Shown here one piece after another: positions 1-64,000 of a stretch of DNA of 64,000 nucleotides; positions within the stretch are counted from its first letter, which is position 1, and every line of letters begins with the position of its first letter. The position numbers were made by a program, and so were the translations under genes. Where the stretch lies: assembly GCA_907165135.1 (NCBI GenBank), contig OU015569.1:4526001-4590000 (forward strand). Reading direction: 5' to 3'. Below the pieces are notes generated by a model that saw only the letters and a list, made by a program, of their open reading frames with translations, made no database searches and was not told the DNA's origin. This DNA is from Oikopleura dioica (taxonomy: Eukaryota; Animalia; Chordata).

Positions 1-2366
1 CCTAATGGTGTCCAACCATCATCATTTCGATGGTTGATGTTTGCGCCTCTGTGAATCAAAAGTTGGATCATCTTTGTCTGTCCAAAGATGGCCGCTACAT
101 GACAGGCGCTCTCTCCAAACGAATTCAGACTGTAAACAGCGCTTTTATCTGCATGAATGATATCTTCTGCTGCAGCGATGTTTCCCAACCTAAAATTAAC
201 AAAAAATAAAAAAAGTATTAATGGACATCTGGAAAAAGCAACCTCTATTCGAAAACCTTTTGCAGATGGCTATCTTAGATAGCCTATCTACCCAATACAG
301 GGGAAACTTGAGCTAGAATACAGCTGTTTCCGGATTTTTATCATGATTTCCCTCCTATAAAGACCAATAATACCCCACAGAGTGTGCCCCTGCGCGATGC
401 TCTAAAGCGAAACATTATCAAATCCGCTAGGTGGTTCGAGGAAGTCCCCTATTTATCAAATAACAGTATATACGGTACATGATATACCAGGTACATGATA
501 TACCAGATACATGATATACCTTGCGATTCCATGAATTGTATGGAGACCCCCGCTGTTGAGGAGAAGAATGCGCATGTCTATGTTTTCGTTTGGCACCAGA
601 TCGAGCGAGCTTAGCCCCATATAGTTGATTCCATGTATCACGGACGGATCCAGCTCGAGCAGCATTGCAGCTGCTTTGATCCTGTTTGTGACGGCGAATA
701 GATGAAGAAGATTGTTCCCGTCTTCATCTAAGTACGGACTCGATATTTTATACCTTCAGTTTATCAAAGAAAGGGAAAACTTATCTTGCTCAATTAATGT
801 ATTTGGAAAAATTGAGCCGGACCTAGTGGTTCCGAAAAATATGACCGGAAGCGGAGCAGGACTCGTTTAAAAGACATTGATGAGGCGTTTTGGTTGTTGA
901 GTCCCAAGTAAGCGACTGGTGGAAGGTGATCTTCTCGATCTGTAGAACGAGGCATTTTTGGGTAGAGAACATCTATAACATCCGCGGATACCCACTGGGA
1001 AGCGCATTTCATAAGAGCTTCAATATCGAGGTCATCACCATTGCTCTCCAAAATATCTCTTATCACCTGAAACTGATTAGCCCAAGCGTTCAGAAAACAA
1101 GTGATACCTTTGGATTGTTAGATTGGCAGCATTCGTAAGCTAAGTTGAAGAATTTTTCAGCGCGCCTAAGCGAGTCGGAATACATCGGTTGGTCTTCCTC
1201 GAGTTCAAGAGACATTTTCGCGGGATACTCATTTTGATCTTCGCGCAGAGTTATTTCCCCAAGAGGAACTGACGGTCCAAAATAAACCACGGGGTTGAGT
1301 AATTTTGGACTGAGTTCCATTTTCTTCATTTGGTAGACAAGAATCAGTATAAAAAGCAGGTCAAAGACCGTGAAGACAACAAGGAGTTTGTCGAACCAGA
1401 AAAGGCAGCGGTAAGCGTTTTGGCTTTGGCAAGTTGTAGAAACTATTTGAGAGAAATCGTCTATTGTGAAGAATTTTGCTAGCTGTACTCTTTTCCGGGT
1501 TCCATTAATTTATTTCACAGCAGTTTCAATTAATCAATTTCGATATTGTTGTCAAAAAATGAATAAACATATATAAATATAAAACCCAACCCAAATCGTA
1601 TTGTGTGAAGAAAACATAAACAAACATTTGAAGCTATCGTCAAGGCAAAGATAATCTGAAGATCTTTCGCCAAGCTGTGTAATTGCTTTGCAGCAAACTT
1701 GAAGTCATAGGAAAGCTCTGCGTACACGTGGCTCATCAGAAGGATACAAGTCGTTAGATGTCTAGGAGACGGAATACGGCTGAATTTTTCAATACCGAAA
1801 TATAGAAGCCACAGTTGAAGTAAATCCGATAAATTGAGCCAGACGCAGAAGTCAAGTGCTGGCTTGAGCTCACGCTCGGAACGAAATCTAGATAATGGCC
1901 GTGATGCTCTGATGCAGCCGACTGTAGGAAGTTTGTTTATGAGGAAAATGGACTGAAGTTATTCTAGATAACAAACTTTCCTTGACACATAGAAAAGAAA
2001 AATACGGCCACAATCAAAAAGCACGGTAAGGATAATCCAGGAGCGGCAGTATCCTCTATGTACTCAACTTTTCCATAGGCGACATCGTTGAGGGAGTAAA
2101 GTAGGTTGACGCCTTCCATCAACGAGATCAAAAAGCAAAACTCCACTTGAATCAAGTAAATGCATCTTGTCGAGAGCGTTTGAGGCCATTCAAGTGCTCT
2201 GTCTCTGTTGTTTTTCAACTCTGAAAGTCAATTGTTATGATAAGTCGCCCATGTTTCTCTGACCTTTAAATACAGCGTTGATAAGCCTGTAGAATTCTGC
2301 ACCAAGCGCCAACAGCGTTACTGAAAGACATATCGAAAAAATCACGTTTATCTCATAATCAGACAT
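1..2366 (-). CDS. Multi-exon gene: ~7 predicted transmembrane segments followed by C-terminal ankyrin repeats (3' end runs off the window)
   Basis: Manual splicing: ATG 2366, GT-AG introns 2221-2263, ~53 nt near 1950-2000, one between ~1600 and ~1485, 41 nt near 1067-1107, 728-822 and 190-519. Gives MSDYEINVIFSICLSVTLLALG...LLVVFTVFDLLFILILVYQMKK...DEDGNNLLHLFAVTNRIKAAAMLLEL...IHGIAR|LGNIAAAEDII...FGESACHVAAIFGQTKMIQLLIHRGANINHRNDDGWTPL (ankyrin consensus). The junction near 1500-1600 is inferred. Confidence 0.7.
474..520. repeat. Three tandem copies of a 16-bp near-palindromic unit at an intron 5' splice site
   Basis: ggtacatgatatacca / ggtacatgatatacca / gatacatgatatacc. On the - strand each unit starts G|GTATAT, the donor of intron 190-519. 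Confidence 0.9.
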
Positions 2367-2927
2367 GTCGATCACATTTCAAGCGGATCCCATTTTCTCT
2401 TCTACGCTGCTATCCCCTCTCTCAACTAACTAGTCAACCGAAAATTTCTAGGGCGATTTTGTAGTAGTAATGCGCGCATTTCCCCCCGGGCAGAGTGAAA
2501 ATGCATACTTTCGCAAACATGTTAAAACAGGCTCACAGGTGATCCCAGCCTCGGATTGTGTAACTATTTCGAATTCCTCGCACGATCCTTTAATTTCGTT
2601 TTCTTGACTCAATATGGAAAATATACATTTCGCAAGCTTTACTCAAAATAATAGTAAAATACGACCGATTTAACATTACAACCAAGTTTCAAAATGTCTA
2701 AAAAACGCTTGATCTTCCAGTCTTAATATCTATTGATTGGATAGACAAACAAATAGAAATTATATCAAGTACGTGATGATCGGGATTTCCGGTCAACTAA
2801 ATTCATTCTTCTATTAGTAAGGAAGGAGCATTTTAATGATACTTCTCTCATCGTAAATATTTGACCAGTGAATCCGTGAATCTCCTAACAGATTCGCCGC
2901 GCTCCATCTGCAAAAAAATCAAAGAGA

Positions 2928-4048
2928 ATGGCGGAAAATCCGCTTTGCGTCAAGTCATTTTTCGATAAGAAGACACAGTCGGTTGCTGAGTTTCAGGTAT
3001 AAAATAGCTTTTTTTAATTGATAATACTAATATGGCTAGGAAACCCTGAAAAAACAAGAATGGTGGAGTACATGTGGACTTGAATCCGACCGCGCGCGGC
3101 TTTTACTCCCGGACTCGGGTCTCCTCGTTGCCTTCATGAAGTGGACTGAGACCGAAAAAGAAGTTCTTGGCCAGGTCAAGGAGTCGCTAGAATTTCGGGA
3201 AAAGACGAAACTCTACGAGCTTGAAGCTACAAAGCTAGCTCCATTCAAGCAGCCATTGTTTACAATTCAAGGCAAAACTAAAAGCGGAAATAGGCAGTAG
3301 TTCAAGCTTCTAATTAATGTCAAGAATACTTCAAAAATAATCTTTAAAACTGTATAAAGAACTATGTTGGTAGGATTATGTGGGTCCAAGTCCAGTACAA
3401 CGACCCTAAACAGTTGGAAGAGGGCAAGCGATGCCTGGACTATTTATTCGAGGCAATCACTAGGTAGGCATAAAGTACTACCACTCCTTCTAAATCAAAC
3501 ATTCGAAAGAGCTGAACCCAACAAACCAGTGCAAATCGTGCTCATCTTCAAAGGCGCTGGCATGTCTAATGTCTCCATCGATTTCATCAAACATCTCATT
3601 TACATAGGCGCGGCTCTGACTTAGCAGTACTTACTACTCAGCCAGAGATGAATTTTACTGAATTATTTAAATAATGATTAATGAATATTTAATTTTAAAG
3701 GATAAATTATTTGAAGATTATGTTTAATCCGCGTATAAGGAACGGCAATCTTCCCGCACTACATTTTCAAGATTACCGCCCTCGACATGCCTTGGATTTT
3801 CAAAGCGACTTGGGCTGTTATCAAGGCCTTCCTCACGGAAAAACAAAAACAGTATGCGTTTTAATTATTCTCACTTTTCAAATGTGTTTAGAATGGTGAA
3901 CTTTACAAGCTTGAGCGATTTTGAGAAAGAAGTCTCGAAGGACAACTGGATCAAAGTAGTCGGCGGAAGTCTGCCTGAAATCACTTTCGATGGGTCAGCT
4001 CCGATTCCAGAAGAACTCGGAGATCTGCGAAACTCTTTGAAATTTTGA
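2928..4048 (+). CDS. CRAL-TRIO (Sec14-like) lipid-binding protein
   Basis: Spliced translation MAENPLC...DSGLLVAFMKW...QGKTKSGNRQIMWVQVQYNDPK...RCLDYLFEAITR...VLIFKGAGMSNVSIDFIKHLIYIGTAIFPHYIFKITALDMPWIFKATWAVIKAFLTEKQK...VVGGSLPE matches CRAL-TRIO motifs. One intron (3608-3739) needs a GC donor. Confidence 0.85.
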
Positions 4049-4087
4049 AATAAACATTACTTGTCAATTTACATTTATTCAGATTAT

Positions 4088-4526
4088 TCACAGGGGCATT
4101 CGATCTTCTTGATCTCTTGCCAGCTTCTTTGAGCGGCATTCCAGGTGCGTTGGCCGCTTAGTATCGTAAAAGCCGAAATCAAGGGCGAAATCACACTCGT
4201 AAACGAAACGTACTAGCGTCAGGACGAAAAGGAGCAAGGCCAAAAACGTAAAAACAATTTCCGGCGCAGGATGGAATATCATAAATGTATGTTCTTCCGA
4301 CTAAATTCCCTTTATTTTATTTATAAAACAATTTTTAAAGGCATACCCATTTATAATAAATTTCTTCGTTGTTTTCAACTATTTCGTTTTCTCCTGGAAG
4401 ATCAGCACTATTAGTTTCCACTGCGCCTTCTCTGTTGGATTCTTTTTCTTGCAAATGTTCTTGCAGCGCCTCTTTGATCAACTCGATGAAGACCTTCCTC
4501 GAGAGTCTTGCATCGCAAGGCTCCAT
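4088..4526 (-). CDS. Small hypothetical single-pass membrane protein (two exons)
   Basis: ORFs 4335-4526 and 4088-4282 join in phase 0 (TGG|gtatgc...tttag|TCG): ...YYKW|SEEHTFMIFHPAPEIVFTFLALLLFVLTLVRFVYEC. No family recognised. Confidence 0.5.
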
Positions 4527-5761
4527 TCAAAATTACGATGATAATTCAACTTCACTTGCCTAAATACACACAATGCTCGACTTAAGTTGCCTTGATAAGC
4601 TTATTGTGAGTAATGTCCTCCGCGAGCTGTTGACACCTCTTTTAAAGACAAAAAGTACGTTGCCACGGTTCGTATCAATTGCCGTGAATAATGCTGATTG
4701 CAACGAGGGTCAGAATAATTATTCACAAGTAGAAATCTCGTGCGAGATTAGACCGACTTATGACGTTCTCGATCGATTCTGGCAAATCAAAAAGGAAAGA
4801 GCTACATTCATAGTAACAGAGAAATAGAGTATCCTTTTCAAAGAGAAAATGCTCGAAAGGTGGGCCTCCGACTAAGTCTGTTTCTAACTGTTTAGTTGCT
4901 CGAAAGGGTACTCAATGAATGAGGCACAAGCGTTTTTATTTGCTCCTTTCTCGCGGCGGGACCGTTTCTTATCGGGTTCAGGTGAGCAACCAGTAGCCTA
5001 AATTCTCAATTATCAGTGTGCACCTCATCGCTAAATTTTACATTCCACCGATCGAAAACCCAGAAATACTCCGTCGAAAAAGCGAGCAGGTGAGCTCATC
5101 GAGAACGCTTTTTCATCAACGAAACCCTATTTTAGCAGAACCGAATGTTAGAGATTCATTTCAAAAACTGCAAAGAAGCAAGCACGAATTTTTACAGAAG
5201 TCAGTCAATGCGTCGCTCAACAATTCCTCTTCATTAAATATAAAAACTTATTCTTTATTCTGACCTGACAAGCATGTAGAGGCTTTGACGATTGATAGAG
5301 TAGAGGATTTAATTTTATACAACAGTTTTTTTTTCGATTTGCTCGCTGGTACCCTTTTTTTCTGCATAAAAATTATTGATATAAAATGATCTTGGAGAGT
5401 GTGTACTTATTGTATGATTTATTTATTATATAGACGCGAAAAAAGCGTAATAAAAGGTAACAGTAGCTTCAACATAACTGTTTATGATAACTGGAGAATT
5501 TACAGTTTTTTACATGGCCCGTTCTTTTTTAGAAGCCGACAAGCCGCTTGCTCGGTCGCAGCGGCATCAATTCAGCCCATTTACACCGGGCTAGGTGGAC
5601 GCACCCGAGCTTCCGATTCCAATACTAAAAAGAAAGAGTCTGTTAGATAAATTATTTTCAACGTCTCTGTAGTTTGTATATTATTCGAATATCATATCAG
5701 TTCAGTCATCATAAGTATATACAATCAGATCAGGTTTAGTTTAGGCAATGAGTCGAAATTA

Positions 5762-7442
5762 TTATTTATAATTGTAAAATACTATGTAGAGAGGGTCAGA
5801 AGTCGTCGCTAAATTCTTGCTCGTCGGAGGAATCTGACAAGTCGTCGAAGTCGTGAGGCGAAGGTTCGGCAATCGGCGGGCTCTTGATTTTCTCCATTTG
5901 CTGCTCGTATTCATGATTGATTCTCTCCATCTGAAAAGTGTCACACAACCGTCAAGCGAAAAAGCCGAATGTACCTTGATATACGGCATGGAGTCCTCGA
6001 GTATTCTCTTGCTCACCATGCTTCCCGAGACTTTAGGGTCGAGCCCTTCCTTGTCAATATCCACATATTGCACCCGCCCCATTTCGTTTCTTTTCATTCG
6101 CTTATTCAGCTGAAATGCTCAATTTACAAAAAAGAGAGAGGCCGATGGATTCTTACCTTGAAATTTTTGGTGCAGGTAACTTCATGCTTGTTCACGAGAG
6201 TGGTAAGCTGCTCGATTTGGCTGGCTCGAGTTTTCTCGGTTAGAGACGTTTTACCCTCTAGAAAGTAAATTTTCGTAATCTTGGTAACGAAAAAGTCATA
6301 GATGAAGTGTCGCAACTTGTGCTTTCATCCAAGATAAGAAAAAGAAAATGGCTCGTACTTAGTTTGTCAGCAAGCGAGAGTTCATACGAGCACCAAGTGT
6401 TCGAGCAAAACATAATTAGCTCATCATTTCGAATCTTCTCGTCCTTTAAAGATTTGCCCTTTTCCTTCTTTCGAACACAGGATTCACAAGTGTAGACGTC
6501 CTTGGCGGAAATATCCGCAGCTTCCGGCGCGCAGTTCCCGCAAATCCACTAATAACAACCTCGCGCCAAGAAAAAAAAAATATTGAAAACTTACGTGCTG
6601 ACAACTATCGCATAGTACGTGAACAAGATCTTCGGACATCCTACTGAATGTCTTTCGACAGGTAAAGCATCGCTTCTCATCGTGAAACTCAGTTTCGTCT
6701 TCATCAGTTTCTTCCGTCTCATTAGAATTGGCTTCATTAGGTTTTTCGCTTTCCGAAGGTTTTGATTTCTTTCTTTTCGCGCGAACTGGAAGCTTTCTTT
6801 TTCGCTTCTCGCTCTGAAAATTTAAGATATCAATATCGAATAATTTATAATGATTCTTTAGATTAGATAGGCCATATAATATGGCTTTTACGACATAATG
6901 GGGACATCACCATAAAAATAAAGACTGTGTTTTTCTTATGGGGCAAAATTTAACTACCTTGGAGCTCCGCGTCGTGGGTGGTTTTGGCCCTTCAAACGAC
7001 TTCTTCTTCTTTCTCGGTTTGTCACCGTCTATCAGACGGGTAAGCGCCCGCGGTATGTGTTCCTCATTAGAAGCCTTTCGCTCTTTTTTCTGCTTCTTTT
7101 CCCCGTTTTTCTTTGAAAGTTTTTCTTTAGCTTCTTTCCAAGTTTTCAAAAGACTCGATTCCGGCGCCGTCTTCTCCGATTTTTTCTTTCTTTTGATAGC
7201 CGGCTCTTGCGCAACTTCTTTCTCCTTCTTCCTCTTTTCCTTACTGGGGCGAGGGCGTTTCGGTCTTTTTTGGACGATGCCGTTCCATTCCGAGTCCGAG
7301 TGATCCGAAGTCTGCGTCGTCCTCGTCTCCAGTTGCGCTCTTACTGTTAGAAGTTCTGACGAAGCTTCTTTCCTCGGCAGCGCGTGAATCTTCTCACAGA
7401 GCAAGCAAGTGAGATCTTCCGCCGCACCGAGCATCAACACTA
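5762..7442 (-). CDS. Lys-rich nuclear protein with a PHD-like zinc finger; 5' end unresolved
   Basis: Five exons splice in frame with GT-AG introns. Contains CFTC...CDSCQH|WICGNC...YTCESC (PHD spacing, Cys at the His position), the tail of a second Cys motif (TCLLC) and long basic NLS-like tracts. Confidence 0.7.
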
Positions 7443-7700
7443 AAAGGTCAAATAAATTTCAAAGCCATTTAATTTCATCCAATTCTCAAGACTTTTGCTA
7501 AACACCGCTCCAAAGCTTCTTCTCAGGTTAAAAATCAGCAAGACGCCGTTATCAATCCTAGTATTTTGAATTAAAACTATATTCGATTGAAATTTAATAT
7601 AAAAATTTTGGATAAATCTTTTGACTCTTGATATCCTCCTTCTGTAGTAGCTTAGTAAGGCGGCTTATCTAAAAAAAAGGCCTCCTGCGTTTTCGATCAT

Positions 7701-8296
7701 GACGAATTTCAATAAGGATTTCTGAGTGAAATCCTTACCCCCCTATTTTATTGGCTCATTGGAAAGAGCGTAAAAAGTTATCCTAGATTCGCCCAAAAAA
7801 GAATGAAATTTCCCTCGAAATGACGTCATGGCACCTGACCAGAGTTCCAAAGGTACCAAAACTTTGGACGCTCCGCATTTTCGATCTACTCTAGCTATCA
7901 GGGCGTGTGATAGTGAAAAATGATCGTCGCGACGAGAGCTATGCGTGCATCTAGGTTTCATCCCTTCAAAAATTTCTTTCAACCCTTTATCACTAGTACC
8001 CGATTTTCATAAAAGGGATGAGATTTTTTTCTAGGGATGAAACCTAAATGCACACCAAGATCTCGATCAGACGATCATTTTCATTTATTGCATGTCATGA
8101 TAGCTCAAGCGACATAAAAAAGGTAAGCGTCCAAAGTTAGATACTTTCGTAACTTCCGTCACGTGCTTTGACGTTATAAGTTCGAAAATTCGCCAATCTT
8201 TCCGACTCAACTAGGGTAATTTTTTACGCTCTTTCAGATGAGCCAATAAAAAAGGGGGGTAAGGATTTCACTCAGAAATCCTTATTGAAATTCGTC
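7701..8296. mobile_element. 596-bp foldback MITE (non-autonomous DNA transposon) with 3-bp target-site duplication CAT
   Basis: The first 44 nt (gacgaatttcaataaggatttctgagtgaaatccttacccccct) are the exact reverse complement of the last 44 nt, and ~86 nt of TIR differ at only a few positions. Interior arms are still recognisably inverted (aactttggacgct, agctatca, aggtttcatccct). CAT at 7698-7700 and 8297-8299. Confidence 0.85.
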
Positions 8297-9045
8297 CATA
8301 GATCTTCATTTTCGGTTAGAGTAAAAGCCGTACGCGGCTTTTGGGAAAGAGTTAGCTTTATTTACCGTGAATAAGGGAGCAGACTTTGCACCCAAAACTG
8401 TCGATGATGGGCATTCCGTTGATAACTGACATCTCCAGGAGAAGACCAATTCTAGTTGCTCTCCTCTATGTTTCTTATCTTATTTTTCAAAGTTCTTGAG
8501 GGACAGGAGGTTTCTCTTGAAAAAAGCTAGGAAATGGGTATCGCCCCATGCGCTTTCAATACTTTCACTATCACCATAAATTCGTAAGTCTCGTTTCGGC
8601 CAGCATTACTCAGGCGCCAGTCAGCCAATCCTCGCCCGCAGCAGTCCAAATACGCTACGTGGCCCTGAGCCACAAAATAATTTTACAAAAAAGTACCTTT
8701 TTTCGCTGACTAGACTTAAATTCAATTTCCTCAGGTATCAACAATGCTTTTGGAAGACGGCCAAAGAGAATTTATTAATGATCTTGTTATTGACGAATCT
8801 ATTAATTTACACACAATTTAAAGTGTTTTAAATCAAAGTCTACATAATATAAGTCAAGAATATAATATATTATTTATCTATTCAAACATACATATTTATT
8901 ATTATTCTAAAAAATTATCTGCCTCTTCGAGTTTAACTCACTTCTTCAGAAATTCCAGATAAGAACTTGGCTGAGAAGATGGCACCTGCTCGTCTTTGCT
9001 CCTGGAAGTTAGCGAAATGGACTCGCCAAAAAGAAAGAAAAAGAT

Positions 9046-9375
9046 ATGAAGCTTCTTGCGTTATTCGGGCTCTTAGCTTGTGCTTCTGGCGAAACGGTGA
9101 TCAAGTCTATACGAAAGGACTCGTCCGGAATGTACGGATTCACGATCCACACGAAGGCGAAGAGACGTCACTTCACAGCCGATGTCGTGGAGAACAGCCA
9201 GGCGGACAAGGTCGGCATTCCAGAGGGATGGAAAATCGTCGAAGTCAACGGCCAGGCTGTCGACGGATTGATGAATGAGGAAGTCGCCGAAATGATGACC
9301 GCCCAGGACGACGCAATTTTGTTACTGTCTGACGACACTGTTCTGTACAACGGAAGAGTCATTCACCAAAACTAA
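9046..9375 (+). CDS. Intronless signal peptide + single PDZ domain protein (109 aa)
   Basis: MKLLALFGLLACASG (n/h/c signal pattern), then RKDSSGMYGFTI (carboxylate-binding loop), NSQADKVGIPEGWKIVEVNGQAV and LMNEEVAEMM, a PDZ consensus. Confidence 0.85.
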   Translation: MKLLALFGLLACASGETVIKSIRKDSSGMYGFTIHTKAKRRHFTADVVENSQADKVGIPEGWKIVEVNGQAVDGLMNEEVAEMMTAQDDAILLLSDDTVLYNGRVIHQN

Positions 9376-9764
9376 AAAAATAAAAAGAATGATAAGGAAT
9401 GAGTGTTCTTTAGATTGCATCTGTAGTTGTTGCTAAAGCCGATTCTCGAAATCGCGCCAAAATGATCGAATCGGGCGAGGGCAGAACACTCAACGCAAAA
9501 ACGAAGCCCTGATTGCCACTTGCGCGCCCGCAGAGTTTTCCTTTCAATTTGTTGACTCACCAACGCAATAATGGCGGAATCCAACTCTAGGCAGCAGCTC
9601 CATCAGCTTTCCATCTCTAGTAAGCGCGGATTCCTTTTCTCCGTAAATATAAGTAGTCATTGTCAAAAGTAGCGTTAATTAGACTGAATAAGCCATCTTC
9701 TGGTTATGTTTTTAAAAAATTTTACAAAATTTGTATTTGATCTTTATTCATTTTTCAATTCAAA

Positions 9765-12765
<3,001 letters not shown>

Positions 12766-12982
12766 GTCCACTCTATTCCTTTCCAACTCACCGAAAAGTA
12801 ATAGCTACGGAAGACAAAACAACCTTTTGAGAGCCCAGATTGGCTCACGCTTATTTAAACTGTGCATTATCCAAATCCAGCATTTCTTCTGTTCTAACTT
12901 AAACAATTACAGTTACTCAATTAATTCCGCTTCAAAGAATAAACTGTAAAATCTTCCTCGAGGTAACATTTTGGACGCTAGA

Positions 12983-15499
12983 ATGCTGCGAATCGCGCTT
13001 CGGAGGCAGAGCAATTGGCTCAAGAGCAAAGTGCGCCCGAGTACATTGTCTAGCGGCGGATTTACGCTGGAGAAGCTCGAGAAAGACGGATTCGAACATA
13101 ATCTTCTCTTCGCCAAAGTAAGGAGACCGTTTCAAGTCGCGCGAAAAACGAATAGCTTAAAGACGGCTCCATCACGTGCCTCTCGAGCGTATGCAGCCAC
13201 CGCCCAGTCGTAATGCAAAAGGCGCAGCGTAATGAGAACGAGCTCCGCTGCCACTGCCACGGTGCCATCTTCGATCTTGAGAGTGGTGCAGTTCGTTGTG
13301 CGCCTGCACTGAAGCCTCTTCAAAAGTACAAAATACGAATGGACAACGACTCCATTGAAGTCGACCTCGACAAGCTACTTCCACAGTCTACCCAAAGAGA
13401 TGACTCCATCTCAGAAAATGGTACTTTTACTTACTAACTTTCATGGGAAAATTTTTATTCCGGTTAAGAAAAGTCTAATACTAATTGATCATTCTAGTGG
13501 TAATTATCGGTGGAGGAGCGGCTGGTGCCGCAGCAGCAGAGTCATTAGCCTCAGCCGGAGCTTACGTCAAAGTTTTGAGCAAAGAATCAGTCGCTGGCCC
13601 TTATGACAGAACCCTCATTTCGAAGAGATTTGCTGAGGTTCCTTTAACAAAAGAAGTCAACGAAAACATCAGCTATTTGTCGAGTACCGAGGTCTTATCG
13701 ATTGATCCTAAGGCGAAGCTATTGAGAGTGAAGCGAATCCTTCCCGATCCGAACAAAATTGGCTGTGGACCTAAGGAAAGATTTCATAAAAAATGAACAA
13801 GAACACTTATACTTGTCGAGAAGTTCGCTGTTCCGTGTGCTTTGAAGTTTTTGTAAATCTGAATCAGAAAAAATGGACGTTCGAAGAAATGCGATACTCG
13901 AAGCTGATCGTTGCCACTGGCATGCGGCCCCGTTATTTGCCCGGGCAATCATCGGGAATCACAGTGTATAACTCATCTGACGTAGAGCGGCTTCAAGAGC
14001 TCGTCTCCGGCAAGCGAGTAACCGTTGTTGGTGGCTCTTATCTCGGCGTTGAAACCGCCGCCAATCTTGTCATGCTAAAGAAGAAAAACAAACTAGAATC
14101 GATGACACTCGTCATTGGAGAGGATCATCCTCTTTCTACTCCTTATGGAGAAATGATTGGAAAGGCAAGATCGTCTGGAATTTTATATTTTACTCATATT
14201 CAAGGTCGTACGAAAGAAGCTAGAAGATTTTGGAATCGAAATTCTATCAGAATCAGTAGTGGAAAAAGTCGAAGACGAAAAACTTATCTTTGAACATGGA
14301 TCTGAGCATTCGTTTGGTGCTTTGATTCAGTGCATCGGAGGCATTCCCGTAACAAGTTTTCTGCCGGAAGAAGTCAACTTCACTGGAGAACTAGTTTCTG
14401 TAAACGACAAATTCCAAACTAGCTGCGAAGATATTTATGCTGTCGGTGACTGCGTGAAAATTGATGGCGTCAGTTATAATCCGCATTGGGCTGCTGCTCA
14501 AGAAATGGGAAAAGCGGCTGCTACTCATATTTTGACTGGGGTAAGTTATCACTGAATTTTATTACTCATCATCTCATATATTCTATATTTTATACACTCT
14601 TAATTTTAATTTATTATAGATGTTTTTTGCTGCAAGAAAGAGTTAGAAAATAGTCTAAATGATTTATTGTATAAGGCAGAAAAATAGTTAAATATTTCAT
14701 CTGCGATCGTCAGATCCTTATTTCTTCGATCTTAATAAATATGAGAATGCAAAAATCACTATAAAGACTTACGGTAACCGTGGATCTTCGAAGAGCTTTT
14801 TTCCACTCTTCTTCCATCGGGGAGTAGCCGACCCTAGGACAGATCTGTCCAAAATACTCTGGACAGTACTCGAATATTTCGGTCGAGCGGCGTGAGCCTG
14901 TCCAAGGCTGTCTTCGACTTTCTTCGATCTAATTACATATAAAATATAAAAATAAACATGAGTACTTACTTGCTGTCGAAGGGCTTGCCAGACCTCTTCT
15001 GAGGTCCGAGTACGTCTTTGCCTCTCTCGACGAAATCCCCTGGGGCCATTGCCCGTCTTCGAGCTTTTCGAACTTTCTCGGCGTCACTCATTTTTTAGTC
15101 TCCCAAAAAAAACTTTCGTTTAGAAACAATTTGACTGTTTTTAATCTAACATAACGGTTTTTTTGGCTTCATGATAGTGATCTTACGATCCTACCGTTTA
15201 ATTTTATAAAAAGTTTTAAATATTTTGTCTAGGATGCAACGAAGTTGAGACAGACGATGGTATGGAGTTCCTTTGGAAAAGTTCACCTACGATCAGTTGG
15301 AGCTCGTGCGGATGATTGTTCTTCCCAAAAACATTACATTGACGAGACATCCGACCGATATATAACTGCTTTCCTGAATGAAAATGAACATGTGATCGGC
15401 TGTGTGACAATTAATGGTGACCCTGTGTGTGCCCAAGTGGCAAATCTGCTAGAAATTCATGATCACGTGAGACTGGAAGCTTTCGAGTGCTTATTCTAA
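12983..15499 (+). CDS. AIFM3: AIFM3-like Rieske [2Fe-2S] + FAD/NAD(P)H oxidoreductase with a probable mitochondrial presequence
   Basis: MLRIALRRQSNWLKSKVR; Rieske CSH...CHCHGAIFDLESG; IIGGGAAG; LIVATG; VVGGSYLGVE; DIYAVGD. Includes GC-AG intron 14165-14204 and a 692-nt intron 14541-15232. Confidence 0.85.
14718..15091 (-). CDS. Small basic hypothetical protein (~96 aa) nested antisense in the AIFM3 intron
   Basis: ATG 15091, GTAAGT-AG introns 14929-14969 (41 nt) and 14731-14772 (42 nt), stop 14718. Gives MSDAEKVRKARRRAMAPGDFVERGKDVLGPQKRSGKPFDSKSKKVEDSLGQAHAARPKYSSTVQSILDRSVLGSATPRWKKSGKKLFEDPRLPSKK. Not in the ORF track. Confidence 0.7.
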
Positions 15500-15566
15500 A
15501 AACAATAAACGAATTTATTCGGAATGCAATTTATACAGTCAGACATTTTTTATTTACAGCACGAGT

Positions 15567-16534
15567 TCAAAAAGTGGAGCCAAGCGTTGTATCCAGTGAA
15601 GTATCGAGCGAGCTGTCGAGGAAAGACGACTCATCCAAGTCGTTTGTTTCAGTTTCGTAGAAATCTCGCACGGCAAAATCAAATTCAGAGTCTTCGTATA
15701 AGTCCTCAAGGTTCTTAGGGATCATTTTCTTTTTTGTGGGTCGGCAGCACTGGTTTGCGTGTGAATGATATGCTCAAAACTTATTAAGTACTCTTATTGA
15801 ATTTAAAATTTGCTCAGCAACCCTTGCCAGAAGCATTTTTTCAATTTTATTTTTCTTGCTCTTCTTCAAATTTGTCTTTTTTAAAAATGTGACTCGATAT
15901 CGCTTGCAACATTCTTTTAGATACTTCGTATTTGTTAGAGTTGAGGATGTAGCCTTCACTTTCTTTATCGAGGTATTTTTGTTATAAACTAGAACTAGGG
16001 GAAACATTTCGATTTTTTGATTTACCGAAGAAAATTTTGACAAGTGGACAGTACTCTCGAAGGTGCTCGAAAATATCATCGACTGCCTCCAAATAGCCGT
16101 GTTGATTTGACCATAAAATAAGGAAACAGTCTGACAAGTCGTAGAGATACTTGAGCGCGTCCTCCCTCACTTCATAATTCTTGATCTTGTGAAATTTTGA
16201 TGACACTTCCGTGATGGCAAATTTGTGAATCCCTTTCTTGCTCTTTACATCTTCGTAATGGTTCATTTATTTTCGATAGGCTTTCGCTCATAGGCGTCGA
16301 TAACACTTTGCCTTCACTACTTAAGAACCCTTCCTGTAGAAGTGATGAAGACTGGACATTCTTCGACAAAATTCTCTTCGGGTTCTGCATCCAAAAGAGA
16401 GAGTAAATGGCTCTTTCCGCTCAATTTGGGACCTAGAAAGTCGTTCCCAATAATTCGTTGCTCTCGTCCCTACCGATTACTGTTATCCGCATGTTTGAAA
16501 TATTTTTTTGTTCTCTGCTGAGTGCCTTTGTCAT
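15567..16534 (-). CDS. Divergent AAA+ P-loop ATPase resembling RAD17 (9-1-1 clamp loader); start may lie further upstream
   Basis: Intron 16433-16473 reconstitutes RITVIG|PKLSGKSHLL (Walker A). KFAITEVSSKFH, KYLYDLSDCFLILWSN, LREYCPLVKIFF, KYLKECC and ILNSIRC follow the order of remembered human RAD17 segments (KIILVEDLPNQF, KYVRIGRCPLIFIIS, IQEECSISNISF, KFLNRIV, AINSLQF). Acidic tail ends GSTF* at 15567. Confidence 0.6.
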
Positions 16535-16740
16535 GTTGATTCGTCTGAATTTCTTTTTGTCGTGGAACTCAGCTGAGGCTGTTTGACCCTCTCGTGATGC
16601 TGTAGCATGATTGTATTTACTGCCTATTATATTTGCGTTTTACGATCGTGGCGAAATGCGGATGTGAAAGGGGTTCCCTGGAATGTGGCCAAATTTAAAT
16701 CTTTACGAATTATAAAAATTCAGATTGGAATGCTAATAGA

Positions 16741-18842
16741 ATGGACGACGTCACGAAAGATCATCTTCTCGAGTTGATCGCCGGTATTTGGTCGAAGCCG
16801 GAAGAGCTTACACTTGTTCATGTTTCTTGCAAGACTACGCTAGTCGCTGTGGTGGAAGCTCTTCTGCAATTCAAGGAGGGGTTGCAGCTTTTCGGTTTGG
16901 ATGAAAACGACCAGCAGCAAATCAAAATGTGCAAAGGAAAGGTTCAGAAAACCTTCGCCCTTTTCCAGCTCAAAGTGTACAAAGCTCAAATTTGCCTGAG
17001 GATGGAGGTGGGGCCTTAATCCTAAAGACCTTCTTCACGAATAGTTAGACCTACGACTCGCAGAAATTAGAGCCTGGTTGTAATCTCGTGCTTGGAATCG
17101 GCTACTGGTCGCCAAAACTCAATGGCAAGTTTCATCGAGTCGAGACACTAGAAATGGAACATTTGATGCCCGACATTGGAAATAATCTAGGCCGTCTGAA
17201 AGTGCACAACTTTAATATCGCGAAGCGCGAGATTGAGGGTGAGGAGACCTATGATGTGCTTGCTCCAGCGAGTGAAACGCCCCTTCCAGTAAAACTCTAC
17301 TTCACGACTAATTTGGAAGAGAAGATTGGAAAAATCAATGAGCTTTTGAAGGAAGTCTTGTTTGATGACAAGCCGATCGTTATTCTATTCCGGTTTACTC
17401 GCTCGTATGATAAGGTCAAGATGCTGCTGAAAAATACACATTCAAATGTAGTGTTAATCAAACATAATGGTAATTGAGTCATATTTGAATATAGCTACTG
17501 AGATCAACGAAGACAAATTTACTCGGTGTCTTTATTGATTGCTTTCGTACAGAAACTGAAATCATTTTAGAAAGCCGGCTACTGGACATCATCACATTTC
17601 TTGGCGATCTTCTCCCAAAGCATATCGTTATTTTCGATACGGATATGAATTTGCTTCGAATTGTTGCTTACTACAAATCACGTATGACTGGATTTCCTGT
17701 ATATTGCTATACGATCACCCATGAACAATCGTACGAGACTTCCTTTTTGAAGAAACAGAAGGCAGCCGAAAAGAAGAACTCTGCAAATTTTACGAAGACG
17801 ATACGTCGCGGTGAAGATCTGAACTATACAGTCATTTATTACGATACTGAAACTACTGGGAGGGCGAGAGACTGTTCTATCTGTGAGATCGCTTGCTGGG
17901 CTCAAGAGCTCAACAAGTTTGAATGTCCGAGTGTTTACAATCAAAACCATCGAGGGCCAAATGTATTCTATGAGCTCATGGTTCCTGATAGAAAATTCAG
18001 TGCAGGGGCCTCAAAAGTAAACGGGATAAAAAGGGAGGGAAAGACAGGACTCAAAGGAAAGGATTTCTAAAGTGATGCTAAGTGAAAAGAAATTTATATT
18101 AAAAAACAGATGAATTCCATTTCAGTCAGAGGGAAAGTTCACAAACACGTCCAATCCGCGAACAAAGCGATGGGCAAGCTTTGCGAATGGCTCGAGGGTT
18201 TCTCAAAGAAAGTCGTTCTCGTGGCTCATTTCGGAACAGGTTACGATCATCCGATTCTCATCCGTCAAATGGCGCGAGCAGGCTTGGCAGAGCGCTTCAA
18301 GAACTCGATATATGGGTTCTCAGATACGATGATTCCGCTGAAGCGAACAATGCCAAAGCAAAAATTAAAGTTGACTGTGCTTGGTGAAGAGTTTATTCCA
18401 GGTTGGAATATGTACGAAGGAAAAGCACATTCAGCCCTATTCGATGTTTGGTGCATGTTGATGGTGTTCAGGAAAGGCTTTCGAACGCAAAAATCAAGGA
18501 AGAAAGCCAAGTTGACTTTCGATTCATTCATCAAGCCCATAAAGGATGCAAGGAGTTTTGTTTTCTCCCTACGACTTCACGAAGAAAGTGGTCTTCATCG
18601 GTAAACTAGAAAACGACACATCCGTCCTTCCAGCTGGACATAAAGCGCTGGTCGATAACGGAGTGATTTCATTCGACATCGCTTCGAAGATTTGCGAAGT
18701 GCCAACCCAAGAAATCATTAAACTTTCAAGAACGAGCACATTACAGAAATTAACAGAACTTCTGCATCCCCTTGTAATTAGAATTTCAACTGCCAATGAG
18801 ATCTCATCGAAGATTCGAGAGTATTACCTCAACAATGACTGA
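16741..18842 (+). CDS. XPF/ERCC4-like helicase-like module fused to a DEDDh (DnaQ/TREX/PML-type) 3'-5' exonuclease
   Basis: Introns at ~17008-17048, ~17448-17494, ~18057/62-18109/24 (non-GT donor) and a 55-nt intron near 18560-18610. XPF-like: EKIGKINELLKEV..PIVILFRFTRSYDKV and LGDLLPKHIVIFDTDMNLLRIVAYYKSRMTGFPVYCYTITHEQSYE. Exonuclease motifs YYDTETTG, AHFGTGYD, HSALFD, then a C-terminal LVDNGVISFDIASKI helical segment. Confidence 0.8.
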
Positions 18843-18890
18843 GCTCATCCATTCCAATTTGGACAAAAGAACATTCGAAATTTCTTTAGA

Positions 18891-19114
18891 ATGGATAGTG
18901 AAAAGCCAAAAAGTCCACCGAAAGGTTTGAAGCCATGCTGTGCGTGTCCAGAGACTAGAAAGCCCCGAGATGAATGTTTCATGGCTTCCGGTAAGATTTT
19001 TTAACTGTGAGGGGCATAATCTTTAATTTATCTCTAGAAAACGGTGCTGAAGACTGCAAGGAACTGATTGAAGCCCATCAGAAGTGTTTGAGAGATCTTG
19101 GTTTCAAAGTTTAA
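18891..19114 (+). CDS. COX17: Cytochrome c oxidase copper chaperone COX17
   Basis: Two exons: MDSEKPKSPPKGLKPCCACPETRKPRDECFMAS|ENGAEDCKELIEAHQKCLRDLGFKV* (KPCCAC plus twin CX9C). Confidence 0.96.
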
Positions 19115-19220
19115 CTGTCTCCTTCTGAATGTTAATTTATCTCTAGCAGTGCTAGTTTTACTATGACTGAAATAAATATCTGAATGAAGTTGAATCTGAG
19201 CGTTTTATTACTAGAAATTG

Positions 19221-22200
19221 ATGTCGGACTTTGAAGACGAAGACTATGTCGCGGATGGGGAAGAAAATCTTCTTCCTTGGGAAGATCCACCAAATCCATT
19301 CGACGACAGCCCAGATGAATGCGAAGAACAAAAACCTCAAAAGAAAAAGAAAGTTCAGGTGAAAACGACCAAATCGCAGCCCACAAAATCAAAAGCAGCA
19401 AAAACAACGAAGAAATCAAAGGCAAACACGCAAGGAGATGAACCACCGCCCCCAATGCCGTCGAAAGCGACAAATATAAAAGAAGAAGACATTTACGTAG
19501 CCCTAAAAGAGCACTTCGGGCATCCGGGCTTTAGGTCGTCTATTCAAGAAAATGCGGTGAAAGAGTTGTGTCTAGGTGATAGGAATGTGGTAGAAATAGA
19601 GAGTTCTTATTCGATTATTGTAATTTTGCAAAATCACAAATCAGGGACGCCTTCGTACTTCTCCCTACCGGCGGTGGAAAGTCTCTGATTTATCAACTGC
19701 CGGCCATGCTTTACCCTGGTATTTCCATCGTCATATCGCCCTTGATCGCTCTGATTCAAGATCAGCTTCAGTCCCTTCTCGCAAAGGACATCAGAGCCGA
19801 ATCCATCAACTCCAAACTCTCTACAGAGGAGCGCAAGGCTATTATGGATGATTTGTACTCTGGTGCTCCTAAAACTCGTATTCTCTACGTCACCCCCGAA
19901 CAAGTCCAAACACAACGGTAGTTTATTTTGATCCTCGTCTTTCTTTAACTGTTATTTAGCTTCATCAAGCTTGCACGGTGGATGAATGCTCGCTGTTTAA
20001 TCCACTTAGTGGCAATAGATGAGGCGCACTGCGTGTCCCAGTGGGGTCACGATTTCCGACCAGACTATCTCAAGCTCGGCCTTCTTCGTGAGCTCGTCCC
20101 AAACGCTCGTTTCGTCGCTTGCACTGCCACTGCTACCAAAAAGGTCGAAGAAGACGTTATTCGAATTTTGAAGATGAAGAACTGCGCTGTTTTCCGCACG
20201 GGCATCACGCGCGAGAACCTTTATTACGATGTGAAGATGAAGGATATCCTCCCAAATCCACATCGCCACTTGGCTAATTTCGCAAAAGAGTGTATTGGCA
20301 AGCTTCAGCCAAACGGAAGCTATGAAGGCGCGGGTATAGTCTATTGCTTCCGAAGGGACGACTGTGAAGAAATCGCCGTGTCTCTGACTCGTCTCGGCGT
20401 TGAATCAGAGCCCTACCATGCCGGATTGAAGCCAGAAACAAGGACCAGAGTGCAAGAAGACTGGACCGAGGGTCGCGTTCCCGTCATTTGCGCCACTATC
20501 TCTTTTGGTATGGGTGTTGATAAAGAGAACGTGCGTTTTGTCGCTCACTGGTCCCTTCCGAAGTCGCTTGCTGGATATCTTCAAGAGTCCGGTCGAGCAG
20601 GGCGAGACAACAAGCCCTCAAAATGTCGATTGTACTACTCACGTGAGGAACAACGCTCGCTCATATTTATCATGAAGAAACCGCTTTTCTGGAAGAAGAA
20701 AGACGCGGGAAACGCCGAACAGAACAAAAGAAAATCATGATCCAGCTAAGACAGTTCGAATCAGTCACAAAGTACTGTGAGGGAACAGATTGTCGTCATA
20801 AGACAATGGCTAAGTTCTTCGGCGAAAACACGGACATCTGCAAAACAAACTGCGATGGATGTACAAATAAGACACAAGTAGCCCGGGAACTCGACTGCAT
20901 GGGCAAAGTTGGCAGCTGCAAGACCTACACGAAGATCAGCGAGGAGGACGACAATGATGCCTTTGCAGAATATAACCCGGACATTTACGGGGGTCGGCGT
21001 GGAGGGTATGGCTTCGAACGACCTGACGAGCCTTCAGAAGCTTTCAAAGACGAGGTGGAAAACGGGACCGGAACGACTTCCCTCATTCTCAACGAGTTCA
21101 AAAAGCGACGCGCAGCTCAAGCAAAACTGTCAATCCCGGAGCAGAAAAAGGCGAAGGAGGATGAAAAGGCGTTGCTTTATGTTGGCTTTCCAGATGATAC
21201 TCCACTCATTGACCCAGCGAACCAAAGGTTCGGATCTAAAAGACATTTTTTATTATTAGAATTAATAAACCGATTTTTAAATCCGCAAATCAGAGTTAAC
21301 GGTCTCGGCTGGCGAGTGCGATCTGCCTGTTACGATACCCTCAAAGAATGTCTGGAAACAAACCACGTGAACTTTTACATAGAAACTCCCGAGAAGGCGG
21401 CGCTTTGTGATATCGAAGTACGAGTGGCGGCAAGTAACTTGGAAAAGTTCATTTTCGACAGTGCCCGTTCGAAGATATCTTACAAGGCCGCGATTGTGAA
21501 CAAGTAAGAAGGTTTCTAGAATATATGCTTCTTAAAAACAATTTAGACGAAAGGAAATAATGCTGACCACAGAGAACTTTGAATTAGCCGAGGCATTCCG
21601 ACTTGAACAGAAGAAAGAGGTCAAAGCAAAAGCTTGCCCTGTAGCGTCAGGCATGTTCCAGAGTGCCGCGAACCTTATTTCCTCCTCGGACGACGAATCA
21701 TCCAAAGAAGACATTAAAGATCAACCTTCTACATCAAAAGCAGCTCCTTTAGTCAAGGCTCGCACTCTCTCTTTCGTTTGACTTTCTGCTTGTTTTGAGT
21801 GCGACCGAAAGTCTTCGCGAAAGTCAAGCCCAAATCCACTATGTCAAAGCTGAAAGAGCTGAAGAAATCGAAGCCAGTCAAACTTAACTCTGCTGAGCAA
21901 AGCCTGCTGTCAAAATATCTGAAACCCAGACCTCGATCTCCGGAGCCAAAAGTGGAACCGAAAGTAGAGCCTCTGCCGACAGAAGCGCCAGAACCTGATA
22001 AAGAAACGCCCGAACCTGAAAAGCCTGAAACACTTCCTGTGCCTTTAAGTATTGATGAGCAGACAGTTGAAAATGTAAATAGCATAACGGCCAACATCAA
22101 GCTTAAAAATATCTAGGAAACTGAATCAAGCAAGGAAAACCATGTCTTCGTCGTTCCAGCGATTCCGGTTCTGGGAGCCCGTAAGTTGAAGCAAAGTTTC

Positions 22201-22829
22201 ACAGATAGATATATTGAGGACTATTAGGAAAAACTGTCAAAGGAATTCGCAGTTCGACGAAATATGATGGATCGAAGAGCCGTCTTGAGCGACTCAAGCG
22301 GCTCGATGCTTTAAATCTGCCTAGTCCAGAAGGACCAAAGAAAAGAACGCGAGAAACCGATGAATCCGGAGTTTCCCCGGACATGAAAAAGAAACGGGTC
22401 GTCGGCAAAGTTGCCATGGAGCCTTCTGCGATGAAACCCCCGCGAGCGCCTGCGTCTCCAGAAGACTACATTCCAAACGACACCAAATCCTGTCGTCAGC
22501 TAGTTCTCAAACTCCTTAGCCCATATTTCAACGCTGGTAAATTTGAGGAAAAATCGCACTTCAAAGAACTTGCCAAAAGAGTCACCGAAAGCCTCGTCAA
22601 GGTACTATTCTTTGAATATGTGATGACAGTGGATTATTATACTCTATGTTAGGTGGACGCGAAAACAAGCAAAGTCCCGAATACGAAAAATACTGCCAAA
22701 ATGGCCATCAAGAGGGCAGCCAAAAATTTCTTCTTTGAATGTCGTCCAAAAGTTCAATCTTCCGACGATTTGGAGAAGTTTAACTACGAGGATATTGTAA
22801 CCCTTCGACAGCCCAAACTAATGTCTTAA
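19221..22829 (+). CDS. RECQL5: RecQ helicase RECQL5 (helicase core, Zn-binding RQC part, IRI/KIX region, C-terminal SRI); one frame break at ~20672-20745
   Basis: [84 protein letters not shown], and SRI-like [22 protein letters not shown]. First intron 19583-19644 is GA-AG. Confidence 0.92.
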
Positions 22830-23088
22830 TCTGCCTCAGTTTCACTTTTTGAATTTGGTATTTTTTGATCTGGTTTTGGCACTTTTGCCTATAAATGAAC
22901 ACTTATCCATTTTCGAAAATCAGTCCTGACTACTTTTACGGAAATAACGTTAATATATCTAAATATAAATAATCAGTTCAAAAGATGCTGCATTCCTTCT
23001 TTTTCACTGTTTTTTTCTTATAAATCCCAATACAGTTACCTAAAGTTGTACCCAAGTCGGACTCTTACTGAATGATGTCTGTAATAGA

Positions 23089-25468
23089 ATGTTGGAGTAT
23101 TGGAATCCGAGAAAATATGGCTACAATGGGATGAAAAAGTCCAGTCAAATAGTCGATTGTCTTGAGAAATGCGTGACGTACGGTGGCGAGTACTGGAAGT
23201 GCTTGTACAAAGTAGCTGAGCGGGCAATCGAGTTTCATAATTTGCCAGAAGTTTTGGCAAATGCGATTCGCTCAGAGTTGAAAATGAAGACAAAGAGGTC
23301 GTCGAGATCCTAGCTCCGTTTCTGCTTACTGATCAGGAGAATTATGAGAACCCGACTCTCTGCCTGATCCAGAGCGGCTTGATTTATGAGCTGATGCTGA
23401 AAACGTCGAAAATTCACCACAAAAGCAGAGCGTTGGAGCCCCTAGTTGAGTGCCTTTGCAGACGACTAGCAGCAGAAGAAAATGGCGCCAGTCTTTTTTC
23501 AGACAAGTCTGAAAACATAGAAGAGGTGGAGATGAGCACAGAAATAGAGCATCAAGAAAATGAAGAGGAAGAATCAGTGCCGATTCAAGAAGTTGGGAAT
23601 GCTCTGCCAAAGCCGGATGCGTCACTGGACTATCAATCGCACTTGCAGGATCGTGACCGCGTGCGAGAAATGATCAACAAAAGCGCAAAGCGTAAGGAAT
23701 CTCTTGTAAAGATGCTTTCCGAAGCAACAATAAAAGACGACAGCGATGAGGAGCCAGCGACGCCACTTGTTTCTACTGCAACGCTAGACGGTCGCGATCT
23801 TGCCGACATCAAAACGCCTGCCATGACTACACGAGTGAACCGGCTGACGAGTGAACCAGTTGATGAATACTATTATCCAACACCAACCGGCAAAGAAGTG
23901 AACTCTCTTGATTTCAACGGAAAGAATGAAGCGAAAAACGATCTGCTTAACCTTGAACAAAGCATGGCAAGCGAAAGCCCGAGCGTCCTCAAATCCCTAC
24001 AAGTCAATACGGTCGACGATAGCCCTTATGCGCATCTTTTCAACAGTCGCGAAGAAGTTATTCCACCTGCTGATATTGAAATTAAACCGATCGGCGATAA
24101 CTTCGAGTCACCTCAGTCATCGATGGATAGTGAAGAAAGTCCAAATATTTTCAATTGGGAAGATGTTGCGATGGAGAAAGTTGCATCATTTCAAGATCGA
24201 CAACCGCTCCGTTGCTGTATTTTTAGATAAGGGTTTTGATTGAGTTTGTTTTTTTGCTTGAAATATAAGACTTAATTTCTTCGAAGCATATAAAATCCCT
24301 GCTTTACTGAAATCGATGATACATTCTACGTTGGTTCTAATTCAAAAGCTCTACGGCGGTTTCTTCCACCAAGCGCAGGACAAGATTCGCTACCAATGAT
24401 CGAAGAGCTCCATAAAGTTCACGAAGCGTCTATTTACTGCCTGGCAATGTCGCCCAATGGTCACTACCTCGCCACTGGGTCAAATGATAAAGCGGTGAAG
24501 ATCTTCTCAAATGCTTCTGAAGGATTGAAAATGCAGACAGAAATGACGAATCACGATGGAACGGTGCGTGCTGTTCAATTTTTGCCTGACGCTGGACAAA
24601 ACGCAATTCTTGCCTCTGGAGGAGCAGGAAGTGGCCGTGTCTATTTGACAGATGTAGCTGCAGAGCAAGTGCTATCATATGTTTTGTAAGTGTACGAAAA
24701 TGCATTTAATTCATTATAATCTCTTGCTGAAGAAGCTTCCAGGGAACTAGCAGAAGTTAAAAAAGACTCATTTTGAAAGTTTTAGTTCTTAGCCAAGTCG
24801 CCTCTTTATACTTCTCTGTGAAACAGTTTCTCAGCAAAAAATCTCCGTTGACCCAGTTACTGTTTGAGAGATGATTTCATAATATTTAATCTAGGCCAAG
24901 CAACGCAGGTGTTATTACCGATATCACTGCGCCTAGCCGCCACCTTCTCTACCTGACATCTGGGCCGACTGTTGTTTCGTGGGACACTCGGCAGAAAAAT
25001 ACAGAAACTCTTTCCCTTGGTGACTTGGCTGTTCAATCGCTATCCTCAAATACTGGTGAACCGAACTTTCTCGCTACTGGCTCTGAAAATGGAACTGTTG
25101 CCTTCTGGGACATGCGAAATACTGAACTGCCTCTTTACCAACAAAAAGCTCACAATAAAGCCGTCAGAAGGTAGACTATAAATTCTTTACAGGTATTAAA
25201 CATTTTTCTTTTCAGTATTGCCATGCAAGGACAATGGCTCATCGCAGGTTCTATGGACCAGCACATTTCACTTCACAACCTTCAGAAGTTCCAAAATTTG
25301 GTATGAAAGGAAGCCACTTTCACTTTATTCAAGTTTTAGGTTACAATTGATTGCGGAGAAAAAGTGGTCGGATGTGACATTAGCACCGACATTGACTGCG
25401 CCATTTCCACTCAATCCGATGGCTCTTGCCACTTTTGGAAGATTTCATTCGACTCTGCCGAGCTCTAG
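23089..25468 (+). CDS. WDR47: WDR47 (nemitin)-like WD40 repeat protein
   Basis: [27 protein letters not shown]...HDGTVRAVQF...AILASGGAG matches remembered WDR47 [24 protein letters not shown]...HDGTIRDLAF...AILISAGAG. Further WD repeats follow (SWDTR, FWDMR, LIAGSMD) to FWKISFDSAEL*. Confidence 0.8.
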
Positions 25469-25626
25469 CTCCTTATTCTCGTTGTTGTTTTTACTCTTTT
25501 CATTCGATTCTTTCACATGTAACTTCACTTTTATCATGCATTCCCAGCTTCTATTTCTGAAAGTTCAACACGGGGAATTTTACTTTCAGCAACAGCTACT
25601 TTGAATGAAAAATAGACAGTTTAGAC

Positions 25627-26165
25627 ATGGGTAACTACTTCACCTCAGTCTTTCCGTCTGGAAGGTACAAAGAGCAGCTGTCTAAGAGCGAAGATACAAA
25701 TGCTCTTCCAAAGCCTGAGACAGGCTCAAAGACGCCAGTCATGTCAAAGGCTGATGCTGATGCCTTCGATCCGCGCTCGCCATCTCACAATGTCAGCAGA
25801 ACACCCTTGAAGTAACTATCGATTCCTAGCGAGTATTTATTTTCTGTATTAGAACAGAAGAGAAGAATAGTGACATTCTCTGTGACCCACGATCGCCGTT
25901 GCAAGAAGTCAATCGAACACCAATTGGTAAGAATGTTATTTTGAAGCAGAAAATGCATATGTTCAGCTGCGAACGAAAAGGGAAGCAAAGCAAGTGAAAG
26001 AGACCAGCTCCGTCGAAAGGTACTAAAACGGAGAAACTATTTTTTAAATAACTTGTCAAGGCGCTTGGCAACTCGAAGATGCCCATGCCAAGTCTTGACG
26101 ACTGCGAGCACACTGAAACCTTGGAGAACAGCTTTACAAGCACGCAAACTGCCGAAATCCACTAA
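25627..26165 (+). CDS. CDCA3/TOME-1-like small protein
   Basis: N-terminal MG; two DPRSP-x3-RTP motifs (DPRSPSHNVSRTPLK, DPRSPLQEVNRTPI) typical of CDCA3; three short GT-AG introns. Confidence 0.55.
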
Positions 26166-28245
26166 TCATAATAGTTTCTTCACTCAAATTTTTACATTCC
26201 ACTTTCCGGTTGTTCAACGACTGCTTTAATTAATTCTCCTGTCCAAAACTGATCTTTACGTCCATCTCTCCTTTCCTACTCAATAAACTTTAATTCCATC
26301 CAAGCAAGTCATTCTGAAGGTTCCCTTTAAAAATTTTATCTGCAACCTTCCTCGTTGATTTCATTCGGACGCAGGTATTTATCTGGCTTTTTTTGAGAAA
26401 ATAAGAATTGTATTATACAAATAATGAATCGCTTCATAATGATTTCAGTACGAAGTGAATTTACCAGATTATAACGTTGAGTGGATATTGGGGCAGAGAG
26501 AGAGAATACTGACCGCAAGGGTATATTCTCCGTAGGTGTGCCGGATTCAATACATATTGAATTTTTGTGCGGTAAAACGGCTTTTCTGCTTTTCGATTTG
26601 ATTATGGTGGCTCGTGGAGGTATCTCCCGACACATTTGTCGAAATGGAAATGCGCTTTTGGCTTTGGTGACAGGGCCGCCGTGACGGAGATCAATTTATC
26701 GTAATCCGCTACTCGACGATACTAATTCCGGGGAAGTGCGGCCAGAGCGAAGAATCTGCGGTACGGACCAACACCAACCCGACAACTCCTTCGCCACCGG
26801 AAACGAACTCGCATCAGCAGTACATCGGAATCAGAGCATTGCTTCGATATCAAAAATGAAATCAACGACGAGAATTTAACTGATCTTCTTGCCGTTCTTG
26901 ACTGAAGACTGATGAAGCGAGTGACTTTCAAAAATTTGGATTCCGCTACATCCGATTTCAAATGGAGAAAATTCGATGCTGACAAAGACGAATGCGGATA
27001 TTTTCAGACTCAGCTATGTTTGAGAGGGTCAGTTATGGTCAGGGTGTGGACTTTGGCGCATATTGCAATATTTGGAAGCGGGTTTTCGAGAAAGTATACT
27101 CTTGGCCGGCTTATTTAGCTTATTCTGCCGCTGGTTTGGAATCTTCTTGGCTATATCGTTCGGCATCACATTCCATAATCGGATTCTTCTCCGTTTAATG
27201 CCACTCGGATTAAAAAGAGTAAGGCGAAATAATATGTGTCAGGCCAAATAATACAATATGTAATATAATATGGCACGATTTGGATCGGTGAAACCTGACT
27301 TGCTTACTAACTCGCGTGGCTTACTTCCATCAACGTGCCAGAGCGAGTTACAACTTCGGGTGTACTGCTGATGAGCCAAGGGGCTGATTGCCGATTAAAA
27401 TAGCTAAAAATGTCTCAATTCGCGGCTTTGCGAATTTGTTCGAATCAAGCCTCTTCAATCCGGCGCAGATCTTCTAACGCGCCCAAGCTCGTACCAATTC
27501 TACTCGCGCCTGCCCGTTCCCACCGAAATCGCGCTCTCATTACTATCACCAAATAGCCCTCGTTATTGCCCATTTCGGCGCAGCATCCAACCGATCATTT
27601 AGTCCCGCCGCGAAATATATCGCCCATCATATATCGCTATATTTTCCTACTATCATTAAGCCCAAAATTAACCCGTAAGCGCGAAATAACCGGCCTTTCA
27701 ATGAAAACTCGACGTAAAAAGTCAACTGCAAAAAATCATTAATTCAACTTAGAAATTGGTCAACCTGTGCTGCGGGGTTAATCCAACTCATCTGCTAAGA
27801 ACATTACGTCTTTTGGTACAGAGTGGATGAATGTTTGAAACTTGGGCAGCTGTCTGTGGCGATAACCTTTTGTGCAGTGATTAGATTAGAATTACGTCTG
27901 CCGTGCCTCGATTTAAAATTCAAATATCGGGCGTAGTAAATTCAATTGTTGTTCCTGACATGATCATCTGCACTTGCAGTAACCATATTAAATTTTTCCG
28001 AGCTGCACATACAACTATTTTAAAATTTTCTTCCGTTGCGTCAAAAATGCGAAAATTATGCCATTAAAATCATATGCAAAATCAAGCTGGTTGAAAAAAT
28101 TAAATGATAAAATCCTAGATGATGTTTCGCTTAATAATAATGCTGAAAAACAGCCAAATGCAACTAAAAATCACGAGACTAAATAATTAAACTTCATTAT
28201 CGCAATAATTAACAATTCAGCTCGTACAGTGACGAACATGGAAAA

Positions 28246-28520
28246 ACCATAAGAGCAGGGTCCCGAGTTGCAGTCTGACTCCTCCGTTACACTAGCGAGA
28301 TCAGGTCATGCCCGACGCCAACTATAACCACATACTCCCGGTGTCGGGGAGGATCTGAACATGGCAGTCCAATATTCGTCATTTACTCTACCGAAATGTG
28401 CGAATGTTGAGTGCTAGACTTGAGAGATAGAACCTTTTTATAAGTTTTAATTTTTGTAACTGGGGTCCAAGCGGCCCCTCCACACTCAAACCACTCTGAA
28501 AACCAGCAAAAAGACTCTTG
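28246..28520 (+). ncRNA. Candidate structured small RNA, copy A (long hairpin + Sm-site-like AAUUUUUG + terminal hairpin)
   Basis: Homologous to 30682-30922. Stems tcaggtc/gatctga and cccgacgcc/ggtgtcggg; aatttttg at 28449-28456; hairpin ggggtc-caagc-ggcccc at 28462-28478. Confidence 0.5.
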
Positions 28521-30681
28521 GCTTTAGGCACAAGCGTTGAGCTGTGACTCTTCGTTCCCGGATCCAGTGAGAAATATAAATTGCAAATATTGTAAATAGA
28601 AAAGGCGGTGCAGAATGTTTAAAAGCTTCAATAATGATAATGTGTGGCGGGAAGATTCTTGTGACGGGAGGTAGGCATGCCTGTGCTTATTGCATTTTAA
28701 CCGCTGCGAATTAGTTGGATAATTAACCTTTGTATACGTCGAGTGCGGCGTAAACATCATTTCTCAAAATTCGAAAAAAGCACTAACGAGGCCGGGCGTA
28801 TTTCCGAGTTCCTCACTTGAAACGCCAACGAGCGCAACCGGAAACGCAATACACTTCAACATAAAAAGTACCATCAAAGACGACATTATAGCGCCCGCAA
28901 ATGAGGAATTTACACAATCCACCTACCCCACTCTCCAAACCACTTGACTCAGGAACTAAGGCTTACAAAAGAAATAGCAAAGCACTTTTTTATTCGTTTC
29001 TATTATGTCTATGAGACTCCGATTTCTAAACAACAGATTCTGAGGAGTTCTTGTTTGCAAAAATCTACGGAGCGCTTGAAAGATGAGAAAAGTGGGCATT
29101 CAACAAAGTTGATGAATCTGGCGGTTATTTCGGAAGCGTTCCTAAATCAGCGAAATTCGTCGGAATGTGCGAGTTCTTGCATACTAAGAGCAAACTTTAT
29201 GGGATCAAATAAATACCTGAATTGGGAATGGTCACTTATCTGCGCTATTTACCACAAGCTCGTTGTACGCCAAACTTTTCTTTTCTCACAGCATTTCTGC
29301 ATCAGCCTCGTTTGTATCTCATCATTTAAGACCGGTCATATTTATTTGCCGATGATGACTTCTGTAGAATCGTAGGTCTTTTTCAGCAGAGATTCGATGT
29401 TTTTCTGAAAAAGCGCTTGCTCGAATTCTTTTGGCTCTTCCTTCACGGATTTGACAGATTCACAGGTTCGGCGGTTTTCTCGAAAGTGATACTTTCAACA
29501 GGTGTGAATTTCTACAATGATTGACAATTCAAATAATAATTTCAAAGTGCCGATTTCGAGCACCGCCGGCGCATACCGATACCAACTTTGACGCATCGCC
29601 CTGCAAATTCATCTCCCAAGAAATATAATCACGAGGTATCATTTTTACGTAGCGCACAATTAGCGACCTGCAACTGTTCGTTCGCATTCTGAAATTCGTT
29701 GTTTCAATCTCCGAAATTGAAGGTTTTGGGAAGTTTACTGGAAGAAGAAGCGCTGAGAACTGGTGTTGAATTGTAGTCTAAATGGTTTAATTGCGGTGGT
29801 GGATACGTTTTGTTCTATTCTAGGGCGGCACTTGTTCGTGCTGCCCGAAATGCATAAAAAAACAATTTCGCGCTTTGTTGGGAGAATCGAAAGCAATTAG
29901 CTCGAAGTGGTAAAATGAGATTAATATTTTCCAAAAGAACTAAGCAGTGATTAGCTCCGTGAATAGCAGCGCCGACTTCAATGCATTTTGATTTTCAGAA
30001 ACAAGAGTCCAAAAAGAGACAATGAAAGAAACAGCCATAAATTAACGATTTCTCATTTTTACTGTGTACTTTTGATGGTTGTTTCAACTGCCTTGTAGAG
30101 CCGCACGCGGCTTTTTTTTGAACAAGAGACTTAATAATGTCCAGAATTTTAGATCGAGTCACTTTCGGCAAATTGTGATGGCGTGCGCGATTATGTCTTA
30201 TTGTGCGTTTGGTGGAGCCGTAATTGGCAGTTCTGGGGCGGAAATCTGGAAATACTTTGGAATAAAAGTGGATTTGCAATTTAGGGCGATTTGCGGCTTG
30301 CTGGGACACTATCGAACGCCGATCAGCCCAAATAGCTACCTTTGCTCCACCACCACTTGGTAAAATGCGCATTCTGATTGAAAAGGACCATTTCAAATGG
30401 TGTGCGCCAGGAAATAGCCATTCAAAATGCACTGCCAACACTTTCCTCGCTCTACTTCAGTTTCTTTCAAAAAGAGGTTCTTCTTTTTCATCAAAAGATC
30501 AGTTTTTATCCTCATGAAAAAAGCCTTTTCTAAAAAATCTGTGAGAAAAAATCGCGGCTTTAAGTCGGCTAAAATGAAGATAAAAGCCGCAAGCGGCTTA
30601 AAACAGCTGAGCTCGTAGAGCTAGGCTAAAATTAGTTATTTCTGCCGAAAAAGCTGCAATCCAAAAAAAAATTACCGAAAC

Positions 30682-30922
30682 ACCATAACAGCAAGGTGGC
30701 GAGTTGGAGGCTGGATTGAACTCAACGCTGGTGAGTTCAGGTCATGCCCGGCGCCAACTATAGTCATATAACCCTGGCGTTGGGGAGGATCTGAACATGG
30801 CAGTTCGATTCTACCGTAGGATTGGATGCAAATGTAAATTAGTTCAAAAGTACATTTTATTAATTTTTGCACTTGGAGCCCATGCGGCTCCTCCACCCCG
30901 AAACTCTCTCAAAAAAGCAACA
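30682..30922 (+). ncRNA. Candidate structured small RNA, copy B
   Basis: Shares 23 identical nt (ggggaggatctgaacatggcagt) with copy A. Stems gttcaggtc/gatctgaac and cccggcgcc/ggcgttggg; aatttttg at 30862-30869; hairpin ggagcc-catgc-ggctcc at 30875-30891. Confidence 0.5.
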
Positions 30923-33900
30923 GGAGAGTCGAGAGCTTGACTAGCTTGTGCAAACGGGCCAAGATTCAAATCCGATCAAGGAGGAAATAGGACAAGTACG
31001 ATTTCGGAGGCACTGGTCACGTGAGAAACGAGAATGATTTTCATAATTGACAAAAAAATTAGAAGACAGCTGCAGCAAAGAGTTTGGGAGTGTTTTGCTC
31101 GAAAATGCAAATTCACTTGAAGCAACTCTGCGGCGCATTTCCGCTTTTCCTCCAGCAGCTCCACTTTTAGAAGCTAAAGTGTTTGATAGTCTCAATTCGA
31201 TTCGTTCTGTTTGGCCCGATTCAAAATTGATAATTCCAAAATCACAAACAGGAAATAAACAAAACCGATTCAATCCGCTTTGGCACGCTGGCTGAAACTT
31301 TTCTCCTGCTACGGTTGTTTCCTATAAATGATATTAATATTCTCATTCTTTAAATTAATTTTCAATGTAAAAAAGCACGACTAGAATGTATTTTCTAGTT
31401 GTTAAAAGCCACATTGAGTTGTTTCACAAAGCGTGATGAAAGAATAAATCTGATATCTGTTATTGTAGGGGAGATTCTTCTGAATCCGCAGCGGCTTAAT
31501 GATTTGGGGTTGAAAGAGCTGGCGGAACTGGTGGCGCGAAACCGGACCTGCTTAGCGCTGGCTTAGAGGGTTCGGGCGCGAGTTAGTAAATCATCGCCGC
31601 TTTAGTAATCGCGGATTGATAAAATTCGACCTTAATTCTCTTCTGAATTAGATTTACCGACAGCAAACGCACGGTTAACCGGAGAAGTATCAAATTGACG
31701 GATTAGCTCAATCAAACGCAAATAGCCACGGATAATTAAGCTAAGTCCCGGCTACGCTTACCTCCAACAAGCAAGAGCAAAGATGCTGGCCGCTGCTTTC
31801 TTTAGCAGACTGGCCCCTTTCGTTTCCAAAGTATGAGAGTGGATGGGTGGCTAATCGTTCTGTGAGAATAAGAAAGTAAGTTGATTTGGGCTCACGTGAG
31901 CGCGCTGCGGTCGGATATTTTTTTGCTTCGCGAAATTGCCCTTTATCTGTTTCCCAGGTTCAGTTTGCACCTGTTGAATTTGGTTAGCTCTTGTAGCGCT
32001 AACATTTATGGCGCTTGGATAATTTGTTCTGACGGAAAATATCAGAAGGCTTTTGTTGTGGCGCTGGAAAGAAGCAGCAGCTGGGCGAGGACAGGTGCCG
32101 TAATCGCCGCGCCGAGGATCAAAGCTGGCGAAAGTTTCCACCTGTTTCCGATTCTAGAGGCAGCCAGCTGCCCTATCAAACGCCACCAAGCTAAACCAAT
32201 AAAATAGATGTAAGACTGACCTTGTACCGAACACTAACGCCTAAGTGGACATTTCCGACATCTACCGTTTTCACTTTCTACTAATTTCTTGCAACCTTCT
32301 TCTTGCATTTAGAAAAATTCTTCTTAATTTTTTTTCTTTGGCTTATATTTTTTTGGTACTGTATGAAAGTTGATCCAGTCTCTTCTTCTTTTGTAAAATG
32401 TTATGTTTTGTTTTGTGTATGGCGCTGCGGAAGATCGTTGGGTCATTAGCTGGCGGTGGAATGTCACAGACGGCTGCCAGGTTGAAATAAATTTTAACCT
32501 GTTGAGTCCGATAACGCCACTTTCAGTCGTGTGCAAATATTTTCCACAAAGGGGAAGCACCCGGCCAATTAGTGTTATCATCAAACAGAGGCAAAATGAA
32601 TTTTAAGCTCCTCATTAGCCGCCTCCTGTCAGGAACAAGCCTAGGCCACTTCTACGCATCTAGCCAAAAAATATTCTAATCCCATCCAAAGCATTGTGAT
32701 TTTCAAAAAGAAAAAGGTCTTGTGCAATAAATTTCAACTGCACTGATTCATTGGCAATCGTCTGCTTTCGTTTGATAATGCGACTGTATTCAAAATAAAA
32801 AAATGTTCCTTCTAATTGCGTCTTATCACTAAATTGCGTTGCGAATAACGACATACCTTAACTTGTATAAAGACTTATTCCAGGCGTTGCATTATCTTTA
32901 TCCCCCTTTTGGCATATTTGTAAATTGCAATTCTCGAGATTCGCAGCTGAGAGGCCCCGTTCAACCTTTTTCTCCAGCTTCTTCAACTAATCTACGATAA
33001 AAGGCCGATAAGGGCCCCGTAGTCGGGTACTCACGCCAAATAGCAAAATAAACACTAAACAACGAAAATCACCGCTTCACTTCTTCTAGGGCCAAACAAT
33101 CGCAACTTATCAGATTGAGCATACATCTCTAATTTCTTCACCCCGCCCGGAAACACTTTTTAATACGCCTTGTCAAACAAATTTAGCATGAAAATATCTG
33201 ATTCTGAATCGGATCATTTTAACAGTCCTTATTTTTGGGAGGAACTGATAAAAATCGCCTGAGAGTCTTGTTTGGTGCAATTTGTTTGATGTATTTCTGC
33301 TCGTTTTAACCTTTGCTTTGAAAGTACTTGAATTATTCTCGCTATTTTTGCTCGGTCTGTGTCCCTGTTGTGTTATTGTATTCCATTTGTGAGAAGAATT
33401 GATGTTCTATTATTTGATGTTTAAGGTCGCGGTTGCGGCGCAAGAAAGATTTCAAATCGAATTTATATTCAAATGGCAACTGTGGAGAGCGGCTGACCCC
33501 TTTATTCGGCCACACGCAGCTAAATACCAACCGCGCGACAAAACCAAAGCCAAATGAGATTCCAATATCTCTCAGAACGAACACAATCAGTCCTCTCCTT
33601 ATTGACTTGTTACTACAAGAAAATTGAAAACCGGAATCCGAGAAAATGGCGTTCATTTAATCGTTACCAAATTCTTTGATAATTTAGAGCCCTTAGAAAA
33701 GGTGTCAAAAGGGCTCCCCTCTTCGTCTGGCAACTTCGAAATCGTTGTCTCGTTTCGTTTCGCAATGTCTTGCGGGGGCTGCATTTTAATTAATTTTTCA
33801 CACATTTTAATTTGAAATTTTTAATTAGGGAAATTTGCTGGCTAATTAGCAAAGGAGCTAATTACATTATTCCACCATGACACGATATCGTAAAGACAAT

Positions 33901-36900
33901 GAGCCCTGGCGACCTCAGAGTTCCTAAACGAGCCCGCATGAACTGATACGATGATTCTAAATATCCTTGGCAGCGTAATGAAGCTTTAAAACGATCTAAA
34001 TCGCGGTTTCAGACATTTAACGAAGAAGATTTTTAAGAAGAAGTACTCGATCAATATTCGTTCTATCTGTGTAGATATAATATCTAACAGATCTGTTCGC
34101 CGGGGTGGCGAAATGCACGACTGCGAGTGGATTCGGATGAGGTTTATCTGAGATATTTTCAAAGCATCTCGCGCACTCAATATTCCACTCTTTAATTTTT
34201 AGTTATTTCCGCGATAAGTTCTCAAGAATTTCGACTTTCAAACGCGCTGCATTTCGCGAAATGTCGCTCGTACTCGACACTTGCTTCTTCCACTGAGCAC
34301 ACATTCAGAACGCTCTTAATAAGGATCAACCCCTTCTTTGGAGCTAGAAATCGGAGTGATCAAGCGTCTTCGAAGGCAAGAAACATACGTAAAAAATGAT
34401 ACGTTGAGGCGTGATGGGAGAGTGTGGCTCAGTCGGTAATTGGCGATTCCGACGGGCGAAAAATGTCGACATGAGGACCCGGAGTCGTTACGGGCTCATT
34501 AGGCATTGTGGAGATAAAATATCCCCGAGCTTTAAACAAACGAACGAAATTATACACTCTATCAGGCATTGGAATTCGCGCTGCCAAACTATTTTCATTG
34601 CCGCAATCAAGTAATCTTCAACAAGGGCACATTCCGACCAGACAATCATTTTCAAAACGAGAACTCTCACAGATTGCTCTTTCGCTTTCCATACTTTCAA
34701 AAACTATGAATTCCAAAGCGCAGCATTTAACTTTTTTATACCTATATTTTCTTTAGTAAAAAGGGGGTCCTATCAACACCTCTTGGAGGTACCGATCGTT
34801 GTTGACACCCTTAATGGATTTTCTGGCCCCAGACTTGACTGTACGTAACAAAATTAAAAAAAAAACCGTTGAAAAATCGCCCCTTCCAAGGAATATATCA
34901 TCTGTTAACAAAGACCTCTAAAAGGTATTTGCCGGTTAAAGTGGGAACCCCTTCTATCTCTGCAAATTTGTTTTCGATGCTTAAGTCTTCTAAGATTCCA
35001 CGAAGAAAGTAATCAAAAAATACCCAAGAGCTATATTTTTCGCCGAAATTATACATTTTCTCTTTGTTCTCGTCAAAATTGCGAATTGTGCGAAAAGGCA
35101 ATTATCAAAATGATGTTTGAATTTTGAATACACATTCTTGCGCGGCAGCGTGGCAATTTTCAAATTTAATTTTTATTCTTGAAGCTGCGCGTTATTTTCT
35201 CAAATAATAAAGGATTATTGTCGACCGGCCGGGCACACACAAGTACAAATTACACCTTCTTCGCGGGGATACTTTAACGACAAAGCCATATCTCTGCCTT
35301 TAACCTCCTCAAACAACTTCGCAAGATTTTGGTCTTCCAAAGGCTTCCACAGAAAGCACCTCTATATTAAATTCTAGCCCACTTTCACATCGTTTTTTAT
35401 TGAACTTTGGACGGACGGTTCTTTTAGAAGGGAAACAAGTTTCGAATGAAGGTGACAACGCTTCCTGATGAAAAAGAGCGCCCCTTCCGATTCAGATAGA
35501 CATTTGTGGTGGAAAGCGATTTATATATATAACCGCGTTGTATACGTTTATATAAATATGATGACCGGTGTTCCTGTTTCCGGATGCGAAGTGTGAGAAT
35601 AAATCAACAAATATTAATGCCGATATACCGCAAAGCTTTCCCTCAGAGCGAATAACAATTCGAAACTTCTAAAGCTTCTAAAACTTTTGACTTTTCTAAT
35701 AAATTTTGAAAAAAAAAGGTTTTTCTTTATATTTTTATGAAAAAAAGCTAGTTGATGTTTTCGCGCCTGCCAAAATTGGAATTGACGGAAGTGGCTTTCT
35801 GGAAATTGGCTTTTGAATAGTCAACGCGGGCGTCTTGAATAAGTAGCTCATGTCAAATAATGATAAAAATGATTTTTGCATTTTCGTAAGGGGATTTGGA
35901 AGGCAAATTCATCTCGATGATGCTTATCGCAAATAAATAGCCAGCCGTAACAAGATAGATCATATTCGACCGCGCCAGAATGCATATAAATATTTTGGCA
36001 GAGCAACGATTTCCGAATAAGGAGACACACGCCAAACAGCCCGTTTTTAATCTCATACTTTTGATATTGGAAAGCAAAGAACTGTCGTGGTGCAACAGGT
36101 GTGTTCCTGAAGAAATGCTTGATATTTAAAGTTTGGTTCTTTTGTTTTGTGCGACAGCGCGCCCTTTAGGAAAAACTCCTACTGATTAAAGTATTGGTGG
36201 TGACCTTCGTAGAATGATGAAAAGATAATAATAATAACAATCGTAAGAAAACGCGGCTGATGAGTTGGACTTGGCGGCGTTCCGATAATGGCGGAGCAGC
36301 TCATAATGACTCCATTGATGGTGCAATAGAAGCCGCCGCTGGTGCCAAATTCAACCTCGAATTCAAATCGTAGCGGTCGGATCTATCACCCGATTAATCT
36401 GCACCTCACACTTCTAAACGACGCGATTCGCTCAACTAAACCATCTTCATCAAATGCTGATTGAAATTATTGCTCTTGAATAGTACTTTTTAAAGATAGT
36501 AGTAAATTAAATTGGTTCGCCCTTCTGTTGACATTCGATAACGGTTTTCCATCCGAGTTACAAATTGGCTTCGATAGAGGAACAATTAGCGTGAGAGGCC
36601 ACAAATGCATTTACCTTATCCAATAATTTCAAACCGGCGAAGAATGCAAACGCGCTAGTTAGCCAGACAAGATCTCTGTGATACAAAAAGGCCAAAACCC
36701 TTGCCACAATTACAATTTATACACACTTCAAACAGCTCGTGTTCTCACTTTTCCTTGGACGGAAAGATTTGCTCTAGAATCGAGTCGCGTTTGGTGCAGC
36801 TCAAAATCAAAGAAAAACACTTAGCCCCGGCTCTAGTTGCTTTGGAAAAATTTAACCTTTGCTCCTTTTTATCACCTAATCCTAGAAAAAAAAGGAGAAG

Positions 36901-39682
36901 AAATCTGCTTGAGATAGAAATCTGTCCTTTTGGGATATTTTATAACTGCTGCTTAGAAGGACGGGAACTCGATATAAAGTTGGAGTCGGCCCCGCTGCGG
37001 TCGAAATCTGAATCTGCATCAGGAAGAGCTGCTCGTATAAAATATCAATCCCAAGAGTCAATTTATTTCGCGCAGCGCTGTAATCGACGGCCAGAGTCGA
37101 TTTGTCTTGCTTTTTCCGTTATCTACGTTTTATTTAGGGAGGAACACATCTTAGCTCTCAGCAGAGATGTATAAAAACGCCTTCTGTGTTTTTTGAAGAT
37201 GAGTTTCGATTAGATATTCGAGCTGTAATTGTTTATTTCGCTGTAATTGCAGGGCGGGTCAAGTTTGACATGCATGAGTAGAATTGTATTTGGAAAATCG
37301 AAGTTTGCGAATTGTGGAGCAAAGAAGACGCCGCCCCTCTTCAAGTGGCAATTATTCGAATTGCAAGTTGGCCATTATCGATGTGGCGGGGTTGATCTCG
37401 GCGCTACTCCTCGAGTGCCACAATTAGCGGAATGTGACACTGCAACTGTGAAAATGTAAATTCATTTGAAAGGCGGAGAAAGCCGATTGCTGATAATTGA
37501 GAGCGCATTCCGACTGATGACCCGAAATTCTAGCGCCGCAAATTATTACCTGAGAAAACGCTTAATAAAAACTACGCTAATTAAAAACATCTTACCTCTT
37601 TTTTTCAGTGCCCCTTCAAAACGAGCTGCGCAGAACTCTCTTCTTCGTCAAGTTAGCTCGTAATAAAGCCTGAGATCATTTTTTCCTCGATTTTCATAAC
37701 GATCTTGAGCAAGTTTGGTTACTTCCGGGGCTGATTGAAGTCGCCACCGAGAGTGACAGTAGCGACTTGTAGTAGTGTAAGCTGTTGTATAGTTTTTCCC
37801 ACGCGTTTACAAATGTCACTTTTGAAATGCGCAGTTTGATTCTGCCGTCCGAGAATACGACAATGATCTGATGTCTCTACCAGATTAGAACTGGCCAGTC
37901 CCCTGCCAATTCAAACTAAAAGACTAGGCTTCAGATTTCCTTTGCGATGAAGAAATGAATGAGAAATCTGTTCTTTTCAACTTGTAAAAAAATGGTCGAC
38001 ATTCAAAAAATTCAAAAAGAAAAAAGTAAGATGTTGTCGATCATCGCTTCCAATTTGTTCATTTCCGAGAAAATTATAATTTGGAAGTTGGTGCTTTGAT
38101 TCGCGAAATTAGGACCCTTGACATTGGGTTAAAGGATATCTTTGAAATTAGCGGCCGATAAGCGCCCATTTGAAGATTTAATCCCGAGTGACATTTCCGC
38201 CACTTCTGGAGACATTCTACATCTAACTTACAGTAAAGCGCATAAACATATAAATTGCGTGTTCGTTCTAAAACCGCTCTAGAATGGCAAAGGCCTCGCT
38301 GTGCATTCGGCAGCGGCAAATCGCTTTTAATTTTATTTTGGAAAATATATTTTGTTTGAAAGGTCGATGTAAACGAGAGTGTTCTAGAGCTGGCGTCTGG
38401 AATTCGGCAGGGTACGCCTTAACCCGCTGCCGACCTTATCACGCACAATCAAACAAATATCCAGCAACAAGTTAATCGTCTGAGACTCACAAATCAGAGA
38501 CAATATACAAATACGGCGGCGGAGAACTGCCTTTAGAACTTTGCCGCGCGAAAAACAATTCCGCCTGACGCAATCCGCGAATTTGCATCCCCAGATTGTC
38601 GCGCCAGCCATTTTTACGACAACAACGATTTTTTGCAAAACCTTCGCTTCTCAGCCTTCTTTCAGAAACTGTGTTTTCTCCAAGAGAAAATGTAGTCTTT
38701 GGACAGTTCATAATAGAAAATAGATTGATCGGTCTTTAAACTTGTTGATGTTTTGTAACTGCGGGCTGACTATTTACTAAATTTGTTGGATAAAGACCCC
38801 CTGTGCGGTTTAACATTTTCCTCTCAGAAAGTAATCAAACGCGATCAAATTAAGGTCAAGGCAATATTGCAATAGTCATTTATCTTTATTAATAACGGCC
38901 TTTATTGAAAGAAAAGTTTTTTCGGCTCTCCAGAGAGCCCTAAACCATATCTTTAAATGAATCTGAAAGGTCTGTCTTACTGAACAATGCTTTTATCCAC
39001 ACTCTTTGCAGTCAAAACCTAAAAGACAATTTTGACATATTTGGCTTGAAATTAGTGTAAATCTTCTTTCAGGAATCACTATTTCGGTGCCATTTACGGA
39101 GTTCTATTCCTTGAAAAGAGCGTTCAAGAGCGTCCAGGATGCCCTGGAGAAGAAATTAAAAGTGTCAGTGGGAATTTCCAATTCGGATGGTGTGATGTGC
39201 AGCACACGTCACATGTGTCACTTTTTGGAATAATTAAAACTGTATAAAACGAGATTTGCGCCGCAGACAGCGAATTCAAAACAATCGACATCCGGAGTCG
39301 CATCCCCTGACCCTGCAACTAACCCGTTTTAAATTTTGTTGCCGAAATGTTGACACCCTTAAGCGATTTCGCTTCTTGTAAGAGGAGTAGGGATAGTGTT
39401 ATCGTTTCACCTGCCATTCATCAAAAAAGAATTACGATAAGCGGTGGATATATGATTCCAATATAATATGCATATAATTGTATGCGATCGACGTAATTGT
39501 ACATTATGCATTGGACTGGGTGTCGAATTCGATCTTTTGCGAGGTGAAATCAAAAACCGCCCCTTGCGAGCACTTTCAAGACCCAGCTCCAAATATTGCT
39601 TCATTCTACTTGCTCAAGAATAATTCCAAAAATGAGCGAACAAAAGTACCAATTTATCGCGCACTTCTTATTTTTATTCCAG

Positions 39683-40188
39683 CACCCTTCTGAATGGTCG
39701 GAAAAAATATAAATTTTCAATTTTGACAAAAATTTCAACTTGGGAATAAATCATTATCTTGACCGTTTTTGTCATCGTCGAAACTCTAGAGAACACCTGG
39801 AAAAAACTTTTTTTCATAGCCTGGGGCGATTCTGAGGCCATTTTCATGAATTTTCTACGAACTGCCATATCTCACGTGACAGATGATGAAATCACGTGAT
39901 TGATATATTTTTAGAAAGCTCAGCTTCTGAGGATTGGGGGAAAGAAAAGAAATTTGAAAAAAATCGATTCTGAATGACGAAAATTAATATTTTAATTTTT
40001 TGGCCAATCAGCAAAAACCGATTTTTCGGAAAAATTTTTGCTTTCCCCCAATCCTCAGAATCTGAGCTTTCCATTGATACTTGGATCATCTGGTTTCAAA
40101 GAGTATCACGTGAGTTATGGCTGTTCGAAGGCCGAAAATTTATATTTTTTCCGGCCAATGCAAAAATCTTCTTGGAATTCGAGAGGTG
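39683..40188. mobile_element. Degenerate foldback/MITE-like element with nested inverted repeats
   Basis: gaaagctcagcttctgaggattgggggaaag (39914-39944) matches the reverse complement of 40041-40071 at 30/31 nt. ggaaaaaatataaattttc (~39700-39718) is inverted at ~40134-40152; cacc...ggtg ends. No clear TSD. Confidence 0.6.
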
Positions 40189-43100
40189 TTAGTTTTTTTT
40201 TGTAAAATCGCATTTGAAGAGATTTACCGCTAGAAGGTACTTGATCACGTGGTGATATTAGCCGATGTATCCACTTGCGAATGCAGCTAATAACGTTAAA
40301 CGATTTAGAAAGGGCGCGGCCAAACGAGCCTTTAATTGAGTGACAGATCCGACCGCCAAATCACAAAGTTTTCCAATCACTCTTGAATTATACATTTCAG
40401 CCCTTTCAAAAACGCACTTGCTCTTTCAATTCAAATACAAAACCCGTCCTTAGATTTTCAATTTAAATTGTCCGGACACAACGGAGTGAGACAAACCAGA
40501 TTTTTTCTTGCAAAAAAGAGCGGTGAAAATCGACAGAATGATCAGGGTTAGGGATGTGCAGCCACAATAATTCGACTTGGAGTAAATTCGGTGCGGGAAG
40601 GGACAAAGAGCAAGTTATTTGAAGAAGGCATAGCTCGATGAAATAAGCAAAGATATTAGCGCACGTGATTCGACATATGCACATGTCTCGCGTTTGAGAC
40701 TACTATGCAAGGAATTTTAAGATTAATCAATTTATCGCAAGTACTAATTAAAATACCAGATCGGCGCATAATTTAAAAGTCCAGTTCTACTCTCTTTCTC
40801 TCTTGCCTTCTTGCCTTTTTCTGTATTAACTCTTCCGAACAGTTTGGTCAGATAAAGTTCGATTGAGTAATTGTGCGTTACAGTTTCGGAAATACAGCGT
40901 TGTTTTCGGGTGGATTGACGGGTTGTTTGTCAGCGGCTGGTCTAGCCGTAAGGGTGGAGCAGTTTCGATTTATTCAAAATATAAAACGAATGTAAATAAC
41001 GCTGTCAAGCTGTCGAATGCGATGTTACATCGGCGCGGTTACATGTACGCTAGAAATGAAAATTGAGAGAGTGACACTTATTTAGATATTGCCCAGAGTA
41101 TTAGAACGGATCTCCGCCGCCCAACACCAGAAATGGCACTAAGATCGGATTATACACCCGCCTCCAAGAGCAGCTAAGTAGTAAACTTGCCAATTGCAAT
41201 TGACGATTAGAGTTTATTCGATTACGAGCGCCCTTGCTCCGTGACCCTTTGGCATTGAATGGGAATCACAATCACCCGCGAGTGATAATTGATGATACAA
41301 TTATTTCTTTCAAATTTAATTGTCTCGCTTTTGACGATTCCTTCTGGCGCTTTCAATTTTCGATAATGAGCAAATTTCGCAACTAACTGCGCCGCAATCA
41401 ATACTGCATCACCCGCTTCTATTCAATCAGCAATAATAATGACACCGATTTGTTAAATAATAGGTTTCTTTGCTTCTTCGTAATTCGTAATTTCTAGTGT
41501 AATTTCAATTAACTTCGTTCTTTGAGGCTGCCAATGAGCGGAATCTGCCCTTGCAGATTAGAAGTTGGAAAGCAACAGTAGCTACAGTACTTTGTAGGAC
41601 ATTAGAGGGGTTAATAAGTCGCTAGCGACTATGCAAATGCATATTAACACTCTCTGTTTAGTTTGCCCGTCATATCTTCATGTAAGATCAATAATTTCTG
41701 CTTGAATTATCGATGCACATCTCCACCCTGGGCAAGGCAAGTTTGAAACTTACTAAGTATCAATCATTCAATTTTTCAAGATCTACATATATTTTGGACT
41801 GCGCCCGATCGCCGGCTGTACACCCCACCGATAATTGCTTCAGAATTGCTAACAACAGATTTCATACGCCAAATTATCGACACCCCATTTCGATTGAATG
41901 GAAACAAAAACTCAAAAATTAAAAGGCCTCTTTCTCCAAAAATTTTGAATTGGAACAATGCAGTTGATAAAACTACTCGAAAATCAAACCCAGCATTCAA
42001 GCGATTATGAGCAACTTTTTCCTTGATTAAAAATACCAGAAAGTACCATAATCAGCAAATAAAAAGAGTCAGTTTTCGGCTTGCGAAAGATGTGTTAATG
42101 CTTTCGGATGGGTTAAACTGCTCTTAAATGGCTAATAAAAGGTACATTCGTGATTGTCGATGGGATTGACCCCGCGTTCGAAATATAAAGCCCGTAAAGT
42201 GGCCACCTGCGAAATAGGCTGCTTTGAAATTCTTAATTATTATTTACTTATCATAATCACGAAATTATTGAAGAATAGTTGGGAATTAATTTTATGACTT
42301 ATGACAGTGTTGGCATTTGATGGATGGGTAATAAGCATGTTTGATTGTGGGAGAATGATTTGGATAATGACTGTTTGATTCTCCTATTAACCTTTCAGCG
42401 TCCTCCGAGTCACAAAGGAGCCACGTCCGGCCAGCCAGAATTACCAAGTTACGACCTACAAACGTAAATCGGACCTGGAGGAAATTATAATCCATTTACG
42501 GCTGATCGAATAAACGCACATCAAAAGCTGATGAAAAGGTTGTTTTGAAACGTGCTGCGCGGGGTTTGTTTGTCCCTTGTTTGTGGAGCTGGAAAAGTAA
42601 CGGGCTCCTTTGAAGAGTCACAATGGAGTTATATGGCTATGTCCGGGAATGGGATTATTGATTAAATCGCACTGTAGCTCTTTTGTCGCCCTGCCTTGGT
42701 ACCCCGGCCGCCGATGATCGGCCCCTCATGCAGAACCGCAATCACTCGTCATCTTTTCACGCTTTGCTAATTCGCGGACAGTCCGATTTCGCGAATTTTC
42801 TTCCGCCCGGAAGTGATTAACCCGATTCTAATCCTCCTTATCTCGACTCTGATTGTTCCTGTATTGTGCATTCGATCCATCTCTCCAAGAAAGTACAATT
42901 TCTTATATCTGTTCAATAGAATTGACTGCGCTATCGATAGTGCTTTTATTTTCGCATCAGAAGTTTTCCTCTTTCGCTTGCTTTGAATCTGTAATTGCCA
43001 GAAATTGGCTAATAACATTGCGGATAGCCCTTAGAACGGAGAGAACAAGAAGGCGTTCTGAATTTACCAAAATGTTGGAATTTATGATTGGTATAGGCAA

Positions 43101-43819
43101 TTTGCGGGTGGGGCAGTGTGGTTGCGCTTTGCTCCTGCTCAAGATCAGCCATAATTCGATTGAATGCGATCACTCCAAATGCCATAAATAATGAAATTTC
43201 TGCTTTCACTGCGATTCACTTTCAATTCGGGAGAGAGCTCTATTTTTGTTGATTTTTCTTTATTTGAGTAATCGTTTTAAATACTAATCTGTACAACTAT
43301 ATTGGCATGGGAAAAGGCCGATTGTGCTTGTAGTGTCTATTTGAATATGAAAAGGGCGAGTTTAACCGGTTGAGCCTGTAGGACAGTAGGGTCGATTTCA
43401 TCACGCTTAGAAGTAACCAAAAGAAGCAGGTATATAATTAGAAAACAGTATATTTGAAAGATGTACAGTTGGCGCACACACGCAGCTAGAAAAAAAAATA
43501 GAGAAGTGTTTCGTTTCGAGTCTATATACAGTCAGAATGGAGGAGATAGGTACTTGTTCAAACTTAGCCAGCATTACACGTGCTTCTCGGGTTCTCCTCG
43601 GATCAGTGTACTACTGGCGAGCATTGTGATAGTATTGAAGTGTGTACGTGTGCACTGCGCAAATGTTCAAAGTGTAAGGAATTGCACGAGAGTTTTTTAT
43701 CAAAAAAGCTTGAAGAATTTCAGGCCAGCAGATCGGTCTTCCGTTCGCGACGGTACTGCTTCACGTGAATTTTTATAACTTGTTAAGTTAACCCTCGGGG
43801 AGCTGCTGGAGCTCGACAT

Positions 43820-46800
43820 CTACTGCGGCGACTTTGGCATGACGGTAGTGATCTGCTCGTCGGCGGCATCCGCAGCAACCGGGCTTTGTACTTTTTCGCT
43901 TTGCTCGGGCGTGTGGCTCTTCTTGGCTTCGAGGTAGGTCTCCTCCATTTTGGCGAAAAGAGTGCCTTCGTAGACGACGCCATTCACGCAGATCGACATG
44001 TTGATGGAGCCAGGGTTCTCATCGTCGTCGGGGTCGCCCTCTGCTACATCGAGTTTCGCGTCCATATTTGCGCTGAGACCTGGGAACAGACGTCCAAGGG
44101 CCGCGGCAGTGACGGCGGAGAGCGGGTTAGAGGACGACGTAGAAGGCATGGCAGTTGGCGTGGGCTTAGCTGTATCGCTGCTTGTCGTAATCTGCGTTGA
44201 GGCGACAGCGGCGGCAGCGTTGGCCTCGGCGTTACGCTGGGCGAGGGCGGCGAGGGGAGAGTTCAGGGGGAACTTGGGCGTTTCCAAGGCAGCGCTGGCA
44301 GGAGGAGAAGAGGTCGACGGGTTAGAGGCAGCGGACTGGGCAGCAGCAGCGGCGGCGAAGCCGGGCAAGTTGGCTGGATTGAAACCGGGGAGGCCGGGAA
44401 TAGCACTCGACGTCGGCGGTGGTAAAAGTCGGAGAGTTTTCGGAAGGGGAGACTCGCACTCGTCGTTCTCGCGCTCCCGTTTGACCGGCGAGCCAGCGCG
44501 TCCTTGCACAAGTTGTTGGACTGCTTTCGATTGTGCGGCCGCCTAAATCACTTTTGTTAGGCTTGATCTTTATCACGTGATGCGGGAATAAACAATCATC
44601 CTTGTGTGTATTGAGATTGATCCTACAATTACTCTAACTTAGGGCCTAAAGGATTCCTCCCTCCTAAGCCGCATTAATCTGGTCGGAGCTAATACCGTGC
44701 TCGCCATCTTATCCGGATCGAACAAAACAGTCAATATATCTTTATCGACTAAACTAAGCTAAGCAGATCGTAGAACTTTTTATCACTAACAAGGCGAAGT
44801 CAAAATTGTTAATACAGAGATCTTTCTTGAAATCTCGAAATCTTCTATTTCAATTAAGGCTCTCACTATGTTTATTTGTGTAGATAGATTCAAAGAAAAA
44901 TTTTGAGTTTGCTGTTCCTACCTTAGCATGGTTCTGCATTGCCTCCAGAGCGACCATTGCTGCCATGTGCTGTGCGTTTGCTGCTTGAAGAAGTTGCTGC
45001 TGTTGATTGGAGATAAATCTCTCTTCAGGTCGAATAGGTGGCACTAAAAAGTTCGTTACGTGCTGCTCGGGATCACAACTTTCTACACCTTCTGGGTTCA
45101 TATTTTACGTGCTCTTTTTCGAAGTTAAAAAATCACTATCGCGAAACTAAGGGCGCGGAAGGGAGCTCGCGTTACCGGGCTCAATTGGCTCAAACTGTTC
45201 ACCGACGGCTCACCGACGGGCATAACGCGCCTTCTAGCTTTTGAGCGATTTGAACGCTGCATCAAGAGCCGCAATTTAAATCATTTAATCACAAGAAGCT
45301 GCAAGACTTACTTCCTCCGGGGAGTCCTAGTCGAGGTGGCATTCCAGCGCCAGGCATGTTTCCAAAGGGATGCATGTTGGGCACTCCTTCAGGGAAGCCA
45401 TAAGGATTGCCGTAGCTAGGTCGGCGGCCTTCGCGTCGGTTGCCGTCAATCGCTGCTTGAAGCTCGCCAGGTGAGGACAATTTTTCTTTCTCACATTCGT
45501 ACGGGTAAAGGTATTTCATGTACCTAAAAATCGTTATTATCTTGCTCCGAGCTGCCAAGAAGGTATTTCAATTCAAGCGCTGTTGTCACTTACTGTGTTC
45601 GGAGGGTGAAAGCCGCGGAGGTGATCGAGCTGGGCAAGTTGAGTCCCTTGGTGATTTCGCGCCAGATCTTCTTGTTGATGACTTCGACGAGGCCTCCCCG
45701 CTCAACAACGAGCTTGTACAGTCGGTAGAGATCGAGTACTTGCTTCGCCATTATGGGGATTCTGCTCACTGGCGTGCCTAAAGAACCATTAAGAACTTTG
45801 CTTATGATAAGCCGCGGGGACAATAATTAAAGCTAAACTATTCCAGATTTGAGTCACGCTTAGCATAAATATTTAGGCATAGCGAATTTCCGCCGCGAAA
45901 TCATCGGTTTAATAAGAGAAAAGAAGATCTTAATTAGCAAAATGGATTAAAACATTTGGGCCTTGGGAGAAGCGGAAAGAGAAAAAAACGAATCCAATTT
46001 TCACGGGCGCCGGAAATGCACCTGCCAACGTGTTAAATCGCCGCGGAATTAAGGGAGGGACGGACACTTACCTCGCTTCTGCATGTAGGTGAAGAGGTCG
46101 TCGAGGAATTCTTTGCGGCCGGGTTCGTCGTCGATTTCGTAAAGCTGAAAGGAAGAATTAACAAGACGCAAAAGGTGAGCTTCGCTTTTCCTGGCAATGG
46201 TCGGGCCCCTGTGGACATATTATCAATTCTTCAATTATGCAAGTAATTAAAATAAAAAAGTGATATAAATTATTTCGCGCCAATCCCAAATTGCTAATTT
46301 TCAGTGATAAATAATTGATTGATGAAAGCAATTTATATTCATTATCGAACAAGTTAGCGCGGCGCCCAGGCTTTCTCCTCCTTTTTTATATCAATGCGTG
46401 CCTCATTCAATTAGTATTAATCAGCCATTCATAAAAAATGCGATGACTGCGAGGAATCAAAAATTTTGCTTTCAAAAAAAATGATCTGCCAAAAGGGTAT
46501 CTTCTCAATTTTGGATTTGCAAAAAATAGAGTTGGAAATTCGGAGCGACATTCTTTCGCAGAAAGGCTTCTTCTTGTGGCTGTGAAGTATGCATATCATC
46601 GATATCAATTTAAAGTTTTTGATCATTATATTTAAAATTGTGGCCGAAATGCTGTGGTCTAGGCGCGAGAGGTACTTTTGATGGCGCCGCCCGCAATTAT
46701 TCGGCTTTATTTCAGACTCTCCTCTCGCCCGTGCAAGAAGTGGCGCCTTAATTAGGGTACCCTTAGCAGACTTGTATCACGTGTTCCTGCCTCTTTAATT

Positions 46801-49433
46801 GAATACGATATTATATCGAAATGGCTCCTGCGGGAGTGGCCGCCCGATCGAAATTTCGGCAGAGCATTAACCAGCCGCGAAATCGAACATCCAGAGTCGA
46901 ATTAATCACAAAGCAAATCGCAATTTTAATTGCAACCACCCTGACTCGCGCTGCGGCCGAATCGCGAAAAGCCGATTTCCCGATTTCGGAATTCATAATT
47001 TCAACTCTTTGCCTGTTTATTGGCTCCATCTCATCAGACTTGACGAGTTCATTAAGCTTTAATTAAAAACAGATCTGAGCAGAGAGGATAATTGGAATAA
47101 TTGTCCATATTAACCGAAAGCAGCTATAAGGGGAATATAAAAATTGATTGCCATCCGATGTGGAAATTGTTAAAATGCGAGTCGCGTTTTTATGTTTATC
47201 GGCCCCTGTGGAAATGGGGCGCCCATCGAGACACAAAGCGAATTCTCTTATCGCGCCACCGTTTCCCACTGTGCATTAACGATAAAAATATAAATCAACA
47301 CTTTGATAAACTGAGTGCCCTGTGGTGCGCCGAAATCATTTAAATATGGAATGGAGCCCTCTCGAATCCGTTCTCAGAGCCACGAAAATTACAATATTTA
47401 TCGTAAAGGCTGCGGTCTCACTCCACAGAAGCTCGAGTGCCCGAAATTCGCATAATTATTCCACTCTCCAAATCTACTCTCCAAATCATCCCATAATATC
47501 CCTTCTCGCTAAGGTTTTTATAACTTGCTAATTGAACGAGTACTGCTCGTGCATTTCGCCTCTTTGATGCACGGAAGAATTTATCCCGGCCGAAGGAATT
47601 AAATCCCGATTCGAGATAAAAAGGAGATCCGACACTCTGAATTTCGCGTTTTTACGAGAGTCACGCCTGAGAGGAATGAGAGCGTTTTTTTAATCGAATG
47701 AAATTAATCAAAAGCTACAAATAGCATCCAGCGGAAGTCGCGACTAATCTGCTAACGATTATTGAGACTCTCAATTTGAGAGTAGATCTGGGTCTTCTTA
47801 TTCTGTTTGAAAAATCCACGAAATTATACCTGTTTGAATTGCTCCTCGAAGGTCCAGTCTTGTTGGTTGGAGGAGCTGTTGCCGTTTCCGGAATTGGGTG
47901 TCGACGGCTGAGGTGTCGAGGGACTGCCACCGAGGGGATTGGCGTCCTGCTTGAAGCCGTTGAAGGGTGTCGAGTTCTGTTGGATGTGGAGACGCTTCTG
48001 GGCCTCGGCTGCGATTGCCTGCACGGAGCGCTGAATGAAACTGTTACTCAAAGCCCGGAAAGTGCGCCTAAGAGGCAGCAAAAAGAAGAGCTCCATATTT
48101 AATCGAAATGATAAATATTATGGCACTCAGGACAATTGATACACCTTCCGCATTCTATTTTTGGTATGCGAAAATGCCCAAATACCAGATCAATTTAAGT
48201 AATGAAGAATTAATCGAAATGTTGCTTCGATTCTTGCGGCCAGGTGGCTTTTAGAATTTGCATAACGAGGCGACTGTAGTTTCGTAAAAGTGGTTAAAGT
48301 GGTAATCCTCATAAATCGCGCAGTTGAGTGGTTCAACACATGAAAGGGCTGCTGATATTTTAATGTACTTATTTGATATTGGACATGATGATTTTTTATG
48401 TCGTTAAATGGTCTTTGATCTGGGCAAATGGCTCAGACGGCCTGGCGCATGGATCATCGACGCACCACTAATTAATTTTTGTTTTTTCACATCGTTAATA
48501 AGCATCGTAATTTGCAGATACATTTCGCGACATAATGTCAAATGGACAGCTATTTCCGAAAGATTAAAGCCGCCCCGGCCGATCATATCAATCCCAGCCA
48601 TTCGAAAGGGCAATAGCCTCATCATTTTACGCACCAAAAAAAGAAAAAAAAACAAGAGAAGTAGTAAAAAATCAATCTAATGCAAACCCTTAAAAATAAT
48701 TTTAAGGGGCTGAAAGAATCCTTTGTGGCTGCTCACCTGGGCGAGTTGCTGGTGCTGAAGCATGGCCAGCTCGCGCACGCCCTGGGGCAGGTTGGAAGGG
48801 TCGAAGTTTGGCAGACTAACCGGCAAGTTCTGGGCGAAGCCTGGCGGGAAACCGGGAATGTTGAAGTTTGGCACGGGTAGGCCATTGCCAGTATTTGCTT
48901 TGTTACTGTCGGTGTTGATCTCTTCGACGTCATCGGCGGCGTTGTCGTTGCCGCTGTCGCTGCCGCGGCTTCTGTTCTCGTTCGACTGTGAAGGTGAGGG
49001 AGTGCGCCTGGATTGTCCGGCCGCTGAAGGCAAAGATTATTTCAAATTCTAGAATTGATGCGCTGGCAACACCAAATATTTGCATAAATTTCAATTCAAC
49101 AAACCAAACAAACCAAATTAAATCCCTTTTTCCAGCTGATTGATTTTGTCAAACTTGCGATTTAACTATCTTTCAAGAAGCCGTGAGCGGTTTCTTCCAA
49201 GTTTCTACCTTCCCTTTGATAAAGAAAGACGCATGCGGCTTTTTGGTTAAATTTTGTGATGATCAGAAATTTGGGCGAACTTGTTCTGAGGAGTAAAGAT
49301 TACCTTGTGCACTGTGCATTGCCTGCATGGCCTGTTGGAGGGTCTGTTGTTGTTCGAGGATTCGCTGTCTCTGGAGACTTTCCATCACAGAGTCGAGCTT
49401 GGTGGAGTTGAGTCCGGGGAGGCCAGAGATCAT
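43820..49433 (-). CDS. ARID3: ARID3 / dead ringer / Bright transcription factor
   Basis: N-terminal KLDSVMESLQRQR. ARID domain across exons: WTFEEQFKQ|LYEIDDEPGRKEFLDDLFTYMQKR|GTPVSRIPIMAKQVLDLYRLYKLVVERGGLVEVINKKIWREITKGLNLPSSITSAAFTLRTQ|YMKYLYPYECEKEKLSSPGELQAAIDGNRREGRR. REKLES-beta SINMSICVNGVVYEGTLFA. About 8 exons with introns up to ~1.7 kb. Confidence 0.95.
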
Positions 49434-49449
49434 TCCTGGCGCGCCGGCT

Positions 49450-52400
49450 GCCTAAAAATAGAAAATGAGAGTTCAAGGCGAGCACCAACGAGTTAAGGGG
49501 CCTTGGAGCGAGTTAAGGGGCCGTGCGCGTATCTCTACTAAGCAGGTAGGTACCAAGTCACTCTCACTTTACATTTGATAATTGCGCGAGATCGAAATCT
49601 AGAAATATCTGACGCTGGAGCGTGCCCAGATCAGCCAATTTGGGATTGTCGCCTCCGGCTATTTCCGAGCGGCTGCTGTGGCCAAATATGCAACCTTTGG
49701 CCCCAGTGTCATATCTGGCACATTAAATTTTATATTAACAAGTTCACCTGTCCCCGAGCGAGCGCGCGCGCTAAGCTGCAAAAAAGGTTCGCGCGGAGGC
49801 CCTACGCAGCCACAGACAAGTTCGCCCAGTTCGCCAAGCCTCCTTAAGGTTACACGCCTGGATAGGCGAACACAGTGCCCAAGGCACACGGGAAGCACGC
49901 TCTTTGGGCACAGGGGAAGTACTCACAAACTCAAGTAACTGGCATTTTGTAGAGTGGGAGCAGCGGAAAAAGGTGACTTTGATAACTGTACCCCGGGCGA
50001 GTGAGAGTCTCTCTGAGCCTAAGTCTGCGCTTATCAAGTTTTCTGGAAAGTGATCTTGTCGCGCTTTGATTCCTTAATCTGGCGACGCAATATTAAAATC
50101 ATTCGCTGATTAGGCCGCGAATTAAAACACCCACTCGCCCTTATTAGCTAAGTAGCATACGCGTAGTCTTTATTAAGGAGCAAGGAGTTACCTGTGTCAT
50201 ACTCTCCAGCATAAAATTCTTACAGAAAGTGTGTGTGAAGTGTCGTTGCTAGTGTCTCTTCTATTCTCTGTCTCAGTTTGTCAATTTTGTTGTTTCGCTA
50301 ATTGGAAATTGTTGTTGTTGGCTATTATTTGGAAATTAAAAAAGGAGTTGCTCGAAACTTATTTGAAATCGTTTGCGAGTCTGTGCGTCCTTCAGATTAA
50401 TGTATTTTCTGTAGTTAATGTGTGTGTTTGAGTGGTGATCGCGCGTGGCGCGCGAGTGCCGCCGGGTGGCGTACGAGCTAGCCGAAAATGTCCGACGGGA
50501 GACGAACCGGGCGTGGAACGTTGCGCTCAGCTCCCTAGCAGCTCTCTAGCGCCTTTCCGCATCCCGCATTTCGCCGCGCTCCCACGCCACCTTTACCGCG
50601 CCATTCAACAATCACACAATTCCAACAATTCCCTAAACAACCGAAAAGAAAATCTCCGCTCATTATCCCATTCTCTTTCATTAAGCTATCAGATCGGCCA
50701 ATCTTGCAAAAGAAAGAAATGCATCTCAATGGAGCATTCATTAAAATGAGGAGCAGCGAAAACGATACCCTAAGAGTCAAACCTTAACAAAGACCTCCAT
50801 CTTTGACAAAATTATCCAAAATCCTTCCAAAGTTCAAATCGACTTAGGGAAAAGTTACTTGCTTTATAAAAAATGTCTTAATCTATCGGAGGAAAAAATG
50901 ATAATTCGTCTTTTAAAGTTTCGTACAGTCGTGAGGATTTATGAAAATCTGATATTTCTTATAAATTTGTTTTTTAAAGGTTTTGAGTGTTGTAAAAGTG
51001 TTGGCGCTCAGTGAGGCAGCACTGGTCGACCATTTTGGGCCTTGATAAATGAGGTATGACATCTGATTGGGATCAGGAATAGAAATTATCCATCAAATTT
51101 TTGAGTCAACTGTGGCTGATGGATCTTGTCCCTTTTCCGGTTGCGGTTATCGTTCTGTTTATCGTTGTGATTAAAAGTTTGGTTCTGATCAGAATAGCCT
51201 CACCCGCACGTTTATAAAAGAGAAAAACTTAACCCCTTCGTCGTTCTCGACCAATCGATAGGTAATTCTTCGACAAGCTCTGCTTTCGAAAGTTCTGGAG
51301 TAAGAAAAGAACGTACAGTTGTACTGTAAGTTTGGCGTTTTAGGAAGACCATCTGCAAACGTTTGACTCGATGCAAACGAGTTGTGGAAACGCTTTGTTT
51401 GGAGTACGAAATTTCATTTACGACTGTGTTAATCCAGAGCGGCTTCAAAGTAATGACCATAAAATACTTCCGCTAGTTGAAATTTTTCAGTCCGGAAGCG
51501 AGGGCGAGTCAACTGCCGCCAGAAAATTGCGATTGCGAATATTCGACCTCGATTCCGATGCAGTATCGATTCGCAGCTACTGTCACTATCTCTGCTCAGT
51601 CCTCAATTAGCCCACTTCTGATTTATATCTCGCCCTGGGAGACCCCATTTTACGCAGGTGAACCATCGATTCAACAAATCCCGCCGCGTGACACCTCCAT
51701 CAAGAAAACTTTGGAAATTCGTGGCCTTTTTTCTTGCTTTTGGAGAGTGACTGAGTTAAAAAGAGTGACTTGATATCAAAGTGCCGGCTCTGGGTCCAGT
51801 CAGAAGGTGCTCGAGCCGCTCTCAGGCATTACTTTGGTAGGTGCTTTAGTAAACAAAAGTTTGATTAAAAATTCAATTTTATTCAAGACTCGAGGAGCGA
51901 GTGGCGCCAGAAACACATTCTGGCTGATAAGATACTATTTTACTGCTGTGGCTCGTAACAGCAATCAAATCCAGCCCCTAATGTCGCCAATTAAACAAAT
52001 GTCATAGCTGGATTAAAGAAATCCCGAAGCGCCTCACATCCCAGCGAATAATCGTTTTGAATATCGTCACTTTCTTCCATCGCAAAATTTCAAAGGCGCC
52101 CGACGCTTTTTAGTCCCCAAATACAACAAAAACAAGGATCAAAAAACATCATTTTCTTAACAACCAAAGAAAATTCTCATTTTATAAAAAATCAAAATTA
52201 CTCATATTATTTAAAAATATTCAATAGAAAGAAACGGATAAGACAGTTGCAAGAAGATAGATTCATTAGAAAGTGTACATTTGATGCGGGAGTAATATCA
52301 AAGAAAGGAAGGCAGGGTTGATTCGGGATGTGTGCTCGTTGACGCCCATAATTTATAATTAGCCTCGATCGAGCTGCATCGCCGCTCGATTCCATCTCAG

Positions 52401-55400
52401 CAGACAAAGTGGCGAGTCGCTCGAGCTCCAGCCAACAATTTTTTTAAATTTTTGACATGGTCCAACCTTCGTCCACATCTTCCCCCAAGAGGGAGAAGCT
52501 CTCCAATAAAACGCTAGAAAAATGATCCTAATCAGAATTAAAATAGAACAGATATACTTTGTACTCCTTAGAATATATAAAAAAATGGTTATTTTTTATT
52601 CGAAAAGGGTGAGTTTTGAAAGAATGAATTATGAATTTTATGATTGTCGGGGCACATTGATATCTGGCATCAATATTTAGCGTTTGCAAACCTCTAATAA
52701 AATCATTGGCAGGATTGATTATTTAAAAATGCATTGTGGCGATCAAGTCTATCCAATTTGTTGGAATTAAGAGAGGACGAGAGATCGCATTATACATTTA
52801 AAAAACGCATTTAGAAGCATACTGAATAAAATTAAAGCATCTCAGAGCACTCTTATGGCATTTTTTAGTTTGTCAAGTTATAAGCGATTGTCTATGGAAT
52901 CTGTTCCCTTTGCTGGAGTTGAGGAAATTAAATTAAAAGAAGTGAGTTTATATCGCTGAGTGAGTAAATTATCACGAGCGTCTTTGAATCGGCCGGTCAA
53001 AGAAGACGCTAATCATTGATTGTGTGTAAGTAGATTACCATTGCCGAATACAAATTATTGAAAGAGAAACTCAATTACAAAGACTTGCAGTTTGCTATAA
53101 TTGCATCACGAGCGACCTTTATCTTCTTATCAAGGAGATCCCTTATGGCGTCCGCGCAAATTAACGCGAATCAAGGAAACCGTTAAGGGCATCTCATACC
53201 AAATTAAACGAATTAATAAGTTTAAAGTAAGCCGATAAAACCTGTCCTAAAATTTTTGGGCGATGAAAACAGCAAATTTCGAGCTTCCTGAAATGCCTCC
53301 TTGCTGTAAAATGGCTAAAAGACGCGAATCTAACGAATTTCGAAAATAAAAATTTGCTTTATATATGGACTTTATAAACCCCCGACAGTCTGAGTTACGC
53401 CTTGAGCACTGCACCAATCTGTGCGTATCAATAAGGTTCCCGCCCGTGAACCGAAGTCAAACTACGACGGGCGGGATTAGTAGCGCGCGCGCTGCAGGGT
53501 GGAGGGTGGACTCGGATTTTGTTACTCTCGAACTTTGGTTATTTTATGAAATAAATGAAAATGGATAAATAATTAAACTGCTCAATAATGATTTTAAAAA
53601 CAGTTATTTTTCATCGATGAATATTTTTCCCCAAGAAAGTTTAGAGCATAATTGAACAAAACTTCGCTCAATAAGTTATTAGAAGTATCGAGGATCGTAA
53701 TTCGTCGTTCCTTCCCCTTGATCTGGCGGCGGTTGAGGCGCGATTAGCCGCGACGAGCGCCAAAGTTCAGATGACTTGGGTAAATACCAGATCGCTCTCT
53801 AGATCAACGCAAAGACATTCCCATTCACTCCTCGCATAATCCCTGCTACTCCATCGAGACTCTTTTATTTGAAATGGCACCTTTCAAGCGCGGCTAAACA
53901 TGTCCCCGTCTAAGCCTCCAAGATAGTATCAACTGCCACTGACTAAAAACAATCATCAAGCGTGAAATATACTCAAACAATTATCAATAAAATGTTACCA
54001 ATTAAAATAAGCTTATTCTAACTGAGAATAGACAGAATTGACTTCTAAACAGAATCAAGAAGCCGCTTGCGGCTTCGAGCAAAAAAATCTTTCAAGAAAT
54101 TATACTGACAAATTTTTCTTTTTATACGTATTTTTTAATTCTGAAAGGAGAGAAACGGGAAAGAGAGCGGAGACCTGCGTACGGCGCAACAGCGCCATCT
54201 CAGTTTAATCTCATTTTGATATTAAAAAGCGCAGCCAATGAGCAGGCGCACGGCGCTAAAGCGTTTTTGATATCAAAATTAGAAGCGCCATTGGCTCCTG
54301 TACGTTTCGTACTGCTATTTTTTTACGTCGTAAGTGCTCAAAATTATGATCTCAATTTGTCTAGCTTTTAGTTAGCCTTTTAGATGAGGCGAAAGAAAAA
54401 AAAAACAATTTTGGCATAAATTTGCGTGCGCTTTGGAATTTCCCGACTTTGGAAGCGCCTTTCAATCTCGGAAATAGTGACAGGTACTTGAATCACTTGT
54501 TTCTTGAGCAGATAGCACTAATGACGACATATAGCTTGAAAAGTCGCCGACGTGATTGCGGGCGCTCATCTGGAAACAAACAATTTCTGAAATTTCAAAT
54601 TTCCTTGGCCCAAAGTGATCAAGTGCCAATCACTTGTGCCATGATTAATATTCAACAAAAAATAGTTAGCAGGGTGAACCCGCTGTTGTCGTGTTTGGGC
54701 TGGTGTTGCTTTGCGGCGCAAGTTCTGCTTGTTTGTTGTGTTGTTTTGGCGTTTTCATAAATTTGCGCTGGATCGTTAATGGACGAGGTCACAATGAGAC
54801 TCCGGATTGCCGATCGCATTTGGGCGAATATGCAGCATCGCTATTTATTAAATATACAACGGCAATTGACAGCTTCGCATCCGAGCTCGTCAAGCTGGCG
54901 ACCCGTTATAATTATGAGAGCGAGCGGGGTCAAATACCGAAGCGCCAAAACATTTTTGATTGTTTTACCAATTCCAATGGACAAGAAGTAGTCTGGCAGC
55001 AGCGCCAGTATCACCAGTAGATTGGGCAATATCGGCGGAATAAAATCCGATTGGGGCTGTTATACTACACAGCTTGACTATGCCAAACTACATATGAGCG
55101 GGATTAAATATTTAAACTGGTAATATCTCTTTTTCGTGTTGGATTTGCATATTAAAGGATCCGCCCGAGTGTGATTCAATTAGAAGCGCTACTTCCACTG
55201 AATTTCCGCACCCACAAAACGAGTCCACAATCGATTTTACAAGCGTATACAATTTTCCTCCCTCCCAATCCAAATAAAGCCCGAAATAAGAAACAAATGG
55301 CTAGTTTTGGTGCCTTCTTTGAAAGTTGCTAATTTGGAAAATTCGTCGTTAAAAAATTTGAATCACTATCTCGCCTTTGATGGGCTGAAAAAGCCGCCGC

Positions 55401-57900
55401 CTCTCGACATTAATTGTATCCGATATGCATAGGTCGCATCCGCCACTTCTTGAACTGGGAAAAGGTTAATCGAGCTGCCACCAATTGCTTTGTGATAAAG
55501 AATGACAAAATTCTTGAGCAAGGACAAACGCCCCGGAACCGTCTTTATTCACAAAACATTCGATTATTCTTTTTAGCAAGGAGTTAGAGTTCGGGTTAGT
55601 ATAATGCAGAAGATGATACTTAAACGATAACGCAAAGCCTAATCTTACTACAGTAGCAATTACAGTAGTTGATTTAATTTGATTTGAATTTGATACTGGG
55701 ACCAGATGGTGTCACTTTTGTTGATTGTTGGTGCACTGAATGGAAAATTGCGGGATCGGAAGTTGTTTTTTGAGTAACATTAGAGGAGGCAGCGGATCGG
55801 AAATATCTCCCTCTCGATTGCAGATAGATGGTGATTCTGCTGGGTGTTTGGGCAAACATCCGCATTTCGCCGAAAAGTCTTTTCAAAGCTAAATTGCACC
55901 TTCCAAATCGCAGCAGCATCAGTTCTGCATCGCCACACAGCCCAAACAAATCCCAATCGAAGATCTATTTATCTATTTGGAAAAAGACTTCCGCCAAAAT
56001 CTTATCACTTTCTCAAATTAAGAAAAGAACAGTGGAATAACCCACGAAATTTCGATTCCACGATTTTGCCTAAAAATATATACGGCCGCATGCAGAGCGG
56101 TTTTCAGAACCTGACTCAGGTTTTCCACACATGCAGCCGAGTCTGCTGATAAGAAGTCTCTTTTGCTAAGAATAGAACAAATGGAATGGATTTTATTGGG
56201 CTGATTTCATTCGTTTTTTTCTTGTTTTGAGAATGCATGTGCAGCTCGGCGATAGATTTCTGCGCTAATGACATCTTGTTTCTGTCGCAGTTTGAAATTG
56301 ATGGGATCGTGGCAGCAACAAAAGAAAATAAAATTTGTGGCTCGGCGACGGTGCCATTGTGCCTATTATTCGACTCTCACCGCCAATCGAATACCCATTC
56401 ATCATTATTCGCGGGTGCAATTTTGAATGCACCGCCGCCTCACTCTCCAGAGCAGCGTTTTTCGCTCCTTGTTTTGTCCACTCTAGCCGCAGTTATTTGA
56501 ATCTGACGGCCACAAGGGCCACCACAGCCTCTGATGGGCCACAGATCTGGTAGCCATTAATCCGGCGATTTGTAAATAGCCTGTTTTTAGCAATAATCAA
56601 TCCAAACTTCTAAACTCCAAAATGTGGCGCCCGTTAAGTGCCTCGCAAGTCGGCTTACTGTAACTTTCCCCCTGTAAGTTTTCCAAAGCGAGAGAGAGAG
56701 AGAGCGAATCAATCAATGCTTCTCAAGGTGCATCCAAATCGCCGAATTCGCCTGCCCGCGAAATTTCTTTAAACCCTCGCGCTAAGCCCCTCATGAATAA
56801 AAATCCCATTTCACCCCTAAAATCGCGAAACGCTAATCAATTTACTACCGCTCCATGAAACAAACCAGCGCTGGAAAGAAACAAAAAGTTCTTCCTTTTT
56901 TAAAAGATTTTTTAGACTTCGACTCAGGTTTTCTATTCAGGTTGCCGAGCCCAAATCGTCATACTTTGGAAATAATCGGTGAACCCTTATTTTAGGTGGA
57001 TATTTTGATTCCGCGCACGTGGGAAGAACAGTAGGCGATTTGGAATTCAAGTGGCAGATTTCCGTGTCTGTGTTTGCCTAATCGCGACCTTTTGGCAGCA
57101 GGCGCGCGCTAGAATTAGAATATCTCGACAACAGAGGCAGATACATTTAAACAATTCTCAGCCTGTTGACCTTATCAAAAACCAATAGTCAATCCTTTTC
57201 ACCTGACTTTCCCATTCGCTCAAAAGCGATCAAGAGAAATTTTAAATAAAAAACAAGTATTTTTTTATGTAAAAAATGTTTTTTGTTATAAAAAATGGAT
57301 TCTGCGCGGTGGTGATGAGTTTAGGAATAATATGCAGCGAGTAGTGTGGAGCTGTTTGGCAATTTGGCGGGTACTTGCAAAATGGAATTATCCCAAATTT
57401 TGAAATTTATGCTTTTCAAGTCACCACTCGAGTATTCATTAGCCTCGTGCATGTCGCAGAAATTAAAATTTTGGAAAGAAGAAAACACTTTTAATTCGCA
57501 AGGCAATTTATATGCGTGTTCGCGAGGGCCACTTTGTTCAATGGCCAGACTTGTGTATACTTTACCAATACACATGCCTATCATATTAACTTGCCGCCCG
57601 ACAATCATTTATTCTTCCATTTGCAGAGATTTTTTTCTTGAGTTCAGCCTTTTTAAAGCTTCGATTTTTGCGATTTTCGCAAAAATGAGATTTGGATCGC
57701 GCGCGTGCGGCACGATTTAATTTTTTCCGATTTTTTGCTGTTCCCTTGGAGCGGTGAAGAAAAGGATTCTAGGATCTTCACGCTGCATTCTCCTCTCTAT
57801 AATCGAGACTACTCATTAACAAGGCCACTGTCCTCTGATCAAGAAGAAACTCAACTCAAAAGATACATACTGTGCCACCTAAATTCAATAAACATTCTAT
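49450..57900 (-). promoter_or_regulatory. Probable 5' UTR introns, promoter and enhancer region of ARID3
   Basis: No coding gene recognised; GC-rich patch near 50430-50600; position upstream of a developmental transcription factor. Function is inferred. Confidence 0.4.
54209..54283. repeat. Short imperfect inverted repeat (possible MITE remnant)
   Basis: tctcattttgatattaaaaagcgc (54209-54232) versus gcgtttttgatatcaaaattaga (54261-54283). Confidence 0.5.
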
Positions 57901-57932
57901 TTTTCCATTCTTGTCTGGTGTGCTTCATTCCT

Positions 57933-58010
57933 TGCCCAATAGTGGTACCTAGCCCAATAGCGGCTCCCAAGCCCAATAGCGGCTAACTCCTAGCCCAAAA
58001 GAGGCTCTCC
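57933..58010 (+). repeat. Four imperfect ~19-22-bp tandem units ((a)gcccaatagcggct-like) in the retroelement 5' region
   Basis: tgcccaatagtggtacct agcccaatagcggctccca agcccaatagcggctaactcct agcccaaaagaggct; three units contain CCAAT. Confidence 0.8.
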
Positions 58011-58101
58011 GTTGTGGAACCTGAGTCCTGATAACTTGAAAAACCATCTAAACGTGGCCTGCGGGCCCCTAGCTCTCAGATCTTGTCATCTCTGGATCAC
58101 C

Positions 58102-60915
58102 ATGCACTCGAACATCCATGTTACACCCTTCTCCAAGGACCAACTGTATCAATCCCCTAAACAGCGCAAAATCGTAGGTCGCAATGCAGGAAAGTGGACA
58201 ATGAACTCCGATCGACCTCTCAGATACAACGGTCAAGGTAATGATGACGTAGCCACATCAGCCAATCAGCGAGAGGGGCGGAATAATTCGAATTTCTCAC
58301 ATCCCAACGGTTCCCGCGAAACAACAACCAACGGTCCAAATGAAGTAAACAAGGTCAAGAGAGTAAAAGAGAACATCAGAAGAAGGATTAGGAAGAAAAT
58401 GAAAGATCTGGCCCAGCTTAGCCAAACCATTGTTTCTGTCGACAAAACCAATAACTTCGATCCTGAATCACTCTCTACAACAAATTACTCTAGTCACAAG
58501 CATTTCAATAAACAATGTAGCTTTAGACTCTCGACATCGGTTGAACCTGGGAAAATCCCCGAGAAGAACAAAACAAATGCATCTGGAGACACCCCGTTTA
58601 ATGGCAGTTGCACGGAAAAGTTTTTCATTCCACCAGAGAACCAAACTAACAACAGTAAAAGCTGCAGAAAATCTTTAGCGGCTACGTTTGAAGGTATGTC
58701 ACGACAATTCGGAGCAATTCCGAAGAACTCCAACCGCTTTGAACCATACAACAGAGGAGGCAATAGACGCAACGTGGGCAACACTACAGATGAATTTCTG
58801 GATACATTCAATGCCACTGCTCTCGGTCGCAAAAATGATGAAGGTAAGTTTAACAGCCAACCGGTTTTGCCCCAGAACCTTCTTAACCATTGTAAGGAAG
58901 TGCCACCATATAAAAACAACATAATTCGGCAAAACACAACACCGAAAATTGACAATTTAGGATTTGGCGAGGAGGAAGATCACATGCCTCTACTTGACGA
59001 GTCTGAACAGGTGGACACAGAAGTCATGCAACTCGCCGAGGGAATAGCCATCTCCACGAAAAAAGGCTCAGAAATTAACGGAGTCTCCTCCAAGGTCGTC
59101 AATCTGGAATTCTTCGAGGATAACTACCAAATCCCAGCGTCAAGAGAAATCAGAATAACATTGAGCAGCAACGAAAACAACTCCATCTACGTCAAGAATC
59201 AAGGGGATAACGTTCTTCAGCGATCTTATATGGGGGCCCTTAACCGACCAAGAGACTCCCTTAATTTCGCTGGCAAAATCTTCATCTCAAAAAACTTCCC
59301 TCGGGACCGCGCGTTTGAAAACTTCTGGGAACAAGATGACCTGCTTCACGGATACAAGTTTCCGGATGGTCTACCCCGCCCAATAATGTCGAAAGAACGA
59401 GGCCCCTTCGTGTGGAGAGGCAAAGAATGGAGAAATCATCTTCAGGTTAACACAACAACCAGTGTCCTGATTCACGCTCTTTTCATACTCGGGTTTGACT
59501 ATCGGAACAATAGGCAGCGCATTCCAATGGAAATCATCCAGCTTTCTGACGATGGAACCGAGGAACTATGCATCGATGTGGAAGAAGAGGGGATCCAACT
59601 CGGGAAATACATTACCGGAGTCAGATTTAAATCAAACTTCATGACATACATATTCATGTACTTCTTCCCAAGCCTCCTCGCCCAATGGGAACCCCTAGGT
59701 CTTCTCATCAATTGCGAACTGTTTAACGCTAGCCTTGGATTGGTAGACGATCAGAGCATCCGAAATCAAGGCCAAGTTACTTGGCAATCCGTCATCCATC
59801 CAGCACTCATCTCGACAGTAATCAACCGGGTGCTGAACGTTGCTTATAAGATCCTGGACAACTTCCCCACGAGCGTCACTTTCGACTCCCCCCAATTTAA
59901 CAAGGCGATTGGGGTTACTCCCATTTCAACCCTCCTTGGTCCAAATTCAGAGCTAATGGTAGGACTCCGAGTCCCAAATTCAATTTACCCAGGGCTGAAA
60001 AAGATGCTCCATACCTTCTCGAGCTCATTCAAGTCCACACTCAACCGCAATACCGGTCTCGAAAGCTTAAGCCGTGCGAAACAACCTCATCCCCGTTTCT
60101 CAATGGTCTGGACAAAGGAGCGTTACTTAGGCAAAGGAATCCCAATGAAAAGCATCATCATACGTGAGATCGAAAGGCTACGTAAAGAACGACGGGGAAC
60201 GTCCGGACGAATCCCATACAGAACCATCGAAGAATTCCTGGAGATCGAAGAGAAGGAAACCAAACAAAAAGTTCAAGCTCATGCTTCTACTCACGTCAAG
60301 GCCCTGGACAACCTTAACGCCAAAAGCGAATTTCAGAACAATCAGCTAGCCTGGGTCGAACTCTCTAAGCAAAACGGCTACGAAACCCTAACTGCCGAAC
60401 AAAAGAACACCCGAATCCGCGAGCTAATGGCTGAGTTAGGTAACGAAAAACTAGTCAAAATTAGAAACCTGAACGAGGCCCTACTCATAATCAACTGTTC
60501 AGAAAGCAAAGCGGCTCCCAACTGCAGCATTTCCGATCAGAACATGGAAACGAACAAGACCAAAACCTTGGGCGACCTTCCAGAAGGTATCTCCGTAATC
60601 GAAGAAGGGAGCGAACTCGGAAGTAGAGTCACCCTCGAGCGGCACAATGGCTGCTCCCCTTCTGAAATCTCGTCGGACCAACAAGGAATTGGGAACAACC
60701 AAGGCAACAACACTTCAGCACGGAAGTCTTCCTTCAACCAGTTCCGAGCCGACCATCCTGTGAGCACTTCGGAAATGCGGCAGGAAGCACTGCCAGCGGA
60801 TTTGCCTCGTCCACTGGACCTGATGCCTCGAGATACCCCCAATGAAGATGCCGGAATGGAGTCTGAAGAACAATGCACGGAGTCGGAACAAGTATCTGCT
60901 AACTCAAAAAACTAA
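58102..60915 (+). CDS. Retrotransposon ORF1 (first ATG 58102; ~937 aa), no recognisable zinc knuckle or RRM
   Basis: ORF track 58012-60915. Low-complexity Asn/Ser-rich N-terminus, basic helix VKRVKENIRRRIRKKMKDL, globular middle, acidic tail. Confidence 0.8.
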   Translation: MHSNIHVTPFSKDQLYQSPKQRKIVGRNAGKWTMNSDRPLRYNGQGNDDVATSANQREGRNNSNFSHPNGSRETTTNGPNEVNKVKRVKENIRRRIRKKMKDLAQLSQTIVSVDKTNNFDPESLSTTNYSSHKHFNKQCSFRLSTSVEPGKIPEKNKTNASGDTPFNGSCTEKFFIPPENQTNNSKSCRKSLAATFEGMSRQFGAIPKNSNRFEPYNRGGNRRNVGNTTDEFLDTFNATALGRKNDEGKFNSQPVLPQNLLNHCKEVPPYKNNIIRQNTTPKIDNLGFGEEEDHMPLLDESEQVDTEVMQLAEGIAISTKKGSEINGVSSKVVNLEFFEDNYQIPASREIRITLSSNENNSIYVKNQGDNVLQRSYMGALNRPRDSLNFAGKIFISKNFPRDRAFENFWEQDDLLHGYKFPDGLPRPIMSKERGPFVWRGKEWRNHLQVNTTTSVLIHALFILGFDYRNNRQRIPMEIIQLSDDGTEELCIDVEEEGIQLGKYITGVRFKSNFMTYIFMYFFPSLLAQWEPLGLLINCELFNASLGLVDDQSIRNQGQVTWQSVIHPALISTVINRVLNVAYKILDNFPTSVTFDSPQFNKAIGVTPISTLLGPNSELMVGLRVPNSIYPGLKKMLHTFSSSFKSTLNRNTGLESLSRAKQPHPRFSMVWTKERYLGKGIPMKSIIIREIERLRKERRGTSGRIPYRTIEEFLEIEEKETKQKVQAHASTHVKALDNLNAKSEFQNNQLAWVELSKQNGYETLTAEQKNTRIRELMAELGNEKLVKIRNLNEALLIINCSESKAAPNCSISDQNMETNKTKTLGDLPEGISVIEEGSELGSRVTLERHNGCSPSEISSDQQGIGNNQGNNTSARKSSFNQFRADHPVSTSEMRQEALPADLPRPLDLMPRDTPNEDAGMESEEQCTESEQVSANSKN

Positions 60916-63900
60916 TTCAGGAGCCTGACAGTGAAGCACAGTCAGGCTCCGCCTCTCTCTCCTCGTTGGCATGCCGCCTCAACGAAATGCAAACAAGCTC
61001 GGAACAATGGACTCCGACAAGAAAATCGGCTAGAATTAAGAATCGTAAGACACCGAAGCCAGGATCACCTGGACTCAAATCCATTCAAGAAGGACCTAAA
61101 TGCCCCAGGGCTAAAAGAGCGGCTCCCGAAAGCACCGATGACAACGTCCACACTGAAAAGAGGAGCAAACTTATGGGTAACCCCAAAGAAGGTAGTTGTA
61201 AGTTCTCCATTCCTCCCTTAACACCTTTTGAATTAGGACGCCCGGAAAGGAATGTTCATACTGAAGTTAATCCCCAGATCCCTGACACTATAACAGCCCT
61301 CGACAACTCCAGGGCACCCAACGCTCATTCGGAAGTGACATTAACCGAAGCTGAAGCCCTACCATCTGCCGAAGACCTGGACGACTTTCTCTCGACCTCC
61401 GAAAGCGACCCCTCCATTTTAAGCACCATCAGCTCGAGGGACTTGGAAGATGTACAAAAAGAAATCCAAAGCAGAGCCAACTGCCTTAAGGCCTCGACGC
61501 CACTGAAAACAAGACAAAGCCGAACTTCGAAAGCGAAAGTGCTCCTGGTAAATGAGGCGGAAGTGGAGCAATTTATCAGAGATAAAGCCGTTGACAAAAA
61601 TGGACAAGATGGCTCTCCAGGGAAAGCCGACCCATTCAACAACTCAATGGCGCTCCCATCTGAAGATGTTGAACAACTCTTAGCTCTCCTTGGCGAAATC
61701 AGAACTGTGGAGGAGGTCTGTGAGGACGATGGCAACTTGGTGATTGCTAAGTCCTATGATCTTTACAAAAGAAACCTGGCACACGCGCATAAAACTCGCA
61801 AAAGTGTCAGCCGATTCTTCAACCAAGTGGCGCAATTCGTAGACACGAGACGAAGATCTAGGTCGAACTGGTACATTGCATGCTTCCTGGCTGTAAACGA
61901 CACTATCAAAGAACTGAAAGAGATTTGCAACCGAAAAGATGATGACCCCTTTTTCCCCGCCAACCAACTAGACCCAACCTTTGACAAGTTAGCGCTGAAA
62001 GATATACTGGAGAAGCTCAAGAGTATTCAAAAGGTGAAGGAGAATGCGCGGGCAGTGGTCGAATTCCACGTTGTCAATCCTGACCTCATCTTCAGCATGA
62101 CGCCCATCCCCAAGTCAATTAGCGTTTTTAATCTTGTTGAACGGTCGGCGGTAAAAGCGAGAAATCGTTACGGCTGGAAAACGAAGGATATTTCCAAGGG
62201 TGAGGATGTTACAAAGATCTGGGCAGCGAACTTCAACTTGAATTTCCTGAAGAAGAACGGAATTCGCTGCGCGTTTGGCCGTTTCGACTCGGAACATAAT
62301 AACTTTCACCTCCAACAGCGATTTTGCCTAAAGGTATGCCCCAAAAGGAAAGAAGGAGCATTTTCCAAACGAGAAAGCAGCCCTGCAATTAGTGATGCGC
62401 TAATAGTAGAAACAGTCAGAAGTAAACTCATAAAGGATTTTCACTGCCCCATCTCGTTAGACAATGTGAACCAAATCAATTCCTCTTTTCTGAGCGGTAA
62501 AATCTCCCAAGAAGGACTCGATTGGATCGAGTCCCTTGGTCAAAACCCCAAGAAATCACTGACAAAGCTCATCCTTTCCCCTGTTTCCAATATCTCTCAC
62601 ATAAATCTCATTAGGTCCGATCGGGAATCGAACAAGAAGGGGAGGGAAGTGAAGAAAAAGGAGAAACTACTGGAGGACATTAAGAAAGGTAAAATCCCCA
62701 ATTGCATTTATCCAGAAAACTTAATCAGCCCTAGTGAATTCGCCAAAGCAACAGTCTCCAACGCCCTTTTCCAAAAAATTGATCAAGCGCTTCATCACCC
62801 AGCCCGACACCTCAAAAAGAGAAGAGTCGTGAAAGAAAAACCTCCACATGGATGTACACATTTCGAAAGCCCCTTTCTGCCCTGCATTGACAACCCGTCA
62901 AACTCTGACATTCATAAACTGAATTCTTACTGCAAGGAACTGAACACATTTAATAAAAATAATGCTCGCAAACTAAATCTAATCAACATAAACCCAGGCA
63001 AAGCAAAGAGCACAGGAGAAACGCTACGACTAATCAGCAGCCAAAGTGATGAGACTGATTTATTCATGATCAACGAAATCAGGCTCGAAATGGACATCCT
63101 ACTCACATCCGATCTGTGGCCCGAAGGCTATACAGTCTATTCGCACAATGAAAACCCCCTGTACAGCACGGCCTACACGGCAATCATGACCAGGAACTAC
63201 AGCCTCAGCGATAGGGTAATCAGGCATTTCAGTTTCGGAATCTTTACAGGAGTCCATATCAGGAATGAACTCGATCAAGAAGTACTGATTGTGAGTGTCT
63301 ACAGACCGATTGCCAAACAAGATGACAGTTGCTTTTATAAAAAATATCATAACAATAACCAATTGATCTTTGTAGACTGGGTCAGAGAAGCGATCAAGAC
63401 TGCTGGTGATTTGAACCTGCCACTGGTTATTGGAGGCGACTGGAACCTTGATTTTGATGGACGGCCTCAAGACGACTGTGAACTTGTGGACCAACTCAAG
63501 GAAATCCTCAGTGGCTACACAGACATCTGCTCGACTAACACATTCTTCAGAGGTAACAGCAACTCGAGAATTGACCACATCTTCACAAAATCTATTCGAT
63601 TTCATAATTGCAGAAACTTACAGTGGCATAAAAAGCTATCCCTAGATGGCCACAGTGGACAAAGCTTCCAGTTCTACTTCCAAGTCCCGAAGCACAGGAT
63701 GAAGGTCGTCTTCAACAGGAAGCTTGATGAACCGGAACTCATCAAGAAAAAAGCCCTGGGTAAGTTTGATGCAATCTGGGATAGAATAAGGCTAACTGAA
63801 GAGGCGGAGGAGAAGGTAAACCTCATTTTCAACGAAACCCGCAAACTACTAATGAGTTGCTCGAAACCACAGGCAAGAATAGTGGAAGACAAGTTAGAAT

Positions 63901-64000
63901 TCACATACAAACAGAGCAAAGAGCAGGTTAGCTTCATTAATCTCAAAAACATCTGTAGGAATCTTCTCAAATCAGCGAACGACCGGGAAAAAGATGAACT
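60903..64000 (+). CDS. Retrotransposon ORF2 (-1 frame relative to ORF1, open to the window end): linker, SGNH-like segment, APE endonuclease
   Basis: Translated line by line: no stop from 60903 to 64000 (1032 codons), first ATG 60987. APE domain at ~62970-63680. Absent from the ORF track, presumably because it has no stop in the window. Confidence 0.9.
60906..60950 (+). other. Candidate -1 programmed ribosomal frameshift signal
   Basis: A_AAA_AAC (60906-60912) in the ORF1 frame, followed by TAA. After a 7-nt spacer comes a perfect 10-bp stem ggagcctgac (60920-60929) / gtcaggctcc (60941-60950). Confidence 0.75.

Follow-up and report, generated by a model that had tools for sequence, protein, structure and literature searches.

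An XPF RecA2-like lobe joined to a DEDDh 3'-5' exonuclease in a predicted protein of larvacean tunicates

The gene at 16741-18842 of the window, by which we mean the whole 64,000-nucleotide stretch of Oikopleura dioica DNA analysed here, raises the question of whether part of the protein XPF has been coupled to a nuclease of unrelated fold. In the structure-specific endonuclease XPF, also named ERCC4, Rad1, MEI-9 or UVH1, which cuts 3' flaps, a helicase-like module with the order RecA1, helical domain, RecA2 is followed by an ERCC4 nuclease and by HhH2, a tandem helix-hairpin-helix domain for dimerisation (PMC7048804). A sequence-only reading of the locus had proposed that an inactive XPF helicase-like scaffold runs here, after a short stretch, into a DEDDh exonuclease with all of its catalytic residues, that the ERCC4 nuclease is missing, that both halves belong to one gene, that the tail is PML-C-like, and that the whole is a lineage-specific XPF paralogue, a candidate for end or flap processing. 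Our analysis makes it probable that the product of the gene is an enzyme of three parts, confined to larvaceans: an N-terminal region plus a lobe derived from XPF RecA2, a DEDDh exonuclease, and a helical tail.

From start to stop codon the gene comprises five exons (16741-17007, 17049-17469, 17571-18056, 18126-18471 and 18545-18842), all on the + strand, as is every feature described below. Their translation is identical to the 605 aa NCBI protein Oidioi.mRNA.OKI2018_I69.XSR.g14561.t1 of O. dioica OKI2018_I69, hereafter P0010. Because the NCBI record is that of an unnamed product of the X-specific region, without a precomputed Pfam domain, a domain annotation of P0010 is new information. A RecQ-like helicase gene flanks the locus. 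The peptides quoted in the sequence-only reading are all present in the window, namely LGDLLPKHIVIFDTDMNLLRIVAYYKSRMTGFPVYCYTITHEQSYE (aa 240-285), KIGKINELLKEV (aa 181-192), YYDTETTG, GYDHPIL and HSALFD.

Introns 1 (17008-17048) and 2 (17470-17570, inside the RecA-like domain) are GT-AG, while intron 3 (18057-18125, inside the exonuclease domain) and the annotated intron 4 (18472-18544, 73 nt, a prediction) are GA-AG, both with GAAAGG as their first letters. Intron 2 is removed in RNA, a seawater metatranscriptome contig linking 17468 to 17570 (exon 2-exon 3), and intron 1 is retained in a contig from the same run that spans 16960-17111. For introns 3 and 4 the basis is the annotation together with gapless alignment to relatives (GIKREGKTGLKVRGKVHKHV vs GIKKAGKRNLMVRGKKHFNV). 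At intron 4 the annotated choice alone gives P0010 with an AG acceptor, and its join aligns with relatives (LFSPYDF vs YFTPENF); a 40-nt GA-AG intron farther downstream, derived by hand from the sequence, is a possible alternative. Two other placements were dropped: an intron 1 acceptor 18 nt farther downstream, and an intron 3 with a canonical GT donor at 18017, the 'SKVNGIKREGKTGLK' stretch being coding according to relatives and annotation.

Over 17400-17900, where a single transcript had been anticipated, the RNA evidence consists of the exon 2-exon 3 join. RNA-seq runs labelled as the same species come from a lineage that is ~8% diverged, and the few of their reads that map to the gene cover only exon 4, others lying on the next gene. 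Because exon 3 holds both the XPF-like peptide and Exo I without interruption, the key junction is independent of any splice. In a relative, P0008, the entire fusion is one ORF on contig L001, which starts with CCGATTTCGATTGTCTAACAG; since this start agrees with the 3' portion of the spliced leader, which turns up at position 19213 of the window as loose ends of reads, L001 is a mature trans-spliced cDNA of an Oikopleura-like animal. In larvaceans, the XPF-like lobe and the exonuclease are expressed on one mRNA. The proposal that one gene holds both halves is thus borne out by the shared exon, the exon 2-3 RNA contig and the P0008 cDNA.

The exonuclease (aa 315-505, 17825-18466) shows the strongest conservation within the family to which P0010 belongs, and is placed by the family profile and by Foldseek in the TREX / Plex9 / PML-like group of DEDDh 3'-5' exonucleases. 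It is separated from the RecA-like domain by a linker of roughly 10 residues. All five DEDDh residues are retained (D321, E323, D432, H493 and D498), in agreement with the short run into a complete active site that had been read from the sequence. Exo I, D321-x-E323 (17843-17851), lies in YYDTETTG (from aa 319) and aligns, with an invariant D and E, to FDLETTG of 9l85; Exo II, D432 (18245-18247), lies in GYDHPIL (from aa 430) and is placed by family alignment and profile; and Exo III, H493-x4-D498 (18428-18445), lies in HSALFD (from aa 493), aligns with AHDALED of 9l8b and is found in every family member that reaches that region. Signature stretches across the exonuclease are FDLETTG, EIACW, ASKVNGI, VRG, HNG..FD.P.L, DT and AHSALFDVW.

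Searched against the PDB, the family profile matched 9l85, 9l8b and Plex9.1 (9mrd/9mrc) at E 1e-21 to 2e-18, TREX2 at E 1e-11 to 1e-10, TREX1 at E about 1e-9, Exuperantia at E 2e-7 and Pol III epsilon at E 4e-3. By these profile scores the predicted exonuclease is closest to the Plex9 / PML-like enzymes, ahead of TREX1 and TREX2. Foldseek ranks Plex9.1, TREX1 and TREX2 as the top matches of the model, as expected for a DnaQ-like C-terminal half. Pfam RNase_T (PF00929) passes its cut-off in the relatives P0001, P0008, P0009 and P0011; the P0010 exonuclease falls below Pfam cut-offs, and the O. dioica protein is assigned through the family profile. On motifs and profile, P0010 is a member of the DEDDh, TREX/Plex9-like exonucleases.

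The nuclease characteristic of XPF is missing, as the sequence-only reading had it: at E <= 0.1 Pfam finds no ERCC4 nuclease, the domain that bears the GDXnERKX3D motif, in P0010 and its relatives, where true XPFs score 88-99 bits. Nor did Pfam detect an HhH domain in the full-length sequences or in the tails, and no isolated HhH2 chain occurs in the Foldseek list for the whole model. With no HhH2, no ERCC1-type dimerisation module is recognisable in P0010.

In the region preceding the exonuclease Pfam recognised nothing. Homology of aa 171-303 (17292-17791), a RecA-like domain, to the RecA2 lobe of the XPF helicase-like module is nevertheless supported by profile and hhalign comparisons. Exon 3 alone, compared with the PDB by phmmer, places XPF 569-633 first, though with a borderline E of 0.07. 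A profile built for the N-terminal half from six sequences of five species has XPF as its sole significant match in the PDB (E 7e-6), with no other helicase even at E < 10; an XPF match ahead of the exonuclease, on which the proposal depended, was therefore found. We took XPF genes from metagenome contigs via the pattern VERKS..DLIGS, added arthropod XPFs, and verified the fetched proteins (Pfam ERCC4 88-99 bits; E 9e-152 to human XPF). In hhalign, the N-terminal half of the family matches 34 non-redundant XPFs with a probability of 95.6% and P 1.1e-8 over 81 columns, the matched span being O. dioica aa 219-299 and human XPF roughly 555-632. With fewer XPFs the probability was 95.1% in local and 96.3% in global mode, and P across sets ran from 1e-8 to 3e-8.

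Within this span lies the 46-residue segment LGDLLPKHIVIFDTDMNLLRIVAYYKSRMTGFPVYCYTITHEQSYE (17600-17737, exon 3), which aligns with human XPF 570-615 and whose likeness, first noticed by eye, is beyond chance by both the profile E and the hhalign probability. The upstream peptide KIGKINELLKEV, encoded in exon 2, had also been called XPF-like, and rightly so: aa 172-218 alone match the 'PKW helix plus beta-strand' that opens RecA2 in XPF (P 0.0068), with a score of 23.6 that was attained in 0 of 150 column shuffles (null 12.9 +/- 2.1). This match and the main one stand in the same order as in XPF. ESM Atlas listed clusters of plant UVH1/XPF and of Helicase_C.

The XPF-like part would be inactive as a motor, as had been suggested, and here a motif scan agrees. 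The regular-expression scan finds a DExx motif in no family member and no Walker A in the N-terminal or RecA-like part; the sole Walker-A-like string of P0010, GIKREGKT, sits in the exonuclease domain. At the position of motif VI, P0010 has LLRIVAYYK, resembling FVRQLEIYR of XPF, and the motif shared with XPF corresponds to XPF's degenerate helicase motifs V-VI, without an arginine finger. Compared with the description in PMC7048804, the XPF RecA2 inserts (345-377 and 441-550) are missing from P0010.

AF2 models of the whole protein and of the N-terminal half, made from six-sequence alignments, have a mean pLDDT of 42-45; within them aa 177-280 form an alternating strand-helix domain with pLDDT 65-78, usable together with the exonuclease core. 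Foldseek matches of the N-terminal half are of RecA-like fold and include KaiC, SecA, DEAD-box lobes and XPF, with KaiC and other RecA-like folds outranking XPF (E 1e-3). The structural part of the earlier expectation was accordingly confirmed for the C-terminal half and, for the N-terminal half, held as far as a RecA-like fold, with KaiC above XPF. Among the SF2 lobes compared, XPF comes first by Z, its lead being modest.

How far the likeness to XPF extends toward the N-terminus is a separate matter. The N-terminal region (aa 1-170, 16741-17291 including intron 1), delimited by family alignment, gave no signal of XPF RecA1, the helical domain, SF2 or anything else in a PDB profile search or in hhalign with two alignments. 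It is not folded by the AF2 model (pLDDT 20-40) and is poorly conserved in the family alignment except for a 'hydrophobic strand plus GL' motif. That 'hhhhGL' motif recalls the GLG of XPF by eye only and is noted as a lead. What is demonstrably XPF-like thus amounts to roughly a single lobe: of the scaffold first proposed, RecA2 (aa 171-303) stands, whereas aa 1-170 gave no sign of RecA1 or the helical domain.

At the other end, a helical tail (aa 540-605, 18642-18839) is conserved in the family alignments and predicted as helices in the AF2 model. For the PML-C-like character proposed for it there is little sign: Pfam PML_C (PF25244) has no match at E <= 10 in four tails, and hhalign of the tail with two PML_C-bearing tails is weak (P 0.0024, probability 12%).

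The distribution of the fusion was followed in two protein collections. An exhaustive phmmer search of 1.8 billion representative proteins with exon 3 matched seven proteins in total, and P0001 (561 aa) matches across the XPF-like/exonuclease junction. A further three, P0008 (672 aa), P0009 (510 aa) and P0011 (337 aa, partial), came from word-indexed searches of 5.8 billion proteins, together with many exon fragments of one P0008-like species; genomic fragments of this species read through an intron near the position of intron 3 in the window. All members have the same domain order, from N-terminal region through RecA-like domain and exonuclease to helical tail, at 24-34% overall identity to P0010, and in four relatives an unbroken ORF encodes the fusion, in one case on the spliced-leader cDNA. 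Only about five diverged members carry the N-domain in the 1.8 + 5.8 billion proteins searched, which upholds the claim of lineage specificity. The nearest proteins outside the family (mussels, oyster, lacewing) match in the exonuclease only, at E 7e-8 to 8e-3, and against the 5.8-billion-protein set the family profile retrieved family members and exon fragments only, no XPF relatives. Judged from these searches, the fusion architecture seems to occur only in larvacean tunicates, and our literature search found no paper describing a protein that couples an XPF-like module with a DEDDh exonuclease.

Set beside XPF, P0010 resembles it in that aa 171-303 correspond to RecA2, starting with the 'PKW' helix and the first strand and ending with the last strands and an alpha20-like helix, in that ATPase motifs are absent from both, and in that the nuclease comes straight after the RecA2-like lobe. 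P0010 differs in lacking ERCC4 and HhH2, in that RecA1 and the helical domain are undetectable and inserts one and two of RecA2 are gone, and in that its nuclease is an exonuclease of unrelated fold. Because ERCC4 and HhH2 are missing, P0010 falls outside the strict XPF family. For aa 315-505 the best sequence-profile and fold matches are the PML-like / Plex9 proteins (9l85, 9l8b, Plex9.1), then TREX1/TREX2; these are single-domain enzymes or, in the case of PML, form the last part of a TRIM protein, and none has an XPF-like N-domain.

The nearest non-larvacean exonucleases (E 7e-8 to 1e-5) are invertebrate 'Exonuclease domain-containing proteins', Mytilus P0014 among them. P0014 combines a Mutator transposase, an Exu-like exonuclease and PML_C; it shares with P0010 the order of exonuclease then helical tail, and a transposase takes the place of the XPF-like lobe. 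An SF2-type scaffold and a DnaQ-fold 3'-5' exonuclease also occur in one protein in DinG of Staphylococcus aureus (PDB 8zef; DEDDh exonuclease plus SF2 helicase), which is among the Foldseek matches of the model, and in WRN, a DEDDy exonuclease plus RecQ helicase. In DinG and WRN, however, the exonuclease is N-terminal, the reverse of the order in P0010, both helicase lobes and the motor motifs are present, and the scaffold has no specific homology to that of P0010. P0010 is in this sense a new combination of known domains in one lineage.

Three other accounts of this architecture have to be weighed. Were the fusion an annotation artefact in which two adjacent genes had been merged in error, the unspliced intron 1 of the metatranscriptome contig would be unsurprising, as would the non-canonical GA-AG ends of introns 3 and 4, which rest on annotation and alignment; but one open exon contains both the XPF-like segment and Exo I, the exon 2-3 join exists in RNA, and the fusion is uninterrupted in the ORFs of four relatives, one with a spliced-leader cDNA. 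We reject this account as largely refuted and give it almost no weight. We also think it unlikely that the N-domain is just a degenerate lobe of generic SF2 or RecA-like type, resembling XPF by convergence or through a shared fold. The PDB profile matches XPF and no other helicase at E < 10, hhalign reaches 95.6%, a second piece (aa 172-218) agrees and keeps the order, XPF has the highest Z, and the shared motif is XPF's own degenerate V-VI without the arginine finger. Alternatively, P0010 might be the larvacean XPF orthologue itself, with ERCC4 and HhH2 replaced, and O. dioica would then be without canonical XPF-ERCC1. In its favour, the join between lobe and nuclease falls where XPF's own nuclease begins, and no O. 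dioica XPF was found in the literature or among the matches listed (best 120 of 1983); those best 120 are all arthropod, however, and the papers searched are silent on the matter, so that the absence is no evidence, and with RecA1 and the helical domain unrecognisable, a fragment captured from a duplicate is the better fit. We consider such a remodelled orthologue improbable.

A further alternative leaves the three-part architecture as it is and concerns its work. The protein may serve genome defence in the manner of TREX1 and of the Plex9 and PML-like exonucleases of fish, degrading retroelement cDNA or stray DNA, with the XPF-like lobe as an adaptor only. Its nearest solved relatives are 9l85/9l8b and Plex9.1 (E 1e-21 to 2e-18), well before TREX1/TREX2; Plex9 and PML-like exonucleases are linked to retrotransposon restriction, namely that of LINE-1 (PMC10123124); and mussel P0014 has the same exonuclease module beside a Mutator transposase and PML_C. 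Against this, an XPF-derived module suggests DNA-repair contexts, and the flanking RecQ-like helicase gene is a weak circumstantial link to repair. Genome defence seems to us a reading to be taken seriously, if still a doubtful one.

Returning to the larvacean three-part enzyme that we prefer, its parts suggest how it might work. After the N-terminal region comes a RecA-like domain without ATPase motifs, presumably descended from the RecA2 lobe of XPF, then a short linker and a 3'-5' DEDDh exonuclease with a complete two-metal active site, predicted to act like TREX1, TREX2 and Plex9.1 in removing nucleotides from the 3' ends of DNA. The lobe derived from XPF would be no motor. It may instead be a docking or regulatory module, like RecA2 in XPF, which lies against RecA1 and the helical domain and makes most of the contacts with SLX4IP (PMC7048804, PMC12804970). 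Such a lobe could direct the nuclease to certain DNA structures or to partner proteins, and the ERCC4-HhH2 part of XPF would, in effect, have given way to an exonuclease.

Two candidate pathways follow: the enzyme could trim 3' tails or flaps during microhomology-mediated joining or single-strand annealing, or it could restrict retroelements or stray DNA as described above. The reading of 3'-tail trimming is attractive because O. dioica is without canonical NHEJ (PMC6635534, PMC13746493), a loss that in the Oikopleura lineage accompanies extreme genome rearrangement (PMC6635534, PMC11067885, PMC13746493). A bolder version, which we put forward as speculation with little expectation that it is right, is that 3'-tail removal in microhomology-mediated or single-strand-annealing repair has been rebuilt in larvaceans, which have lost canonical NHEJ, an XPF docking lobe plus a TREX-type exonuclease replacing ERCC4. 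If this were true, the XPF-derived lobe would still reach XPF's partners or DNA junctions, and non-homologous 3' tails would be chewed back, not clipped, which could add to deletion-prone repair and to the compact, scrambled genomes of Oikopleura.

To our knowledge, the XPF helicase-like module is known solely as the built-in regulator and partner platform of the ERCC4 endonuclease. Re-use of its RecA2 lobe ahead of an unrelated, apparently active 3'-5' exonuclease would imply that the lobe is a portable module, and it makes P0010 a testable candidate for an unusual DNA-end-processing or genome-defence activity. One residue of the 46-residue segment is of interest in this connection: the family-invariant D242 aligns with E572 of XPF, a residue mutated for probing the SLX4IP interface. 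The correspondence may bear on an SLX4IP-type contact and is offered as a lead only.

Downstream of the gene encoding the XPF-like/exonuclease fusion, and on the same forward strand, lies a two-exon COX17 copper-chaperone gene (18891-19114), both exons of which match the Pfam COX17 domain. It begins just 49 nucleotides past the exonuclease-gene stop codon, and the spacing and shared orientation of the two genes look like an Oikopleura operon arrangement. The next gene on that strand, at 19213-20740, encodes a RecQ-like helicase with DEAD and Helicase_C domains. In three RNA runs, reads immediately before 19213 have loose ends carrying the spliced-leader sequence ...TTTTTGAGTCCGATTTCGATTGTCTAAC, which marks a trans-splice acceptor at this position, ahead of the helicase gene.

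Within the exonuclease gene, introns 3 (18057-18125) and 4 (18472-18544), both on the forward strand, are non-canonical GA-AG introns as annotated, and the hexamer GAAAGG opens each of them. Two contigs from a single seawater metatranscriptome run cover parts of the gene: one is identical in sequence to 16960-17111 and retains intron 1 unspliced, and the other is about 5% diverged from the window and has intron 2 spliced out. That seawater sample may have held two Oikopleura populations, or may have included DNA carry-over.

P0009 and P0001 are two relatives with the same fusion. In L005, the contig encoding P0009, an upstream ORF (2-355) lies in a different frame from the main ORF (303-1835), and the junction between them is a run of A's; the change of frame is probably a homopolymer frameshift, and P0009 would therefore probably extend some 100 amino acids further N-terminally, to include the 'LLIVGL' motif of its relatives. 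In L002 no stop codon interrupts the P0001 frame over the 44 codons 5' of the called ATG (297-428; KELLESLLDKFKNDKIILAGLN...), and the database entry for P0001 is probably truncated at its N-terminus.

Beyond larvaceans, a Mytilus edulis protein (P0014) carries Mutator-like transposase and PML_C domains alongside a related exonuclease module, an association suggesting that the 'exonuclease plus tail' unit is carried along with transposons or derived from them.
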